IMG/VR virus record: IMGVR_UViG_2706795941_000001
Span: 1 to 64,000 of that record
Source: a virus
Lineage: Duplodnaviria; Caudoviricetes
Length of the DNA stretch: 64,000 nt
Strand: one strand, 5' to 3'
The notes below the pieces were generated by a model, which had not been told where the DNA came from, searched no databases, and saw only the letters and a list, made by a program, of their open reading frames with translations. A program made the translations under genes and the position numbers. Below, one piece after another: positions 1 through 64,000 of this stretch; the first letter of the stretch is position 1; every line of letters starts with the position of its first letter.

Positions 1-1110
1 GCGACCTTTTGCAAAGTTCTGAGTACCGGACCACTGCGGAAAAGTGTAGATCCCTGGTGTCGACCTTCCTAGTGCCCGACGACTTTTTGCGCCCGGTGAC
101 TGGCACGCTGGGCTCAGCTACTGCGGGCTCGCTAGAACCCTGGCACATGGTGCGCTCGTTGGCAGCTAGACCTGTCATGTTCCAGCTGTATGCCGTGGTG
201 GCATCGCCGCGAGCGTCGTGCTCGTTGGCCCAGTTGTCCTTATTCAGGCACTGTTTTTCTGTGGCCTCCCTAGCAGCGATAACGCTGTTCATAGGGGATA
301 GCGGTGTGTTGATCCCTGTTCCACGTTTAGCGGTCGCACGTACACGCTTCGTCACGGTGACTGTGCGTGGTGCGTGTTGCATAGGCAGAGGTCTACCCAT
401 TGTGAACCCTTCCGTTGTCGTGGCTCTAGTCCCTGTGCACAGTACGACACTGTGCGCGCATGTATTGATCTAGCATGTCACTACTGCCATGCGCTGCCCA
501 TCAAACCCAACAGGGGTGATCCGTCTACGTTACCGTTAGTGACCATCGCGCGATAGTTCCTACACAACTCACAGAGACCCTAGACGTCTGTGCCGTTGTG
601 CGTGTAGGCCGGTTCTGTGCACGTTCGCACAGAACCCTAGACCGAGTTCGGTCTAGTGCCCGTATCACCCGCGCGAAGCGGATCTAGATGTAGTTGTACG
701 GTTACCCAGGTACCGTAAGGCGTAATCACCAGACACGTCCTGCTCTGCCACAGGCACTCGCTGCCGCTGCGCCGGAATTATGTACGACACCTGTCTACCG
801 CTGAGACAGGGCAACCGGGCGGCTATCGCGTTCTGGTGAACCCAGTCCCCTAGTCGAGAACCCTAGGGGCGTCCGCAATTTTGGGAGCGTTGATCCCGTT
901 ACGAGCCTACGGCTCGCCTACGTGTCGCGCGGGCGCGTGCTAGGCGCTGCGCGCGTGTCGGGGCGCAGCCCGCCACGGCGCGCGACGGTGCCGGGGGGGC
1001 GCTGCGTCGCGGGCGTGGCGGGCGCGCCGGGGGGGCGGGGGGGGCGGGGGGGCTGTCCTGGTCATGCCCCTAGTCTACACGATCGGTGGCACCACGCAAC
1101 CCCCTAGGGG
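1..1110. other. Non-coding, hairpin-rich, CTAG-enriched region (possible structured RNA or genome-end/control region)
   Basis: No ORF with phage-like codon bias. 15 CTAG between 69 and 1107. Stem-loops at 435-457, 611-636, 637-656, 790-810, 847-869 and 902-916. Confidence 0.5.
993..1052 (+). repeat. Poly-G tracts, G-quadruplex-capable
   Basis: G7 at 993-999, then G7-C-G8-C-G7 at 1029-1052. Confidence 0.6.
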
Positions 1111-1120
1111 GGCTCGCCGG

Positions 1121-1136
1121 TGTGACATGCGTCACA
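1121..1136. promoter_or_regulatory. CRP/GlxR-type binding site
   Basis: TGTGA-CATGCG-TCACA followed by TTT is an exact match to the TGTGA-N6-TCACA consensus. Confidence 0.55.
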
Positions 1137-1161
1137 TTTGGGAGCGGGTTTTGTACCACCC

Positions 1162-1170
1162 ATTGTACCA
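1162..1170 (-). promoter_or_regulatory. Extended -10 promoter element, leftward
   Basis: TGG-TACAAT on the minus strand. No good -35. Confidence 0.4.
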
Positions 1171-1431
1171 GGCGCGGTATACAGCTCGGTTGTTAGGTCG
1201 CTCTGATTTTAGGGAGGTCGTGGTACCACAGTAATGTCTTGAGAATGCAGGAGAAATAGGAGGGTAATGCCTGATACGCAGCCAGGGGATGACGGATCTG
1301 TGGATAAATACTTTCGTAATCCGTGTGTAATTCCAAATGGCAAAGTTGCGTAGTCACGTAGTCACGAGTTTTTATAGAAAATATATCTAGCCTAGTTATA
1401 GTAAAAACACCCATCTACCTGGGGTTATATC

Positions 1432-1846
1432 AAACTATAAACTATAAACTATATATAATTATATAAGTAGAAGAAGACTGATGCCAAAGGCTACCACTCG
1501 AGGCCGATGACCGACCCCAGAACTTCCTCCCTGGTCGGTGACCACTCACTGATACTCACTCCCCCTCATTTGCTTACTTACCATTTGGGGGGGTCTATAG
1601 TTTATAGTTTAATAGTTTCGGCATAACCGCACGTCAAACGTGCTTTTTGCCGGTTAGAGTATCGGGTTATCGTTTCATAGTTTCGGCCGGCGCTTGCCCG
1701 ATTAAGAAACTATAACCCGATTGTTTATAGTTTCTTCGTCCAAAGAAACTATAAACCGATTGTTTATAGTTTCTTTGCAACCCAGTGGTCGTACCACCCC
1801 GAGAGCAAAAAAAGAAACTATAAACCTGAGTTTATAGTTTCTTTTT
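1432..1846. repeat. AT-rich heptamer (AAACTAT) and palindrome array; candidate replication origin
   Basis: AAACTAT x3 tandem (1432-1452). ATAGTTT at 1597, 1604, 1612 and 1677. Three palindromes AAGAAACTATAA..TTATAGTTTCTT at 1704-1736, 1741-1777 and 1809-1846. Confidence 0.7.
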
Positions 1847-1864
1847 GATGCAGCGATGTGACTG

Positions 1865-2818
1865 CTAGATCGGGTAGTTGTAGCCCAGCTTCTGCTCCGC
1901 TTGGAACGCAGTCATCACGTTTTGCTCGAACTTGTTCTCGAAGTAGGTGATGGTGTTCGCTGCGAGCTTTTCAACCGGATCGGTCTTGAGCATGCCCTTG
2001 ACTTCTTTGCCAACGAACACCTTAGTCTGCCCAGGGCCGTCGACGAGCTGCGCTTCGACCTGCTCGCGCACCTGCCTCTGGACGGACTCCATGATCTCTT
2101 TGCTTGAGGTGACGCTGGCCTCGGCGAGTCGCTTGTACGCATCACTGATGCTCTCGCCTTCCTTGCGCCCGCCCTCCGGCTCGGTCGAGACCCACTGGCT
2201 CGTGATCTGCTGATAAACGCCTTGGGACGGATCAGGTATGGAGTTCGACCACGTCACCCCTGCCTGCCGCACACCGGACTGTGTGGTGCGATGAGCGAGG
2301 GGTACCCAGTGGACGTGGTCTTCGTGCTCGTCTTCAGGTTCTGGCTCGTCGTCGTCCTTGTCGTACACCACCGAGGTAGTAGAGTCGACATGGATCGCTT
2401 CAATAATGTCGATTACGAGATCGTCGGTGGTTACCGTGTTCTTGTCATGCTTGGAGTCTTCGATGGACTCGGCGATCAACTCAAAGAACTTGTCCTCCAC
2501 ATCTTCTACCTTAGAGCACATCACCTCCTTTTTCAGAGTCTCGTAAGGAGTGCCAGACACGCTAGGCCAGAAGTAGTACACCCTGAAGTACGCAATCGGT
2601 GCATCTGAGGGTTCGGTGGCCTTGATGACGGGGTCAGGCTCAAACTGGAACGGCTGCAACTGCGTGGGTCCGGTGGGTAAGTTTACCGAATGTCCTGCCC
2701 GCACGGCGGCAGTGAGGTTGTTCAGTTGCTCGATGACATCTTTCTCGTACTCAAAATGCGCATCAGAGGTAACAGAGCTCTTACCGCCCAACCTGAAGTC
2801 ATCATCTTCTTCAATCAC
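1865..2818 (-). CDS. Hypothetical protein (about 317 aa, acidic central linker)
   Basis: Long ORF with phage codon bias. GTG at 2818 follows GAGGT and abuts the upstream stop. Confidence 0.7.
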   Translation of the reverse strand: MIEEDDDFRLGGKSSVTSDAHFEYEKDVIEQLNNLTAAVRAGHSVNLPTGPTQLQPFQFEPDPVIKATEPSDAPIAYFRVYYFWPSVSGTPYETLKKEVMCSKVEDVEDKFFELIAESIEDSKHDKNTVTTDDLVIDIIEAIHVDSTTSVVYDKDDDEPEPEDEHEDHVHWVPLAHRTTQSGVRQAGVTWSNSIPDPSQGVYQQITSQWVSTEPEGGRKEGESISDAYKRLAEASVTSSKEIMESVQRQVREQVEAQLVDGPGQTKVFVGKEVKGMLKTDPVEKLAANTITYFENKFEQNVMTAFQAEQKLGYNYPI

Positions 2819-3135
2819 TACGCACCTCGTTTCTCTGAATCGCTCGGTCGAACAACTTGCAGTGCCTTGATCACCACGGACTCGCCGGCTTGCACGCGAG
2901 TCCACTCGTATTCCATCCAGTGCTCCATGGTGCGCGACTCCAGGTAGGGGTCCATCGCCCTGGCCGAGTCAGAGCCCCTGCCCTTGTGTACGCGCTCTCG
3001 GTTGGCCTTGCGGCACAACGGACCCCGGCAGCCCTTATGGTAAGTACCTGGCGAGCCGTGGCGAAGCGTACAGAACCTCTCGTCAGCCAACTCGTCGTTG
3101 ACTTCCTTGACTATTGGCAGTTCATTGAAGTCCAT
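2818..3135 (-). CDS. Small Cys/His (Zn-binding) protein
   Basis: CTLRHG...YHKGCRGPLC motif. Tightly packed with neighbouring genes. Confidence 0.7.
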   Translation of the reverse strand: MDFNELPIVKEVNDELADERFCTLRHGSPGTYHKGCRGPLCRKANRERVHKGRGSDSARAMDPYLESRTMEHWMEYEWTRVQAGESVVIKALQVVRPSDSEKRGA

Positions 3136-3136
3136 T

Positions 3137-5278
3137 CTATTTCCCCCCTGCATATCCAGGTTGTGCCTCGTCGGGCACTAGTGCATAACGCTTGGTCTGC
3201 GGTCCTCGTGAGCCCTTCGGCGGATCAGCCTCGGCCACCACCCCAGCTTCGACGATGGCTTTGAGTGCATTGTTGATCTCATGTGCGGTGTACTTCTGCG
3301 GAGCCTTCTTGACGATAGCCTCGATCTGGCCTCGACTGGCGTAACCCTTGCCCGGCTTGGTTGGGTCGTGCTTGCCTGCGCCCGATCGAGAGCTCCAATA
3401 CTCGATAGCCTTCATGATGCGCTCATCGAGGTCGGTGTACTTGGTAGTGTTGACCTTCTTGGCCAGCAATGCGGTGGAGCGTTCCAAGAAGTTCATGATC
3501 CATTCAGCGCGGGCCACGTCCTCCGGCATGATCTCGTCATGCAAGCTGTTCATCGCAAACAGCAGGCAGTACCGCAAGGCCTTGAGGGAGAAGCGGGAGT
3601 GCGCGTCGTCGTCGGGCTTGGCGTACCTGTTGTATAGCCTGTCGTACGCCTTGTGTGCTGATGTGTTGACTCCGATACGAAGTGCTTCACCAGGTTCGAG
3701 TCCTTCATCAGCGCGCATCTTCTGTGTGTACTTGTCAACTACCTCACGAAACTTTTCGCGTACTCTGTTTGCATCCACATCGGAAACAAACTCGACCGTG
3801 CTGATCGAGAGCTCCTCTTCCCGGTGATTAGCCGAGATTACATCGAAGCGCGAGACAAGTCCGTTGTCTCGACCCTCTTCGCCGATGACTTTTTGGATTC
3901 GGTTCGGAGGAATGTTTGCCGAGACGTACAGCAGCGGGTTGTGTGCGTACGAAGAACTACGACCCATAGCCTCGCCGTTGTCGATCACGTCGTCCTCGGT
4001 GCGACCGACTGCATCGAAGTCCATGAGCTTGCTCATGAGCGACGATCCTCTGATCTGCGACTTGGCAGACAGTGATGCGTACTCATCGAGTGCCCACCAC
4101 CCCGTCACATCTCGCACATCGTAGCGCGACTCGCCCTCACCGGCCTTGGCGAACGAGTCCACCAACGACTCGCCGGAGACTGGGTTGATCGGACGTACAC
4201 CTCGGTTGATGCCGTAGTCGCCTTGAACTGCAGGCTTGAGTGATAGCCATGTGAGTTCTGCAAGTCTGAGAATAGAGTTGACCGAATGCTTAGCTTGCGA
4301 CTTGCCGGACCCGGGGGGTGCAACTCGCAACTGCCAGAATGAAGCATTGAAGGGGCCGCGGTGGCCGACCCCTCGAAGAAAGGGTCCGCCGCACATTCCC
4401 ACCAGCATGAGTCCATTGAACAGGTCGAACTCGTGTGGTGCGCCATTGACTGCGTATGTCTTGACGTAGTCGTGAACAGGTGTGCCTTCAGGTAGGTGGT
4501 CGAGGATCTCATCAAGGCTGCCCAGGTCAGGCAGTCCGTCGGTGTCGGGGCCCTGTAGTTCAGCCCTCCTGTCCGCCAGCGAGACTACGTTGTCAGTCCC
4601 AGTGGATGATGAGTCCTCTTCTGCTTTTGGGGCCGCGGCCTGATTGATACGGATGACCTCTTCGAACTCCGCTTGCTCGGCCTTCGCCTGGGTGGGGCTC
4701 TTGGCTCGACCGTCGGCAGTTCGCTCCCAGCCACACAGCTCGACTAGGTATTCGGTCTTCGCTTTGGCGTACTCTGTACCCTTGAGGGACTTGCCAAAGT
4801 TCATGCCACGTGCTGCGGCGAACATGTCCAACCGTCCGCCGCCGTCCGAGCATTGGCCCATGCAGACCCAGGTACCTTTAACCGGGTCAAGCCAAGATGC
4901 CTCGGACTCGGTGTTGTCGTGTCCGGCAGTCGGACAGAACTGCAGGTAGTTGTTGGTGCCTCCGTTCATCTTGCGATTGGCGCGCTTGCCGGTCACATGC
5001 TCATACAAGGTGAACATGTCGATGGAAGAGATCGCGTCATCCTCCTCGGCACGTATGTCAATCGAGGTGCCGAGCTCGGGGATTGCATCTTCGAAGTCTT
5101 TGTTGGGCTGCGGGAGCGATGGGGCTGCGCTCTCCGCTTGGGCTGACTTCTTTCGCTGGTCTACAGCCCACTTGGCTCGGGCCAGAGTCCACTTGCGCTT
5201 GTCCACGTCGGCGAATGATCGAGGGGGGATCTTGTTCGCCGCGAAGTACTCTTCCGAGTAGTAGTCAATCTCAGTCAA
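3137..5278 (-). CDS. Primase-type Zn-finger plus P-loop helicase (DUF3987-like) replication protein
   Basis: CPTAGH...CMGQC Zn site, Walker A APPGSGKS, Walker B ALDEY. Confidence 0.75.
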   Translation of the reverse strand: MTEIDYYSEEYFAANKIPPRSFADVDKRKWTLARAKWAVDQRKKSAQAESAAPSLPQPNKDFEDAIPELGTSIDIRAEEDDAISSIDMFTLYEHVTGKRANRKMNGGTNNYLQFCPTAGHDNTESEASWLDPVKGTWVCMGQCSDGGGRLDMFAAARGMNFGKSLKGTEYAKAKTEYLVELCGWERTADGRAKSPTQAKAEQAEFEEVIRINQAAAPKAEEDSSSTGTDNVVSLADRRAELQGPDTDGLPDLGSLDEILDHLPEGTPVHDYVKTYAVNGAPHEFDLFNGLMLVGMCGGPFLRGVGHRGPFNASFWQLRVAPPGSGKSQAKHSVNSILRLAELTWLSLKPAVQGDYGINRGVRPINPVSGESLVDSFAKAGEGESRYDVRDVTGWWALDEYASLSAKSQIRGSSLMSKLMDFDAVGRTEDDVIDNGEAMGRSSSYAHNPLLYVSANIPPNRIQKVIGEEGRDNGLVSRFDVISANHREEELSISTVEFVSDVDANRVREKFREVVDKYTQKMRADEGLEPGEALRIGVNTSAHKAYDRLYNRYAKPDDDAHSRFSLKALRYCLLFAMNSLHDEIMPEDVARAEWIMNFLERSTALLAKKVNTTKYTDLDERIMKAIEYWSSRSGAGKHDPTKPGKGYASRGQIEAIVKKAPQKYTAHEINNALKAIVEAGVVAEADPPKGSRGPQTKRYALVPDEAQPGYAGGK

Positions 5279-5489
5279 CGTACTCCACCTTCAGAAGTTT
5301 CAGCTGCGAACGCGGAATGTCCGTGAACGCAGCGGCGGTGTCTAGTGCAGTCTTGCCGACGTTCTGTCGTGCTCGACAGACTCCGCGGTACAGCTCGTCT
5401 GATCCAGTGACAGTCACATCGACCGTCCAGCCCTTCCCCATCGGAGCGGGGCGGGCTTTGGCTTGGACCTGCAACTTTGGTTTACCCAT
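5271..5489 (-). CDS. Hypothetical protein
   Basis: Operon-packed 72-aa ORF. Confidence 0.6.
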   Translation of the reverse strand: MGKPKLQVQAKARPAPMGKGWTVDVTVTGSDELYRGVCRARQNVGKTALDTAAAFTDIPRSQLKLLKVEYVD

Positions 5490-5649
5490 TCTGTGTGAAG
5501 TTCTCAGCCTGCGTGATAACGCGGACGGCGGCCTCGGCCTGTTCGCGAGTCATGCCGGTGTCGTGCTTGGCCTTGACTGCCTCGATCTCCTCGGGGCGCA
5601 GCGGCCTGGGGTGATCAGGGTCGTAGTCAGGAATCTCGCTTGTTGACAT
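5482..5649 (-). CDS. Hypothetical protein
   Basis: ATG after AAAGGTGTGG. Operon-packed. Confidence 0.6.
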   Translation of the reverse strand: MSTSEIPDYDPDHPRPLRPEEIEAVKAKHDTGMTREQAEAAVRVITQAENFTQNG

Positions 5650-5860
5650 ATCCACACCTTTCGCATTCGTGCTTGTCAAGATTGGTGTCGTCTGTGTGCA
5701 TCACGACGACCTGGTATCCATCGAAGTTGAGTCCTACCGCAAAGGCGTTCATGCGCTCGGCGACGTTGGTCACATCAGCGACGTCAGTGCTCTGGAACGC
5801 CATGATGACTGAGCGCTTGATGTCTTGCTCGAACTCGACTTCGTGTTCGTTACTCTCCAC
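5627..5860 (-). CDS. Hypothetical protein with C-terminal CxxC
   Basis: GTG start after GAGGAG. CERC motif. Confidence 0.6.
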   Translation of the reverse strand: MESNEHEVEFEQDIKRSVIMAFQSTDVADVTNVAERMNAFAVGLNFDGYQVVVMHTDDTNLDKHECERCGYVNKRDS

Positions 5861-6248
5861 CGTGCTCCTCCTCGTAGATCGCCATGCGCAGGTAGACCAG
5901 GTCATCGGCCTTCTCGTCGAGCGAATCCTCGAGTTGGTCGCGGCCATTAAACGGCTGCAGGGGCGTGCCGTACTTCTCCATCCCGAATGACTTGCGGGCG
6001 GCGATCACTTCGCGAGGGTTGCGGCCGAGGCGTGTGCACAGTCGAGCGAATGCGACCATCGACTCCATGTAGATCAGCTGGAGTTCTACCGACACTTCCT
6101 TCTGGAGTCCATCGGCAAGCAGCTGATTGCGCAGGTCATAGGTGACCAGGTCGTGCGCGCTGGGCAGGTCGTTGGGCTCTGGCAAGGGCTGCACCACCAG
6201 GCCCGCACGTGCGCGCATCATCTCGTCGTCGGTGATTCGTTCGCTCAT
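5850..6248 (-). CDS. Putative all-alpha NTP pyrophosphohydrolase (MazG/dUTPase-like)
   Basis: R..G..KYGTPL...GRD.LED..DEKADD.VY acidic helical motif. Confidence 0.5.
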   Translation of the reverse strand: MSERITDDEMMRARAGLVVQPLPEPNDLPSAHDLVTYDLRNQLLADGLQKEVSVELQLIYMESMVAFARLCTRLGRNPREVIAARKSFGMEKYGTPLQPFNGRDQLEDSLDEKADDLVYLRMAIYEEEHGGE

Positions 6249-7117
6249 AGGTAGGGCCGTCCTGTCTGAAGAAGTGCCACGGGGTCCGGGTGAGGGATGA
6301 TCTCCCGCACCGCCGCGCGCTGATCAATAAAGAAGGCCGGTTCGTGCCTGACCTCCCCCTTCACCTTGTACGTCGGCCCCTTGTGGTTGACCCCACCGGG
6401 GAGCCGCACCAGGTTGCCGAAGTCCTTGCCCTCCATCGTGTCCTGCTTGGGGTAGATCTCGATGGACAGGTTCTTGAAGCCGGTGTACGGATCGGGGTCG
6501 TTGTACTGAAAGAAGTTCTTCCCCTTCGTGGCCTCGAACTCGTACTGTGACGAGGTGCCCGCACCGGCCATCTCAAGGACGCCGAGTGCGATCTCGCGCG
6601 CCATGCCGATGTCGGTGGGCTCGTCAAAGAAGGCGTACACGTGGCAACCCTTGTTGCCCGAGTACGCCGCAGCCGAGCGCATGCCGTACGTGTTCACGAT
6701 CGGAGACGTGATGATCTCGACCATGGTGCGCAGCTGTTGCTTGTACCACTTCCTGGCCGGGTGCCGACGGTCGCGCCACTCTTCGCGGGGGTGGGCGTCC
6801 TCGTGAATCTTGATCGCGTCAAAGAAGTCTTTGTCACTGAAGACGTTTTCGCCGATCCATTCGTCGGACGGCAGCTCGACCCATGTGCCGTTCTTCTCGA
6901 GGTCGATGTCGAACACGATCAGCTTGGTCATGCCGTCGGAGTCGTTGGTGTAGTGGCCGAAGGTTTCGACTCCGTCGATGTGTGCCTTGAGGTCACCCAT
7001 CTTCCACTTCTCCCGCACCGGGCGGTACCCTCCGTCGGAGACCTGCCTGGCCTTGACGTCCTTGCGTTGGATGAAATGTTTGGCTAGCTCGATTGCCAGT
7101 TCGCCAGTGTCAGCCAC
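6245..7117 (-). CDS. Archaeo-eukaryotic primase (AEP) family primase/polymerase
   Basis: IVFDID (motif I), YSGNKGCHVY (motif II), IYPKQD...GNLVRLP. Confidence 0.85.
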   Translation of the reverse strand: MADTGELAIELAKHFIQRKDVKARQVSDGGYRPVREKWKMGDLKAHIDGVETFGHYTNDSDGMTKLIVFDIDLEKNGTWVELPSDEWIGENVFSDKDFFDAIKIHEDAHPREEWRDRRHPARKWYKQQLRTMVEIITSPIVNTYGMRSAAAYSGNKGCHVYAFFDEPTDIGMAREIALGVLEMAGAGTSSQYEFEATKGKNFFQYNDPDPYTGFKNLSIEIYPKQDTMEGKDFGNLVRLPGGVNHKGPTYKVKGEVRHEPAFFIDQRAAVREIIPHPDPVALLQTGRPYL

Positions 7118-7180
7118 GGACCACCCCTTTCAATTCTGGTTTGCACAACCGTGTCGCGTCGGAGCGCGCGATAGAATATG

Positions 7181-7209
7181 AACATACACCATTGCAATAC
7201 GTTTGTCAA
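7181..7209 (-). promoter_or_regulatory. SigA-type promoter for the leftward replication operon
   Basis: TTGACA-17 nt-TATGTT on the minus strand. Confidence 0.75.
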
Positions 7210-7228
7210 CACCAATACTGGTGTGATC

Positions 7229-7293
7229 TTTACCCCCTATACGCGCGCGCGTAGGATGCAATGCTGGCGCTTAGCCTAGGGTGCTGGTACTAT
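7229..7293 (+). promoter_or_regulatory. Rightward promoter(s) for the packaging operon
   Basis: TTTACC-17-TAGGAT (7229-7257). Extended -10 TGG-TACTAT (7285-7293), 8 nt before ATG 7302. Confidence 0.55.
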
Positions 7294-7301
7294 GCTGTCG
7301 T

Positions 7302-8699
7302 ATGCCAAAGATGCATCAGGGTCGTCGATTCGATTTGTACTTCGAAGACCCGATTACTTACTACCGCCAGATGATTGAAGCCGGCGAGAGCAATGTGCTG
7401 TTCGATTTCGGTACCATTCGCAAGAAGAAGATCAATCCCTGGATTTGGATGAAGCGCCACTTCCATGGGCTGCCTTGGAAGTGCTACGTCTCCGGGAACT
7501 GGTGCACAATTCAGATCGACTACACGTGCGAGATCAATGAGGTGCTTGGTGTATACCCGAGCTGGGACTATGCCAAGTTCAATACCAAAGAGCTGCGCGA
7601 CTACGTCGAGCGTCCGTGGTCTCAGTACGTGGTTGAAGGTCAGGGCGACTACGCCTCGAAGCCGAACCCAAACCAACCTCATCGTATCTTTGTTCGCGGC
7701 ATCTCCGCGGGCCGCAGTCGCGAGGACATCGCCAAGCGCAAGAAGATGACGGAGATACAGAGGGCCTGCCCGGAGGTAGAGTTCTTTATCATTCCGCGGG
7801 CGTACATGTTTGGCCTGATGTTCGGCGCCGGGTTCAGTGCGTGTTCGTTTTCGCCGGCTTTCTATTCTACACAGAACGCAGGGCGGGTGGTCTTGCCCAA
7901 CGGTTTCCCGGTTCCGTGGAGTGAGATCCCCGATTACCAGGACGCTTTCGATCATCTTGGATACGATGCTGAGTGGGTTCAGGAGGATCGGCAGAACGCG
8001 ATCCTGTTTATGATCGAATCCGCCCGCTATGCCGCACACCACTGGGACGATCCGACCGGACCCTTTCACAAGGGTCCACGCATTGCGGCAGACTACAGCA
8101 ACCCTGACATGTATGCCGAGGTCCCGTCGTATCAGAACCAGAAGCACTTCACCGCTGAGGCTAACTCGGAGACCGACAAGATTCTATGCAACGCTTGCTC
8201 GCTGTGGCGCAAGTGTCCTTCGTACCGTGATGGAGAGGTGTGCAACGTGACAAGCTCTGACACCAGCAAGCTGGTCAAGCTTGCTCAGTCTCGCAACGCA
8301 GACGACGTGGTCAACATGCTCTCGTCAGTCTTGGGCATGCAGGCCGGGCGACTAGAGAAGCGTATCGAGGCCGAGGAACAGGACACCGACGGCAAGCTCG
8401 ATCCGCAGGTTGACAAGTTGGCGAACTCGGTATTCAAGAACGGCACCACGCTCGCCAAGCTACTCAACCCCGCGCTGGCCCGACCGCTGGTTCAGGTCAA
8501 TGTCGGTGACAGCAACAAGGCCGTGTCCGCGGTGGCGCAAAGCGATCCTCGCGTCATGGCTGCGTACGTGATGAAGGAGATCGAGAAGGACGGCGTGGCG
8601 CGCGAGGACATCACCAAGGAGATGTTCGAGGCCAAGATGGAACAGCTCGTGGCTGCACAGCCGCAGGCCTCGGTGATTGAAGGGGAGATCGAGCAGTGA
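7302..8699 (+). CDS. Terminase small subunit-position protein: eroded TGT/DpdA-like barrel + Cys4 motif + helical TerS-like C-terminus
   Basis: Directly upstream of terL with GTGA overlap. CNAC..WRKC...C motif. Helical C-terminus. The N-terminal motif order resembles a TGT fold (inference). Confidence 0.55.
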   Translation: MPKMHQGRRFDLYFEDPITYYRQMIEAGESNVLFDFGTIRKKKINPWIWMKRHFHGLPWKCYVSGNWCTIQIDYTCEINEVLGVYPSWDYAKFNTKELRDYVERPWSQYVVEGQGDYASKPNPNQPHRIFVRGISAGRSREDIAKRKKMTEIQRACPEVEFFIIPRAYMFGLMFGAGFSACSFSPAFYSTQNAGRVVLPNGFPVPWSEIPDYQDAFDHLGYDAEWVQEDRQNAILFMIESARYAAHHWDDPTGPFHKGPRIAADYSNPDMYAEVPSYQNQKHFTAEANSETDKILCNACSLWRKCPSYRDGEVCNVTSSDTSKLVKLAQSRNADDVVNMLSSVLGMQAGRLEKRIEAEEQDTDGKLDPQVDKLANSVFKNGTTLAKLLNPALARPLVQVNVGDSNKAVSAVAQSDPRVMAAYVMKEIEKDGVAREDITKEMFEAKMEQLVAAQPQASVIEGEIEQ

Positions 8700-10672
8700 C
8701 CAGTGGCGCCTTTGAGGAGATGGAGTGGCTCTCCGAGAACCCCGCGTTCTGGATGCGCCCTGCGAATATCCGGGAGTTCGTCGGACCCGGATACCTCAAC
8801 GAGCGCAACGTGCGTCCCGGCATCATGCAGGCGCTCGTCGAGACGTTCGGCGAGAAGGTCAACCCGTACTCACTGAGCCCTAAGCGCAAGGCGGTGATCA
8901 CCGGCGCGATCGGCATTGGTAAGTCCACCTACGCCGCCATCGCGCTGTGCTACATGGTGCATTGGGTCAAGTGCCTGAAGAATCCCAAGGAGTTCTACAA
9001 CCTATCGGAGGACTCCATCATCGGCTTCATGATGATGAGTACCACCGAGAAGCTCGCACGTGAAGTCATCTTCCAAAAGGTCAAGCGACGTATCGAGAAG
9101 TCGCAGTGGTTCCAGGACCACACCGAGATCGAGAACCAGAAGCTCGAACGCCAGATGAGATTCGTCGGAGACATCTGGATCGTGCCTGGCTCCTCGGAGG
9201 AAACAAGCTTTGAGGGCTATGACATTCTCGGCGGGATCGTAGATGAGGGCGACTCGCACAAGGTAACCGAGCGCAAGAACTACGCAATGGCAGGTTTCAC
9301 CACGATCGAGTCTCGTATCAAGTCTCGATTCACTGACTTTAAAGCTAAGAACCACCGCGGCCTGATCATCTGCATCGGACAGTCCAAGTCCAAGTCCGGC
9401 TTCATGATGACCAAGTACCGGGAGTTCGAGAAGGACCCCGACGGCGTGGCACTGCGCCTTTCGCTGTGGGAGTCCTACGGCTGGTACAACTACACCAAAG
9501 ATCCCAACGACGTGGACCGCGGGATCGAAACAGCTGAGCGTGACAGCTTCTACTACGATATGCGCAAGCGGTTACTCCTCGAGAAGGAGACCGCGCTGCT
9601 CGTCATGAACAACAACCTCATCGAGGTGCCGAACACTTACCGCAGCGACTTCGAAGCCGATCCGGTGAAGGCCCTCCGCGACCTGGGCGGAATCCCGCCT
9701 GAGATAGAAGATCCGTTCATCTCGCAGGTGGACAAGATCTTGAAGGCACAGGAGAAGTGGCATGAGCGAGTCGGCGTACAAGAATCCCCGGCGGGTCACG
9801 GCAATAGCCTTGATAAGATTGAGCTGCCTGATTGGTTTCGGCCTATTGGCATTTCTTCTGATTTTCGCCGTGTCATTCATATTGACACAGCGTATTCTCC
9901 TTCTCCTGATGGTGACGCCCTCGGTCTTGCGATGGGCCACGTCCCGGAAAAGGTTATCCAGCACGGCGAAGAGCGACCCGTCATAGTCTTTGATCTACTT
10001 CTTCGACTGCAGGCTACCGCCTCGCAGGAGATCAACTTTGGCGAGGTTCGCGAGTTCATCTACATGCTTCGAGATGACTACGGCTTCGACATTGACATGG
10101 TGACCATCGACGGCTTCAACTCGATGGACTTCATTCAGCAGTTGCGTCGCAACAAGATCAAGTCTGACTATCTATCCGTAGACAAGAACAAGGCGCCGTA
10201 CGAAGACTTGCGCGACATCATCCACGAGGGTCGTGCGGAGTTCCCCTTCTACATGGTGCCGAACAAGCGCAGTGATACAGCGCTGACGAACATCGCATAC
10301 AAGGAGTTGTCCGAGGTTCGCGATGTGGGTCGAAAGATTGATCACCCAGTCGACGGGTCCAAGGATGTATCGGACTCGATGGCCGGCGTCTCGCACGTGT
10401 TGATCAGCAACAGCAAGTACATTCGCGAGGCTCGAACTGTTGAACCAGATGACAATGATCGACCGCGTGAGCGCGTGGTGGAGAACGTCGACGAGTTGTT
10501 CAGCGACTTCGATGTAGACAATGCGACTCTTGAGCAGGGCGCCACGTTCAAGCCGGTGTCGTTTGAAGACTTCAAGCGCAACGAGAATGGACTTCCATCT
10601 ATGGAGGATCTAGCTCGCATGATGAACGGCAACGGAACTCCAGGCTTTCCTGTGGGAGAGAAGCTACTCTAA
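8696..10672 (+). CDS. terL: Terminase large subunit
   Basis: Walker A GAIGIGKST, Walker B IVDEGD, nuclease motifs IHIDTA, TIDGFN and SKDVSD. Confidence 0.92.
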   Translation: MTSGAFEEMEWLSENPAFWMRPANIREFVGPGYLNERNVRPGIMQALVETFGEKVNPYSLSPKRKAVITGAIGIGKSTYAAIALCYMVHWVKCLKNPKEFYNLSEDSIIGFMMMSTTEKLAREVIFQKVKRRIEKSQWFQDHTEIENQKLERQMRFVGDIWIVPGSSEETSFEGYDILGGIVDEGDSHKVTERKNYAMAGFTTIESRIKSRFTDFKAKNHRGLIICIGQSKSKSGFMMTKYREFEKDPDGVALRLSLWESYGWYNYTKDPNDVDRGIETAERDSFYYDMRKRLLLEKETALLVMNNNLIEVPNTYRSDFEADPVKALRDLGGIPPEIEDPFISQVDKILKAQEKWHERVGVQESPAGHGNSLDKIELPDWFRPIGISSDFRRVIHIDTAYSPSPDGDALGLAMGHVPEKVIQHGEERPVIVFDLLLRLQATASQEINFGEVREFIYMLRDDYGFDIDMVTIDGFNSMDFIQQLRRNKIKSDYLSVDKNKAPYEDLRDIIHEGRAEFPFYMVPNKRSDTALTNIAYKELSEVRDVGRKIDHPVDGSKDVSDSMAGVSHVLISNSKYIREARTVEPDDNDRPRERVVENVDELFSDFDVDNATLEQGATFKPVSFEDFKRNENGLPSMEDLARMMNGNGTPGFPVGEKLL

Positions 10673-10702
10673 TGAGTGGTGTGCTCGACAGGGTACTCCT
10701 GA

Positions 10703-10711
10703 TGGTATAAT
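10703..10711 (+). promoter_or_regulatory. Extended -10 promoter upstream of portal
   Basis: TGG-TATAAT, perfect consensus, in the intergenic gap. Confidence 0.65.
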
Positions 10712-10779
10712 GTGCTGCCCTAAATCAAGGCGTCGTTTCGCAACAGTGCGATCCCTCGTCAAAGGTTTAGGAGAGCCCG

Positions 10780-12525
10780 TTGAGCATGCCGCAGCTGTTT
10801 GGCCCCAATGGCCAGTCGATGCAGCAATACCTGGAGTCCAAGGAGTTCGCGGGTCGCCCGCGCAACCCGAAGCCTATCGTCGGAGATGCGTTCTCTGATT
10901 GGGCGGGAATGTCGAAAGACTTCCTGCACCTACCCGGCGGTGGTGCGATTCAGTTCGACACCTCGCGTCTTACCATGGCGGACTTCCGTCGCATGTCTGA
11001 GCATTACCAGATCGCGTCGAGTATCTATGTGCTGACGTTCATGTTGCACCAGCTCGATTGGAAGCTCGAGGGCGACGACAAGAAGGTCAACGACTGGTGC
11101 TCCTACAACCTCGAGTTGGTGTGGACGCGACTGGTGCGCTCGTTCAGTTCTGCGTTCACGTTCGGCTTCAGTGCTAACGCGGTGGAGTGGGAGAACGATT
11201 CCAACGAGGGTAAGCTCCGCATGAACAAGATCAAGGATCTTGTTCCCGACGAGTGCGAAGTGAATTGGAAGTATGTCAAGTCTTCACTCAAGAGTGAGTC
11301 GGGGCTTACCCCTGCGCCCGACGTTCCGATCTTCGATGGCATCAAGAAGCGTGGTTCGATCTACAAGGTGCCGGTTGAGAACTCCCTGTGGTACCCGCTG
11401 CTCATGCGCCACGGCAACTACTACGGCACGCGACTTCTTCGCACCGCGTTCCAGCCGTGGTTCTTCTCGAGCCTCATCCATCTGTACCAGAACAAGTACT
11501 TCGAGCGCTTCGGCGAGCCGGTGCCGATCGGTCGCGCGCCCTACACTGACAAGGTGAAGGTGGGCAACAAGACCGTGCATGGCTACGAGCTCATGTCGAA
11601 CATTCTCGGAAACATCAGGGCTCGGTCCGCGGTGGTGCTGCCGAACTCGCGTAGCAAAGAGGGCATGAATGATCAGCCCGAGTTCGACTACCAGGTCGAA
11701 TACCTGGAGTCGCAGATGCGCGGCGCGGACTTCGAGCGCTACCTCACCCGCCTGGACGAGGAGATGAGCCTTGCACTCTTTACACCCCTACTGCTGCTGC
11801 GGACTGCCGATGCAGGTGGATTCAACCAGGGGATCGCTCACACTCAGGTGTACCAATGGATGCTCAACGCAGTATCGGGCGACTGGGCCGAGTATATCGA
11901 CAAGTACGTTCTGCGGCCAATGGCTATCTATAACTTCGGGCCTAAGGCAAAACTTCCCCGAATCAAGTTCCGTAAGCTCGGTACCGCCCAGCAGGAGACG
12001 CTGCGCGCAATCGTCCAGTCCCTGATCTCCAAGGACAAGGTGATGCCCGACATCACGGAGCTCGGGCAGCACATCGGACTCTCGCTTGAAGAGGTTGAGC
12101 AGGTCATGGAGAAGAATCCCGACGACGCTGGCATTCATCCTGAACAAGATGACGACCCGGATGCCGAAGGGGATCGTCGCAGTGGTCGGCCGGAACGGCT
12201 CAAGGATGAAGACCTCAAGCCCGGTGCCACCACAAAGCAGATCACGCAGCGGATACACGAGCAGATCAATCGTGTGTACAAACTTGATCTATTCAACGAG
12301 TGGACTCCTGCTCCAGGATTCAACAAGCAACTAGCCGCCGAACTACAAGCAAACGGCCACCCGGACGCACGGCGGGCGGCAACGGCGTTCACCGGCGCGG
12401 CCATCACCGCGATGACCGACGCAGCAAGGCTGGGCACGAAAGCCTTTCCCACGGCGGATGCAATGAAGGATTACGCCACCAAGATTCTCGAGTCCGAAAC
12501 GGAGAAGCTCTATGCCTCTGCCTGA
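10780..12525 (+). CDS. Portal protein (Mu gp29/DUF935-like)
   Basis: Position after terL, 581 aa, FGEPVPIGR and LALFTP-type segments. Confidence 0.85.
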   Translation: MSMPQLFGPNGQSMQQYLESKEFAGRPRNPKPIVGDAFSDWAGMSKDFLHLPGGGAIQFDTSRLTMADFRRMSEHYQIASSIYVLTFMLHQLDWKLEGDDKKVNDWCSYNLELVWTRLVRSFSSAFTFGFSANAVEWENDSNEGKLRMNKIKDLVPDECEVNWKYVKSSLKSESGLTPAPDVPIFDGIKKRGSIYKVPVENSLWYPLLMRHGNYYGTRLLRTAFQPWFFSSLIHLYQNKYFERFGEPVPIGRAPYTDKVKVGNKTVHGYELMSNILGNIRARSAVVLPNSRSKEGMNDQPEFDYQVEYLESQMRGADFERYLTRLDEEMSLALFTPLLLLRTADAGGFNQGIAHTQVYQWMLNAVSGDWAEYIDKYVLRPMAIYNFGPKAKLPRIKFRKLGTAQQETLRAIVQSLISKDKVMPDITELGQHIGLSLEEVEQVMEKNPDDAGIHPEQDDDPDAEGDRRSGRPERLKDEDLKPGATTKQITQRIHEQINRVYKLDLFNEWTPAPGFNKQLAAELQANGHPDARRAATAFTGAAITAMTDAARLGTKAFPTADAMKDYATKILESETEKLYASA

Positions 12526-14905
12526 GATCACACTCGACCCCACCGAGTACGGCACCGTCACCTGGACGGGCCTCATCTCCAGGATCGACTCAGTGGTGGA
12601 CCCCGACGACCTGCCCGACAAGTCCCCCGTCACGGGCAGTATCATCTTCAAGCCCAGCGCTGGCGCACTCAAGTTCCTCGGCGCGAGCCCCGTGTTCACG
12701 ATGTTCTTGATTGACAGAACAGTGAACATCGTCGATGCTCAGGTTGATGAGCAGGGTCGCAAGTACATCAAGCTCGAATCGAACTCTGCACACTCCACAC
12801 CCGAAGCGTTCACGTGGACTGCGGTGTTCAACCTGGAGTACGAGGGCAAGATCATCCGGGTGCCGGATGCCAAGTTCTCCTTGCAGCCGGGTCAGGTGCT
12901 CGACCTGTCGACTGTCATCTCGTCCGCCGAGGTTACCTACTACACACCGATGCAGCTCTCGGCTGCGGTGGCGGCGCGTGAGGGCGCAGAGGCTGCGCGC
13001 GATGAGACGGTCACCATCAAGGATGAAGTCGTCGAGGTTGCCGACACTGTCGACGCAAAGATCGGGGCTATTCCGATCACCGCCTTGCCGGAAGCAGTAT
13101 CGGACGCCCGGTACTCGCCGCGCATTCCGACGTATCAGGCGCAGCTATTGGGTCAGGCGATGAAGAAGCTTCGCTTGGGGCAGGCCGTCAAGATCGTTTG
13201 TCGTGGTGACTCGACTACTTACGGTCACGACACCGTCTCGTCTGATAGGGTGCCAGCACCCGACGTGACCTTGCCGGACGGCACGAAGCCGACGTTCACT
13301 CGTTCGCCAGTTCCGTTTCCGCAGGCGATGCAAAACTTTCTGAATCAGACCTATGGCGAGATTGTCACGGTCGAGAATCAGGGACACTCCGGTGACTGGG
13401 TTCAGCGCGGCATGACTCGCTGGCTCAATAACGTCAACGCTGACATCACGGTGATCAGCTACGGCATCAATGATGCACTCTCGACCGGTGTGCCCGTCGA
13501 GATTCGTGGCAACATCGCTTCGTACATCGAAGCCACAGAGCGGATGATTCTTCGCGACCTTGCGTGGGGATCGGCCGTGGTTCTCATGGCTCCGATCCGC
13601 CAGCGTGGACCTGTAGGCAGCCCCGACGTGGACGCTTACCGCAACGCGCTGCGAGGGTTGGCGGACTCGTACGGCATCCCACTGATCGAGACCGAAGAGT
13701 TCTTAATCACCGCGCCGTGGGATTGCTGGTCCGATGGAAATCATCTCAACACCAAGGGCAACGGGATCATGGGCGCTCGGCTCGCCGCGCTGTTCATTGG
13801 CGAGGGTCCACTCAAGAAGAACATCGTCGAGCCCGGCTCCAAGCTACTCGGACGCCCGACGCTGGATAATGTTGTTCTTCGAGGCGCAATACAGACGACC
13901 TCTACAGGCTTTAAGACTCCTCGCGATGAGTCCGCGATGCAGGCCGGACTCGCTGTGGGCTTCCAGGGCGGAGGCACCACTGCCCTGGATGGTGTTGCAA
14001 CTTGGTCGTTCTATACCGAGTCTCCAGATGTTGTGCTGATTCCGTGGTCTTACATCAACGCAGACTATGCCGGCGAGACCGGTGCGCAGATCTCTTACGA
14101 GCTCGACTTCGCCGTTGAGCAGGGGCAGAATTACAATGGTGAGGTTGTGAGCCCCGGCGTTAGTGGTAACGGAACACTGTCTCCGAGCTGGAAGATACAT
14201 GGTCCATTTGCCACAGGCCAGGTCTCTAGCTACATGAGTGACCCGGTGACGAATCCGTTGGCAATCAGGGTGTCGACTCCAGGGTGGCATACGATTCGAG
14301 CAATATTCCACCGAACGGTTACTCAAGCGGTCGCTGTCACGCACATGATCGAGGCGATGGATTGGCGCACCTATCAGGAGATTCGCAAGCCTATTGATTT
14401 CACGCCTGTTACGAACTCACTCCAGGCGGTCAATGTTCCGGTTCCTTCGTATTACAATGAAAGTGCAGACATAACGGTCACGAAGATTGGTTGGCCAGCT
14501 CTTCTTCAGGCCCTTTCAGTTAAGTCATGGGGGGTGAGCTACTATTCCGCTCCCATCGTAAAGCTTACACTTAGGACGTACGGAGTTGGCGTTATCGAGT
14601 ATGCATTTTTGTGTACTCAGCGACCTGATCAGGCCGGAGCCGATATAGCCCAGAGGTCTGTTGACAGCTATGCGGCATCTGAAGGTTCATCTGCTATACC
14701 ATTTCTCAAAAAGCTTGGGCCGGGGTTCTCAACAATTGCCGGCGGGGCTGCTCCCGAGGTTAGCACAAGTGCTCGAGAGATTGCTTACCTTTCGTACGAG
14801 GCTGCAACCCAATCGCTGGTGTTCACCTGGCGCACGCAGAACTCTGGAGATTCAACGGCAAAGTATCTCAGGAAGAACTTCTTGATGACATTCTCGCTGC
14901 TCTGA
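12512..14905 (+). CDS. Virion-associated SGNH/GDSL esterase protein with tail-fibre-type N-terminal domain
   Basis: GDS (13205), NQGHSG, GINDA and DGNH blocks. N-terminal DPDDLPD..PVTG.IIF segment and coiled linker. Confidence 0.75.
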   Translation: MPLPEITLDPTEYGTVTWTGLISRIDSVVDPDDLPDKSPVTGSIIFKPSAGALKFLGASPVFTMFLIDRTVNIVDAQVDEQGRKYIKLESNSAHSTPEAFTWTAVFNLEYEGKIIRVPDAKFSLQPGQVLDLSTVISSAEVTYYTPMQLSAAVAAREGAEAARDETVTIKDEVVEVADTVDAKIGAIPITALPEAVSDARYSPRIPTYQAQLLGQAMKKLRLGQAVKIVCRGDSTTYGHDTVSSDRVPAPDVTLPDGTKPTFTRSPVPFPQAMQNFLNQTYGEIVTVENQGHSGDWVQRGMTRWLNNVNADITVISYGINDALSTGVPVEIRGNIASYIEATERMILRDLAWGSAVVLMAPIRQRGPVGSPDVDAYRNALRGLADSYGIPLIETEEFLITAPWDCWSDGNHLNTKGNGIMGARLAALFIGEGPLKKNIVEPGSKLLGRPTLDNVVLRGAIQTTSTGFKTPRDESAMQAGLAVGFQGGGTTALDGVATWSFYTESPDVVLIPWSYINADYAGETGAQISYELDFAVEQGQNYNGEVVSPGVSGNGTLSPSWKIHGPFATGQVSSYMSDPVTNPLAIRVSTPGWHTIRAIFHRTVTQAVAVTHMIEAMDWRTYQEIRKPIDFTPVTNSLQAVNVPVPSYYNESADITVTKIGWPALLQALSVKSWGVSYYSAPIVKLTLRTYGVGVIEYAFLCTQRPDQAGADIAQRSVDSYAASEGSSAIPFLKKLGPGFSTIAGGAAPEVSTSAREIAYLSYEAATQSLVFTWRTQNSGDSTAKYLRKNFLMTFSLL

Positions 14906-14927
14906 ATAAACAACAAGAGAGGGTGAC

Positions 14928-15236
14928 ATGAGCACCACGGCAACACAGCACGAACTGAGATGTGACTGTTCAAGTCACAGGTTACTTGCGCACTACGGGA
15001 TCGACGAAAACGGCAAGCTGTATGTTCTCGTCGCTTCGTTCCGCAACCGCAAGCCAACCACCAAGATCTTCAGCAATCACTCTATGAAGATATTCTGCCC
15101 TTCGTGCGAGCGCTGGTTCTCTGTGGTGATCAACAACCAGGAGATTTCCAAGCAGGAGATGCGACTACCTCCGGCACTGCCGGGGGAACGAGTAACAAAA
15201 AGAGTAGTGCTGGACAATGGCAAACCGAGGCTGTAG
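14928..15236 (+). CDS. Com-like zinc-ribbon protein
   Basis: ELRCDC...RLLA and CPSC motifs. GAGGG RBS. Confidence 0.55.
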   Translation: MSTTATQHELRCDCSSHRLLAHYGIDENGKLYVLVASFRNRKPTTKIFSNHSMKIFCPSCERWFSVVINNQEISKQEMRLPPALPGERVTKRVVLDNGKPRL

Positions 15237-15239
15237 GGT
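15211..15239 (+). promoter_or_regulatory. SigA-type promoter for head genes
   Basis: TGGACA-17-TAGGGT. Confidence 0.55.
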
Positions 15240-15249
15240 ACGGTGAATT

Positions 15250-16446
15250 ATGGGCCAAGATACGATGACCACCGAGCAGGTGCGCAACTGCGTCTTCGTT
15301 CGGAACTTGGGGCCAGGGTCATCCCTCTTCGAGAAGAAGAATGCAGCTGGCGAGACCTCGCTGATCATCGAGGGCAAGCCGATCTTCCGTAGCGGTAACT
15401 TCGAGGACAGCAACGGGTTCGCGCACGAGTGGGAAACGCTGCACATGCAGCAGATGTGTGACCACTACACGCTCCTGAAGGACCGCGAGATCTTCGCGGA
15501 CATTCCCGTTCGCAAGGGCCACGTCGACTGGGGTGGCATCTTCAGTGATCCCGTCCGCAACGCGATGGACGAGCTCATCGGGTACATGACGAACTTCCGC
15601 ACGGAGGATCGCAAGAACCCGACGGATGGTCAGACGTATACCTACCTCCTCGCAGACCTCGAGATCCTCGAGGAGACCGCGATCAAGAACATCAAGAGCG
15701 GTCTGTGGAGGAACGTCTCCGCTGAGATCAGTGGATACCGCACCAACGCTGGGGCAGAGTACTGGCCCGTGATGATGGGCGTGGCCTACGTGGACATGCC
15801 CGCAGTCGAGGGACTCAAGTCCCAGCATTCCAAGGCAAAGAACAATTTCAGTCTGATCCTGGAGGAAGACGAGATGAACACGCAGAACGGCAGCACCGAT
15901 CAGCAGCAGGCCGCACCCCCCGCGGCACCGGCTGTCCCGCAGAACTTCCAGCAGCCCGCCGCACCGGCGACGCCGTTCCAGTTCAAGATCGCCGGCAAGG
16001 ACACCAGCGACTACGCCGCGGTCCAGGCCCACATCGCCACCCTCGAGTCGCGCAACGAGACGCTCGAGACCGCGCAGCGTGAACAGTTCCAGGCCAGCAA
16101 GGCCGCGTTCGTGAAGTCGCTGGTGGACACCAACAAGCTCGCCGCACCCTCGCTGGACGACACCCTCGACTACGCGAAGGATCTCGACGAGACCCAGTTC
16201 GCCGCCTGGAAGAAGATGATGGACGGTCTGCCCGTCATCGGCATCACCGGCGCACAGGGTGCGGGTTTCAGCCAGAGTCACGAGCAGGTCCAGCAGGGAG
16301 ACCAGACCCAGGACAAGATCGACTCCCTCAAGGGCATCATCTCGATGCATCAGTCGGGTGGCATGTCGCGCGATGCGATCATCGAGACCGCCACCTACAA
16401 GGAGCTGATCCAGCTCGACAAGACCTACACGCTGCCCACGTTCTAG
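15250..16446 (+). CDS. Capsid maturation protease/scaffold (Mu I/Z-like)
   Basis: VSAEIS...GVAYVDMPAVEGL protease motif. Gln/Ala/Pro linker, then helical scaffold. Confidence 0.8.
   Translation: MGQDTMTTEQVRNCVFVRNLGPGSSLFEKKNAAGETSLIIEGKPIFRSGNFEDSNGFAHEWETLHMQQMCDHYTLLKDREIFADIPVRKGHVDWGGIFSDPVRNAMDELIGYMTNFRTEDRKNPTDGQTYTYLLADLEILEETAIKNIKSGLWRNVSAEISGYRTNAGAEYWPVMMGVAYVDMPAVEGLKSQHSKAKNNFSLILEEDEMNTQNGSTDQQQAAPPAAPAVPQNFQQPAAPATPFQFKIAGKDTSDYAAVQAHIATLESRNETLETAQREQFQASKAAFVKSLVDTNKLAAPSLDDTLDYAKDLDETQFAAWKKMMDGLPVIGITGAQGAGFSQSHEQVQQGDQTQDKIDSLKGIISMHQSGGMSRDAIIETATYKELIQLDKTYTLPTF
15874..16446 (+). CDS. Nested scaffolding protein (in-frame internal start)
   Basis: GGAGG at 15861-15865, 8 nt before in-frame ATG 15874. 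Confidence 0.55.
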   Translation: MNTQNGSTDQQQAAPPAAPAVPQNFQQPAAPATPFQFKIAGKDTSDYAAVQAHIATLESRNETLETAQREQFQASKAAFVKSLVDTNKLAAPSLDDTLDYAKDLDETQFAAWKKMMDGLPVIGITGAQGAGFSQSHEQVQQGDQTQDKIDSLKGIISMHQSGGMSRDAIIETATYKELIQLDKTYTLPTF

Positions 16447-16488
16447 TCCTCCCCGTCACCCGACGAATCAACAGAAGGAAGAATCACA

Positions 16489-16956
16489 ATGGCTGACTTC
16501 GTGAGTGGTCGCGAGGACTACGCGACTCACGGCAAGCGACAGATCCTCCGGCACGCGCAGCCCGGTTCCTACAACGTCCAGCCCAAGACCATCTCGCACG
16601 CCGCGTTCCCCACAGAGGAGATCGACGGCCACGAGCAGAAGGTCCTGAACGAGGGCGAGGTGCTGGTGGCACTGACCTCCGGCCCGCAGGCGGGCAAGTG
16701 CGTTCCTTTCCAGCTCGATCCGGCAACCCCGTTCACCGACGGTCGCTCTACGCTGGCCAACGTCGTCGGCGTGTGCAAGGACTACTTCGGCGCGCAGCTG
16801 ATGGATCGAGATGTCGAGGCCGGCAACCTCGTTCACGGGCACCTGGTGCAGGCCTGGTGCACGATCCGCAATGCGGACGGCGAGCGGGTGACGTTGCCCA
16901 ACAACGTCGCCGATGCGCTGCGCGACAAGAAGAACCTCCAGATCCAGTTCTCGTAA
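16489..16956 (+). CDS. Head decoration protein
   Basis: 155 aa between protease and MCP. Lambda-D-like position and beta-rich sequence. Confidence 0.7.
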   Translation: MADFVSGREDYATHGKRQILRHAQPGSYNVQPKTISHAAFPTEEIDGHEQKVLNEGEVLVALTSGPQAGKCVPFQLDPATPFTDGRSTLANVVGVCKDYFGAQLMDRDVEAGNLVHGHLVQAWCTIRNADGERVTLPNNVADALRDKKNLQIQFS

Positions 16957-16968
16957 GGAGAGACGACC

Positions 16969-18183
16969 GTGACCTTCCAAATGTCGGCATTCAACAAGCC
17001 GACCACACTCCCCGACGGGCGCTTCGTCGTCAATCAGCCGCTGGATCGACTCGTCCGCAAGGAGGTGATGCTCGGTGTCATCCGCGAGATCGTCAAGCCC
17101 GAGGATCACATCGGACTCCAGCTGTTCCCCTTCTACAACGTGCCGAGCGATGACTACATCTTCTCGTACGTCAAGGGTTTGACCACCGGCCTGGCCCCGG
17201 CCATCTCCGAGTCGGCCGAATCGGAACTCGCCCAGAAGGATTCGGGCTTGTCCGGACAGGGCCGCGCGTCGCTCATCGACTGGCGGCTCAAGGATCACTA
17301 CGACGCAGCCGATGTGCAGCGGTTCGTGGACATCCAGATGCTCGCCGAGTCCGGCGCGCTCGGCCCCGGCGGTCTGCCCAGCTCGCTGCAGGGTGACCTC
17401 AACCAGTTCCCCGAGCGGGTCGCACGAGACACCGTCGAGCGTCGGCGTCGCCTCGACAACCGAATGGAATGGCTGCACATGCAGTCCATCTCCAACGGCG
17501 GCGTCGCTTACAACGATGGCAACATCAGTTTCGCCGTCGACTGGAAGCGTCCCGCCGACCAGCACGCCCAGGCGCCGCTGGCCTCGCCGGACAACCGCTA
17601 CGACACCGACACGCATGACCCGATCAACGACATCAACAAGATCAAGCGACTCATGTATGACCGCTACGGCGTCATCATGGACCGCGCGATCTGCTCGAAC
17701 AAGTTCCTGTTGTCTCTGATCAACTCGAGCAAGTTCATCGTCCGTGCGGGTATGGGAGTCGCCGGCTCGACCGGAGCACCCGAGGCATCGGACCTGCCCT
17801 ACGTCGTCAACAACTGGGGACCGCAGGTCGCCATCGACCTCGTCAAGGCGCAGACCGGCATCGAGTTCATCGAGTACGACTCGGGCTACCGCAGCAAGAA
17901 CCCGTTCGATCCCTACGGCGCGGTGACCTTCAACCGCTACCTGCCGGAGAACCGGGTCATCTTCCTGCCGTCCGAGGCCAGCATCCGCGAGTTCGATTCG
18001 AGCCCGATCGGGTTCGGCAAGATGATGACCTCGCCGCACACCATGGGCAACAACGCGCCCGGCTTCTACGACTGGGAGCAGGAGACCACCGATCCCTGGG
18101 GCCGCAACATCGGCACCGGCATCAAGGCCTTCCCGCTGTTCCCGCACATGGAGCTGTCCTACACCATGGACGTGGTTCTGTAA
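16969..18183 (+). CDS. Major capsid protein (HK97 fold, gpE-like)
   Basis: 404 aa, very strong C/G3 codon bias, AAGGAG RBS, synteny. Confidence 0.88.
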   Translation: MTFQMSAFNKPTTLPDGRFVVNQPLDRLVRKEVMLGVIREIVKPEDHIGLQLFPFYNVPSDDYIFSYVKGLTTGLAPAISESAESELAQKDSGLSGQGRASLIDWRLKDHYDAADVQRFVDIQMLAESGALGPGGLPSSLQGDLNQFPERVARDTVERRRRLDNRMEWLHMQSISNGGVAYNDGNISFAVDWKRPADQHAQAPLASPDNRYDTDTHDPINDINKIKRLMYDRYGVIMDRAICSNKFLLSLINSSKFIVRAGMGVAGSTGAPEASDLPYVVNNWGPQVAIDLVKAQTGIEFIEYDSGYRSKNPFDPYGAVTFNRYLPENRVIFLPSEASIREFDSSPIGFGKMMTSPHTMGNNAPGFYDWEQETTDPWGRNIGTGIKAFPLFPHMELSYTMDVVL

Positions 18184-18220
18184 TCTTTCCGGAGACGTTC
18201 GGAAGGGAAGGAGATCGGAC

Positions 18221-18412
18221 ATGGCCAGCGGAAGCACGGTCGTTCTGAAGAAGAAGGGTGATCGGGGTGGGGTGAACCCCGGCAGCGGAAACGGTGCCGG
18301 GAAGCTTCCCTACAACGCGATCACCGGCGGTCAGTCCGGAGCGAATCCGGTCCAGACCCGAGCCAACATGCAGGGCCACCTGCGTCGCGTGATCGGGTAC
18401 GGTCAGCACTGA
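18221..18412 (+). CDS. Small Gly-rich protein
   Basis: AAGGAG RBS and strong codon bias. Confidence 0.65.
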   Translation: MASGSTVVLKKKGDRGGVNPGSGNGAGKLPYNAITGGQSGANPVQTRANMQGHLRRVIGYGQH

Positions 18413-18420
18413 CCCCCATT

Positions 18421-18465
18421 CGTCCCTGGCACGGGCTGATCCCCTTGCCGCCCGTGCCAGGGACG
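18421..18465 (+). terminator. 16-bp perfect hairpin (terminator or mRNA stabiliser)
   Basis: CGTCCCTGGCACGGGC / GCCCGTGCCAGGGACG with a 13-nt loop. No U-tract. Confidence 0.6.
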
Positions 18466-18499
18466 CACCACACTTCGAGCTTTGAGAGGAGGAAACACA

Positions 18500-18790
18500 A
18501 TGGCAGATGACACCAAGTCCGGAGTCCTCGAGGGCGACGAGACCTTCGTCGGCGTCGATCCGATCTATGCGAACGCAGCGGTTGCGACCGATGCCCCGCA
18601 GTATCCGGAGGGCGACCCCGACGAGCTCGAGAAGTACGAACGCTTCAGCGAGGTGCCGGAACCGGAGACGGTCAGCAACTACGCCTCGAAGAAGAAGGCC
18701 GAGCCCAAGTCGGAGGCCAAGGAAGAGGAGCCGGTCCAGGAGACCAAGCCCTCGACCCCGCCGCCCCCGCCCGCCGCGCCGCAGAAGTAG
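18500..18790 (+). CDS. Hypothetical protein (acidic, Pro/Lys-rich tail)
   Basis: AGGAGG RBS before ATG 18500. Confidence 0.75.
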   Translation: MADDTKSGVLEGDETFVGVDPIYANAAVATDAPQYPEGDPDELEKYERFSEVPEPETVSNYASKKKAEPKSEAKEEEPVQETKPSTPPPPPAAPQK

Positions 18791-18799
18791 GAGACCAAG

Positions 18800-19300
18800 A
18801 TGGCCCGTCCAGCTTACACCGACGAGGATTCAGTCAAGACCCACCTTCGTAACGTTCGCCTCCAAGCGGGCGTCACATACGAGGGCATGATCGAAGCCGC
18901 GTCAAACGAGGTGGACGGGCATCTTGGTACCCGATACAAGACCCCCATCGACGTCGAGGTCTCGGACCCAACCCAGACCACCGCCGCCTACTGGCTGAGT
19001 AACGTCACCTCCATGATCGCAGCAGGTCGCTACCTCATGGCGACCAGCGCGGGTGGATCGCACGACTCAACTCACAACTATGGCAGCTACCTCGTCGGTA
19101 CTGCCATGGCACTCATTCGCTCCGTCCAGAGTGGCAAGACAGATCTTTCCGGGATCGAGTCACTCGAGGGCGTTGAAGCTGGTCCAATGATTCTCAACCA
19201 AGACGCATACTCGCAGGTCGATCTCTTCTACGACAACATGCACCCGGAAGGTTTCATGCCAGGTCGAATGACTCGGGGTGACACGCCGTGGCCGAGATAA
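18800..19300 (+). CDS. Head-to-tail adaptor (Mu gp36-like)
   Basis: AASNEVDGHLGTRYKTPI motif. Synteny. Confidence 0.7.
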   Translation: MARPAYTDEDSVKTHLRNVRLQAGVTYEGMIEAASNEVDGHLGTRYKTPIDVEVSDPTQTTAAYWLSNVTSMIAAGRYLMATSAGGSHDSTHNYGSYLVGTAMALIRSVQSGKTDLSGIESLEGVEAGPMILNQDAYSQVDLFYDNMHPEGFMPGRMTRGDTPWPR

Positions 19301-19803
19301 GCTACACCGTAGACACGAAGCGAGTTCAGCTTCGTGTCCGCGCAATCGAGCAGCGTATCAACGCCTCGGGTATGGCAGCGTTCTTCATGAGTGTGGGAAC
19401 CAACTACCTTCAGGGTCGCGCGGGTGCGCGGTTCGCTAAAGGTGGCGACGACGCTTCGGGCAAGTGGCAGCCACTGTCTCCGCACACGATCCGAGACAAG
19501 GTCCAGGGTGGACTCGATCCTCGAATCAATATTCGCACAGGCGCGATGAAGGCTTACCTCGAGAACGCGCCAGGCTACATCATTGGCGGCGGCGCGAAGG
19601 GAACTTCGTTCGGCTGGCCTCGTGCATCTCCTTCTAAAGATATTCAGGACAGGATTCGACTGGCGCAGTTCGGTAGTGCAGCGCTCGGTATTGATCGAGG
19701 AGACGTGGCACGAGATGTGCCTGCACGCCCGGTGATTGCAGCAGATGCAAGCGACATGCTGACCCTCGCCAAACTCCTGGATGCATACATCGGGAGTAAG
19801 TGA
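19288..19803 (+). CDS. Neck/tail completion protein (Mu gpG-like)
   Basis: RFAKGGD..GKWQPLSP.T...K motif and final RPVI motif. Confidence 0.7.
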   Translation: MAEISYTVDTKRVQLRVRAIEQRINASGMAAFFMSVGTNYLQGRAGARFAKGGDDASGKWQPLSPHTIRDKVQGGLDPRINIRTGAMKAYLENAPGYIIGGGAKGTSFGWPRASPSKDIQDRIRLAQFGSAALGIDRGDVARDVPARPVIAADASDMLTLAKLLDAYIGSK

Positions 19804-20294
19804 TGCCTTCAATCGAAGACCCCGGGGATACCTTTTTTCCTTATAACGCGATCAGGGTTATCGAGCTTCGCATCGCCGATCTCGTCGCCCCAGACTTGAA
19901 CTTTCAGCGTCGTCGTGTACACGTCGGTGATCCCGACCAGACGGTTGCCACTGTCCCGGTCGATGCCCAGGTTTCCAACAGGGAGATCGGACGTGTCGGA
20001 CCTTCGACAACTGAGTATACGATCTACATTCAGAGCCTCATCATTGATTCGGACATCGAGCGGGGTTTGAGAACCCATTCGTTTTTCGCAAAGAAGTTGA
20101 GGGATGTGCTTGCATGGGATCGTCTCCTGCATGTAGCATTGGGCCAATTGACCTCAGTGATGGGTCCAGTGACAGAGTCGACCACTGAGGTCAGGATCGG
20201 CGGCCAGCTGTTCCACAACGTCGAGGACGATGGCAACATGTACTGGCTCAGTACAGCGGACTTGACAATCATCACCGAACAGAGATCAAGCTAA
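19800..20294 (+). CDS. Tail terminator
   Basis: 164 aa, position before the tail tube gene. Confidence 0.55.
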   Translation: MMPSIEDPGDTFFPYNAIRVIELRIADLVAPDLNFQRRRVHVGDPDQTVATVPVDAQVSNREIGRVGPSTTEYTIYIQSLIIDSDIERGLRTHSFFAKKLRDVLAWDRLLHVALGQLTSVMGPVTESTTEVRIGGQLFHNVEDDGNMYWLSTADLTIITEQRSS

Positions 20295-20307
20295 CAAAGG
20301 GAGAATC

Positions 20308-20736
20308 ATGCCCAGCGTAGACGAACTGCGGGAACAGGTTCGGGCACGTCGCCAGGAACTTCGTGACGCAACGCGGGAGCGCCAGGAGCTCGAAATCGAG
20401 AAGTCCGCCGACGTTCAGAAGGCGGCACTCGAACGCGAACTCGCATCGCTCGAGACCGACATCGCGTACGAGGAAGCGGCCAAGATCCTCATTGAGCGCG
20501 CCGACGAGTTCAACAAGCCCGCCTCCGACGTGGCGGTCGGAGGCATGGAGCCCAAGGGCTCGCCCGCCTCGGCCAAGCCCGCCGACAGCGCTCCGGCCAC
20601 CGACAACACTCCTCCCCCGCCGTCGGTGCCGGACAAGACCGACGACACGGACAAGGCCGACGACACGGATCCGCTCGCCAGCCTCAACCTGCCGGGCGAC
20701 TCGTCGGACGACGACGACCAGAAGGAAGGCAAGTAA
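20308..20736 (+). CDS. Hypothetical coiled-coil plus acidic disordered protein
   Basis: AAGGGAG RBS and codon bias. Confidence 0.75.
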   Translation: MPSVDELREQVRARRQELRDATRERQELEIEKSADVQKAALERELASLETDIAYEEAAKILIERADEFNKPASDVAVGGMEPKGSPASAKPADSAPATDNTPPPPSVPDKTDDTDKADDTDPLASLNLPGDSSDDDDQKEGK

Positions 20737-20739
20737 GTC

Positions 20740-21759
20740 ATGGGCTTCAATGCACAGCAAGGCGCCATCGCCTTCAAGACCCAGAGCGCCAAGGGCACTC
20801 CGGCAACCAACATGGCGACCGAAGGTATCGCCATGTATCGTACCGGCGGTTCGCTGAGTCCCAACGTCGAGCTCATGACTCCCGACGCGGAGATCGGCGG
20901 GCACCGGGACACAGTCGACGCGCTGCTCGGCCCCATCTCCAACGGTGGCGACCTCGAGTTCTACACCCGCTTCGAGTCCATCGGCTTTCTCCTGAAGGCT
21001 GCCCTCGGTGCGCCGGTCAGCGCAGCCGGGACCGTGAGCGGAACTCACGAGCACGTCTTCACCCCGTCGGACGCGCAGCTCCTGCCGTTCTTCACCACGT
21101 GGGAGCGCATCGGTGCAGGCCTGCAGCGGGTGCAGTACACCGACTGCGTGGTCAACACCCTCTCGCTCGAGTGCGACCCGGACGGTTACCTCACCGGCTC
21201 GGTCGGCATCATCGGCTGCCGTGCGCTGTACGGCGTGCCGGACATCAACGTCCAGCCGATCCTCGACGAGACGAAGTTCACCGTCGGCTCCAACATCAAG
21301 GTCATGCACGCCGGTGCGGACCTGAAGTCCAAAGGCTTCAGCCTGGAGATCAACAACAACTTCGACGACAGCGACTTCCGTATGGGCTCGCGGTACATCG
21401 AGGATTTGACCCCCGGTCAGCGCGAGGTCACCGGCTCGGTGAATCTGCGGCACGAGAGCGATGCGATCATGCGCTCGGCTGTCCTCGGCTCCGCGGTCGC
21501 CACCACCGCTGGCGGGCTCACCTCCAAGGAGCCGGTCATCATCGAGATCGAGAGCTACGGCGAGATCGACGGCGCAGCGACGCCGACGACCAACCGCCTC
21601 GAGATCGAGTTCCCGAACGTCATCTTCGAACCCTTCGGTTTCGAGCCCTCGGGCGCGGATCAGATCGAGGGTGACGTCTCGTGGCGAGCGGTTCGTCCCG
21701 AGTTCGGCACGCCGGTTCTCACAGCGACGTTGCTGAACGGACTCGCCGCTCTCCCTTGA
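20740..21759 (+). CDS. Major tail (tube) protein
   Basis: 339 aa, beta-rich, strongest codon bias, upstream of chaperone and TMP. Confidence 0.85.
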   Translation: MGFNAQQGAIAFKTQSAKGTPATNMATEGIAMYRTGGSLSPNVELMTPDAEIGGHRDTVDALLGPISNGGDLEFYTRFESIGFLLKAALGAPVSAAGTVSGTHEHVFTPSDAQLLPFFTTWERIGAGLQRVQYTDCVVNTLSLECDPDGYLTGSVGIIGCRALYGVPDINVQPILDETKFTVGSNIKVMHAGADLKSKGFSLEINNNFDDSDFRMGSRYIEDLTPGQREVTGSVNLRHESDAIMRSAVLGSAVATTAGGLTSKEPVIIEIESYGEIDGAATPTTNRLEIEFPNVIFEPFGFEPSGADQIEGDVSWRAVRPEFGTPVLTATLLNGLAALP

Positions 21760-21784
21760 TCTTTTCCGGTGCCTCCGGGAAAGT

Positions 21785-21828
21785 CCGGTCCCGAGTTCCT
21801 TGCCAGTGGGGACTCGGGACCGGTTTAT
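21785..21828 (+). terminator. Intrinsic terminator after major tail gene
   Basis: CCGGTCCCGAGT / ACTCGGGACCGG stem followed by TTTAT. Confidence 0.7.
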
Positions 21829-21862
21829 AAATGTCAGTAGATAGCCACAGGAAGGGCTCACA

Positions 21863-22462
21863 ATGACAGTTCCAGTTCCGACTTCGCAGGCTGATCGCAC
21901 CGCGTTCGATCCCGAAGACGACAAGACACAGCGGACCATCGACCGCATGGCCGAGGCCGGCGAGGTGATCGAAGAGAAGCGCTTCATCGACTACTTCGCC
22001 GAACCCGAGACCCACCTCCACAAGCTGCCCGACGGCGTCCAGTGGTTCGAGTTCCAGGAACTCCGCGAGGGCGGCAAGGCCAAGTACGAGAAGATCATCA
22101 ACCGCGAGGGCATAAAGGTCCAGCGCGCCACGGGTGACGCTCGACTTCCGATCGACCCAGCGATCGCGCGGCATACGCTGATTCAGCTCGCCGTCACGAA
22201 CGCCTACATCATCACCACCCAGAACGGTCGACCCGAGCCGTTGCAGTTCCGCATGGGGCCGAACGAGAAGAACACCCGCTTCTGGGAGACCGTCCTCGAG
22301 AAGTTCCCGTCGAACCTCATCGACGAACTCCACAAGGAGGTCCAGAAGGTCAACCGCTGGATCGCCGCGGACGACGACATCGAGGGTCTCGAGAAGCAGC
22401 GTGATGAGCTCGACGAGCGTATTCGCATGGCCCGGGAGGAAGAGGCAAAAAAGGACTCCTGA
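21863..22462 (+). CDS. Tail assembly chaperone (G)
   Basis: Between tail tube and TMP. Ends with a slippery site. Confidence 0.85.
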   Translation: MTVPVPTSQADRTAFDPEDDKTQRTIDRMAEAGEVIEEKRFIDYFAEPETHLHKLPDGVQWFEFQELREGGKAKYEKIINREGIKVQRATGDARLPIDPAIARHTLIQLAVTNAYIITTQNGRPEPLQFRMGPNEKNTRFWETVLEKFPSNLIDELHKEVQKVNRWIAADDDIEGLEKQRDELDERIRMAREEEAKKDS

Positions 22463-22746
22463 TCGAGCAGGCGGAGGACTTCGTACGGGGCCGTCAGGTC
22501 CAGAACCCTCACCCTATTCTCCTGATCTACCAGAGACTGGAGACATGGAACTGGAATCTTCCGTACGTTCAGGGTGGCCTCGCCGATCAGGACGTGATGC
22601 TCCTTCGTGGCATTGACATAATCGCTTCTGCGAAAGCAAGGTTCGAGCGCGAAGAACAGAAGCGACAAGAGGCAGCAACAAAGACGAAGAACCCTACCGC
22701 CTCTAAGGGTACCCGCCCCGCAGGGCGGCGCGGTCGTCGTCGATAA
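21863..22746 (+). CDS. Tail assembly chaperone GT (-1 frameshift product)
   Basis: In-frame A AAA AAG at 22447-22453. The -1 frame is open to TAA 22744-22746 and encodes LPYVQGGLADQ. Confidence 0.8.
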
Positions 22747-22765
22747 CTCGCAGCGAGGGTAGTGC

Positions 22766-22794
22766 TTGATTGCACTGCCCTCGCTGTGTATTAT
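22766..22794 (+). promoter_or_regulatory. SigA-type promoter upstream of TMP
   Basis: TTGATT-17-TATTAT. Confidence 0.55.
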
Positions 22795-22859
22795 ACCCAG
22801 TCATCCCCTACGGACACTTGAGGTCCACCTGCACAGTACCTTAAGGTCTGGAGTGTTTA

Positions 22860-25800
22860 GTGCTTACTACTGATATGATCATCGCGATTCACGCGAGGAC
22901 AGCTCAGGCGCAGCGTCAGCTGGCACAGATGCAGGGGCAGCTCAAGGCACTCGAACGCGCTGGCATAGACTCAACCAACTCGGTGGGTCGCTCCGTCAAT
23001 GGTCTCGATCGAACCAGTGAACGGGCACGCGCGAACTCGAACAAGCCCTGGTTCTCGCAGATGCGAGCGAGTGGTTCTCAGATTCAATGGGTAGGCAGGC
23101 AGATGTCTGTCGGCCTGACTCTGCCATTGATCGGCGCGATGGCAATGGGTACCAAGTTCGCTCTCGACTTCGAGAAGAACATGACCCGTGTGTCCAAGGT
23201 CTATGGTGACTCTGCGCTGGAGATCTCTCTCGGCAGCAAGGGCATGCAAGAGGAAGTCGACGCCCTGGGCCGCGCGTTCGTGGAGCTTGGAAACAAGTAC
23301 GGGCAGAGCGCCTCCGATGTAGCGGAGATCGGCTCCTCCTGGGCGGCTGCCGGTAGCTCGGGTCGCGCACTCGCGAAGCAGACCGAGCTCACCATGCAGA
23401 CCATGGTACTCGGCGAGATGACAGCAGCCGAGGCAACGGAAGCGCTCATCTCGATCCAGGCCCAGTGGGGTGTGGTCACCGAGTCCAACCAGGACAAGAT
23501 CGAGGCTGCAGGTGGTGCGGTTAGGAACCGCGCCAAGGATGAGATGAGTCTCACCAATATCCTGCGCCAGCTGAACGCGGTCGAGAACGAGACCGGCGCC
23601 AGAATGCAGGACCTCGTCAAGGGTTACCAGCGCGCATCGGGCACCGCCCGGTCGGCAGGCGTAGAAACTGGCGAGCTTGCTGCAATGATCGCGGCGTTGG
23701 TGCCCGCCGCCGGTGGTGCCGCCGAAGCAGGAACCGCCCTGCGTACCATGCTCAACCGCGTGATGACCCCGATGAACGACGCCAAGGAAGTCTTGGCGAT
23801 TATGAACATCGACGTCACAAAGTCTGCGTGGGTTACCAAGTCTGCGACCGAGCGCCTTCAGGAGATGGCGAACAGCTTCCACAAGTTGACTGGCCCTCAA
23901 CAGCAGTGGCTCGGCTTCGTGATCGCCGGTCGCTGGCACGTCAACCGCTTCATGATCTTGATGAACGCGATGGCGAACGCCAACAGCTACTACGGCAAGA
24001 CTCTCAAGACGCTTGGAGAACAGGCGCGTGTCACCCGCATCGCAGAGCGAGAGCTCGAAGCTGTTCTGAAGTCGAACCCGCAGCGTATGAAGCAGGCGGG
24101 CGCGATCATCCAGAACTCGCTGATGAAGGCTATGATCCCGCTTGTTCCGATGATCACGCAGGTCGCACTGTGGTTTGGCAAGCTGGCGAACGCCTTCGCG
24201 GAGATACCTCCGCACATCAGGACGACTATCCTCGCCGTCGCCCTCTTCCTGGGTGTGCTCGGCCCACTGATCATCTTCCTTGGAATGATCAAGCTCTCGA
24301 TCGGCATGCTCGCACCTGCGTTCATCGCCATGGCGAAGTTCGTTCTGCTGCCACTCAAGCCCTTCATGATGATGTTCGCCCTCGTAGGCAAGGGTTTGAC
24401 TGCGCTGCCTATCGCTGCGATCGCCTCGGCCAGGGGTATGCTGCTCGGCTTCATGTTTATGATCAAGAGTGTTGCCATGGTCGGCGCTGCCGTCGGCATG
24501 GTCGCTCCGATCGTGTCTACTGCACTGGGCATGGCGGCGACCGCCATCGTGGCCTGGGCTCCGACGGTCGCAGCTCTGCCAGCCATGATCGCGCTTGCGG
24601 TTGGCAAGATCGCGCTCGTTGTCGATGCACTCATGGCACTCATGAGGTTCCGCGTCACCGCCGGAATGGCAGTGATCACCACACTCTTTGCAGCTGGGCC
24701 GATCGCCTGGCGCACAGCTTTGGCGGTCTCGACCGGCGGCATCGCGCTAGTTATGGATGCACTCATGGTGCTCCTGCGCGTGCGACTGGTCGCCTGGTTC
24801 GCTGCAACCAAGGCACTGTTCTTCGCTGGCCCGATCGCCTGGGCTGCGGCAATGCGTACCGGCATGGCAGCTGTGTACGCCTTCATGGTCGCTGGGCTTG
24901 CTGCCAAACTGACAGCTACTCGCGTATGGGCTGTTGCATCTGCGCTGATACATAAGATTCACTGGGCCACGGTTGTAGGTATCGCCAAGGCTGGCATGAT
25001 TGCCCTGGTGACTAATGTTCGCAAGCTCGCGCCACTCCTGCTCAAGGCATTTGCCAGTCCGTGGGTCTTGGCAATCGGCGCAGTCGTTCTTATCCTGACG
25101 CTCTTCAAGGATCAGGTCAAGGTCGCGATCACCAACGTGGTCGACTACTTCCGCAACCTTCCCGCCGGTATCAAGCAGGGCCTCGCCCCGATCGGTCGCA
25201 TGTTCACTGCGATCAAGAACGGTATCCTCAAGGCATTCAACGCACTGCCCGAGGGTATCAAGAACGCAATGCTTGCCGTCATCAACGTGGTCAAGGCCGC
25301 GGCGATGGCAGTGTACCGACTGTTCAGTTACCTGAACCCCTTCGCCCGCCACTCCCCCTCCCTGGTCGAGAACGTCACCAACGGTATGGCAGTGGTGAAC
25401 GATCAGTTCGCCAACAGCGCTCGGGTTGCCGAGTCCAACATCAACCGCATCCACTCTGCAATTAAGTCTCTGCAGGGTGCGGGTGCGGGTATGGTGACTG
25501 CCAACGATCAGGCGAAGGACGCAGAGTTCCGTGGCAATGCGGCCAAGGCCGGTGGCGCTAGTGCCCTGCCTCAGTACGACACACTGAATCGCCAGGTCGC
25601 CGAGAGCAAGCGTGCTCTCGAGTCCATGAACACTGCGATCGAGGCGCAGGAAGCCAAGGTCGAATCGGTTCAGAAGTCGATCAAGCGATACGATCAGACA
25701 ATCAAGGAGATGAACAAGAGCCTGGAGACCACGAAGGCCATCCAGGCCAGCGTGGGTGACGCGCTGGATTCAGCGAAGGCTCGATTCGATCGCTACTCGA

Positions 25801-28800
25801 ACGCGCAGGTCGCGGGCTACGGCGCAGCCGAGGATGCCATCTTCGCAAACGAGTTGGCACAGAAGCGACTGCAACTTCAGATCAAGCGGATGGAATCTGC
25901 CGCCGGTGGAGTGGACAGTGTAACCGACTCGTACGCTAAGCTCCAGGGGCAGATCGAAATGCTCCAGGGCAAGCAGGCGGAGCTGCGTGCCGGTGGCGCG
26001 GGGTCTGACATTCTCGGACCTTACGACGACATGATCGGCAAGCTCAAGTCGGAGCAGGGTGCGCTCGGCAGCGGCAACACTGGACCCGGTGCGGCCATCG
26101 CGCAGCTCACCACGCAGCTTGAAGCACTGCAGCGCCAGGCTGAGATCATGGACTTGGAGAAGGCGCTCAAGTTCGATTCGCTGAACCGTAGCATTGAGAA
26201 GTTCAAGTCGAACACCGAGGAACTCTCCTACGGCGAGATCATGAACGGTCTCGACTCGTCTCGCAACTCGGTCAACGCACTGTCCCTTGCGTACGATAGC
26301 CTCGGCTATCAGCTCAAGGGTCAGGAATACCAGATCGCACAGGTTGAAGCTGCGCGCGCCGCGATGCAGGATCAGTACGACCTGGAGAACGACAAGCTCT
26401 CGATCATGAAGGAGAGCTACGACGCTGTCGAGGAGTCGATCCGGGCTGGCGAGCAGGCCATGCAGGACTTCTCCAGTGCGATCGACGAGACAATCCAGCG
26501 CCAGGAAGCGCTCGAGCGTGCGCAGGAAGCTGCTAAGAAGAAAAAGAAGAAGGGTGGAGCTGCGGGCTCGGAGGATGAGTACACCGCAGCCATGGGCTTT
26601 GAGGATGCTGGTCAAGCGGACTTCGCCATCCCCGGCAGCTCGAACGCCATCATGCGCGAAGGCGGCATGGGTAACCAGGCCGGCGAGATCGACGCATTCA
26701 CGGACAACCTTCAGAAGTCCATCGAGGAGTCCCTCGGTGGAATGAACCCCTTCGCCCCGGTCATGGCGGCGTGGGATCGGACCAAGCAGTGGTTCTCGCA
26801 GAACGTTGCCCCCGTCGGTCGTACTGTCGGTGCGATGTTCCAGGGTATCGGCAAGTCCATCCAGGCGGGGTTCAACGGCGGCGAGCCTGCCGTCGATGCA
26901 CTCACACGCGCGTTCGCCGAGGGGCGAATGGGGATAGACGAGTACAAGAAGAGGTTGGGCGAACTCGGGGCGGACACCTCTACCCAGGGAATCCTAGCAC
27001 GACTGAAGGAAGGCGTCGAGGAGAAGGACAACGTCTTCTACAAGATCGGTCAGTGGGTTCAGCAGGCTTGGGAGAAGATCGAAGGATTCGGAAAGCTCGC
27101 TGGCGACTTCCTTGGTAAGCTGTTCGGACCCGACCTCAAGTCCACCCTGGTCATCATCAAGGACGGCCTCTATGAGATCTGGACAAAGGCGTCCGGCCCA
27201 CTCAATGAACTCAAGGATTCCCTCGGGCCGTTCCTCAAGATGGTTGGCGAGCTCGCCGTCATCGTGGGTGGCGCACTCCTCATGGCGTTCGAGGTTGTCT
27301 GGGAGATGCTCAACGGAGCGCTCGGACCCGCCTTCAGTTTCATCGCCGACCTCATCGGTAGTCTGATCCTGGTCATCACCGGCATCGTCAAGGTGATCAC
27401 CGGCGCATTCAACATCGTACTCGGTACGGTGAAGCTGATCTTCAGCATCTTCAAGGGCGTGTTTACGTTCATCAAGGGGCTGTTCTCCGGCGACATCGAC
27501 ATGTCCGGCTTCGAGGGTGTGGGTGCAGCACTTAAGCAGATCTTCGTTGACGGCATCGGCAAGGCGCTCGGCGGTCTGTGGAGTGTCGTCAAAGGCATCT
27601 GGGACGCGATCATTAGCCTATTCAAGAACGCAGCCAAGATCGTTTGGAACGTGGTCTACGGTTTCGTCAAGGGCATCATCGACTTCTTCAAGACCCTGTG
27701 GGACGTGCTCGTCGGGCACTCGATTGTGCCTGACACGATCAACTCGATCATCGACTGGTTCAAGGAATTGCCCGGCAAGCTCCCCGGCATCGTGTGGGGA
27801 GTCATAACCAAGGTCATCGGGTTCTTCCTGAAGCTGCCCCTGATGATCGGCAAGGCACTGCTCACCCTCGGCGGGTTCCTGTTCAATGCCTTCATCACAG
27901 CTATGGCGTGGTTGCTGCCGAAGCTCCCGGGCATGATCTGGAACGTCATCAAGTTCTTTGCGACGTTGCCGTTCAAGATCATCGCCGCACTCGCCGGGTT
28001 CGGCATGAAGCTGCTGGGCTGGATCGGGCAGGCCATCTCCTGGTTGGTCCCACAGCTCCCCGGCATCATCTGGAACCTGATCACATTCTTTGCAACCCTG
28101 CCGTTCAAGATCCTCGGCGCACTCGGTGGCCTCGGACTCAAGCTGCTCGGCTGGATTTGGGATGCGATCAGCTGGCTCGTACCTCAGTTGCCAGGAGCCA
28201 TCTGGAATATCATCAAGTTCTTTGCTACCCTGCCATTCAAGATCATCGGAGCTCTCGTCGGGTTCGGTGGACAGCTATTCGAGTGGGCCAAGGGCGCATT
28301 CATGTGGCTGCTTAGCCAGCTCCCCGGAATCGTCCAGGGTGTGATCGACTTCGCCAAGGAGATTCCGGGTAACTTCATTCGAGGCCTCGGAGTCATCGGC
28401 AAGTTCCTGTGGGAGTGGATGAAGAAGGGCTGGGACTTCCTGGTCAACGAGCTCCCCGGCATTGTCGCAGGCTTCCTAAAGTGGATCGCAGGCATTCCGG
28501 GAATGCTGCTCGGCAAGCTCGGCGACGGCACCAAGGTGCTTTACAGCTACGGTAAAGACATCATCCAGGGCTTGATGAATGGCACCAAGGAGCTTCTCAA
28601 GAAGCTCGGTAGCTGGTTCCTTGAGCAGGTTCCTGACTGGATCGAGAAGCCGTTCAAGCAAGCTCTTGGCATCGAGTCTCCGTCGAAGGTGTTCGCTGGC
28701 TACGGCCAGAACATTGGCGAGGGCTTGATCCTCGGCATCGACAGCATGCAGCGCCAGGTCGAGCAGGCGTCGGTTGGGATCGCGGCGGCGGCAGACAAGG

Positions 28801-31800
28801 GCGAGGTCGCAGGCATGGCGATCTCGGCGGTTGCTGACACTTCGTCGGTGGGTGGCTCGGTGTCCGAACTAGGGTCCGCCGTTGCAGCAAACGGCCCGGT
28901 GGGGGTCGATGCGGCGGTGTCCCCGACCGCCGACGTGGCCGCGTTGCAGGCTGACCTAGACGCTGCGAAAGCCATCTTCGATGCATTCGCAGCCGAGATG
29001 GAATCCAAGTCGGCGGTGTTCGCTGCGACCATCAGCGCCTCGTTCGGTGCGATGTCCTCGAACGCAAGCGCCTCGATGACTAACATCTCGGGCGTGGGCG
29101 TCAGCTCGTTCACGGCACTGCAGACCAGCGTGGTCACGATCGTCACCACCATGGTGACCACCGTGAATGGTCAGCTGCAGCTGTTGATCAGCTATGTCAC
29201 CTCGTTTGGTACATCGTTCACCGCCGCATGGAACGCAGCGTGGACAGCTTGGATGAGCCAGACCACGACCTCGGTCGACCACACGGTGAACGAGTGGACC
29301 CGCATGGCGACGGGTATGCAGTCGACTCTGGACAACAGCATCCGACCCATGTTCGATGAGATGAAGCTCATGCTCACCGAACTGGAGGAAGCCTACACCA
29401 GCACTGTCAACAACGTCGGTACTACCTGGGACGGCATCAAGGAAAAGACTGCAGCCCCCGCTCGATTCGTCATCAACGACGTCTACAACACAGGCCTGCG
29501 CGGTGCGTGGAACAAGTTCAACGAGATGCTTGGCATCGAAGCGTTGCCCGAGTTCACCGCTTCGTTCCGCGAGGGTGGTCCGGTCTGGGGTCCGGGCACC
29601 GGGACCAGCGATAGCATCAACGCGAAGCTCTCGCGCGGTGAGCACGTCATCACCGCAGCAGAGGTCCGGGCGGCGGGCGGCCACGCGGCCATCGAGGCGC
29701 AGCGTCAGTACTGGCGAAGTGGCGGTGGCTACGATGGAGCTATCCAGGCCTTCCGCAACGGCGGTGCAGTGGGCGAGGGCAAGGCCCGTAGCAATCTGCC
29801 ATTGAAGAAGGCGAACTCGAACGCCTACATCACCACGCCTATGCAGCAGGCAATGTGGGACGCAGTTTCGACAGCGTTCCCGAACATCGCATTGCACTCC
29901 GGTACTCGTACATTCGAGACTGGTGCAGGTTTCGATAATCACATGCAGGGGCGCGCGCTCGACCTGAGCCCGATCCCGGAAGCCGCCAAGTGGATTTACG
30001 AGATGAACAAGAAGCAGCCGGTCCTCGAGCTGATCTTCTGGCCGACCACGCTGCACCCGACCAACCTGCACAGTGGTGCCCCGCTCGACTACGGCGCCGC
30101 GACCAACGCTCAGCACATGGACCACGTCCACTGGGCGATGAACTCGATGGTTGATAACGAGGGCAAGGTCGTCTCCATGGTCGGCCCTGGTGACGCGATC
30201 AACCCTGTCAACTACGTGAAGCTGATCGAAGACGCATTCAAGGAGTTCAAGAAGACTGCGCTCGAAGCTGATCCGAAGTTCAAGGGTGGCATTGGACAGT
30301 GGCCTCCGAAGTCTGTCGATCACGGCATGAAGGCTGTCGATTACCTCCGTCCGTTCGCGGAGAAGCTGCAGACGAACTACAGCAGCGGCAACCAGGGTAA
30401 TATTCCTTACAACCTGACTGCCGGTGTCGAGCAGTGGCGTGACCTTGCAAAGAAGATGCTCATAATGCAGGGCGAGTCGGTCACGTACGTCGATCGACTC
30501 CTCATGCAGATGCAGTCGGAGTCCGGCGGTAACCCGAACGCGATCAACCTGTGGGACGAGAATGCAGCAAGGGGCACCCCGTCCAAGGGCCTCATGCAGG
30601 TCATCGACCCGACCTTCCAGGCCAACCGAGATCCGCGTCTGCCGAACAACGTCTGGGATCCTGCAGCCAACATCGCGGCTTCGATTCGCTACACGCGAGG
30701 TCGGTACGGTTCACTGTCGGCTTGGTCCGGAGTCGGCTACGACGCTGGCGGTATCCTGCCCCCCGGCTTCACACTGGCCAACAATCAGACCGGCGGACCT
30801 GAGGCCATCCTCACGGATGCGCAGTGGAGCGCGATGTACACTGCAGCTGCGAACTCGAATCAGCTGGAGCCCGAAGATGTTCAGCACGCCATGGAGCAGG
30901 CGAACAAGAATACGGGCAACACTGCCGACAAGCAGGCTGCGGCAATCATCAAGGGCATGGACGTGTGGCAGCGTGCGTGGACTCCGGAGGTGTTCGACGC
31001 AACCGACAAGGTTGCAGACGCGGCCGACAAGGTTGCAGCCTCGACAGAGACCCAGGCTGCTGGCACGGTTCTGCTGAGCAAGAGCATTGGCAAGTACAAC
31101 GACGAGATCGCTGCACTGTCGAAGTTGCTCAACGCAGTGTCCACCGCTGCGATGGCGAGCACCAAGGTGACCATCACCTACGACGAGCAGGGCAACCAGC
31201 AGTCGGTCAACAACCCGAACCAGAAGACCGACAAGAATGGCAAGCCGATCTTCACTGTGGATCAGCCGACATTTTCGACCTGGGCTCCAGTGTTCGACGC
31301 AGTTGCCGGACTTCTGGAGACCATGCCGTACGCCGAGCGTGACTGGGCTGCAGACAACCCGGTGCCCGGCGAGTCGCAGACGCAGCGTAAGCTGCGTGAA
31401 GCACAGAACATGCTGGTTAACTTCGGCAAGGGTAGCTACAACGTACTCAAGGAGGTCGGACCTCCGCTGCTGCGCCACACCGGCATCATCGGCTCTGCAG
31501 TGGAGAAGCTGATCCAGGAAGATGGCACGGCTTGGACCACCGCGATCGGTATGATCGCAACTGGCAACCAGGCCGGATGGGCTATCATCATTCCGCTCGC
31601 ACTCAAGACGGTTGGCACTTTGTTGCCATTGATCTTGTCCGCGATCCTTGATATAGTCCCAGCGTTGATCCGAGCGATCGTACGGTTCCTCACCCAGTTC
31701 ATGCCTGACTCGGTGTACGCCTACGCAGATATGGCCGCAGCCGAGGCTGCTGTTCAGAACCAGCAGGACACCGGCGAGACTGCAATGGGTCAGGGCCAGC

Positions 31801-31946
31801 GCTACCCGACCGCTCAGTCCACCAACGTTCAGGGTAACGCACCTGTTAACATCTACGTCTACGGAGTTGAATTGCCGAATATCACAGATGGTGACGACGC
31901 CTCCGAGTTCGTGGACCAGCTCAAGCTGTTGGCGGCGAACGAATGA
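22860..31946 (+). CDS. Tape measure protein with peptidase-like and lytic transglycosylase domains
   Basis: 3028 aa, helical Ala/Gly-rich. HMQGRALD...HMDHVHW (about 29940-30138). QSESGGN...GLMQVI..TF SLT motif (about 30508-30620). Confidence 0.95.
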   Translation: MLTTDMIIAIHARTAQAQRQLAQMQGQLKALERAGIDSTNSVGRSVNGLDRTSERARANSNKPWFSQMRASGSQIQWVGRQMSVGLTLPLIGAMAMGTKFALDFEKNMTRVSKVYGDSALEISLGSKGMQEEVDALGRAFVELGNKYGQSASDVAEIGSSWAAAGSSGRALAKQTELTMQTMVLGEMTAAEATEALISIQAQWGVVTESNQDKIEAAGGAVRNRAKDEMSLTNILRQLNAVENETGARMQDLVKGYQRASGTARSAGVETGELAAMIAALVPAAGGAAEAGTALRTMLNRVMTPMNDAKEVLAIMNIDVTKSAWVTKSATERLQEMANSFHKLTGPQQQWLGFVIAGRWHVNRFMILMNAMANANSYYGKTLKTLGEQARVTRIAERELEAVLKSNPQRMKQAGAIIQNSLMKAMIPLVPMITQVALWFGKLANAFAEIPPHIRTTILAVALFLGVLGPLIIFLGMIKLSIGMLAPAFIAMAKFVLLPLKPFMMMFALVGKGLTALPIAAIASARGMLLGFMFMIKSVAMVGAAVGMVAPIVSTALGMAATAIVAWAPTVAALPAMIALAVGKIALVVDALMALMRFRVTAGMAVITTLFAAGPIAWRTALAVSTGGIALVMDALMVLLRVRLVAWFAATKALFFAGPIAWAAAMRTGMAAVYAFMVAGLAAKLTATRVWAVASALIHKIHWATVVGIAKAGMIALVTNVRKLAPLLLKAFASPWVLAIGAVVLILTLFKDQVKVAITNVVDYFRNLPAGIKQGLAPIGRMFTAIKNGILKAFNALPEGIKNAMLAVINVVKAAAMAVYRLFSYLNPFARHSPSLVENVTNGMAVVNDQFANSARVAESNINRIHSAIKSLQGAGAGMVTANDQAKDAEFRGNAAKAGGASALPQYDTLNRQVAESKRALESMNTAIEAQEAKVESVQKSIKRYDQTIKEMNKSLETTKAIQASVGDALDSAKARFDRYSNAQVAGYGAAEDAIFANELAQKRLQLQIKRMESAAGGVDSVTDSYAKLQGQIEMLQGKQAELRAGGAGSDILGPYDDMIGKLKSEQGALGSGNTGPGAAIAQLTTQLEALQRQAEIMDLEKALKFDSLNRSIEKFKSNTEELSYGEIMNGLDSSRNSVNALSLAYDSLGYQLKGQEYQIAQVEAARAAMQDQYDLENDKLSIMKESYDAVEESIRAGEQAMQDFSSAIDETIQRQEALERAQEAAKKKKKKGGAAGSEDEYTAAMGFEDAGQADFAIPGSSNAIMREGGMGNQAGEIDAFTDNLQKSIEESLGGMNPFAPVMAAWDRTKQWFSQNVAPVGRTVGAMFQGIGKSIQAGFNGGEPAVDALTRAFAEGRMGIDEYKKRLGELGADTSTQGILARLKEGVEEKDNVFYKIGQWVQQAWEKIEGFGKLAGDFLGKLFGPDLKSTLVIIKDGLYEIWTKASGPLNELKDSLGPFLKMVGELAVIVGGALLMAFEVVWEMLNGALGPAFSFIADLIGSLILVITGIVKVITGAFNIVLGTVKLIFSIFKGVFTFIKGLFSGDIDMSGFEGVGAALKQIFVDGIGKALGGLWSVVKGIWDAIISLFKNAAKIVWNVVYGFVKGIIDFFKTLWDVLVGHSIVPDTINSIIDWFKELPGKLPGIVWGVITKVIGFFLKLPLMIGKALLTLGGFLFNAFITAMAWLLPKLPGMIWNVIKFFATLPFKIIAALAGFGMKLLGWIGQAISWLVPQLPGIIWNLITFFATLPFKILGALGGLGLKLLGWIWDAISWLVPQLPGAIWNIIKFFATLPFKIIGALVGFGGQLFEWAKGAFMWLLSQLPGIVQGVIDFAKEIPGNFIRGLGVIGKFLWEWMKKGWDFLVNELPGIVAGFLKWIAGIPGMLLGKLGDGTKVLYSYGKDIIQGLMNGTKELLKKLGSWFLEQVPDWIEKPFKQALGIESPSKVFAGYGQNIGEGLILGIDSMQRQVEQASVGIAAAADKGEVAGMAISAVADTSSVGGSVSELGSAVAANGPVGVDAAVSPTADVAALQADLDAAKAIFDAFAAEMESKSAVFAATISASFGAMSSNASASMTNISGVGVSSFTALQTSVVTIVTTMVTTVNGQLQLLISYVTSFGTSFTAAWNAAWTAWMSQTTTSVDHTVNEWTRMATGMQSTLDNSIRPMFDEMKLMLTELEEAYTSTVNNVGTTWDGIKEKTAAPARFVINDVYNTGLRGAWNKFNEMLGIEALPEFTASFREGGPVWGPGTGTSDSINAKLSRGEHVITAAEVRAAGGHAAIEAQRQYWRSGGGYDGAIQAFRNGGAVGEGKARSNLPLKKANSNAYITTPMQQAMWDAVSTAFPNIALHSGTRTFETGAGFDNHMQGRALDLSPIPEAAKWIYEMNKKQPVLELIFWPTTLHPTNLHSGAPLDYGAATNAQHMDHVHWAMNSMVDNEGKVVSMVGPGDAINPVNYVKLIEDAFKEFKKTALEADPKFKGGIGQWPPKSVDHGMKAVDYLRPFAEKLQTNYSSGNQGNIPYNLTAGVEQWRDLAKKMLIMQGESVTYVDRLLMQMQSESGGNPNAINLWDENAARGTPSKGLMQVIDPTFQANRDPRLPNNVWDPAANIAASIRYTRGRYGSLSAWSGVGYDAGGILPPGFTLANNQTGGPEAILTDAQWSAMYTAAANSNQLEPEDVQHAMEQANKNTGNTADKQAAAIIKGMDVWQRAWTPEVFDATDKVADAADKVAASTETQAAGTVLLSKSIGKYNDEIAALSKLLNAVSTAAMASTKVTITYDEQGNQQSVNNPNQKTDKNGKPIFTVDQPTFSTWAPVFDAVAGLLETMPYAERDWAADNPVPGESQTQRKLREAQNMLVNFGKGSYNVLKEVGPPLLRHTGIIGSAVEKLIQEDGTAWTTAIGMIATGNQAGWAIIIPLALKTVGTLLPLILSAILDIVPALIRAIVRFLTQFMPDSVYAYADMAAAEAAVQNQQDTGETAMGQGQRYPTAQSTNVQGNAPVNIYVYGVELPNITDGDDASEFVDQLKLLAANE
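27909..28316 (+). repeat. 132-bp (44-aa) tandem repeats in TMP
   Basis: WL(L/V)(P/S)(K/Q)LPG units start at 27909, 28041, 28173 and 28305. Confidence 0.8.
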
Positions 31947-34507
31947 GCAGGGTGATACACCGCCCGAATCAGGCGGTCGACTACGGAACAGTCAACACGA
32001 CTGGCCAGGGCAACGTCCTCGGGGACGGGAACAACAGCACCTACAAGGACTACTACGAGGACTCGGGCAGTATCCTGCTGTACCCGACCTTCGATCCGGC
32101 GCTCGTGCCCGATGGTCGCCAGATCATCGCGGTACGAGCGGGCCATGTCCAGCGGAACGGCGGCCTGGTCGGCCTGCACAACGGCTGGGTCATGGGGTAC
32201 CTTCGGGTGGACAATGCCCGAGTACTCAAGTCCAAGGCGTACAAGCAGGATGGGTACTCACTCGGAGCTCGAACCATCGAGGGTGAGCCGATCTACAAAG
32301 GTGTCGATGTTCCCTGGGATGCAGCCGACATCAACCGGATGACCACTGACATCGGAGCAGCGACAGGTACGATCGCTCCGAACAAGCGGAACTTCTGGTG
32401 TATCGGCGCAGAGTCCTACATAGTCGTGGTGATCGACGACGATGTGCCTATCCCGACTATCTCGTACCCCGCGAACAATCAGGTCATCGACACTTCGTCG
32501 GTGGACTTCCAGGCTGTAGCAGTTCCCAGCCAGCCGGAGCAGCCGGTCGCTGCCGTGTTCCAGGTGTCACGTGTGAACACCTTCGACGACGACACTGTCG
32601 ATACGTTCGTCGGTGGACTCAACGCCAGCATGACTGCGGGCAGCAAGAGCATCTACGACTCGGTCATCGGCAAGGATTCCTACACCAACCTCGGTCCGGG
32701 CAAGTGGTACGTCCGAGTCAAGGGCATGGACTACCGCGAGGTCCAGTCCGACTGGGGTCCGACTACTTCGTTCACGATCACCCACACCGCACTGCTCACC
32801 CCGACGCTGTTCAATCCGGCGAGCGGTTCTACCAAGGCTACGCCTTACGGGCTGCGTCAGGCAAGCTTCGCCACCAACCCGACCGGCGAGCGTTACGTCG
32901 GAGCGCAGTGGCAGTTCTGCCAGAACAACGACTTCGCTACCGGACCCGTGGTCTCGTGGACAAACAACAAGGAAGGTCGGTACAACCTTGGCCTCGTTGG
33001 CTACACGTCTGATCCCGACCCGACTATCGAGCCTGGCCTCAACGGTTCGAAGGTTTCCACAGACGATCCAGACCAGTACCTCAAGCAGGGCACCTGGTTT
33101 GGACGAGTACGTGCTGTGGATGTCTGGGGACAAACCGGCCCCTGGTCCGCATCTCATTCCTTCACCGTCAGTCATCCTCCGACTGTCCAAGACGTGTGGC
33201 CGAGCGGTGGCAAAGCCTTTGACGACGACGCTTTCCCTGTGCGATGGAAGTTCGGTGACGCCTGGGTCGGTGATGCACAGACTGCATTCCAGGTTATTGT
33301 ACGAGATGGCTCTAACAATGTCATCCACGACACCGGCAAAGTCTCCAGCGGATTCAACACCCGCAAGGTAGTCATCCCTGACACCTTCCTGGAGCAGACG
33401 CTGAACCTGGCGATCAAGTTGTGGGACAAGGACGATGTCGAGTCCCCGTGGTGGACGGGTACCTTCCGGCTTGCCAAGGCTCCGGTCATCACGCTGAACT
33501 ATCCGGCGCCGGACGAGGTGGTCATCACAGGCCAGCCCATCCTCTCCTGGTCGAGTGTGTTCTCCTCGGGGGCAAACCAGAAGTCCTACCACATCGCCTT
33601 CATCAACCGTGCCACCAAGACGGTTGAGTACAAGACGTCCATCATTGCATCCGCTGCGACGACCTGGAATGCTCCGACCGTGGTGCTAAAGAACCTGCAG
33701 AACTACCAGCTAGCACTCACGATCACAGACACCAACGATCTGTACACCACGCTGCTACGGAACTTCAGCACAGACTACGTGCGCCCGCCGACCATCCAGT
33801 GTGAGGCGTTCGTCAACACGTACGAAGATGAAGGCTACATCGACATCATGTGGCCTGACGTGTTGGTCGATCCGCTGTTCGTGGAGTACCGGCTCTATCG
33901 CAAGCGCGTGGACATCGACTTCCAGGACTGGGAACAGATCGGCACAGTCACTGATCCGAACGTGTTCGAGTTCCACGACTGGTCCACCAGTGGCGAGGCG
34001 GTCTACAAGTTCGGCATCACGCAGGTGGTCATGCTCTACGGAGCGCTTGTCGAATCACTGCCGGACGAGAACGGCGCACACCTTGCGGTTCGAGGCAGCC
34101 ACTACTGGCTCATCATCCCGGACCACGAAGAACTCAACACCAAGGTGTACAACGTCACCGGAGACAAGTCCACACGCAGGGTGGAGATGAGCCAGCACGT
34201 CATCATCGAGGGCGGCGGCTCTCGGGTGAACTACGGCAAGCCCATCGGCATCGAGGGTTCGATGACCGCACAGATTCGCGGCGGGTCGCTGTACAGTGCG
34301 CGCGAGTTCAGCCTTCGCCTGGAGCGCATTCAGTTTGAGCGAGGCTACTGCTTCCTGCGTGACCCGTTCGGCAACTACACTCGCATTGCGCTTGGAGAGA
34401 TCGGCGAGAGCAGGGTTCCCGGTGTCGGAACAAACGAGTACAAGGACTTGGAGATCCCATACATTCAGGTGGCAGCACCACCTGACGAGGGAGGGTACGC
34501 GGGATAA
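31943..34507 (+). CDS. Minor tail protein (Ig/FN3-like repeats; distal-tail-like C-terminus)
   Basis: WGPTTSFTITH and WSASHSFTVSH repeats. Directly after TMP. Confidence 0.8.
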   Translation: MSRVIHRPNQAVDYGTVNTTGQGNVLGDGNNSTYKDYYEDSGSILLYPTFDPALVPDGRQIIAVRAGHVQRNGGLVGLHNGWVMGYLRVDNARVLKSKAYKQDGYSLGARTIEGEPIYKGVDVPWDAADINRMTTDIGAATGTIAPNKRNFWCIGAESYIVVVIDDDVPIPTISYPANNQVIDTSSVDFQAVAVPSQPEQPVAAVFQVSRVNTFDDDTVDTFVGGLNASMTAGSKSIYDSVIGKDSYTNLGPGKWYVRVKGMDYREVQSDWGPTTSFTITHTALLTPTLFNPASGSTKATPYGLRQASFATNPTGERYVGAQWQFCQNNDFATGPVVSWTNNKEGRYNLGLVGYTSDPDPTIEPGLNGSKVSTDDPDQYLKQGTWFGRVRAVDVWGQTGPWSASHSFTVSHPPTVQDVWPSGGKAFDDDAFPVRWKFGDAWVGDAQTAFQVIVRDGSNNVIHDTGKVSSGFNTRKVVIPDTFLEQTLNLAIKLWDKDDVESPWWTGTFRLAKAPVITLNYPAPDEVVITGQPILSWSSVFSSGANQKSYHIAFINRATKTVEYKTSIIASAATTWNAPTVVLKNLQNYQLALTITDTNDLYTTLLRNFSTDYVRPPTIQCEAFVNTYEDEGYIDIMWPDVLVDPLFVEYRLYRKRVDIDFQDWEQIGTVTDPNVFEFHDWSTSGEAVYKFGITQVVMLYGALVESLPDENGAHLAVRGSHYWLIIPDHEELNTKVYNVTGDKSTRRVEMSQHVIIEGGGSRVNYGKPIGIEGSMTAQIRGGSLYSAREFSLRLERIQFERGYCFLRDPFGNYTRIALGEIGESRVPGVGTNEYKDLEIPYIQVAAPPDEGGYAG

Positions 34508-36762
34508 TGGCGAACACTCCACCGCTCCATATCCAGCGCGCATTCCTCCAGCCCGTCGTCCGAGTCAACCGCCGCCTCGAGATCTACGAGCAGGACGGCA
34601 AGACGCCCTGGCGACGAGACCTATGGACCTCCCTCCTGGTCGGAGGCTCCGTGTCAGTGGACTACGAGCGAGACGAACGCAGGTCTATCGACCTGGAGCT
34701 TGACAACTCCTATGGTGACCTGAACCCCGAGGCCGGCGGTCTGTGGTACGACAAGGTTTTCAAGCTGTACTACGGCATCGACATCGGAGCAACCGAGCGT
34801 GGGGTCCGGGTCGCAATCGTCGAGCAGTACCAGTCTGATGGTCAGGCGTTCGCGCTCAAGCAGGCACTGTCTCGCGGCGGGGTCACCGAGGTTCACTACC
34901 TGCCCTCGGCCAGCACGTACGAGCAGATTCAGGAGTACGACGTACTCGTTTCCATCTCCGGTACGTCTACCCAGAAGGCAGCCTTCCTGACTCAGTGCTA
35001 CAACCGAGGCAAATCAGTCATCACATTCACGATGGATCAGACCGCCGCTTCACTTCCGTTGGTCGTCGGGAACGCGGGCGGCGCGCCGGTCATTGACGGG
35101 GCCACGCGCCGCTATGCTGCGGTTGCGGGGGCATCCGACCTATCCGTCGGGTGGGACGAATGGAGTACGAGGGAGTTCCCTCAATCGCAGAACTTGGTGA
35201 CGTGGGGCGGCCAGGGATTTGAGGACTTTGCATTGGGTCCGGTGGGCTCGCCATCGGTCTCGGCGACTATTGTCCAGGTTCCCGACGGCCCGGCTGGTGT
35301 ACCCACCAAGGTGTACCAGGTCCCCAGCAATGGGTCGTATCGAGCAAGTACACAGCTGTTCAATGCCTCGGTTGTCGCCGGTGATACCTACTACTTCGAG
35401 GTGTGGGTACGCAAGATCACGCCAGGGGTGACGGGTGGAGTGTCCTTTGTGAGGCGCACCTCCACCGACGGAGCGAGCATTCTGTATTCGGCCATGCAGC
35501 TCACACTGGCGAATATGGTTCAGAATCAGTGGTACCTGATGAGCGGCACCATGGCGATTCAGGCCGGTCGCAATACCCTGAACCCTTACATTCAGGTGGA
35601 CAACAGTGTGCCCGCTGGAGACATCATTCAGTGGGAAGAGGCTTACGTCAAAAAGGTTCTGCCCCAAGACTACTACCGCAAGGTACTCGCACCGGCGACC
35701 GGGGCGCAGACCATCGCAGCCATCAACGATACTCAAGGAGAGTCGGTTGGAGCAATCGCACGAGACGACGGAGACCGACGCTGGGTCCACGTCGTCCAAT
35801 CAAACTTTGAAGAAGATAACTTCGTCGATCCAGAGGACTATGACTCGTTTGCGGGATTCGTTTCGCGAGCTGTTCAATGGTCTTCGACATACGATTCAGC
35901 AGATACATGGGAAATGCAGATCGGTGAGTATCTCGCGGATGCCATCTCCGATGGAGGTTCCTACTCTACGATACGCATTACAGGCCGCGACCTCACCAAG
36001 CTGGCCATCAACTCAAAGCTGGCATCCTCGACAACCTTCTCCAAGAGCACTTCCATCGAGGCGATTGTAAAGGCACTCGCCTCGAACGCTGGCATCACCA
36101 AGCACAAGATACCCGTGACCAAGAAGGTGCTCGACAAGGACACCACCTGGGAGCGCGGAACGTCTCGGTGGGAGATCATCAAGGAAGTCTGCAACACCAA
36201 CAACCACGAGGTCTTCATGGATCACGAGGGGTACTTGGTGGTGCGGGAGTACCTCGATCCCCTTCTCTCGCCGACGAGTCTGTCGCTGTCCGGCGGCGTC
36301 GGGGGTAACCTCATATCGCGCGGTGCCCGGACATCTGACTCCAAGCTGATCAATCACATCGTGGTGGTCGGCGAGAGCTCGGACTCCAATGTACCACCTT
36401 CGTACGCCGAGGCGATCAACAACGACCCAAAGTCTCCGACGAGTATCCAGGAGCTAGGCGACAGGGTCGAGGTTATCACCTCGGCGCTGGTCACCACAGT
36501 ATCAAAGGCGCAGGAGCTAGCAAACTCGTTGCTCGCGGTGTCGGCACTCGAGGAGTTCGAGCTGTCCTTCGAGTCCACCCTCCTCCCCTGGGTGGAGCCC
36601 GGTGAGATCATTGACATGTCAAAGTCTGATAGCAGGTACTGGGGACCAGATAGGTACCTGCTCACAAGCCTCACGCTACCGCTGGACCTGAGTCCGATGA
36701 GCGGCAATGGAAAGCGAATCGAAAAGGTGGGGGTGAATGATGAGCCAGAGACAGCTGAGTGA
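34507..36762 (+). CDS. Minor tail / baseplate hub protein with inserted carbohydrate-binding module
   Basis: Hub-like N- and C-termini. Central jelly-roll segment GDTYYFEVWVR...NQWYLMSGT. Confidence 0.75.
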   Translation: MANTPPLHIQRAFLQPVVRVNRRLEIYEQDGKTPWRRDLWTSLLVGGSVSVDYERDERRSIDLELDNSYGDLNPEAGGLWYDKVFKLYYGIDIGATERGVRVAIVEQYQSDGQAFALKQALSRGGVTEVHYLPSASTYEQIQEYDVLVSISGTSTQKAAFLTQCYNRGKSVITFTMDQTAASLPLVVGNAGGAPVIDGATRRYAAVAGASDLSVGWDEWSTREFPQSQNLVTWGGQGFEDFALGPVGSPSVSATIVQVPDGPAGVPTKVYQVPSNGSYRASTQLFNASVVAGDTYYFEVWVRKITPGVTGGVSFVRRTSTDGASILYSAMQLTLANMVQNQWYLMSGTMAIQAGRNTLNPYIQVDNSVPAGDIIQWEEAYVKKVLPQDYYRKVLAPATGAQTIAAINDTQGESVGAIARDDGDRRWVHVVQSNFEEDNFVDPEDYDSFAGFVSRAVQWSSTYDSADTWEMQIGEYLADAISDGGSYSTIRITGRDLTKLAINSKLASSTTFSKSTSIEAIVKALASNAGITKHKIPVTKKVLDKDTTWERGTSRWEIIKEVCNTNNHEVFMDHEGYLVVREYLDPLLSPTSLSLSGGVGGNLISRGARTSDSKLINHIVVVGESSDSNVPPSYAEAINNDPKSPTSIQELGDRVEVITSALVTTVSKAQELANSLLAVSALEEFELSFESTLLPWVEPGEIIDMSKSDSRYWGPDRYLLTSLTLPLDLSPMSGNGKRIEKVGVNDEPETAE

Positions 36763-38725
36763 GTACGCGGTAACAGCTGCAGTCCGGGACGTCATCAAGA
36801 CCATAGCGCGGAACGAGATTCAGAAGGCTCGTCCGGCCAGTCGGTTGGCGGCTGTCCAGTCGATTGATCCTGTCGATCGTTCTGCGCAGGTCATCTTCGT
36901 TGGCGAGACCGAGCCGGTGCGGGTACCTTACACCAGCAAGGCTCCTGCGTTCACTGGACAGTTCGTGCGTATCGGTGGCACGACTCATGATCGCTACATC
37001 GAAGACGTCATCGGTCAGGACTTCACTTCACTGGAGCTGGAGAAAACCAAGGAGTCCGTCGGCAAGCTGATGGAAGCTGCTTACGGCGAGGGCTGGTTCG
37101 AGGCCGACCCCGAAGAACTCGGCATCACCATCGGTGAGTACCTGACTTCGCTCGACAACCAGGGCGCTGTCGATGCTCTGGCACAAACGGTTGAGCAGGT
37201 CGAGACTACAGCCAACAACGCCAGCACTGCCGCTGGTCAAGCGCAGACCACGGCGAACAACGCCAGCACTGCTGCTGGTCAGGCTAGCTCGGATGCCAGC
37301 ACTGCACTCGGCAAGGCTAACGACGCCGAGGCTGCAGCTGGTGCTGCGTCTAGCCAGGCTGGTGCGGCGAGCAGTCTCGCAGAGGCGGTCCAGACTGTTA
37401 CCCAGCAGATCGCTAACAACATCAACGCCCTGGGCGAGGGTGTTGCCGAGGGCGTTGCCGATGTGGCGGACATCTTTGCGACCATTGGCAACATCTTTGG
37501 TACTGCTATCAACGCCGAGTCGAAAGCCATTGAGACCCAGACGAAGCTACAGGAGCTGATAGGCTCAAACGAGGCGGGAGCTTCGGGTGGCAAGTCTGGC
37601 AGTGATGATTTCGAGCGACCGAACTCCACAACGCTTGGTCCGAACTGGGTTACGCAGACGATGGCGGGTGACCTCACTCTGCAGATTGAGGATGGCAACG
37701 TTCGACTGCTCGGTGGTTCTGACACTACACTTGCGTATGCAAGGTGGGTCGGCTCGAACGATGTCATCAGTGATTACGTTCAGACCACTATGGTTGTCGG
37801 CGGCGGCTGGGGCGCTGCTGGTACCATGTATGATTATATCTTTGCTCGCTGGGATGGCTTGTTCTCGGGCAGCGGAGAGAACACCACGCCACTCAACTGC
37901 TGGGCAGCGCGACTAGAGAAGAGTGGTGTTGTTACACTAATCCGAGTTGTCAACGGGTCGATGGTTGAGTTCGGTTCTCATGACATCGGCAGCACTGCTA
38001 TCGGCGATGTCATGAGTCTTCGGTGTGGCTCCTACACTCACAGTCGTCAGATCACTGTTGTCTACAACGGCGAGCCGATCATCTCCTACACAGACCTCAC
38101 CGAGGTCTCGATGATGGGTCCAGCGTACCGCAAGCATGGGTTCTCGATGTTCGCGTCCAACGTCTTTGGCGTTCAGCGCCCGGCCAGGATTGCGAGCTAC
38201 TCGTTCTCTGACATCCCCGGCGGTGGCATTATCCTGGGCAAGGGGTTTAAGTACTACAGAACTAACACGAACACAGTCACCACCCCAGCTGCATCGCTGC
38301 TTCCCACCTCAGTCTTTGACTCGATGATTATGTCTCCCGCCATCGAGCCACCAGGGGGAAGCTATGCCTGGGGTCAGGGGGAGTTCATCATTCCAATCGA
38401 AGGCTGGTGGGAGTTCACCTTCACGTTCGGAGGAACAACTCCTTCTATCGCCGCCAACGGCGCACTGGACGTAGAGCCGAGGCTTTACTATGGCCAGGGG
38501 ACGCTCAATCAGTTCATTGAGATGGAGAATCAGCGAATACCAAGAGGGGCAACTAGCTCTGGTTCAGTAACGACTGGACCTCTCGTGTCCAGCATTCGCA
38601 GGTACTGTATCGTTGGCGAGCGTGTAGCCCCAGGCAACGGACCTTCGGGTAATCACATGGCAAACCTTACTGGCGCTGCGGATGGCAACCGCACTGCCTT
38701 CTCGGGCATTTTGCTTTCACCATAA
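36737..38725 (+). CDS. Minor tail protein (tail tip / receptor-binding candidate)
   Basis: Ala-rich coiled repeats, SDDFERPN..LG.NW lectin-like segment, beta-rich C-terminus. Confidence 0.75.
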   Translation: MMSQRQLSEYAVTAAVRDVIKTIARNEIQKARPASRLAAVQSIDPVDRSAQVIFVGETEPVRVPYTSKAPAFTGQFVRIGGTTHDRYIEDVIGQDFTSLELEKTKESVGKLMEAAYGEGWFEADPEELGITIGEYLTSLDNQGAVDALAQTVEQVETTANNASTAAGQAQTTANNASTAAGQASSDASTALGKANDAEAAAGAASSQAGAASSLAEAVQTVTQQIANNINALGEGVAEGVADVADIFATIGNIFGTAINAESKAIETQTKLQELIGSNEAGASGGKSGSDDFERPNSTTLGPNWVTQTMAGDLTLQIEDGNVRLLGGSDTTLAYARWVGSNDVISDYVQTTMVVGGGWGAAGTMYDYIFARWDGLFSGSGENTTPLNCWAARLEKSGVVTLIRVVNGSMVEFGSHDIGSTAIGDVMSLRCGSYTHSRQITVVYNGEPIISYTDLTEVSMMGPAYRKHGFSMFASNVFGVQRPARIASYSFSDIPGGGIILGKGFKYYRTNTNTVTTPAASLLPTSVFDSMIMSPAIEPPGGSYAWGQGEFIIPIEGWWEFTFTFGGTTPSIAANGALDVEPRLYYGQGTLNQFIEMENQRIPRGATSSGSVTTGPLVSSIRRYCIVGERVAPGNGPSGNHMANLTGAADGNRTAFSGILLSP

Positions 38726-38738
38726 TAGGAGGTAGCTG

Positions 38739-38969
38739 ATGGTACACCAGGAACAGAAGACGATTACATTTGATTGTCGTCCAGGATACACATTCCGGCT
38801 GACGCTGGGCCACCCGGACTTTGGCGAGAACTGGATCTCGATGGAATGCCTGGACGAGAACTTCAATGTCGTCCCTGGAGTTAATGGTGGATTCCGAGGC
38901 CCTGGCGTTCACCAGCCCCAACCTGCTGGGTTGACGCCCGAGCCAGAACCAGAGCAGAACGAAGCTTGA
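38739..38969 (+). CDS. Hypothetical protein
   Basis: AGGAGG RBS. Confidence 0.65.
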   Translation: MVHQEQKTITFDCRPGYTFRLTLGHPDFGENWISMECLDENFNVVPGVNGGFRGPGVHQPQPAGLTPEPEPEQNEA

Positions 38970-38994
38970 CTACACCCGTAGTCGAGCGTATCAT
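38966..38994 (+). promoter_or_regulatory. SigA-type promoter for the lysis cassette
   Basis: TTGACT-17-TATCAT. Confidence 0.7.
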
Positions 38995-39017
38995 CGCACG
39001 CTAGTAGGAGGTAACAC

Positions 39018-39470
39018 ATGAGCATCTCGCCTCAGGGTTCGGGAACGGACCTGGTCATCCGACCGAACATCTTCAACGTGAGGTCGTTCAACGACTTCAT
39101 CGCCATGCTCTACGCGATCTTGCCGGCCCTGACCCCGATCCTGCTGAGCTACGGCGTCCTCAGTGACGACGAGGTTGCACTATGGATCGGCCTCGGCACT
39201 AACGTGTGCCAGCTGATCCTGCAGTTCGTGCGCACCGAGTACTTCGCAAGGCGCATCATCTACACCATCTTGAACCTCGCCGTCTCCGTGCTCGTCGTGT
39301 ACCGCGGGCTCGACCCCAACTTCCTCGACCAGTGGCTGCCGTTGCTCGTCCTGATCCTCGGCGCACCCCCGGCTGCGGTTGCAGTACAGAACGTCAACAC
39401 GTCCGGAGACAACGTCGTGCCGATCAATCGCGGTCTACCGCCGGAAGGTGGAGCTCGACACGCGGCCTAG
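39018..39470 (+). CDS. Holin (multi-TM)
   Basis: About four hydrophobic segments. First gene of the lysis cassette. Confidence 0.65.
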   Translation: MSISPQGSGTDLVIRPNIFNVRSFNDFIAMLYAILPALTPILLSYGVLSDDEVALWIGLGTNVCQLILQFVRTEYFARRIIYTILNLAVSVLVVYRGLDPNFLDQWLPLLVLILGAPPAAVAVQNVNTSGDNVVPINRGLPPEGGARHAA

Positions 39471-39476
39471 TACATG

Positions 39477-39515
39477 CCCCCTCGCCCGTGCTGATTCCCC
39501 CACCGGGCGAGGGGG
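39477..39515 (+). terminator. GC-rich hairpin after holin
   Basis: CCCCCTCGCCCG / CGGGCGAGGGGG. No U-tract. Confidence 0.5.
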
Positions 39516-39534
39516 CTCCCCCTCAGGAGGCATC

Positions 39535-39861
39535 ATGGCTATCAGGTACTACCGGAACTGCTACAAGCCGGATTCCTACCCCGAGACCGAAGAGCATGTA
39601 CGGTCTCACATCGCTTCAATCGCAAGTCCGACCGATGATCCTACCGAGTTCCACGACGAAGTGCAGATCGAAGTCTCGCCCAACGAGGACGGATCGGTTC
39701 GCATCTTCGGTGTGCTCGATCGAGAGCCGGCCTGTGACTACAGCTTGCCCGACGATTACGAGTCCCCCTCCGAGTCGGAGTACCAGCAGGGCTTCGGTGT
39801 TCGGGAGATGACACCCGCTCAACTTCACGAACACCTCATGCAGAAGGAGGTCTTCGAGTGA
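39535..39861 (+). CDS. Acidic hypothetical protein within the lysis cassette
   Basis: AGGAGG RBS before ATG 39535. GTGA overlap with the amidase gene. Confidence 0.7.
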   Translation: MAIRYYRNCYKPDSYPETEEHVRSHIASIASPTDDPTEFHDEVQIEVSPNEDGSVRIFGVLDREPACDYSLPDDYESPSESEYQQGFGVREMTPAQLHEHLMQKEVFE

Positions 39862-40499
39862 GCGTCGCTATCATCGGAGCCATCGCTCGAGAGAACGTTC
39901 GCCTCGGCGGCAAGTCCGTCTACACCCGAGGCTGGGAGACGCGCGGCAACGGGCAGCGCTCGAACTACGGCGGCATCCTGCTGCACCACACGGCGGGTGG
40001 AAGAAACGTCAACATCGACCAGATCTTGATCAATGGTCGGTGGGACCTCGCCGGCCCGCTGTGCAACTTCTGTATCATGTACGATGGAGACATCGGCGTG
40101 ATCGCAGCACACCCGGCGAACCATGCAGGCGCTTCGGGTGGATGGGACACCAGCCCCTTCGCTCGTACGGGACTGTTCAACAGTCAAATCATCGGTGTCG
40201 AGATCCAATACCCAGGCACCGAGCCCATGTCGGCAGTACAGTACGAAGCTGCCAAGCGCCTGACAAACGCGACTCTGAATGTACTCGGCAAGCCTCGCGA
40301 CTACCGCTGGGCCAAGTTTCATCAGGGCACCAGCATCGAGGGCAAGTGGGATCCTGGCTACCACCCCTCCGGCAAGACCTACAGCATCGCACAGTTCCGT
40401 AAGGACTGCGCTGGTATGCCTGCCGCAGCTGCCGAGAACCCCGACTCCCCGACCTGGCAGGACAACAGGTTCCAGCTGCTCGGCCCGAAGGCGGCGTGA
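39858..40499 (+). CDS. Lysin A, N-acetylmuramoyl-L-alanine amidase domain
   Basis: LLHHTAG, GVEIQ and H....KWDPG Zn-amidase motifs. Confidence 0.88.
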   Translation: MSVAIIGAIARENVRLGGKSVYTRGWETRGNGQRSNYGGILLHHTAGGRNVNIDQILINGRWDLAGPLCNFCIMYDGDIGVIAAHPANHAGASGGWDTSPFARTGLFNSQIIGVEIQYPGTEPMSAVQYEAAKRLTNATLNVLGKPRDYRWAKFHQGTSIEGKWDPGYHPSGKTYSIAQFRKDCAGMPAAAAENPDSPTWQDNRFQLLGPKAA

Positions 40500-41359
40500 T
40501 GGTTACTCGCTACCACCCCATGAAGAAGGGGTACATCATCACCAGCCCTTTCGGGTGGCGCGACTTCGACAAGGCCGTACATCAGGGCATCGACTTCGGT
40601 CACCCCGACGGCTCGGGTGGCATGCCAGTGTTCGCCGTCCAGGCGGGCACGGTCATCATGGCTGGTACCGCTCAGGGGTACGGTGGGCCTGATCCGCACG
40701 GCTGGCTCGTTATTGACTCGGACGACAGTCAAGGGTCGGGCGTGTTCGAGTACGGACACATCACTCGACTGCCTTCGATCACGGTCGGCACCAAGGTCAA
40801 GGCTGGTCAGCGTATCGCCACGATCAACCCGAACCGCTCGACCAATGGTGGCACTGCGCCTCACGTGCATATCAGCTACATGCCTTACGAGTACAACCCG
40901 AACAAGAAACAGAACTGGTCTGGGCTACTCAAGAACGCCTATCACCAGGGCGAGGCGCCGCCGCCTCCAGTCAATGCACCGGCACCAACCCCATCGAAGG
41001 AGACTCCAGTGGCAGCAGCAGACGACGTGAAGCTCCAGCTTCGCGGACCCAAGGACAACGGCTGGCCCCAGCTCGCAGCACAGCCCGACGACGATGGCGT
41101 GCGCTTTTCGCCAGCCCACAATGGTCACCGCGACGCTCTGTCGCTCGTCGATGGTCTCGCGGTTGTAGTCAAGGAAGTCACCCTCCGTCTGCCGCGCGCA
41201 ACGCGGGGCGTCCGGGACTACCTCTCCCGCAAGGGCGACACAGTCGCTGGCAATGCTGCCAATGCAGCGGCTATCGCGTACGAGAACAACGTGATGCTCA
41301 AGGCCTTGTGTCGCAAGGAGGGCATCGCACTCGAGAGCTTGACCGACCTGGAGCGATAG
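40496..41359 (+). CDS. Lysin A, M23 peptidase domain plus C-terminal domain
   Basis: HQGIDFG, YGH and PHVH motifs. Confidence 0.88.
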   Translation: MMVTRYHPMKKGYIITSPFGWRDFDKAVHQGIDFGHPDGSGGMPVFAVQAGTVIMAGTAQGYGGPDPHGWLVIDSDDSQGSGVFEYGHITRLPSITVGTKVKAGQRIATINPNRSTNGGTAPHVHISYMPYEYNPNKKQNWSGLLKNAYHQGEAPPPPVNAPAPTPSKETPVAAADDVKLQLRGPKDNGWPQLAAQPDDDGVRFSPAHNGHRDALSLVDGLAVVVKEVTLRLPRATRGVRDYLSRKGDTVAGNAANAAAIAYENNVMLKALCRKEGIALESLTDLER

Positions 41360-41361
41360 TC

Positions 41362-41814
41362 ATGAGGTCCCGGCTACAGCACAAGCTGCACGCGGATGAC
41401 ATCACCAACAGGGACACTGTTCAAGACCTGACGGGACTGTTCGGGATTCTTGCAACAGCTTCGGGGTTGTCCCTGGTTATCCAGGGTGAGGCCATCTGGG
41501 CACTCGGTGTCTACGATACGGCCAAGACGTTGCCCCAGTCGCCCGAGTCCTGGGGACTGATCGCCATTCTTGCCGGCATACTCATGTTCATTGGCATGTA
41601 CTGGGGCAAACACAAAGTGATGAAGGCGGGAGCTTGCATCGCAGGACTGTGGAACTTCTTCTTCGCACTCAGCTTTTGTGATGAAGCCTACAAAGGCAAC
41701 ATTGCTTGGCAGCCTGTGATCCTCTATTTCATAACGGCACTCGTGTATGCGGTGCTGTTCTACACCTACAAGGGGTCCAATGCCGTACAGCGAGCTGAGA
41801 CACGACAGTCGTAA
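41362..41814 (+). CDS. Membrane protein (lysis cassette)
   Basis: About four TM segments. Confidence 0.75.
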   Translation: MRSRLQHKLHADDITNRDTVQDLTGLFGILATASGLSLVIQGEAIWALGVYDTAKTLPQSPESWGLIAILAGILMFIGMYWGKHKVMKAGACIAGLWNFFFALSFCDEAYKGNIAWQPVILYFITALVYAVLFYTYKGSNAVQRAETRQS

Positions 41815-42256
41815 CCCATTCCAGTGGGCCGTGATCGCGGGCATCTGGGCCTATAGCATAGTCCAGATTCTTACCGACACATGGCCTGGGCAGATCGAAG
41901 AAAATACGAACCAGTTGTTCAGGTGGATGTGGGGAGGCACTCTCACCCTGGGCGCGACACTGGCTCTCGTTGGCATGTCGTACTCGATCGTACTGAGTCA
42001 GCGCAAGATGGGCAACAAGACACCCAAGGGCCTCCCACTCGAGGCCGGTGGTCTGTATTGGTTCGGGCTTTGTCTCGGCATCTATGCCGGAACACTTTAC
42101 TTGAACGGCAAGGCAAGTGCCATCCTCGCTGCCATTATGTTCTCCGTGGCGGCGGTGGCGGCAATCATCAGGGGGGTTTGGATACAGAGAGGCTTGCGTC
42201 GAGTGGGGCGCGGCGAGCCAGCATCTGGGAAAATGCCAGTGCTACCCCGAGAGTAG
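41780..42256 (+). CDS. Membrane protein (lysis cassette)
   Basis: About four TM segments. Confidence 0.75.
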   Translation: MPYSELRHDSRNPFQWAVIAGIWAYSIVQILTDTWPGQIEENTNQLFRWMWGGTLTLGATLALVGMSYSIVLSQRKMGNKTPKGLPLEAGGLYWFGLCLGIYAGTLYLNGKASAILAAIMFSVAAVAAIIRGVWIQRGLRRVGRGEPASGKMPVLPRE

Positions 42257-42265
42257 GATACCGCC

Positions 42266-42661
42266 GTGGAGTTCAACCTGGAGTTCTGGGTTCAGACTGC
42301 TATCACACTTGCGCTTGGCACCGGCGGAGTCAGCGTTTTCACTGTATGGAGAGACGGACGCAAGGCGGAAGCCGAGACCAAAAAGACCAACTCGGAAGCG
42401 ACCGGCACCGACGCCAATACCGCACTCACCAACCAGCAGTGGATGGGCGAGGAGATCAAACGACTGAATGAGGCCCGCGAGGAAGAGGGGCGCATCTCCC
42501 TCGTACGCAAGCGGGCTGGTGCGAAGATGTACCGCTACATGCAGAGTCACGAAACATGGGACCAGCAAGTGATCAATGAGCTTGCGAAGGTCGGAGTAAC
42601 AATACCCCGACCTCCGCATCTTGAGTTGTCACAAGAGGAATTGGACGCCCTAGAAGTTTAA
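42266..42661 (+). CDS. Single-TM coiled-coil protein (lysis cassette)
   Basis: N-terminal TM followed by a coiled coil. Confidence 0.75.
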   Translation: MEFNLEFWVQTAITLALGTGGVSVFTVWRDGRKAEAETKKTNSEATGTDANTALTNQQWMGEEIKRLNEAREEEGRISLVRKRAGAKMYRYMQSHETWDQQVINELAKVGVTIPRPPHLELSQEELDALEV

Positions 42662-42808
42662 CGGCGGCCCCTGCTGCGGGCTGGGGAGGACACTCGTCGA
42701 TGTCCAGACGTGGTGCTCGCCCTCTGGACACGGGTACCCCGAGTCCTCCCCACCCCGTAGACAGTCACAATTCTTGCAGTATTCGATGCGCGGCTGGTTC
42801 TTCTTCAC
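42650..42808 (-). CDS. 52-aa Cys-rich microprotein (not in ORF track)
   Basis: GTGA overlap with the upstream stop. MKKNQPRIEYCKNCDC...CPEGEHH. Confidence 0.5.
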   Translation of the reverse strand: MKKNQPRIEYCKNCDCLRGGEDSGYPCPEGEHHVWTSTSVLPSPQQGPPLNF

Positions 42809-44010
42809 GTGCCCACCTTCTTCTCCTTGATGATTCGAGCGGTCACCTTTGGCCGCGGCTCACTGACCTTCGTATTGGTGCATCCCCGTAGCAGCGACTT
42901 CTGAATGGAGTCCAAGTCGGACCCCTTCAGCATCTTCTCGATGTTGGCCTTGGTGCACTTGCCGCCGATCGAATTGAAGAGCTCCTCGCCGATGATGCCC
43001 TTCACCTGGACGGGGTCGTAGCTGGATCGAGTCTGTGAGATCATCTCGACATGGAAGTCTTCCGTGTCGTAGCTGATCTCGTCGGTCTCCATCGCGTCCG
43101 CGATCATGAGGTTGTCGATCTCTTCGAGCGCGTACTTGAGCTGCTTCATACCCGACTCGAGTTCGAGCCGTTTCTGTGCCAGCAGGTTGCGATCTCCTGC
43201 TAGATACATGAGCCCGCCACCGTCGGCGTTGCGTTGCCATGCAGTACAGGTGGCCTTGATTGGGCAGAACATGCAGCCCTTGCCGAGCTGTCGCTGCCCC
43301 TTGCCGGTGGTAGCGAGTATGCGCTCGGCAGTGTCCTTGACGTAGCGCCAGGTGATGACGTTATCGTCCCTGGAGAAGTGAACCTCGACCGGACCGTAGC
43401 GGAGCAGGTAGAACTGCACCCAGATTTCATCGGGGTCGAGGTCTTTGTACTCTGCCTGCGCAGCCATACCGTACATGCGAGCCTGGACTCGCTGCATCAG
43501 CTGCTCGGGAGAGATGGGTTCTCGCACGGTCTTGTAATCGACCACGCGAATAATGACCTTGCCGTCCTCCTTGATTAGATCAACCCGGTCGAAGATGAAG
43601 TTCATCCTCTTTGGTCCGTCGGAGGTCTTGATCATCATGTGCATCTTCTCTTCAACCTGCATGACTTCCACGCTGGGGTCGAGGAGTTCTCCGATTCGAT
43701 CGTGCCAACGCTGAAGCATATCCTTGCCGTCGGCATACAGCGGATTCGACATCGAGGGCATCTCGCGAAGATGCTTTACGAAGGCTACATCAAAGAGTGC
43801 GAACAACCTGTCCTCATTGACCTCGTGGGTCTTGTCGATGAACACCTCTTTGACATAGAGTTCGAGTGGCTCGTGAACGGCGCTGCCCAGTAGCGCGGGC
43901 TTGGATGAGCTACCCACCCTGGGCAAACGCTCGACATACTCGGCGTGCCAGCCGCGAGGGCACTCCTCGAACTTGGTCAGCGAGGACGCCGAGATGGTCT
44001 TCAGTTCCAC
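42805..44010 (-). CDS. Cas4/RecB-like PD-(D/E)XK exonuclease
   Basis: SASSL..FEECP, GSAVH, DRVD...VDYKT, Q..MY and CMFCP...C motifs. Confidence 0.88.
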   Translation of the reverse strand: MELKTISASSLTKFEECPRGWHAEYVERLPRVGSSSKPALLGSAVHEPLELYVKEVFIDKTHEVNEDRLFALFDVAFVKHLREMPSMSNPLYADGKDMLQRWHDRIGELLDPSVEVMQVEEKMHMMIKTSDGPKRMNFIFDRVDLIKEDGKVIIRVVDYKTVREPISPEQLMQRVQARMYGMAAQAEYKDLDPDEIWVQFYLLRYGPVEVHFSRDDNVITWRYVKDTAERILATTGKGQRQLGKGCMFCPIKATCTAWQRNADGGGLMYLAGDRNLLAQKRLELESGMKQLKYALEEIDNLMIADAMETDEISYDTEDFHVEMISQTRSSYDPVQVKGIIGEELFNSIGGKCTKANIEKMLKGSDLDSIQKSLLRGCTNTKVSEPRPKVTARIIKEKKVGT

Positions 44011-44013
44011 GTG

Positions 44014-44214
44014 TCACTCTCCCTTCTTCCTGCGGTTGGATCGCCCGCCCCAGATTCCATCTGTTGAGCCGGTGACCTTCTTGTGATTCCAGCACTGCTC
44101 CGTTACCGGGCAGGTGGAGCAAACCTTCTTCGCGCGTTGCGCTCGTGCTGTCTGGCCTGGCCCAGGGAAGAATGCATCGGGGTCTGGATAGTCGATACAG
44201 TTCGCCTGAGCCAC
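44014..44214 (-). CDS. whiB: WhiB family transcription factor
   Basis: C...FFP...AKKVC..CPV..C...GIWGG plus a basic tail. Confidence 0.92.
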   Translation of the reverse strand: MAQANCIDYPDPDAFFPGPGQTARAQRAKKVCSTCPVTEQCWNHKKVTGSTDGIWGGRSNRRKKGE

Positions 44215-44225
44215 CCAGGAGAGGT

Positions 44226-44678
44226 CTACTCCTCGCTTTCGGGGAGCCGGGGCGGGGCCGGAGGTGTCACCTTCTCCGCAGATGCAGGCGTCTCCGACAC
44301 GGTCGGCGCAGGGGAACTCGGGATCGGCTCCGTCTGCAGCGGCTCGTTCTTCATCCGAGCTACCACTTCCAGCGGGTCCGTCGGTTCCGTCGTCCCGTCC
44401 GGCGAGAGTTCGACAGATTCCGGTACACCTAAAGGGGTCCGGCCTCCGGCAGACTGTCGCTGCATTTCCGCCTCGAATCCAGTCTTCGCCGGGCCGGCGG
44501 CTGCCACAACTTCGGCAGCCCTCTGCTCGGCTTCGCGCGCCGCCTTCGCCTGGGTGGCGAACTCGGTCTGGAATGCGGTCGGAACTTGGGGTGCAGCAGG
44601 CCCAGCAGTCGGGGGGATGGTCCGAAAGTCAACATCGAGGTTGTCTTTGATACCACTGATGGGGTGCTTGTGTTCCAT
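44226..44678 (-). CDS. Pro/Ala-rich hypothetical protein
   Basis: AGGAG RBS and codon bias. Confidence 0.7.
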   Translation of the reverse strand: MEHKHPISGIKDNLDVDFRTIPPTAGPAAPQVPTAFQTEFATQAKAAREAEQRAAEVVAAAGPAKTGFEAEMQRQSAGGRTPLGVPESVELSPDGTTEPTDPLEVVARMKNEPLQTEPIPSSPAPTVSETPASAEKVTPPAPPRLPESEE

Positions 44679-44764
44679 TGTGAGTGTTCTCCTAAGGTGT
44701 GTAGGGGGATACCGTGGTGCTATCCTAGCATGGGCTTGTCACCCGCGCTAGATGGGGCTTTCGT

Positions 44765-44878
44765 CTACTCTTTCTTCTCCTTGTCCTTGAACTTGCGCAC
44801 CGAGTCGAGGATTAGGTCCACCATCAGTGCAACACCTGCCATGAGTATGAGTATCTGGAACATCAGTGACCAGCTCAT
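44765..44878 (-). CDS. 37-aa single-TM microprotein (not in ORF track)
   Basis: ATGA overlap with the MTase stop. MSWSLMFQILILMAGVALMVDLILDSVRKFKDKEKKE. Confidence 0.65.
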   Translation of the reverse strand: MSWSLMFQILILMAGVALMVDLILDSVRKFKDKEKKE

Positions 44879-45591
44879 TCGTCCCACAGGCTCCCTTCCT
44901 GCTCCTCCAACTTCTTCTTTGACTTCTCGAACCGCTCGGGATCGAGTTCAATTGCAACGGCGTTGCGTCCTGCGTTGCGCGCGGCCCGGACAAGGCTGCC
45001 CGAGCCACCAAAGGGGTCGACGATGAACTCACCGGGCTGCGTGGAGTGCTTGATCAGGATTTCAAGCAGTCCCTCCGGCTTCTCGTGGGGATGGATCAGC
45101 TTGTTGGGCCGCAGCTGGGGGAAGTGGATCACTCCGTTGCGCCGTTTGGAGTGAATCGGCACCCGACCCTTCTTCAGGAAGATGATGAACTCGTGGCCCT
45201 GGCCCCAAGAATCGAGATCCCCCATACCTGGTCCGTCTTTTTCCCAGACAAGGACAGCCTTGCGCTCAAAACCGTGCCGGGCACCCAGCTCATCGAGAGC
45301 CGAAAGCCATTCCTTGAGGACTTGATACGCGGTGAAGACATAAAGGTCGCAGTCATCTGCCGTCTTAGGCAGGAGCACGTCCATGACTTCGTTGAAGAGC
45401 TTGAGGGCAACTTCAGGAGACTCGTCATTCTTGATCTTAGTGGCATGCTTCTTGCCGGCCTCCGTCTTTGCCATGTTCGACTGATTGTCAACCCCGAAGG
45501 GCGGGTCGGTGATGATGCAGTTGACCCGCCCCGGCTTGAACTTCTGGCACAGTTCGACAGAATCTCCAAGCCACATCTCATGTATCTTCAT
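44875..45591 (-). CDS. Orphan DNA methyltransferase (N4C/N6A, beta class)
   Basis: TDPPF (motif IV) precedes HPHEKP and DPFGGSGS (motif I). Confidence 0.9.
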   Translation of the reverse strand: MKIHEMWLGDSVELCQKFKPGRVNCIITDPPFGVDNQSNMAKTEAGKKHATKIKNDESPEVALKLFNEVMDVLLPKTADDCDLYVFTAYQVLKEWLSALDELGARHGFERKAVLVWEKDGPGMGDLDSWGQGHEFIIFLKKGRVPIHSKRRNGVIHFPQLRPNKLIHPHEKPEGLLEILIKHSTQPGEFIVDPFGGSGSLVRAARNAGRNAVAIELDPERFEKSKKKLEEQEGSLWDE

Positions 45592-45592
45592 A

Positions 45593-46429
45593 TCACCCCT
45601 CGATCAGCTCGAGCTCGGCCTTGATGGTGTTGGCGATATACCTGGGCACAGTCACGCCTGGCTTGATCTCGTAGTTCACGTAGTGTCCGTGGACTCCGGT
45701 GCGCAGGTAGAAGGCCACCGCCTGCCCGGTGAGGTCTGCCCGCCGACGGAACTCGAAGAAGCCCCGGATGCCGGGGAACTTCTTGCGAATGTCGTCGTAC
45801 AGACCACGATCTGCGTGGTACTTGGACATGGCGAATGCCACCCACTGGTCGGGCCGACCGATCCAGAACTTGATCAGGTACGGCGCGAGCTCTGGCAACA
45901 GTGAATCCGTCTTGACTGTGGTGGCTATGAGGTCACCACGGATTGCGAACTGGTGGACTCGATCCTCGACCGTGCCCCACGAACCTCGCCCGCCGAGGAT
46001 ACCTTCTCCGGCGATCGGTCCGCCGACTCGATCGCGTCCATCTCGACGAGGATCGGACAGTCCGAAGTACCCAATGAACTTCTTTCCGTCCAGTGGGAGG
46101 GTGCCGAGCCCGATCTCCTGAGCGATGTTGCCTGCGATCCAGGCACCCTGCGAGTACCCGACGAGTGCGAACGCTGCACCGGGGGGCAGTGCGGCGATTG
46201 CATGCTGGAGTTTGGTCTCGCCATCCTTGACGCTGTCCACGGCGGCGGCTTCACCACCGAAGCGGGCGAGGTACCCGATCGACCTGCAGTAGATTCGGTA
46301 GCCGTTGTAAGCGCCCGGCAGCTGATCGACCACCTGCTTGAGTAGACCCTCGGGTTCGCGCAGGCTGTTGGACGACTGCGTTTCCCAGGTGCCCGGCACC
46401 AGGATGACATAGAGAATCTTGTCGGCCAC
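45593..46429 (-). CDS. Lysin B-like cutinase/serine esterase
   Basis: VPGTWE, GYSQGA nucleophile elbow, GLSDPRR and GDLI motifs. Confidence 0.8.
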   Translation of the reverse strand: MADKILYVILVPGTWETQSSNSLREPEGLLKQVVDQLPGAYNGYRIYCRSIGYLARFGGEAAAVDSVKDGETKLQHAIAALPPGAAFALVGYSQGAWIAGNIAQEIGLGTLPLDGKKFIGYFGLSDPRRDGRDRVGGPIAGEGILGGRGSWGTVEDRVHQFAIRGDLIATTVKTDSLLPELAPYLIKFWIGRPDQWVAFAMSKYHADRGLYDDIRKKFPGIRGFFEFRRRADLTGQAVAFYLRTGVHGHYVNYEIKPGVTVPRYIANTIKAELELIEG

Positions 46430-46430
46430 G

Positions 46431-46925
46431 TCAGTACTTCTTTCCGTGCATATAGGGGCGGGTGAAGTTGTACCTGATCTTGCGGATCAAGGCCTGCCCG
46501 AGCTGGCGGTCCTTGATCCGCGCGCGGGACGAGTCCGAGATCCTCACGATCGTATCTGCGAACTCGGCAGCCGCACCCTCGGGCTTGCGAAGCACGAGGT
46601 CCTCGGGGTCGGTGCCGTTGGCTGCGATGGGCAAGCGGAAGATCTCGTCGGTACCCTTGATCGAGTACCACAGAACCGGGCGACCGGCGCGGTCCTCTTC
46701 GAGCGCCTCGCTGACCTCGCTGTGGATGAGCGCGATCTCCTCGCCGAACGAGCGTCCACTCTCGTGGAATCCGTGCGACTCGGTGATTCGCCAGCAGGCT
46801 TCCTCGAGTACCGCCATTGCGTCGATGATCAGCTGCTCACCGTCGTCGGTGAGTTGACCGTCCTCGAGAACGAAGGCTTCCATCTCCTTCGCGGTCGGCG
46901 GCTGGGGTACGTACTTGGGGTCCAT
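46431..46925 (-). CDS. MazG-like nucleotide pyrophosphohydrolase
   Basis: IALIHSEVSEALEEDR...EFADTIVRISD. Confidence 0.8.
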   Translation of the reverse strand: MDPKYVPQPPTAKEMEAFVLEDGQLTDDGEQLIIDAMAVLEEACWRITESHGFHESGRSFGEEIALIHSEVSEALEEDRAGRPVLWYSIKGTDEIFRLPIAANGTDPEDLVLRKPEGAAAEFADTIVRISDSSRARIKDRQLGQALIRKIRYNFTRPYMHGKKY

Positions 46926-47399
46926 CTACTTGCTCCTTTTACTCTGACCGGAGGGTCCGGTCGGGGGTTTGCGGGACTGGGCCCTCTTCATTATTCCGCG
47001 CTCTTTCCATTTGCGCATGTAGGGCGAGTCTTGTCCACTTGTTGTGCCGTCCCGGCGACGCAAGACCTTCCACTGCTTCGCGGAATTGAGGCGGGGTCTG
47101 TAGAGGATGGGATCTTTTCTGTCCATCCGTCTGCAGCGAAACCGCTGCCTACGGGTTGCATTGTCGTACCGAATCCACCTGTTGTTGCTGGAGATCCAGA
47201 GTTCCCAGCATTCGTCACACCTCCACACCGACCCCTCCCCCTCGGCGGGGTAGTCAACCACGCCTTCGCCCTTGTTGAGCCAGTCTGGACGCAGCGTGAG
47301 AATGCCCTCACGCGCCTGGCGCAGTATTTCGGGGTCTTGGGGTGGCCTGCAGTCGTGACGGGGTGGCTTGGGTGGCGGCGAAGTCAGTACAACCATCAT
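46926..47399 (-). CDS. Hypothetical protein (CxxC-containing)
   Basis: ATGA-coupled. C...WRCDEC motif. Confidence 0.65.
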   Translation of the reverse strand: MMVVLTSPPPKPPRHDCRPPQDPEILRQAREGILTLRPDWLNKGEGVVDYPAEGEGSVWRCDECWELWISSNNRWIRYDNATRRQRFRCRRMDRKDPILYRPRLNSAKQWKVLRRRDGTTSGQDSPYMRKWKERGIMKRAQSRKPPTGPSGQSKRSK

Positions 47400-47932
47400 G
47401 GCTCCCAGGTGTTGTCGATGATCTCGGGTTGCAGGAACTCTTGGAACACCCGCTTAAGTTCTTCCTGTGCAGGATCACCAAGCGGCGGGTCCAGTTCGTA
47501 GGTCTCCAGCTGTGACCACACCTCGATGATCACGTACGGCACAGTCGATACCATCTGCGGCCCGGCGAGCCGCCCGCCAACGTCGATCACGTCCCGATCG
47601 TTGCCGATTGCTACCCCCTGTAGGGCATCCTCCGTGGCTTTCTGCATGTTTGTGGTGTCGGCGACGTGTGACGTTGAAGTAGACGTCCGATTGACTGCGA
47701 TCTCCAGTTGTCGGCTGAAGGTGAACCGCAACCTGTACATGCCCGGCTCGACCTGAACGTCCCGAGCTTGCAGTTCGGCGCGAACAGCGTCCTGGTAGGC
47801 CTTGAGGGTCTTGTTGGGACTGTACTTGGGCCAGTACTTCTTGGTCTTGGGATTGAAGATCATGGTCGGCTTGCCCATTGCCCAGGGTTCTGGGTTAAGA
47901 CCGATACCCCAGACCCGATAAGTCGGGGTCAT
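47396..47932 (-). CDS. rusA: RusA-like Holliday junction resolvase
   Basis: DTTNMQKATEDALQG...NDRDV catalytic pattern. Confidence 0.8.
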   Translation of the reverse strand: MTPTYRVWGIGLNPEPWAMGKPTMIFNPKTKKYWPKYSPNKTLKAYQDAVRAELQARDVQVEPGMYRLRFTFSRQLEIAVNRTSTSTSHVADTTNMQKATEDALQGVAIGNDRDVIDVGGRLAGPQMVSTVPYVIIEVWSQLETYELDPPLGDPAQEELKRVFQEFLQPEIIDNTWEP

Positions 47933-48297
47933 TCGGGCACCTGACTTCCCCAGGTGTACGCACGCTCGAGCTTGGTGTCCTCGTGGATACGATATACCTT
48001 GAACTTGAGGTGATGTGCGACATGCAGTTCGAGCCGGGCGCCCCGCGACTTGGTCCAGCCAGGCATGAGCGCGATCCGCTCGCACAGGAGCAGGCCGTTG
48101 CGCAGATCGTTGCGCAGATACTCGTGCCACTCGAGGCGACCGATGTGCTCGGGGTTCTCCTCGTGCATCTTACGGGTGAGATCGGCCGGACTGTGGACCT
48201 CATAGCCCCGATCCCGAAGTGCCTTGGAGTACCGATCAAACTCGGGGATATTGTAGTTCTCTATCCCAGACATCGGACCTGCAAGATAGATGTTCAC
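47929..48297 (-). CDS. DUF4406 / nucleoside 2-deoxyribosyltransferase-like protein
   Basis: IYLAGPMSG...SPA...LMPGW.KSRGARLE. Confidence 0.75.
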   Translation of the reverse strand: MNIYLAGPMSGIENYNIPEFDRYSKALRDRGYEVHSPADLTRKMHEENPEHIGRLEWHEYLRNDLRNGLLLCERIALMPGWTKSRGARLELHVAHHLKFKVYRIHEDTKLERAYTWGSQVPE

Positions 48298-48452
48298 TCG
48301 GAATACCTCGTCCATCTCGTAGTCGATCCGGTCTTGACTCCGGCTATGTAGGCCCTCACTGCCTTCCATCGGGAAGATCCGACATAAGTCGTATCCCATC
48401 CGGTACTCAACGGAAATTGAGTCCAGACCTGGACCAGAAACTTCGCGTTCAC
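48294..48452 (-). CDS. 52-aa hypothetical microprotein (not in ORF track)
   Basis: GTGA overlaps with both neighbouring genes. Confidence 0.55.
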   Translation of the reverse strand: MNAKFLVQVWTQFPLSTGWDTTYVGSSRWKAVRAYIAGVKTGSTTRWTRYSE

Positions 48453-49561
48453 GTAGTCCTCCTCGGCATGGCGATGGCCTCGTAGCCATCTTCACTCTGG
48501 AACTTAACGAATGTGCTCGGCTTGTCCTTGTTGTAGTGCATGATGACGCTTTTGCCGGGCGCATTCTGCACTGCACTCTTAAAGTACTCCGAGGAGAACT
48601 TGAACTTGACCGGCGGGTGCTCGCACTGATCCACCATGAAGATGGATTCTTCCACACCCTCGCCCGTGTCGGAGGATCGAACGGCAAAGATTGCCATCTC
48701 ATCGCCGATCTCCAGCTCCATGGCGACCTGACGATCGTCGGTGCCCGCTGAGCACACACGCTCCACAATCTCCACGATGTACTGCTTGTTCTCGAAGACG
48801 AGAATGTTGGGGAACTCGCGGGCGAACACCGAGTCGACGTTCTTGTAGGCGTCATCATAGAGTACGCACTTGATGTGCACATCTTCCGACGGCGCGATCA
48901 GCAGGTACGAGTCCTCGACACCCACCTTGACCTCGTCAAAGTTCCGCAGCACCGGGCCGAGCAGACGAACCGGCACCACGATGTTCTCGTGGTCAGATTC
49001 AGACAGGTCGATCTTGATTGGCATGGTGGCCAGCGTGTAGTTGTTCGAGGCGACGAGCTTCTCCTCGTCGATGTACACGCCGGTGAGCGGCGGGTCATTC
49101 TTCTTGGAGCACGACCAGGCCACCGCATCCACGAGCTTGCCGAAGTTCTCCACCACCGGCAGGTCGGTGTCATCGAAGTCGTTCCACTCGGGGAACGCTT
49201 CGTGCGAGACGAGAGGCAGCGTGGCCTTCATAGAGCCGCTCGTCATGGACAGCTGGGTTGACTGCTCGTCACTGAGCACCAGCTTCGACCCCATCCTGGA
49301 CGGCAGACGGGCCGTCAGGTTGAACATGAACTTGCTGGACACCCGCCAGGTGCAGGGCGGTCCTTCTGACTTGACGGGATACAGCGTCTCCATGTAGAAA
49401 ACATCTCCGTCCGTGCAGCGCAAGGTCACGTACTCGCCGTCGAACTCGAATACGAAGCCGTGGAAGTCCATGAATCGGCCGCTCTTGGTGGGAGCCACCG
49501 AGCTAGCCTTCTTGATGGCGTCGGCGAAGGCCGAGTTCTCAAACTCGATTGTCGTTGTCAC
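48449..49561 (-). CDS. dnaN: DNA polymerase III sliding clamp (beta)-like
   Basis: 370 aa, three-domain pattern: LRCTDG, FPEW, PPLTGVYI...ASNNYTLA, FSSEYF..AV. Confidence 0.8.
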   Translation of the reverse strand: MTTTIEFENSAFADAIKKASSVAPTKSGRFMDFHGFVFEFDGEYVTLRCTDGDVFYMETLYPVKSEGPPCTWRVSSKFMFNLTARLPSRMGSKLVLSDEQSTQLSMTSGSMKATLPLVSHEAFPEWNDFDDTDLPVVENFGKLVDAVAWSCSKKNDPPLTGVYIDEEKLVASNNYTLATMPIKIDLSESDHENIVVPVRLLGPVLRNFDEVKVGVEDSYLLIAPSEDVHIKCVLYDDAYKNVDSVFAREFPNILVFENKQYIVEIVERVCSAGTDDRQVAMELEIGDEMAIFAVRSSDTGEGVEESIFMVDQCEHPPVKFKFSSEYFKSAVQNAPGKSVIMHYNKDKPSTFVKFQSEDGYEAIAMPRRTT

Positions 49562-49796
49562 TGGTCTCCTTCGCTTGTTCGGCGTTTCTGGTGCGCAGCT
49601 TTACGCAGGCGATAAACAGATCGCGCGCGAGTTCGGGGTGAGTGTCCTTTACTGCCGTGGCGTAGGCGTGCAGTGCGCTCGGCGTGGCCGGGTCGGACTC
49701 CTCGAGGACGAAGCACCAGCCCATTGGCTTGCCGTCGATCCTGGATACGAAGTACTTCGCAAGGAGTCCGTCCCGGCTCGGATCTTTGGCGGGCAC
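49539..49796 (-). CDS. Hypothetical protein
   Basis: KY.VSR.DGKP...FVL..SDP...AL..YA motif. Operon-packed. Confidence 0.65.
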   Translation of the reverse strand: MPAKDPSRDGLLAKYFVSRIDGKPMGWCFVLEESDPATPSALHAYATAVKDTHPELARDLFIACVKLRTRNAEQAKETSDNDNRV

Positions 49797-50446
49797 TACT
49801 CGCCGATCACCAGTTGACGCAGGTCGGCGGGGTGCGGCGACTCGAGTGTGATTGCCCGCGCCTCGGCTGCCACCTTGTACACCCACTTGTCGATACGACG
49901 CTGCAGGTCGATCGAGAAGAAGATGTCGCTGATGACGTCGTGATTGCCCTTGGCTTCCTTGCTGGGGTCACCCTCGATAGCGCCGGTGAGTGTGGGGTAG
50001 TGGTACTTGATGAACTCCATCTGTGATGACGAGTCCACGCACCGGTGGCTGAACAGTCCGTTGAGTTCGGGCATGTGAGCGGCCAAGAAGCCGCGGTCGA
50101 AGTGCACCGAGCTGCCGTACACCGGCACCTTGCCCAGGTTCCATGCCTTGACTACCTCAACAGCACGTTCCTCGACCTTGTCGGGTGTGAAGAATCCGGG
50201 CGAGTCGGCCTCGGCGTTGACCAGCTTGGCGAGCAGGCCCGAGCCGTCGGGTCCGTGCATCTCCTTGATCACGTCGTCGAGTGTGCCGGCCTGAATCTGC
50301 AGGATCACGGTGGGAGAAACCACCAGCGAGTGGAACATGTCCACCACTGTGTAGTTCTCGACCAGGGCGATGCCGACCTCGGTGATGTGGTGGAAGGTGG
50401 GGATCAAGCCGGTGGTCTCGAGGTCGATGTAAACGGACTGTGTCAT
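49796..50446 (-). CDS. DEDDh 3'-5' exonuclease, oligoribonuclease-like
   Basis: IDLETTGL, GSSVHFDRGFL..HMP, HRCVDSS and H...SDI..SI motifs. Confidence 0.8.
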   Translation of the reverse strand: MTQSVYIDLETTGLIPTFHHITEVGIALVENYTVVDMFHSLVVSPTVILQIQAGTLDDVIKEMHGPDGSGLLAKLVNAEADSPGFFTPDKVEERAVEVVKAWNLGKVPVYGSSVHFDRGFLAAHMPELNGLFSHRCVDSSSQMEFIKYHYPTLTGAIEGDPSKEAKGNHDVISDIFFSIDLQRRIDKWVYKVAAEARAITLESPHPADLRQLVIGE

Positions 50447-50631
50447 TTGTTGTACTCCTTCTTGAAGTAAGCGTGAACGTCGGCGCGGGGTATGAGCCAG
50501 TTCCTTCCCGGTCTGATTGCACCTGGATATACCCCATTACGCAGGTGCTTCCTGATTGTCCAGTCGGTGACCCGAAGCAGCTTAGCTGCCTCCTGCACTG
50601 TCAAGTACTCGGGCTTTTCCTCGGTTGCCAC
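50443..50631 (-). CDS. Excisionase/MerR-like HTH DNA-binding protein
   Basis: YLTVQEAAKLLRV..WTIRK...G...A.R.GRNWLIPR. Confidence 0.8.
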   Translation of the reverse strand: MATEEKPEYLTVQEAAKLLRVTDWTIRKHLRNGVYPGAIRPGRNWLIPRADVHAYFKKEYNK

Positions 50632-50833
50632 GGTTAGCCTTTCTGTACTCGTGGATTGATTGGTCCTCGTCGGACACCTCGTCGATGTAGTTGATACAAC
50701 TGGTGTAGTGATACCAACACAGGCGGACGACCTTCCGGGTCGCAGGGGATGGGTAGTTGTTCCACTCAAGATCGAGTTCGACCTCGTGAATCTCTTCTCC
50801 ACCACTGCGGTAATTCTGTGCATGCACAGGCAC
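50582..50833 (-). CDS. Hypothetical protein (start uncertain, 50833 or 50896)
   Basis: Fills the gap in the operon. Confidence 0.4.
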   Translation of the reverse strand: MPVHAQNYRSGGEEIHEVELDLEWNNYPSPATRKVVRLCWYHYTSCINYIDEVSDEDQSIHEYRKANRGNRGKARVLDSAGGS

Positions 50834-50837
50834 TGCG

Positions 50838-51077
50838 TTAGCCCGAGGGGTGTGAGGCCACTGGCACCATCCCTGGATGCACCCGTTTGTCTCCATCACC
50901 CTCCTTGCATACTCGTTCGTGCCATTCATCAGGGCTGAACAGCTTGCCGTCGTGCGTGGTCGGCGAGCCACAGCCGGGGCACCGATGCAAGTCGTAGTCG
51001 CACCGATCGCAGCACTGATAGCAGCCACCCTCGCGTGCGTGCGCTTGAGGATCACAGTCCTCGGTGGGTAGATTCAC
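50838..51077 (-). CDS. Cys-rich Zn-binding microprotein
   Basis: GTGA overlap with the helicase stop. CCDRC...CPGC...H motif. Confidence 0.6.
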   Translation of the reverse strand: MNLPTEDCDPQAHAREGGCYQCCDRCDYDLHRCPGCGSPTTHDGKLFSPDEWHERVCKEGDGDKRVHPGMVPVASHPSG

Positions 51078-52780
51078 AGCGTCCCCTCCATTGCTTCCTC
51101 GAGCTTCTGCATGAAGCCCTTCGACTTGGCGGCACCCTCGATGATGGCCTCGTTTGCGAAGTTCTTGTCTCGGATGATCGCCTCGACACGTGCCTCGCAA
51201 CTGTTACGCACGAAGTACTCCATCACAGTGATGGGCGTGCCGTGGCGCTCGGAACCAATGCGACGAAGGCGACCGACACCCTGCTCATTGAGGGCAGGGC
51301 TGAACTCCTTGTCGATGAACTGGCAGTACCGAGCCTCGGTCATGTTCAGTCCGACACCCATCGCCTTGATGATGCCGATGATGACAGCAGGTCCGTCCGT
51401 GTTGGCCCACTCCTTCACCACTTTCTGGCGCTTGTCCTTGCTGACGTCACCATGAATCTCGTAGATCGGCACATCAGAGTCAACCGCACGGAGGCGCTTG
51501 ATATACGAGGCGATGATCGGCCTGAACTGGCTGAACACCACGACCTTCTCGCCCGAGTCGATGAGCTGCTTGACGTCGTCGATAGCCAGGTCTAGCTTGG
51601 GGCTCTCGTCCGAGTCTGGCAGCAGTGTAGATGTGCCTGCACAGATCTGACGCAGCCGCAGGTTACGAACCATGGCATGCTTCTCGAGGATATTCTCGTG
51701 CGGTTCCTTCTCCTCGAGATAGATGAGGCCCCATGGATCGAGGTTACGCCACTGAACCAGGTGGTTGTACATCTCCTTCGGGAGACCCTCCAGGGAGACG
51801 TTGCGCTTGATGAAGTTGACCTCGGGTAGGTCCAGCACCTCGTCGATCTTGCGGCGCAGCATGACCTGCGAGAGCTTCGTACGCAACAGGTTCTCGTTCT
51901 TGATGGACACAACCTTGTGATCACCCTGCGGGGTGATCTTCACGAACTTACTCTTGAATGCTGCGAACGTTCCCCATTGTCCGGGAGTCACGATGTCGAG
52001 CAACGTCCACAAGTCGACGACCTGGTTCATCATCGGTGTGCCCGTGACGCAGAACTTGCGGGGTGCCACCAACTGCTTGGCGTTCTGGTACCGCTGAGAC
52101 GCTGGGTTCTTGATGTTGTGTGCCTCATCAAAGACCACCATGTCGATATCGAAGGCGTTGAGCTGTTGGATGTGGTCCTTGACCTGCTCGTAGTTCAGCA
52201 CCACGATCTTGTCGCCAGGCAGCGCACGAAACCGCTCTACCTGTGCGAAGCGCTCGACCACATTCGAGCCGGTCACCAGGCAGTGCTGCATGCCGGTGAA
52301 CTTCTCGATCTCCTCGGCCCAGTTAAGGCGCAACGAAGGGGGTACAACAGCGACCATGGTGCAGTCGCGGTCGGGGTTGATCTTCTTGACTCGCCAACAG
52401 TGCATGCCGAACACGGCGAGCATCTGAAGGGTCTTGCCCAGGCCCATCTCGTCACCGAGAATGGCACCCTTCTTGTCCTTCATCCACTTGACGCCGTCGA
52501 CTTGGTGCTGCTTGAAGACGATCGAGTCCTTGATCCAGGGTTCAAGGCTGCCCCGATTGCCGAGCTTCTGGGGCCGGCTCACTCGATTACCACTGATGGT
52601 GTTGTTGCGTACACGAGGGGCGATGTACTCATCGGGTGCTGCCTTCACTCTGGCTGGTGGCGTCTCCACCAGCTTGATGCGGGTGGGAGTTGGCTTTCGC
52701 TTTGATTCAGTTATGCGCTGCTGTTCGGCGGCTGAGCGCCGATCAAACTCAGCGCTAGCTTCCCTCAAAGCTTTGAACAA
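51074..52780 (-). CDS. SNF2-family (SF2) DNA helicase
   Basis: GDEMGLGKT, DEAH, TGTP, VVFSQF, GVGLN and GRLRRIG motifs. Confidence 0.9.
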   Translation of the reverse strand: MFKALREASAEFDRRSAAEQQRITESKRKPTPTRIKLVETPPARVKAAPDEYIAPRVRNNTISGNRVSRPQKLGNRGSLEPWIKDSIVFKQHQVDGVKWMKDKKGAILGDEMGLGKTLQMLAVFGMHCWRVKKINPDRDCTMVAVVPPSLRLNWAEEIEKFTGMQHCLVTGSNVVERFAQVERFRALPGDKIVVLNYEQVKDHIQQLNAFDIDMVVFDEAHNIKNPASQRYQNAKQLVAPRKFCVTGTPMMNQVVDLWTLLDIVTPGQWGTFAAFKSKFVKITPQGDHKVVSIKNENLLRTKLSQVMLRRKIDEVLDLPEVNFIKRNVSLEGLPKEMYNHLVQWRNLDPWGLIYLEEKEPHENILEKHAMVRNLRLRQICAGTSTLLPDSDESPKLDLAIDDVKQLIDSGEKVVVFSQFRPIIASYIKRLRAVDSDVPIYEIHGDVSKDKRQKVVKEWANTDGPAVIIGIIKAMGVGLNMTEARYCQFIDKEFSPALNEQGVGRLRRIGSERHGTPITVMEYFVRNSCEARVEAIIRDKNFANEAIIEGAAKSKGFMQKLEEAMEGTL

Positions 52781-52783
52781 ACC

Positions 52784-53365
52784 TTACCCCCATCGCTCCT
52801 TGTGCTGGCATCCGAGGCACCCGGCGAATCGGATCTCGGTCTCGATCCGATCCTCGATTGTCGAGTAGTTCTTTCCACACATCATGCACTTGAACCCCTT
52901 GGACTTGCCGCCGGGTGTGAAGTCCTGTTCAAGGTTGTACTCGGTCATGAGTACCGAGGGATCGTCGGGCTGTCCGACTTCGGGGTCAGGCTCCGGAGGG
53001 TTAGGGTCGATGCCCTCAAGCTTCGGCACCGGGTTGCTCCGGTCGAGCTCGTCACGCTCCTGAAGCTTGGCCCACTCTTCGTTGGCATCCTTGCCTTCGA
53101 CAGTGAGTCCCTGCAGGAATACCTGCGACCCGATTGTGAGGCCGGCCAGTTCGATCCGCACGTGCGGGTCCGAGGAGCGCTCGATCATGGTGCGCAGCGT
53201 GCGTGTCTGCTCGATGGTGAGCTCGGACAGGAAGTGTGCGAACTCGGATAGGAATGCCGAGTGTTCGCTCTCCATCTCGGCCGCGAGTTGCTGCTGCTTT
53301 TCGCGCTGCCACAGCAGGAAGGCAGCGTGGCCCTGCATTTCCTCGGGTAGTTCTTGTTCGCTCAT
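52784..53365 (-). CDS. Hypothetical protein with C-terminal Cys4 finger
   Basis: CMMC...CLGC. AAAGGGG RBS. Confidence 0.7.
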   Translation of the reverse strand: MSEQELPEEMQGHAAFLLWQREKQQQLAAEMESEHSAFLSEFAHFLSELTIEQTRTLRTMIERSSDPHVRIELAGLTIGSQVFLQGLTVEGKDANEEWAKLQERDELDRSNPVPKLEGIDPNPPEPDPEVGQPDDPSVLMTEYNLEQDFTPGGKSKGFKCMMCGKNYSTIEDRIETEIRFAGCLGCQHKERWG

Positions 53366-53383
53366 GTAATCCCCTTTCACTTA

Positions 53384-53431
53384 AAGGAGTGACCGGGAAC
53401 CTGCCCCTCGTCAGATTCCCGGTCACACTTT
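53384..53431 (-). terminator. Intrinsic terminator
   Basis: GTGACCGGGAA / TTCCCGGTCAC 11-bp stem followed by TCCTTT on the minus strand. Confidence 0.65.
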
Positions 53432-53450
53432 GTACCGTCAGATCAGCTGA

Positions 53451-54494
53451 TCAGAACGGCGGCTCGTCGTCGTCGTCGTACGTCGAGGTTCCAGCCGAAG
53501 CCGTCGGCGCCATGGGTTCGGGCTGCTTGACCCGACCCTTGGTGCTGAACACCTTCTCCTTCTCGGGCTCCGGTTCGGCCTTCGCCTGCGGCTGCGCCTT
53601 CGGCTCCTCGACCACGTCGGCGTCGATGGTGTTGTTCTCGACCACCTCGTTGTTGAGGTTCGGGTCATCCGACTCTCCCGAGTCCTCGTCGCGCGGCAGC
53701 GGGTACTGCTTGAGGAACTCCTTGGCCGACCGGAAGGACTCGTAGTAGTCCGGGTGGTCGGCGGTGTCGGTGACTCCGAGCTTCTCGTACGTCGGCGTGC
53801 AGTACTTGACGCTGCCCCGGCGGAACTTGTCCAGGCCCAGCTTCGTCACCGCCGTGAACGTCTGCGTCTTGCGCGTGACGAAGGGAGTGAGGTAGGTCTT
53901 GGTGGGCTTGACGCCCGACCGGCGGACACTGAACAGGGCCGGGGACCAGACGGCCTCGTCACCCTCGCCTTCCATGTAGAGCAGGGGGAGCGTCCACTCC
54001 TCCGCGCACCACGGACGCTTGCCGCTGGGGTCGGTGTTCCACTCGCGGAACTTGCACTTCTCGCAGGGCAGCGACGGCTCGGTCATCATCGGAACGCCGA
54101 GCACCTCGACCTCGAGGGGCTTGAGGTCGGCGGTGGTGAACCGATCCTGGGCTTCCCACGGGAAGCGCTTGTCGCGCGGCACGTCGGTGCTGAGGTTGGG
54201 GAAGCCGTGGCGGAAGTCGGGCGACTTGCACAACGGCGAGTCCTTCGACTCACCCTCGCCGATCTCGGCGGGCCACATGAGCCGGCCCTTATGGAGGCCG
54301 AGGATGATGACGGTCAGTTCGTCGAAGGTTTCCTCGGTCTGGCTGTGCTTGAACACGCCGTCGGCGTGGTCGATCTGGAGCCGGGGCATCGAGATGTCTG
54401 ACTGATCGAAGTCCTCGAGGCCTTCGAGGCCGGTCGAGTTGGCTTGCCAGTTGACAACGTCGGTGGACTCCGACACGGGCTGAACAGAAGTCAT
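53451..54494 (-). CDS. ssDNA-binding protein-like
   Basis: Highly biased codons. Acidic C-terminus DDDDEPPF like the SSB tail. Confidence 0.6.
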   Translation of the reverse strand: MTSVQPVSESTDVVNWQANSTGLEGLEDFDQSDISMPRLQIDHADGVFKHSQTEETFDELTVIILGLHKGRLMWPAEIGEGESKDSPLCKSPDFRHGFPNLSTDVPRDKRFPWEAQDRFTTADLKPLEVEVLGVPMMTEPSLPCEKCKFREWNTDPSGKRPWCAEEWTLPLLYMEGEGDEAVWSPALFSVRRSGVKPTKTYLTPFVTRKTQTFTAVTKLGLDKFRRGSVKYCTPTYEKLGVTDTADHPDYYESFRSAKEFLKQYPLPRDEDSGESDDPNLNNEVVENNTIDADVVEEPKAQPQAKAEPEPEKEKVFSTKGRVKQPEPMAPTASAGTSTYDDDDEPPF

Positions 54495-54578
54495 GTTGGT
54501 TTACTCGCTTCGTTGGTGTGAAGGTCTGCAGATCTGTAGATTCGTAGCGTTGCTGTCCGCACCAGGCGAACGTAGTAC

Positions 54579-54607
54579 ATGGTACCACACAATGCTACAC
54601 ATGTCAA
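54579..54607 (-). promoter_or_regulatory. SigA-type promoter
   Basis: TTGACA-17-TACCAT with TG extension. Confidence 0.8.
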
Positions 54608-54927
54608 CGCCGGGCGCGATTTTTTCTTTTGAGCAACCTCCCTGGAACTGGTTCGGTGAACTGAATCCCGTGCGCCACCATCCACACCTTGAAGTCAAGC
54701 TCACTGACACGCCAGTCAGGTACTGATTCAGGGGCAGCGATGTTGGTGATGCGCAAGCGAGAGCCCTGCCTCCCCTGGCTGCGTCCGGTGAAGTACCCAA
54801 GCTCGTTGATGATCTTGGATTCAGGGCAATCGAGGAGGTAGGCTATCTGATCCAGTGTGTAGAAGAACTCTCGCAGCGGGAGGATCACCTCATTGCGAAT
54901 GTGATCCTCGTCGAAGATGCTAGGCAT
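54604..54927 (-). CDS. HTH DNA-binding protein
   Basis: YTLDQIAYLL...WRVSE pattern. Confidence 0.6.
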   Translation of the reverse strand: MPSIFDEDHIRNEVILPLREFFYTLDQIAYLLDCPESKIINELGYFTGRSQGRQGSRLRITNIAAPESVPDWRVSELDFKVWMVAHGIQFTEPVPGRLLKRKNRARR

Positions 54928-55228
54928 CTTCCTTCGGAGTCCAGCACGACTCTATGACCTTGCCAGCTCCGTCGCGAAGGAAGGGGGTGAACTCTGCATG
55001 CACAAAGGGAAACATGTCTCGTGCCACACGAGGCGACACGATCACGGCCTTCTGTCCGCTGCCGTACTTCTCTCGTTGATGGTTGTAGACCATCTCGATG
55101 TCGCGCACCATTTTCTTCACGACCTTGGGCGTGACAAGTGCGGTCTTGAAACTGTGGAACCTGATGTACACCTGCTCGGCACCGGCGAACAGGGGTTCTC
55201 GTTTTCTCTCTTCATCGAGAGTGCCCAT
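54920..55228 (-). CDS. Hypothetical protein
   Basis: GAGGAGG RBS before ATG 55228. Confidence 0.7.
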   Translation of the reverse strand: MGTLDEERKREPLFAGAEQVYIRFHSFKTALVTPKVVKKMVRDIEMVYNHQREKYGSGQKAVIVSPRVARDMFPFVHAEFTPFLRDGAGKVIESCWTPKEDA

Positions 55229-55230
55229 GG

Positions 55231-55887
55231 CTACCTCCTCTTTGCTTTCTGTTTCATGTACTCGAGCCCGTGCTGCATTCCGTCCAGGGTGAGGCCCGAG
55301 AAGAAGATCGGCCGACGATGGATCTGTGCATAGCCGATGCGAGACCACCGATCAAAGACTGCTCCGATAGCCCCCGAAGACGGGGGGTTCTCGGGATCAA
55401 TGAGCAGTCCTACCTGGGCCGGAGTGAGTGGCCCGTCGAGTTCGTACTTGCCTGCTTGGTATGCGATGCAGACTTTCTGGACTTCGACTTCGAGCTGGCC
55501 CCTGGCGCGCGTGCCGGTGGACGTAGGCTCGAACGTGCGTGCCGATTCCGATAGGGTGGGAGCCACGGACGCGGGTTGCTCCGGGCGTTGTGTGGGACGG
55601 GCCGGGTCGGATAAAGCATCAGCCCTAGCCAGTGCTATCTGTCCCATCCAAGTCGGCTCAGGCGGCTCGTAGTTGGGGTTGCCGTGCTCCTTTCGCTTGG
55701 CCCCTGCCATCTCGTACATCTTGTTGATGGTGACGTGACAGCTGCAGGAACATATCTCGTGAGCTGTGCAAACCTTCATGGGCTTGCCGCTCGGACTTAC
55801 CGGTGCCAGTCCTTCATGTGCGCCAGTTCCACAGAAGCCGGTGATGTAATTACTCTTGGGCTTCTTGACCTTCGTTTCTGTTGACAC
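55231..55887 (-). CDS. Hypothetical protein (Cys cluster; possible C-terminal winged helix)
   Basis: C..T..H...C..H..CSCSCH. SSGAIGAVFDRW. Confidence 0.7.
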   Translation of the reverse strand: MSTETKVKKPKSNYITGFCGTGAHEGLAPVSPSGKPMKVCTAHEICSCSCHVTINKMYEMAGAKRKEHGNPNYEPPEPTWMGQIALARADALSDPARPTQRPEQPASVAPTLSESARTFEPTSTGTRARGQLEVEVQKVCIAYQAGKYELDGPLTPAQVGLLIDPENPPSSGAIGAVFDRWSRIGYAQIHRRPIFFSGLTLDGMQHGLEYMKQKAKRR

Positions 55888-56302
55888 CTATCATCTCCTC
55901 TTTTGCGACGAACACGCCGACGGGTGCTGATGAGAAGGCGGTGGCCTGCTGTTCGAGGATCGCTCCCGAATCCCCAGACCAATCGCGCTTCAGGTACGGT
56001 AGATCGAACTCGTCGCCCTCGCGAATAAGGACGGCTGCCTGTGGGCGGAAGCACCGGGGGTACTTGGTGCTGCCCTCTTCCAATGCGCGGTACGCTATAC
56101 GATCGCGCTCACGTACGATCTCGCGTGCATTCTCACACGAGATGTTGACCATTCTTTGGAACGCCGTGAGCTCATCTTCACGCATGCCGGTGAGCATGAG
56201 CTTGATGGTGGTGGACTTGTCCGACAGAAGCAACGTGACCTCGGCCCCATCCTCCGCGAAGTCACTTTCACTCTTGCGCGTGTCGATGTAGAGCGTAGCC
56301 AT
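55850..56302 (-). CDS. Hypothetical protein
   Basis: Codon bias from MATLY onward. Confidence 0.65.
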   Translation of the reverse strand: MATLYIDTRKSESDFAEDGAEVTLLLSDKSTTIKLMLTGMREDELTAFQRMVNISCENAREIVRERDRIAYRALEEGSTKYPRCFRPQAAVLIREGDEFDLPYLKRDWSGDSGAILEQQATAFSSAPVGVFVAKEEMIGVNRNEGQEAQE

Positions 56303-56375
56303 GAACGTCTTGATGGACACCCAGGCACGGCGCGACGGCGAAAGAATGTCGGAGGTTCGGGTGCGCCCGGCCATT

Positions 56376-56645
56376 CTACGGTGCAAGTTTCGCTTGTCGT
56401 TTGGCCCTGGCAACTTCCATCCTCTCCTGGTGGGACACTCTGGCTGGCGCGTTGTAGTCAGCGTCGTTGTACAGGCAGCGCTCACAGAACCACTCGAGTG
56501 CCCGGGTGCGGAAGACGTTTCCACGAGAGCCCATCGTAGCGAAGACCACCTTCTTCACTGACAGCTTGTCCCGAGGGACGATGGCTCCGCACCCTGTGCA
56601 GGCGTAGTCTCCTGCCGGGTCGGGCTTCGTGAATCCCATTGTCAT
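56376..56645 (-). CDS. Zn-ribbon protein
   Basis: CTGC...CERC. GAGGAAGG RBS. Confidence 0.7.
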   Translation of the reverse strand: MTMGFTKPDPAGDYACTGCGAIVPRDKLSVKKVVFATMGSRGNVFRTRALEWFCERCLYNDADYNAPARVSHQERMEVARAKRQAKLAP

Positions 56646-56653
56646 GCCTTCCT

Positions 56654-57541
56654 CTATAGACTTTCTGTAATGGTACTCGGAAAGTCTTGCTTCTTTCCGA
56701 GTGCGTCGTTGTTGCTGTAGATGCAGTTCAGGCACTGGTGACTGGTGACTATCAGCAGTGAGTCGATCTCATTCTTGAGTTCGGCCAGGGGGCGCCAGCA
56801 GGAGCTGCACTGACGGGTGCGATCCGCGCCGGTGACCTCGGCGAAGGCAACGCCTGCATCCATGAGCATGGCTGCTATCTGATCGTGGGTCACCGAGAAC
56901 AGATCTACGTCGTCGCACACTGGAATGAGAGCGGGCATAACGAGTCCACCGAACTTGTACTGACCTATGGCATAGATGTGTGCCATCGAGGTGTTCAAGT
57001 TCTCCTTGTCAAGGAAGGAGGGAACGAAGACCAACTCGAAGTGCAGGACCACTTCGCCAGTGCTGAAGATGGGCGTCTTGAGGATGATGGGCTTGGGCTC
57101 GAACCAGCTCGCAATGTAGGGAAGGAAGTTGAGACCTGCGTAGGTCTCCGCTGCTGCCCTGCGGTGTCGCGGGTTGTAGCAGTGGGCAACCTCATCCTGA
57201 AGATGCTCGCCTCGGCACTGCGTGACAATGTTGACGTAAGGTATGTCAGGCATGTTGGACATGTGCAGTCCGAGGCCGGCTCGAATATCCATCTGAACCT
57301 TCATGCCCGGATGCTGCGCGAAGTCGAATGTCCACACAACCTTGTTACCGAAGTCTGTGAGCTTTGCGCGGGTCATCTCGAAGTCGAAGTATCTCTTGTT
57401 GTGCTCAGCACGAATGCCAAGCATCTCGGTGTTGAGTTCGAGATGAGTGTCGAGAAGGTTCTCGGTTACCAAGTAGCGGAGGTCGATGACCTCGACGCCG
57501 GGGATATGGTCTTGCACACCGAACCTGTCACTGCTCGTCAT
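56654..57541 (-). CDS. Hypothetical protein with C-terminal Cys4 finger
   Basis: CSSC...CLNC. Confidence 0.7.
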   Translation of the reverse strand: MTSSDRFGVQDHIPGVEVIDLRYLVTENLLDTHLELNTEMLGIRAEHNKRYFDFEMTRAKLTDFGNKVVWTFDFAQHPGMKVQMDIRAGLGLHMSNMPDIPYVNIVTQCRGEHLQDEVAHCYNPRHRRAAAETYAGLNFLPYIASWFEPKPIILKTPIFSTGEVVLHFELVFVPSFLDKENLNTSMAHIYAIGQYKFGGLVMPALIPVCDDVDLFSVTHDQIAAMLMDAGVAFAEVTGADRTRQCSSCWRPLAELKNEIDSLLIVTSHQCLNCIYSNNDALGKKQDFPSTITESL

Positions 57542-57869
57542 CGTCACCCCCTTTGTACTTGAGCATCTTGCCCGTCGGTTTAGACGGGCCGAGCTTCTCC
57601 TTGTGCTTGCGTACCTCGGGAAGGCTGAGCATCCCGTTGGTGTGGAACAACCTGATCGCCGAGTCCATGTCGTGATCTACCTCAACCACCGGCTTGCGAC
57701 GAGCTGGCTTAGGTGCCGGCTTGGCCTCGACCTTGGGCTTTGGTTTAGGTCGAGGCTTGGTGGAGGTGGTGGATGCCTTGGGCCTTGAGCTAGCCTTCTT
57801 GCGTGCGGGCTTGTTGCACGAGCACGGATACTCGTCACAGAACAGGCAGGGTTCGCCACCCTTCGGCAT
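57528..57869 (-). CDS. Lys/Pro-rich basic protein with N-terminal Cys cluster
   Basis: CLFC...CSC, then a KP-rich linker. GGAGGT RBS. Confidence 0.7.
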   Translation of the reverse strand: MPKGGEPCLFCDEYPCSCNKPARKKASSRPKASTTSTKPRPKPKPKVEAKPAPKPARRKPVVEVDHDMDSAIRLFHTNGMLSLPEVRKHKEKLGPSKPTGKMLKYKGGDDDEQ

Positions 57870-57873
57870 TCAC

Positions 57874-57993
57874 TTACCTCCCATTCTTCAGCTTATCTTC
57901 AGCATGCATTGCCCAGAGTATAGAGCCAACACAGATACCGCCAACCACAAGACCCCACGCAGCGGCAATGCATATGGCGATCAGTGTGTTCAA
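57874..57993 (-). CDS. 39-aa single-TM microprotein
   Basis: AGGAGG RBS, TTG start, directly downstream of a promoter. Confidence 0.65.
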   Translation of the reverse strand: MNTLIAICIAAAWGLVVGGICVGSILWAMHAEDKLKNGR

Positions 57994-58017
57994 TCTCTGC
58001 CTCCTATCGTTTCGTAC

Positions 58018-58047
58018 ATGGTACCATACGGTACGCGCGGGTGTCAA
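58018..58047 (-). promoter_or_regulatory. SigA-type promoter
   Basis: TTGACA-18-TACCAT with TG extension. Confidence 0.7.
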
Positions 58048-58802
58048 TCCGACAGCTTCGCAGCTTCGTGGTCGTACTGCTCGGAGCTGATCTTGAGGAT
58101 CGACATGATCGTCTCCTTCGGAAAATTGCCGTGCATCTGCTTGATGGCGGCTAGGTCGGACTCCTTGAGTGCCTTGAACTTGCCGGTCTTCGGATCGGCA
58201 GCGGGACCAGTCGGCGGGCGCTTGGGCTTGCGAGGCTTGGTCGGCTCGCCCATGTACACCTCGCCGGCACTGATGGCACGGCCTCTCTCGATCTGATCTG
58301 GGTTGCGGCAGCCGGGGGTCTGCTTGTAGTCGAGCTCGCCCTGGTTCATGCGGTATCGCTTGCGTGCCCACTGTGCTACAGCTTTGACGTCGGGGAAGTG
58401 AACGAGCGGGGACACCAGCCAGATGGAGTAGGCCAGGCCCTGCGCCTCGCCCTGCATCCTGATGTACCCATCGACAAGCTTCTGTCCCTGGCCGGTGTCG
58501 TCGGGCTCGGACCACTCCTCGACGTTGGACTTGTTCTCGATCAGATACTTGGTGATCTGATCCAGCTTGGCCCACATCGCTTCCATCGGGGGCAGTCCGT
58601 TCGGGTCGTTCAAAGGTCCCTCCTCGATCTTGTATGGGCATGTGAGACCCTGGTGTCGGGTGCGCTCGGCATATGCACCCTCCTTGCTGCGGTGGAAGGT
58701 GCGCCAGTGGCACCCTGCAACACCGCACTCGTACGTGTACTTTTCCCGACCCTCGTTCTCGGGGAGATCGAGGGTCGGGAAAATCTCGGGCCAGCCGGAC
58801 AC
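58044..58802 (-). CDS. Hypothetical protein (N-terminal C2H-type finger, C-terminal HTH-like)
   Basis: CGVAGC...H..C. KETIMSILKIS. Confidence 0.65.
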   Translation of the reverse strand: MSGWPEIFPTLDLPENEGREKYTYECGVAGCHWRTFHRSKEGAYAERTRHQGLTCPYKIEEGPLNDPNGLPPMEAMWAKLDQITKYLIENKSNVEEWSEPDDTGQGQKLVDGYIRMQGEAQGLAYSIWLVSPLVHFPDVKAVAQWARKRYRMNQGELDYKQTPGCRNPDQIERGRAISAGEVYMGEPTKPRKPKRPPTGPAADPKTGKFKALKESDLAAIKQMHGNFPKETIMSILKISSEQYDHEAAKLSD

Positions 58803-59221
58803 TAGTTGTCGTCGCGGCCGAGGTAGCTGTGGTACTGATCTTCGGTCATCGCCGTGTGCTGCACCTTCCTGCCCGGCGGTTCCTTGTCGGTCTCGGGCGT
58901 GGCGTTGTCGACTTGCTTGGTCGTGGCTTCCGAGTCGGTGACCACAGCCGGTGCCATGCCGTAGTTGAAGGCGGCGTCCACTCCGGTGGGTACCTTGCTG
59001 GATACTCCACCGACGTTGCGTGCGACGTGCTGGAACAGGTTGAGGTAGCCGGTGTTGCTGCCGACCAGGAAGTTGGCGAGTGCGTCCTTGACGTCTTGCG
59101 GAATGTCGTTGGCGCTGATGCCCTCCTCCGGTTCGGTGGCTCGGCCGACCTCGATCCGCCATGTGCCGCTCATGTACACGACGTCGGTGACCTTGGGCTG
59201 GAAGGCGGGAATGTCTGTCAT
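58802..59221 (-). CDS. Hypothetical protein
   Basis: AGGAG RBS and codon bias. Confidence 0.7.
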   Translation of the reverse strand: MTDIPAFQPKVTDVVYMSGTWRIEVGRATEPEEGISANDIPQDVKDALANFLVGSNTGYLNLFQHVARNVGGVSSKVPTGVDAAFNYGMAPAVVTDSEATTKQVDNATPETDKEPPGRKVQHTAMTEDQYHSYLGRDDN

Positions 59222-59472
59222 CAGAAAACTCCTGGGGGTCTTGTGTTCTCGGTATCGCAGTGCCACTTGCCTGCGGCGTCGGCTTCCTGCGTGCTGCGAA
59301 GGGCCTTGGAGAACCATCCGCACTTGCAGTGTGCCATCGGGAGACGGTACTCACCCCGCCCATCACGTTCATTGAGGGGCGGGGTGAGTCCTATCTCGTA
59401 CTCGTGAGCGGGACCACCGGGTGTGCCGATCGGCAACACCTCGATGATCTCGAACTCGGGCTGATCCTCCAT
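59221..59472 (-). CDS. Small Zn-binding protein
   Basis: HCKCGW...WH. Confidence 0.65.
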   Translation of the reverse strand: MEDQPEFEIIEVLPIGTPGGPAHEYEIGLTPPLNERDGRGEYRLPMAHCKCGWFSKALRSTQEADAAGKWHCDTENTRPPGVF

Positions 59473-59478
59473 CGAAGA

Positions 59479-59871
59479 TCAGTAGCAGCCGGTGACCGAG
59501 TAGTAGCTGCTTCGGTCCTCGGACTGGGAGACGAGTACTCCATCGAGGTAGATGGCGCAGTACACGTAGCCGCCGTCCTCGTCGGTGATCCAGGTGCTGA
59601 CGTACGAGACGTCGTCACCTGCGTTGAACGTCTGCCACCCGCAGCTGCGGGTGCCGTCGCCGATGCGACCGGACAGGCGGAAGGTTCCGTCCTCGGTGCC
59701 GCCGTAGGCATTGGTGTTCTCGATCTGCACGTCGGCTCCGCTGTCGGTGCACCAGACGTACTTGACGTCGTCGTACTCGTCGACACTGACTGCGGACGCT
59801 GTGCCTGCCGATGCGGCGAGGATGGCTGCGACGCTGGCACATGCGATGCCAGCCTTCTTGAGCATGTTCAT
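59479..59871 (-). CDS. Secreted Cys-bridged beta protein, MmpS-like
   Basis: Sec signal peptide ending in ASA. C-terminal YCAIYLDGVLV...GCY. Confidence 0.6.
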   Translation of the reverse strand: MNMLKKAGIACASVAAILAASAGTASAVSVDEYDDVKYVWCTDSGADVQIENTNAYGGTEDGTFRLSGRIGDGTRSCGWQTFNAGDDVSYVSTWITDEDGGYVYCAIYLDGVLVSQSEDRSSYYSVTGCY

Positions 59872-59908
59872 TGAGTTCTCCTTGATCTGTGGTACCACGG
59901 TGTAGGTA

Positions 59909-59941
59909 GAAAACAGGCCCGGCCTAGTGACCGGGCCTGTT
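59909..59941 (-). terminator. Intrinsic terminator
   Basis: AACAGGCCCGG / CCGGGCCTGTT stem, then TT on the minus strand. Confidence 0.75.
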
Positions 59942-59966
59942 CAAAGCGACTACGACTGTGACGCGG

Positions 59967-60413
59967 TCAGTCGTCGTCGCCGTCTTCGGACTCGCCGGCC
60001 TCGTCGTCGTCCTCTTCCGGCTTCGGCGGGGGGTCCGCATGGAAGTGACCGAGGGGCGAGTGGTCGAGGCTCTCGTGGAACTCGAACGCCGCCTCCGGGG
60101 TCATGGCGTCGATGTCGGCGAGTGGGTATCCGTGGCGATCCACGAGGTGACGCTTGATGTTGGTGATGGCGATGGGGTTGAGACGCCGTGGCTTGAGCTC
60201 GGCGACGGCCTCGGGTGCGAGCGCCGGGTTGCTGATCTGTGCGGTCGGAACCATGACGCCGTTCGACTTGCCCTTGGGCTTGTAGAAGGTGAACTGTTCC
60301 GAGGTTGCCTCGATCGTGGCCTCGACCTGGACGGGCTCGGCGCCCTCCTCGGCGAGGGTGAACGAAACCTTGCGGCCGACGTACTCGTCGAGGTCTACTA
60401 CTGCGGTGGTCAT
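59967..60413 (-). CDS. Acidic hypothetical protein
   Basis: AAGGAGG RBS, very strong codon bias, has its own promoter and terminator. Confidence 0.8.
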   Translation of the reverse strand: MTTAVVDLDEYVGRKVSFTLAEEGAEPVQVEATIEATSEQFTFYKPKGKSNGVMVPTAQISNPALAPEAVAELKPRRLNPIAITNIKRHLVDRHGYPLADIDAMTPEAAFEFHESLDHSPLGHFHADPPPKPEEDDDEAGESEDGDDD

Positions 60414-60458
60414 TGTGCCTCCTTGGGGTTGATGAGATGTTTGCGTTTGCTCCGTTGT

Positions 60459-60488
60459 ACGGTACCACACACGGCAACCCGTGTGCAA
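60459..60488 (-). promoter_or_regulatory. SigA-type promoter
   Basis: TTGCAC-18-TACCGT with TG extension. Confidence 0.6.
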
Positions 60489-60501
60489 TACCCGTCCGCG
60501 A

Positions 60502-60582
60502 CTAACTTTTGCTATCGAGCCACATCATGAATCCAATGAGTGCTACAACAGCGAGTGCCACGATTGTGTCCTGCCAACTCAT
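60502..60582 (-). CDS. 26-aa single-TM microprotein
   Basis: ATGA overlap. MSWQDTIVALAVVALIGFMMWLDSKS. Confidence 0.55.
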   Translation of the reverse strand: MSWQDTIVALAVVALIGFMMWLDSKS

Positions 60583-61052
60583 CGCAGAACCTCGAGCGAG
60601 TTGAGTCCGGCGAGGCTGATGTACCGCATGAGCTCCGGCCAGGTGAAGCCGGACTCGGGATGATCCTCGAGTGTCGGAGCCACGAACCACTTGGCTGCAT
60701 GCTGTCCGTTGTCGTCCGACATCAGAAGCGCTGCGCCGATGGCAACCGAGGGCACGGTCATGGCCCGCTCGACACCCTTCGAGTCCTCGCCCTCGCGCAC
60801 GAGATCGAAAGCGACAACAGCTGAGTAGAGCCGGTTGTTCTCGTACCGGAACTGCGGCTCGAGTGCGTAGATCTCCTCGACGAGTGTGGTCTGCTGCTTG
60901 AGCAGCGCCTCGTCATCGGCGTCGCCGTCGGCCTCGACCCACGACTGTAGCTCCCGAGCCAGCCGCTTGCACTTGGCCTCGAGTAGTTGAGCTCTGGACA
61001 GAAACCCGAACCCCCCGGTGTTACGACGCTTCCGAGTTTTCTTTGTACTCAC
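60579..61052 (-). CDS. Hypothetical protein
   Basis: Codon bias. GAGGG RBS. Confidence 0.7.
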   Translation of the reverse strand: MSTKKTRKRRNTGGFGFLSRAQLLEAKCKRLARELQSWVEADGDADDEALLKQQTTLVEEIYALEPQFRYENNRLYSAVVAFDLVREGEDSKGVERAMTVPSVAIGAALLMSDDNGQHAAKWFVAPTLEDHPESGFTWPELMRYISLAGLNSLEVLR

Positions 61053-61182
61053 TCGCCCTCGCTTCTCTTGATAGGTGGTACCATCTGACGGGCACCCTGG
61101 TGTTGTTGTCTGGCCTGGTGCAGGGCTGATCGCGCGGCGCGAAGCATGCCGGGCAGCTAACCTTGCTGGTGTGTACTGCCAT
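61021..61182 (-). CDS. Zn-finger microprotein
   Basis: CPAC.A..DQPC...H.SR. GGAG RBS. Confidence 0.6.
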   Translation of the reverse strand: MAVHTSKVSCPACFAPRDQPCTRPDNNTRVPVRWYHLSREARASEYKENSEAS

Positions 61183-61693
61183 CGCTCTCCTCCATTCGTC
61201 TGGTCTGGTTGCGATACTCGGGTGGCGGAAGCAGGCGCTCGTCGTTGGGATCAACACGCCTGGGCCAGGGCTTGATACCAGGCCCAGTGATCGGTCCACT
61301 GATGGGGTAGCTGCCCACCATGACTTCTTTCTTCTTGCGCCTGGCAATGATACGCCTGCCGCGCTTGTTCTTTCCCTGCTCGGTGTTCATTCGCCTGAGC
61401 CACTGACTCGGGGTCTCGTCATACCAGCGACCGATCTCCTTCGGCCCCACCCAGATGGTGTGCTCTGGTAAGCGATGGCCTCGCCGCAGGTTGCACAGCA
61501 TATGGGTTGGCCTCAGGTTGTCCTTGCTGTCGGTGCCTCCGAGAAACCTTGGTATGTAGTGGTCAGCGTTGAAGTACCAATACCCACCCTTGAGTGTGTA
61601 GTCAATCTCCTCTCCGCATATCCAGCATGGCGGCCGGAGGATACGACACTCTCGCTTGAAGCTGAGTATCGCTCCCCGATTAGCCGAACCCAC
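61157..61693 (-). CDS. HNH endonuclease
   Basis: CWICG...DHYIP..LGG.D...NL..TH..CN. Confidence 0.88.
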   Translation of the reverse strand: MGSANRGAILSFKRECRILRPPCWICGEEIDYTLKGGYWYFNADHYIPRFLGGTDSKDNLRPTHMLCNLRRGHRLPEHTIWVGPKEIGRWYDETPSQWLRRMNTEQGKNKRGRRIIARRKKKEVMVGSYPISGPITGPGIKPWPRRVDPNDERLLPPPEYRNQTRRMEESDGSTHQQG

Positions 61694-61967
61694 CGGACTC
61701 CATCACCTTCAGGCGAACCTTGCCACGCTGCGCCCGGTCGAGCCCGCCCTTGATGTGGTATCCCTTGGGGTAGGTGTACGTGCGGTTCTTGATGTAGCCG
61801 GTCCGACGCTCGATCAACGCACGCCGACGCAGGCCACACCGCAGGCACCCGAGTGTTTCCCAGTAGCCCTCGGTGTTGAAGATGATGTCACCCACCGCAT
61901 CCCAGGCGTGGCCGTAGATGCGGCAGCGTGCGTGGTCATCGTCGAGGTCGACCTTGCCTATCTTCAT
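61680..61967 (-). CDS. Small Zn-binding protein
   Basis: C..YGHAW...CLRCG. Confidence 0.7.
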   Translation of the reverse strand: MKIGKVDLDDDHARCRIYGHAWDAVGDIIFNTEGYWETLGCLRCGLRRRALIERRTGYIKNRTYTYPKGYHIKGGLDRAQRGKVRLKVMESGGFG

Positions 61968-62215
61968 GTGTTCACCTCCCCGTTGTCGTACTTTACTTCT
62001 GCATTCCAGAAGCCATGCCCCAGCCCGTCATTGTATGCATCCCAGGCGTCAACTGACTGTCCGCCACGGTGGTGAACTCTTCCTGCATTCCATGCGTAGT
62101 CCGAGATGTCTTCAAGTTTTTGAAACTTCTCGTCATTGCAGTATCCGCACCCTCCCTCGAGGCAGGTGGCGTCAGGGTTGGGCCAGCAGATGCGGCGTGC
62201 AATTATCTTCGCCAT
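61964..62215 (-). CDS. Small Cys-rich protein
   Basis: ICWP...CLEGGCGYC. AAGGAG RBS. Confidence 0.65.
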   Translation of the reverse strand: MAKIIARRICWPNPDATCLEGGCGYCNDEKFQKLEDISDYAWNAGRVHHRGGQSVDAWDAYNDGLGHGFWNAEVKYDNGEVNT

Positions 62216-62225
62216 GATGTTCTCC

Positions 62226-62579
62226 TTACAAATAGAAGTCGTCGTCCCACACAACAGGTGTGAGTTCTTTCCAGCCCGCCTCGATGGCCTTGACCTTTCC
62301 GCTGGTGTAGTACACTCGTTCAAGTGTGCCCGCTTCGAGTCGCTTGATGTACTCGATCGAGCCGATGTGATTGAACAGTTCGTTCTGCCAATCGCAGCGC
62401 TCGAGAAGTTCCTTCTGTTCCTTCTTGTTCTCGATTCGCTTCGCTGCATCGGCCACCTTTTTCTCCCATCGTTCATGGCGGTGAAGATGGTCCCAGATAG
62501 TTGTAGCGCATGCTGTAGCTCCGGTTGTCGCAACGAGTATGATCAACAACTGAATCCAGAACTCGGCATCCATTGTCAC
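62226..62579 (-). CDS. N-terminal TM coiled-coil protein
   Basis: Hydrophobic N-terminus. Confidence 0.65.
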   Translation of the reverse strand: MTMDAEFWIQLLIILVATTGATACATTIWDHLHRHERWEKKVADAAKRIENKKEQKELLERCDWQNELFNHIGSIEYIKRLEAGTLERVYYTSGKVKAIEAGWKELTPVVWDDDFYL

Positions 62580-62582
62580 ATG

Positions 62583-64000
62583 CTACCTCAATCGCTTGCC
62601 CAGGTGCTCAACCACTGTGCGGTAGTCCGACGGGCTATCCACACGAACCGTCTCGAGTCCGTGCTTGGTCGGCGAGTCGGTGCCCGCGCCCACACCGAGC
62701 ACCGTGTAGCGCTGGCGCTTGCACAACTCCAACTCGTCCTTGAGAATGTCGAGCTCTTCGTTGTAGTTGGAAGCGGGCATGGCTCCGTCGGTGTAGTACA
62801 TGATGATCTTCTCGGTGGCCTTGGCCTTGTCCGCACGTCTCCGGTAGAACCGGAGCGAGTGGCCGTCCAGGTTGCCCGACACTGCCGTCGCCCGGCGCAG
62901 TCGATCCTTCTGTGCGGTGGACCACGGCTCGTCGGCGGCCTTGATCTCGTAGAACGCAGCACCCATGCGTGCCTCGCTCCAGTACTCGTTGTCGCCGTCG
63001 AGGTCGTAGGTGGTGTGACCCCAGATCTCGAACGAGACATTGACACGAGAACACACGTCAGCCATGCCAAGCACGGCCATCTTGATGTTCTCGTACGTGC
63101 GACCTGCGGTCGAACCACTCGAGTCCATGCCGATCACGACGTGGTAGCTGCGTGCATCAGGTCGTACACGTGTGGCGAAGATGCGATCGTCACCGAAGGG
63201 CACACGCTTGGCGAGTGACTTGCCATGCACCCGACCCGACCTCTGGTTGCGATGCCTCTCCACCCGTGCATTGAACCCGAAGGCGATGCGTGCCTGGTTC
63301 ACTGACGCACCGACGATTGACTCGGGCACCTTGAAACGATCGGGCCGAGTGACGTAGCCGTTGTAGTATCCCAAGCCTGACCACATCTCGTCCTTGATGT
63401 CACCTTCTCGGATGATCAGCGGCTGCGCCACGTTGATCGGCACGCTACCCAGCAGGGCCAGCGACTCGATGACCTTGGTCAGTTCTTCCTCGGTCTTGGC
63501 ATCGGCGGGTGCGGCCTTGCCGTGGTGGTTACCACCTGCACCCCAGTCATTTTCGTCCTCGTCTTCGTCTTCGTCCTGGTCACCGCCTGCCGGTGCCTCG
63601 TCCTCGCCTGCACTGCCTGGTGCTACGCCTGTCTGATGCTGCGGCGTATCGTTCGCTCCACCCGCACCATGCCCGATGAACTGGGCGAGGAACTTCATGA
63701 GCTCCTTGAGCAGCTCGTCGAGCTCGTTGTCGTCAGCGTCGGCGTCAAATAGGCACAGCTCGTTCTCGTTGGCGAACTCCAGTGCCATAGCTGCACCGAT
63801 CATGGTGTCGTAGACATCCCGAGCGTTGAGGAACTTGTCGAGGATCATCTCACCCTTGGGCGAGTCCACTAGCTCAACCACCTCGGGGTCGAAGTGGTAT
63901 TCGTACTCAACCCCGGTGGCCTTAACTAGAAAGATCAAGGAGATTTGCTTGTTCTTGTCGAGGTCCGAGTACAACGTGAGCCCACCGTCGTCACCCTCGA
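62583..64000 (-). CDS. von Willebrand factor A (CobT-like) protein, 5' end outside the window
   Basis: MIDAS motif DSSGS, GNLDG and TDG. Acidic linker. The frame stays open to the window edge. Confidence 0.8.
   Translation of the reverse strand, partial: EGDDGGLTLYSDLDKNKQISLIFLVKATGVEYEYHFDPEVVELVDSPKGEMILDKFLNARDVYDTMIGAAMALEFANENELCLFDADADDNELDELLKELMKFLAQFIGHGAGGANDTPQHQTGVAPGSAGEDEAPAGGDQDEDEDEDENDWGAGGNHHGKAAPADAKTEEELTKVIESLALLGSVPINVAQPLIIREGDIKDEMWSGLGYYNGYVTRPDRFKVPESIVGASVNQARIAFGFNARVERHRNQRSGRVHGKSLAKRVPFGDDRIFATRVRPDARSYHVVIGMDSSGSTAGRTYENIKMAVLGMADVCSRVNVSFEIWGHTTYDLDGDNEYWSEARMGAAFYEIKAADEPWSTAQKDRLRRATAVSGNLDGHSLRFYRRRADKAKATEKIIMYYTDGAMPASNYNEELDILKDELELCKRQRYTVLGVGAGTDSPTKHGLETVRVDSPSDYRTVVEHLGKRLR

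Follow-up and report, generated by a model that had tools for sequence, protein, structure and literature searches.

A putative packaging-initiation subunit with a TGT/DpdA-like barrel, a Cys4 knuckle and a helical tail encoded before terL in actinobacterial siphophages

In the Gordonia phage DNA analyzed here (64,000 nucleotides, positions 1 to 64,000 of IMG/VR record IMGVR_UViG_2706795941_000001; hereafter the window), the gene in the small-terminase slot before terL encodes a 465-residue protein in which a barrel resembling those of tRNA-guanine transglycosylases (TGT) and of DpdA is followed by a knuckle of four cysteines and a tail of helices. We see about an even chance that it is the packaging-initiation subunit (TerS) of a large group of ~75-kb actinobacterial siphophages, built on a DpdA/TGT-derived barrel that has lost base exchange in the Gordonia clade. 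We found no description in the literature of a barrel, a Cys4 knuckle and a helical tail combined in that slot.

The protein is encoded by an ORF without internal stop at positions 7302..8699 of the + strand (465 codons plus stop), which opens the rightward late operon and matches PHROG 6902 over its full length (E = 1e-242). A longer GTG frame opens at 7281 (+), but the ATG at 7302 is supported as the start because the N-terminal sequence MPKxHxGRRYDL is conserved across 28 aligned homologues. The sequence TGgTACTAT (7285..7293, +), which ends 9 nt before the ATG, reads as a possible extended -10, perhaps of a near-leaderless mRNA; a promoter consensus scan did not flag it because it lacks a -35. 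The length of the product and every barrel motif quoted in the initial annotation were recovered in the translation (LYF, residues 12 to 14; VYPSWD, 84 to 89; RIFVRGI, 128 to 134; VEFFII, 159 to 164; GFSACSFSP, 177 to 185; AGRVVLPNG, 193 to 201). The family comprises 405 clusters (50% identity, E ≤ 1e-3), nearly all full-length, and the Gordonia phages Kvothe, Katyusha and ASerpRocky carry versions that are 95 to 99.6% identical. In PHROGs and RefSeq the gene is called "terminase small subunit", apparently because of its position; the SEA-PHAGES annotation is hypothetical protein.

Three structure searches place the N-terminal domain (residues 1 to 255; 7302..8066, +) as TGT/DpdA-like, in agreement with the resemblance first read from its strand order. 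Residues 9 to 250 are predicted with confidence as a TIM-like barrel with the (beta/alpha)8 topology of TGT. In an exhaustive structure search, all five TGT-superfamily representatives came out on top with the longest alignments; this search superseded a Foldseek comparison of the full model with the PDB, which had returned only mixed TIM barrels at E ≥ 8e-3. In BFVD at E < 1e-3, with the protein's own family excluded, viral DpdA-like proteins were the sole annotated enzymes, the other matches being unnamed.

Profile-profile alignments with hhalign gave the same assignment. A profile of 143 distant relatives matched Rosebush-type DpdA at E = 4.8e-4 with a score of 34.5, compared with 12.7 to 24.6 for 30 column shuffles with the same query, the match states differing between the two (-M 50 versus -M first). 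The same profile aligned with CAjan DpdA over 189 columns (E = 4.5e-3) with three motifs in register. The two references, both experimentally tied to dPreQ0 (PMC6884629), share one register, in which the three DpdA motifs fall on the conserved Asp, His and Asp of the family. The proteins of PHROG 16015 independently match the same DpdA segment, and positions 361 to 434 of the DpdA family profile phrog_887 match the Cys4 region and the helices that follow it. Sequence models for TGT (PF01702) and for DpdA/TGT proteins of the PDB matched neither the protein, nor 59 relatives, nor the genome. Pfam, NCBIfam and PDB sequence searches with the protein or the family profile returned nothing informative (C7_FIM2_N and GATA-type matches were rejected as Cys-motif noise), and a language-model search with residues 1 to 270 gave nothing usable. 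The Rosebush-type DpdA profile did not reach entry 7UI4 when run against the PDB, so the order of the motifs and published work are the basis for equating residues of the phage and Salmonella Montevideo DpdA proteins.

The catalytic positions of DpdA, the DNA preQ0 insertase (S. Montevideo, PDB 7UI4; CAjan; Rosebush), are altered in this protein. The S. Montevideo enzyme has Asp256 as the nucleophile, Asp95 as the general acid/base, and Asp130 and His181 for base recognition. Here, Phe-162 stands opposite the His of the DpdA motif LHAFG/FHGWG and Ser-182 opposite the nucleophile Asp of SxDSS, which bears out the replacement of the H-x-x-G and S-x-D-S residues noted initially. Asp-35 (F-D-F-G) pairs with the Asp of L-D-S-G-A-F (DSG) in CAjan DpdA, in a low-confidence stretch of the alignment, and a conserved Asp opposite the base-recognition LDG Asp could not be placed in that alignment. 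In the 28-member Gordonia clade, the column at position 182 holds Cys in 15 members, Ser in 9 and Asp in 2, and the Asp is thus missing from 26, whereas 118 of 144 distant relatives have Asp there and 97 of the 144 have His at position 162. The Asp-35 column is Asp in 11 of the 28 clade members and in 86 of the 144 distant relatives. The description of the barrel as catalytically dead applies to this Gordonia clade; most distant relatives have the His and the Asp.

The conservation of this His and Asp opposite the DpdA His and nucleophile lends some weight to another reading, which we consider rather unlikely: the protein would be an enzyme that modifies or processes DNA and is co-expressed with the terminase, and the true TerS an unrecognized small protein encoded elsewhere. 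In relatives with Asp-35, His-162 and Asp-182, a guanine of the phage DNA would be exchanged or cut out, with a base supplied by the host or water as the second substrate. Members of the Gordonia clade, with invariant polar residues of their own (D73, C76, E160, R242, H246, H247 and D250), would catalyze an altered reaction; these residues could denote a new activity rather than none. His-162 and Asp-182 co-occur (raw Fisher 1e-15), many phages have an orphan DpdA gene but no preQ0 genes (PMC6884629; PMC9584339), and Rosebush carries a true DpdA-preQ0 cluster immediately before terL. However, the family tree shows at least 15 changes of the Asp at position 182, and at least 36 of Asp-35 among orthologues, all in one conserved slot, which is unlike the behavior of an essential nucleophile. 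The co-occurrence was not significant on phylogenetically independent pairs, and as these were too few, co-loss of His-162 and Asp-182 was dropped as an argument despite the strong raw association. The lack of a placeable base-recognition Asp also speaks against an enzyme.

So does the gene content. PF01702, QueC, QueD and FolE were not detected across the whole 74-kb genome, with Rosebush as the positive control, and QueC, QueD, FolE and TGT were absent from nine relatives with a completeness of 90% or more; Rosebush, run as the control, was positive each time. The absence of 7-deazaguanine synthesis genes reported for the window thus extends, for QueC, QueD and FolE, to the genome and to near-complete relatives, and those nine relatives carry the canonical motifs. 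PF05014, the family of nucleoside deoxyribosyltransferases, had no match in the genome itself; the relative Hollow is annotated with such a gene. Orphan DpdA proteins, as in cluster B1 mycobacteriophages such as Orion and in "group 3" phages, likewise have a DpdA-like barrel without a preQ0 pathway, and the DNA of Orion is devoid of 7-deazaguanine (PMC6884629; PMC9584339). Unlike the present protein, they are barrel-only (250 to 320 residues), lack the Cys4 and the helical tail, and are encoded away from the terminase (the Orion match lies at 15.9 to 16.5 kb). Compared with DpdA itself, our protein has some 150 additional helical residues, the TerS position and coupling to terL, and it lacks a Pfam TGT match, a recognizable base-recognition Asp and preQ0 genes.

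The barrel is followed by a poorly conserved linker (residues 256 to 290; 8067..8171, +; pLDDT < 50, mean column majority frequency 0.26) and by the Cys4 knuckle (residues 291 to 320; 8172..8261, +), a presumed Zn site of the form C296-x2-C299-x5-C305-x8-C314 that sits ~50 residues past the last barrel helix. All four Cys residues are invariant in 172 of 172 family representatives, and the knuckle has pLDDT values of 82 to 95 in the domain model. In DpdA, a structural Zn site (CXCX2CX22H) bridges Ins8 and helix alpha8, whereas here the cysteines come after the barrel; because the region matches phrog_887, the knuckle may be a derived form of the DpdA site. The next part (residues 321 to 392; 8262..8477, +), a short helix and an antiparallel hairpin (333 to 361 and 368 to 388), is predicted with pLDDT > 90, is common to the PHROG 16015 proteins and represents a candidate oligomerization core. 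A three-helix module with an acidic tail (residues 406 to 465; 8517..8696, +) conserves the sequence ...GVxREDITxEM... and the acidic C terminus, and is a candidate TerL-contacting end. The knuckle and tail described in the initial annotation are the best-conserved portion of the protein. Structure searches of the PDB with the C-terminal domain returned generic helical hairpins only, and no TerS, Zn-ribbon or DpdA Ins8.

These parts do not stem from a recent fusion: barrel, knuckle and tail form one obligate architecture throughout the family and in PHROG 16015. The search for stand-alone C-terminal proteins yielded a single 147-residue fragment, on a 797-bp contig. In Rhodococcus phage ReqiDocB7, an apparent natural split of the two modules into two annotated "TerS" genes was discarded as a frameshift, real or due to sequencing error; the Cys4 motif is readable in the overlapping frame.

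The terL gene (658 codons; 8696..10672, +) begins with a GTG that overlaps the upstream TGA stop (8697 to 8699) in the sequence GTGA at 8696 to 8699, in keeping with the translational coupling proposed earlier. The order primase / 465-residue protein gene, terL, portal is found in 45 of 45 metagenomic relatives and in the isolated phages inspected. The slot beside terL is kept across hosts at 24 to 32% identity; in some relatives, 0.3 to 1.6 kb including small ORFs separate the two genes. The genome ends carry an exact direct terminal repeat of 1,182 bp (left copy at 1..1182; 100% identity over 1,182 bp by blastn of the genome ends). The left copy is non-coding and contains CCCTAG 7 times, compared with twice in the other 71.7 kb. 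The repeat is a candidate substrate of the packaging machinery, and since it is exact, site-specific end recognition is expected. The pac-recognition role first assigned to the protein would accordingly give way to recognition of defined ends, not of a headful pac site.

No other part of phage packaging motors is as poorly conserved or as poorly understood as TerS, and to our knowledge it has not been recognized at all in many actinobacteriophages. The TerS reading rests on the position of the gene, its coupling to terL, the lack of other candidates and a weak language-model similarity to T5 TerS. The whole genome gave no match to Terminase_2, Terminase_4 or Sf6_terminase, and no neighboring gene looks like a TerS. 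With residues 285 to 465, the nearest named clusters in the language-model search were those of the T5 small terminase (0.85), which we treat as a lead only. Like lambda Nu1, SPP1 G1P, Sf6 gp1, T4-like gp16 and T5 TerS, the protein is encoded by a gene that directly precedes terL and is coupled to it, and it is predicted to have a long antiparallel helical hairpin, of a kind that builds rings in TerS proteins, and a C-terminal tail. Unlike them, it is three to four times larger and has no HTH, its presumed DNA-recognition module being an enzyme-derived barrel with a Cys4 knuckle. PHROG 16015, "terminase small subunit" of the Gordonia phages GordTnk2/Gmala1, Jumbo and PatrickStar, occupies the same slot before terL and is homologous over residues 83 to 450, a stretch that includes the second half of the barrel, the Cys4 and the helical tail (hhalign E = 2e-42). 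Its barrel has degenerated further, as both Asp and His are missing at the DpdA positions, and its N-terminal third differs.

Several observations count against a TerS. The protein matched no TerS structure, no Pfam TerS family was found among 59 relatives at E ≤ 5, and the database labels appear to be positional. The protein has no basic segment, its barrel has a net charge of -2 and it is acidic as a whole; the DNA face of DpdA has been described as positively charged (PMC10164549). The gap before terL in some relatives and the invariant polar residues of the Gordonia clade also weigh on that side.

If the protein is the packaging-initiation subunit, the barrel would be its DNA-reading module, acting on sites within or at the edges of the terminal repeat. 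The knuckle would bind Zn and tie the barrel to the helices behind it, oligomerization would fall to the long hairpin, and the C-terminal module with its acidic tail would recruit TerL, made in stoichiometric coupling through the overlapping start. There is also a slim chance that relatives with the complete triad are still working DNA transglycosylases or glycosylases. As partners of the terminase, they would flip a guanine and exchange or remove it at G-rich sites specific to the repeat, for instance the CCCTAG clusters, and so mark or nick the ends for packaging; the Gordonia clade would have kept only base-flipping recognition.

Another or independent origin of the N-terminal TIM-type barrel, with its likeness to TGT/DpdA a common-fold effect, is improbable; it would make the question of a dead enzyme moot. 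The ranking of the TGT superfamily in the exhaustive search, the exclusive place of DpdA-like proteins among annotated enzymes in BFVD, the single register of two DpdA references and the matches of PHROG 16015 and phrog_887 all argue against it. Some other late function, such as that of a head-assembly or ejection protein or of a late-operon regulator placed there by operon history, would suit the acidic charge and a size far above that of a typical TerS, but it has little to recommend it given strict terL adjacency across hosts, translational coupling and the lack of another TerS candidate in the genome.

Should the TerS reading be correct, phages of several hundred sequence clusters, over 100 Gordonia, Tsukamurella and Rhodococcus isolates among them, would recognize the ends of their genomes through a domain taken over from a base-exchange enzyme, which would add a novel type of sequence-specific DNA reader. 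Among viruses of prokaryotes, the protein would be the counterpart of the pseudoenzyme QTRT2 (PDB 6FV5), the non-catalytic subunit of eukaryotic tRNA-guanine transglycosylase. QTRT2 has an active partner, QTRT1, and retains the canonical Zn site, whereas this genome encodes no active paralogue and the proposed partner is TerL. The architecture offers an annotation rule for a gene inconsistently labeled "hypothetical" or "terminase small subunit", and a warning that a DpdA-like fold in a phage does not by itself predict 7-deazaguanine in its DNA. Because one genomic slot holds both relatives that have the Asp and His and relatives that lack them, the family offers a natural series in which to study the passage from enzyme to binding protein.

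The source phage, a siphophage of Gordonia, belongs to the genus Demosthenesvirus, and the DNA of the window is 89 to 93% identical to that of ASerpRocky, Hollow, Kvothe and Katyusha. The gene under study (7302-8699, + strand) codes for 465 residues, with a 99.6% identical homologue in ASerpRocky, and its TGA stop overlaps the GTG start at 8696 of terL (+ strand, 658 aa) as GTGA. Portal, GDSL esterase/tail protein, protease and capsid genes lie 3′ of terL. On the 5′ side of the study gene is a divergent AEP primase/helicase arm, for which a leftward promoter (TTGACA-17-TATGTT) is seen at 7209-7181. The ATG at 7302 is favored over the GTG at 7281 as the predicted start because 28 homologues retain the N terminus MPKxHxGRRYDL. 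An extended -10-like sequence, TGgTACTAT (7285-7293), ends 9 nt 5′ of this ATG, and no Shine-Dalgarno sequence is visible in the interval 7285-7304; the late operon mRNA may be leaderless or near-leaderless at this gene.

The initial annotation had described the protein as an inactive tRNA-guanine transglycosylase (TGT)/DpdA-like barrel followed by a Cys4 motif and helices, and all the motifs that it quoted are found in the translation in that order. In an AlphaFold2 model computed from a 28-sequence alignment, residues 9 to 250 form a confident alpha/beta domain (block pLDDT mostly 80 to 94), followed by a low-confidence linker (260 to 316) and then helices. Foldseek against the PDB yielded weak, mixed TIM-barrel matches only. 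Exhaustive comparison by VIA-align over 48,161 PDB representatives gave five top matches, all of the TGT superfamily: bacterial TGT (3unt; 10.3, 213), DpdA (7ui4; 9.8, 214), Cap10 (9ntn; 9.7, 206), QTRT2 (6fv5; 9.6, 216) and archaeosine TGT (1iq8; 9.6, 229). Against viral models, Foldseek returned the protein's own family first; the only annotated enzymes after it were viral “queuine tRNA-ribosyltransferases”, from Sulfolobales Beppu rod-shaped virus 1 at 2e-4 and Microbacterium phage Megan at 6e-4 and 2e-3, with weaker matches in phages of Arthrobacter, Mycobacterium and Dinoroseobacter. An ESM Atlas shape search placed three viral clusters in its top five rows, one of them a putative queuine tRNA-ribosyltransferase. 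Together with profile alignments to phage DpdA, these matches bear out the proposed N-terminal barrel.

The profile of the N-terminal domain (143 distant relatives) matched a Rosebush-type DpdA profile, made from 40 relatives of Mycobacterium phage Rosebush gp2, with an E value of 4.8e-4 and a score of 34.5 over 92 columns; 30 column shuffles of the DpdA alignment scored 12.7 to 24.6, under match-state settings that differed from those of the real comparison (-M 50 versus -M first). It also matched the single CAjan DpdA sequence (E 4.5e-3, 189 columns), which the Rosebush-type profile itself recognizes (E 2.7e-22). Rosebush DNA carries dPreQ0 at 28% of G, and deletion of CAjan DpdA abolishes dPreQ0 (PMC6884629). 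Both alignments share one register, in which the family H-x-H-G lies opposite DpdA FHGWG/LHAFG and F-x-A-x-D opposite SVDSS/SCDSS, and the G-x-v-x-LPNG strand and the “lGf..dL..prnR” helix also align; the CAjan alignment alone adds, at low confidence, W-D-R-G opposite L-D-S-G-A-F. The same DpdA segment is matched independently by PHROG 16015 proteins. S. Montevideo DpdA requires Asp95 as acid/base and Asp256 as nucleophile; it recognizes the base through Asp130 and His181, and a CXCX2CX22H Zn site holds its insertion 8 in place (PMC10164549). The phage motifs were mapped to these residue numbers by motif order, with no direct alignment, and the phage DpdA profile had no HMM match to 7UI4.

Catalytic positions were counted in a MAFFT alignment of 172 family representatives, comprising 144 distant relatives and a 28-member Gordonia clade. 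Among the distant relatives, position 35 is Asp in 86, positions 162 and 164 are His in 97 each, position 166 is Gly in 109, and position 182 is Asp in 118. In the Gordonia clade, position 35 is Asp in 11 members, position 162 is Phe in 27, position 164 is Lys, Arg or Ile in 22, and position 182 is Cys in 15, Ser in 9 and Asp in 2. The study protein has Asp-35, Phe-162, Ile-164 and Ser-182, which confirms the annotated replacements by F and S. On a FastTree tree of the 172 sequences that left out the trait columns, the state changed at least 15 times for Asp-182, at least 17 times for His-162 and at least 36 times for Asp-35. That orthologues sharing a conserved slot change these residues so often argues against base exchange as the function that the family conserves. 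His-162 and Asp-182 tend to occur together (raw Fisher 1e-15), a hint that the site was once functional; this association is not significant on independent pairs and was set aside as evidence. Instead of the DpdA-like His and Asp, members of the Gordonia clade share an invariant polar set that distant relatives do not conserve: D73, C76, E160, R242, H246 and H247 (within A-A-H-H-W at 244-248), D250, T252 and G253. Judging from the sequences, this set may form a clade-specific site, perhaps for a metal or ligand.

Pfam models for TGT, QueC, QueD/PTPS and GTP cyclohydrolase I found no match in the 74,073-bp genome. QueC, QueD and GTP cyclohydrolase I were likewise not found in nine relatives with the canonical motifs (W-D-R-G, H-x-H-G and Asp) and a completeness of at least 90%; Rosebush, the positive control, scored for QueC, QueD and FolE each time. 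The earlier statement that preQ0 genes are lacking thus extends to the whole genome for QueC, QueD and FolE, and the nine relatives show no linkage to these three genes. Orphan DpdA genes have precedents, among them that of Orion, whose DNA is unmodified (PMC6884629; PMC9584339). In Rosebush (1-6041), terL is directly preceded by a ParB-like gene, DpdA, QueC, QueD, QueE and FolE, and no small terminase is annotated; a true DpdA module can therefore occupy the terminase neighborhood of an actinophage. Hollow has a MazG-like pyrophosphohydrolase and a nucleoside deoxyribosyltransferase annotated beside a DNA methyltransferase (47080-48928), whereas PF05014 (deoxyribosyltransferase) was not detected in the study genome at E ≤ 0.01.

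A word-indexed search returned 27 homologues (40 to 95% identity), an exhaustive profile search returned 405 clusters (50% identity) at E ≤ 1e-3, 247 of them below 1e-30 and almost all full-length (420 to 520 aa), and tblastn located it in 114 isolated phages of Gordonia, Tsukamurella and Rhodococcus. Neither the study protein nor 59 diverse relatives match a Pfam or NCBIfam model; PHROGs assigns it to family 6902, labeled “terminase small subunit”. The gene order primase (minus strand)/family gene > terL > portal was present in 45 of 45 IMG/VR loci retrieved with the canonical-motif alignment, in which TerL is 41 to 50% identical and the family protein only 20 to 32%. Short contigs from an exact look-up have the identical order. 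The gap between the family gene and terL varies from an overlap to about 1.6 kb, with two small ORFs in between in some contigs. In three related contigs (L046, 12101-14863; L053, 2467-5073; L055, 11458-13926), the terL match spans 2.5 to 2.8 kb versus about 1.7 to 1.9 kb, which suggests an insertion, such as an intein or homing element.

All four Cys of the Cys4 motif (C296-x2-C299-x5-C305-x8-C314) are present in 172 of 172 representatives, and conservation is highest in this motif and in the hairpin that follows (column majority 0.61 and 0.53, respectively, versus 0.42 for the barrel). Modelled alone with 144 sequences, residues 285 to 465 (pLDDT 87) are predicted to form, in order, the Cys4 knuckle, a short helix and long antiparallel hairpin (333-361, 368-388), a flexible loop, and a three-helix module with an acidic tail. 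Residues 291-456 also match PHROG 16015, a second “TerS” family, whose proteins in Gmala1, Jumbo and PatrickStar are each encoded directly before terL; by hhalign, the homology runs from residue 83 to residue 450 (E 2e-42) and so takes in the back half of the barrel. Residues 291-373 align with positions 361-434 of phrog_887 (“queuine tRNA-ribosyltransferase”; E 2e-6 in the genome search), the CAjan-type DpdA family, which is matched by CAjan DpdA (2e-98) and Rosebush DpdA (2e-29). No stand-alone C-terminal form was found at the sensitivity of the search used. Annotation divides the homologue of Rhodococcus phage ReqiDocB7 (152-1548) into two “terminase small subunit” genes of 295 and 151 aa. 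We rejected this split as reflecting real modules, because the Cys4 motif is readable in a frame overlapping the end of the first gene, which shows the split to be a frameshift within the Cys4 region, whether genuine or due to a sequencing error.

The genome has an exact, non-coding direct terminal repeat of 1,182 bp (1-1182, identical to genome positions 72,892-74,073), and terminal repeats are also flagged in two of the complete relatives. Packaging must therefore recognize defined sites and not a headful pac series; in place of the pac reading proposed initially, the role would be recognition of defined ends. CCCTAG occurs 7 times in the repeat but only twice in the remaining 71.7 kb, and the repeat also contains two CCCCTAGGGG palindromes, near 847-870 and 1101-1110, and G7/C7 runs. 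These sequences are candidate binding sites for packaging or end recognition.

We rate the chance that the study protein is the small terminase as even to slightly better than even. In favor of this role are its position and its coupling to terL, both of them universal, and the lack of matches to Terminase_2, Terminase_4 and Sf6_terminase in the genome, of a TerS-like protein among the neighboring small genes, and of another curated TerS within the first 50 kb of the Hollow record. Counting against it, the protein shows no sequence or structural membership of TerS families, its charge is acidic to neutral in every segment, and public records seem to have assigned the label “terminase small subunit” by position.

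In our full-text search of the literature, we found no paper linking a small terminase with DpdA/TGT or a TIM barrel. Conceptually, the closest precedent is QTRT2, an inactive TGT paralogue retained as a partner subunit. The study protein resembles the TGT/DpdA superfamily in the fold of its N-terminal domain but differs from it in the nucleophile Asp, the His, the Zn motif, the Pfam model and the preQ0 linkage. Because of these differences, we consider it a derived, probably non-catalytic offshoot of this superfamily, and not a DpdA.
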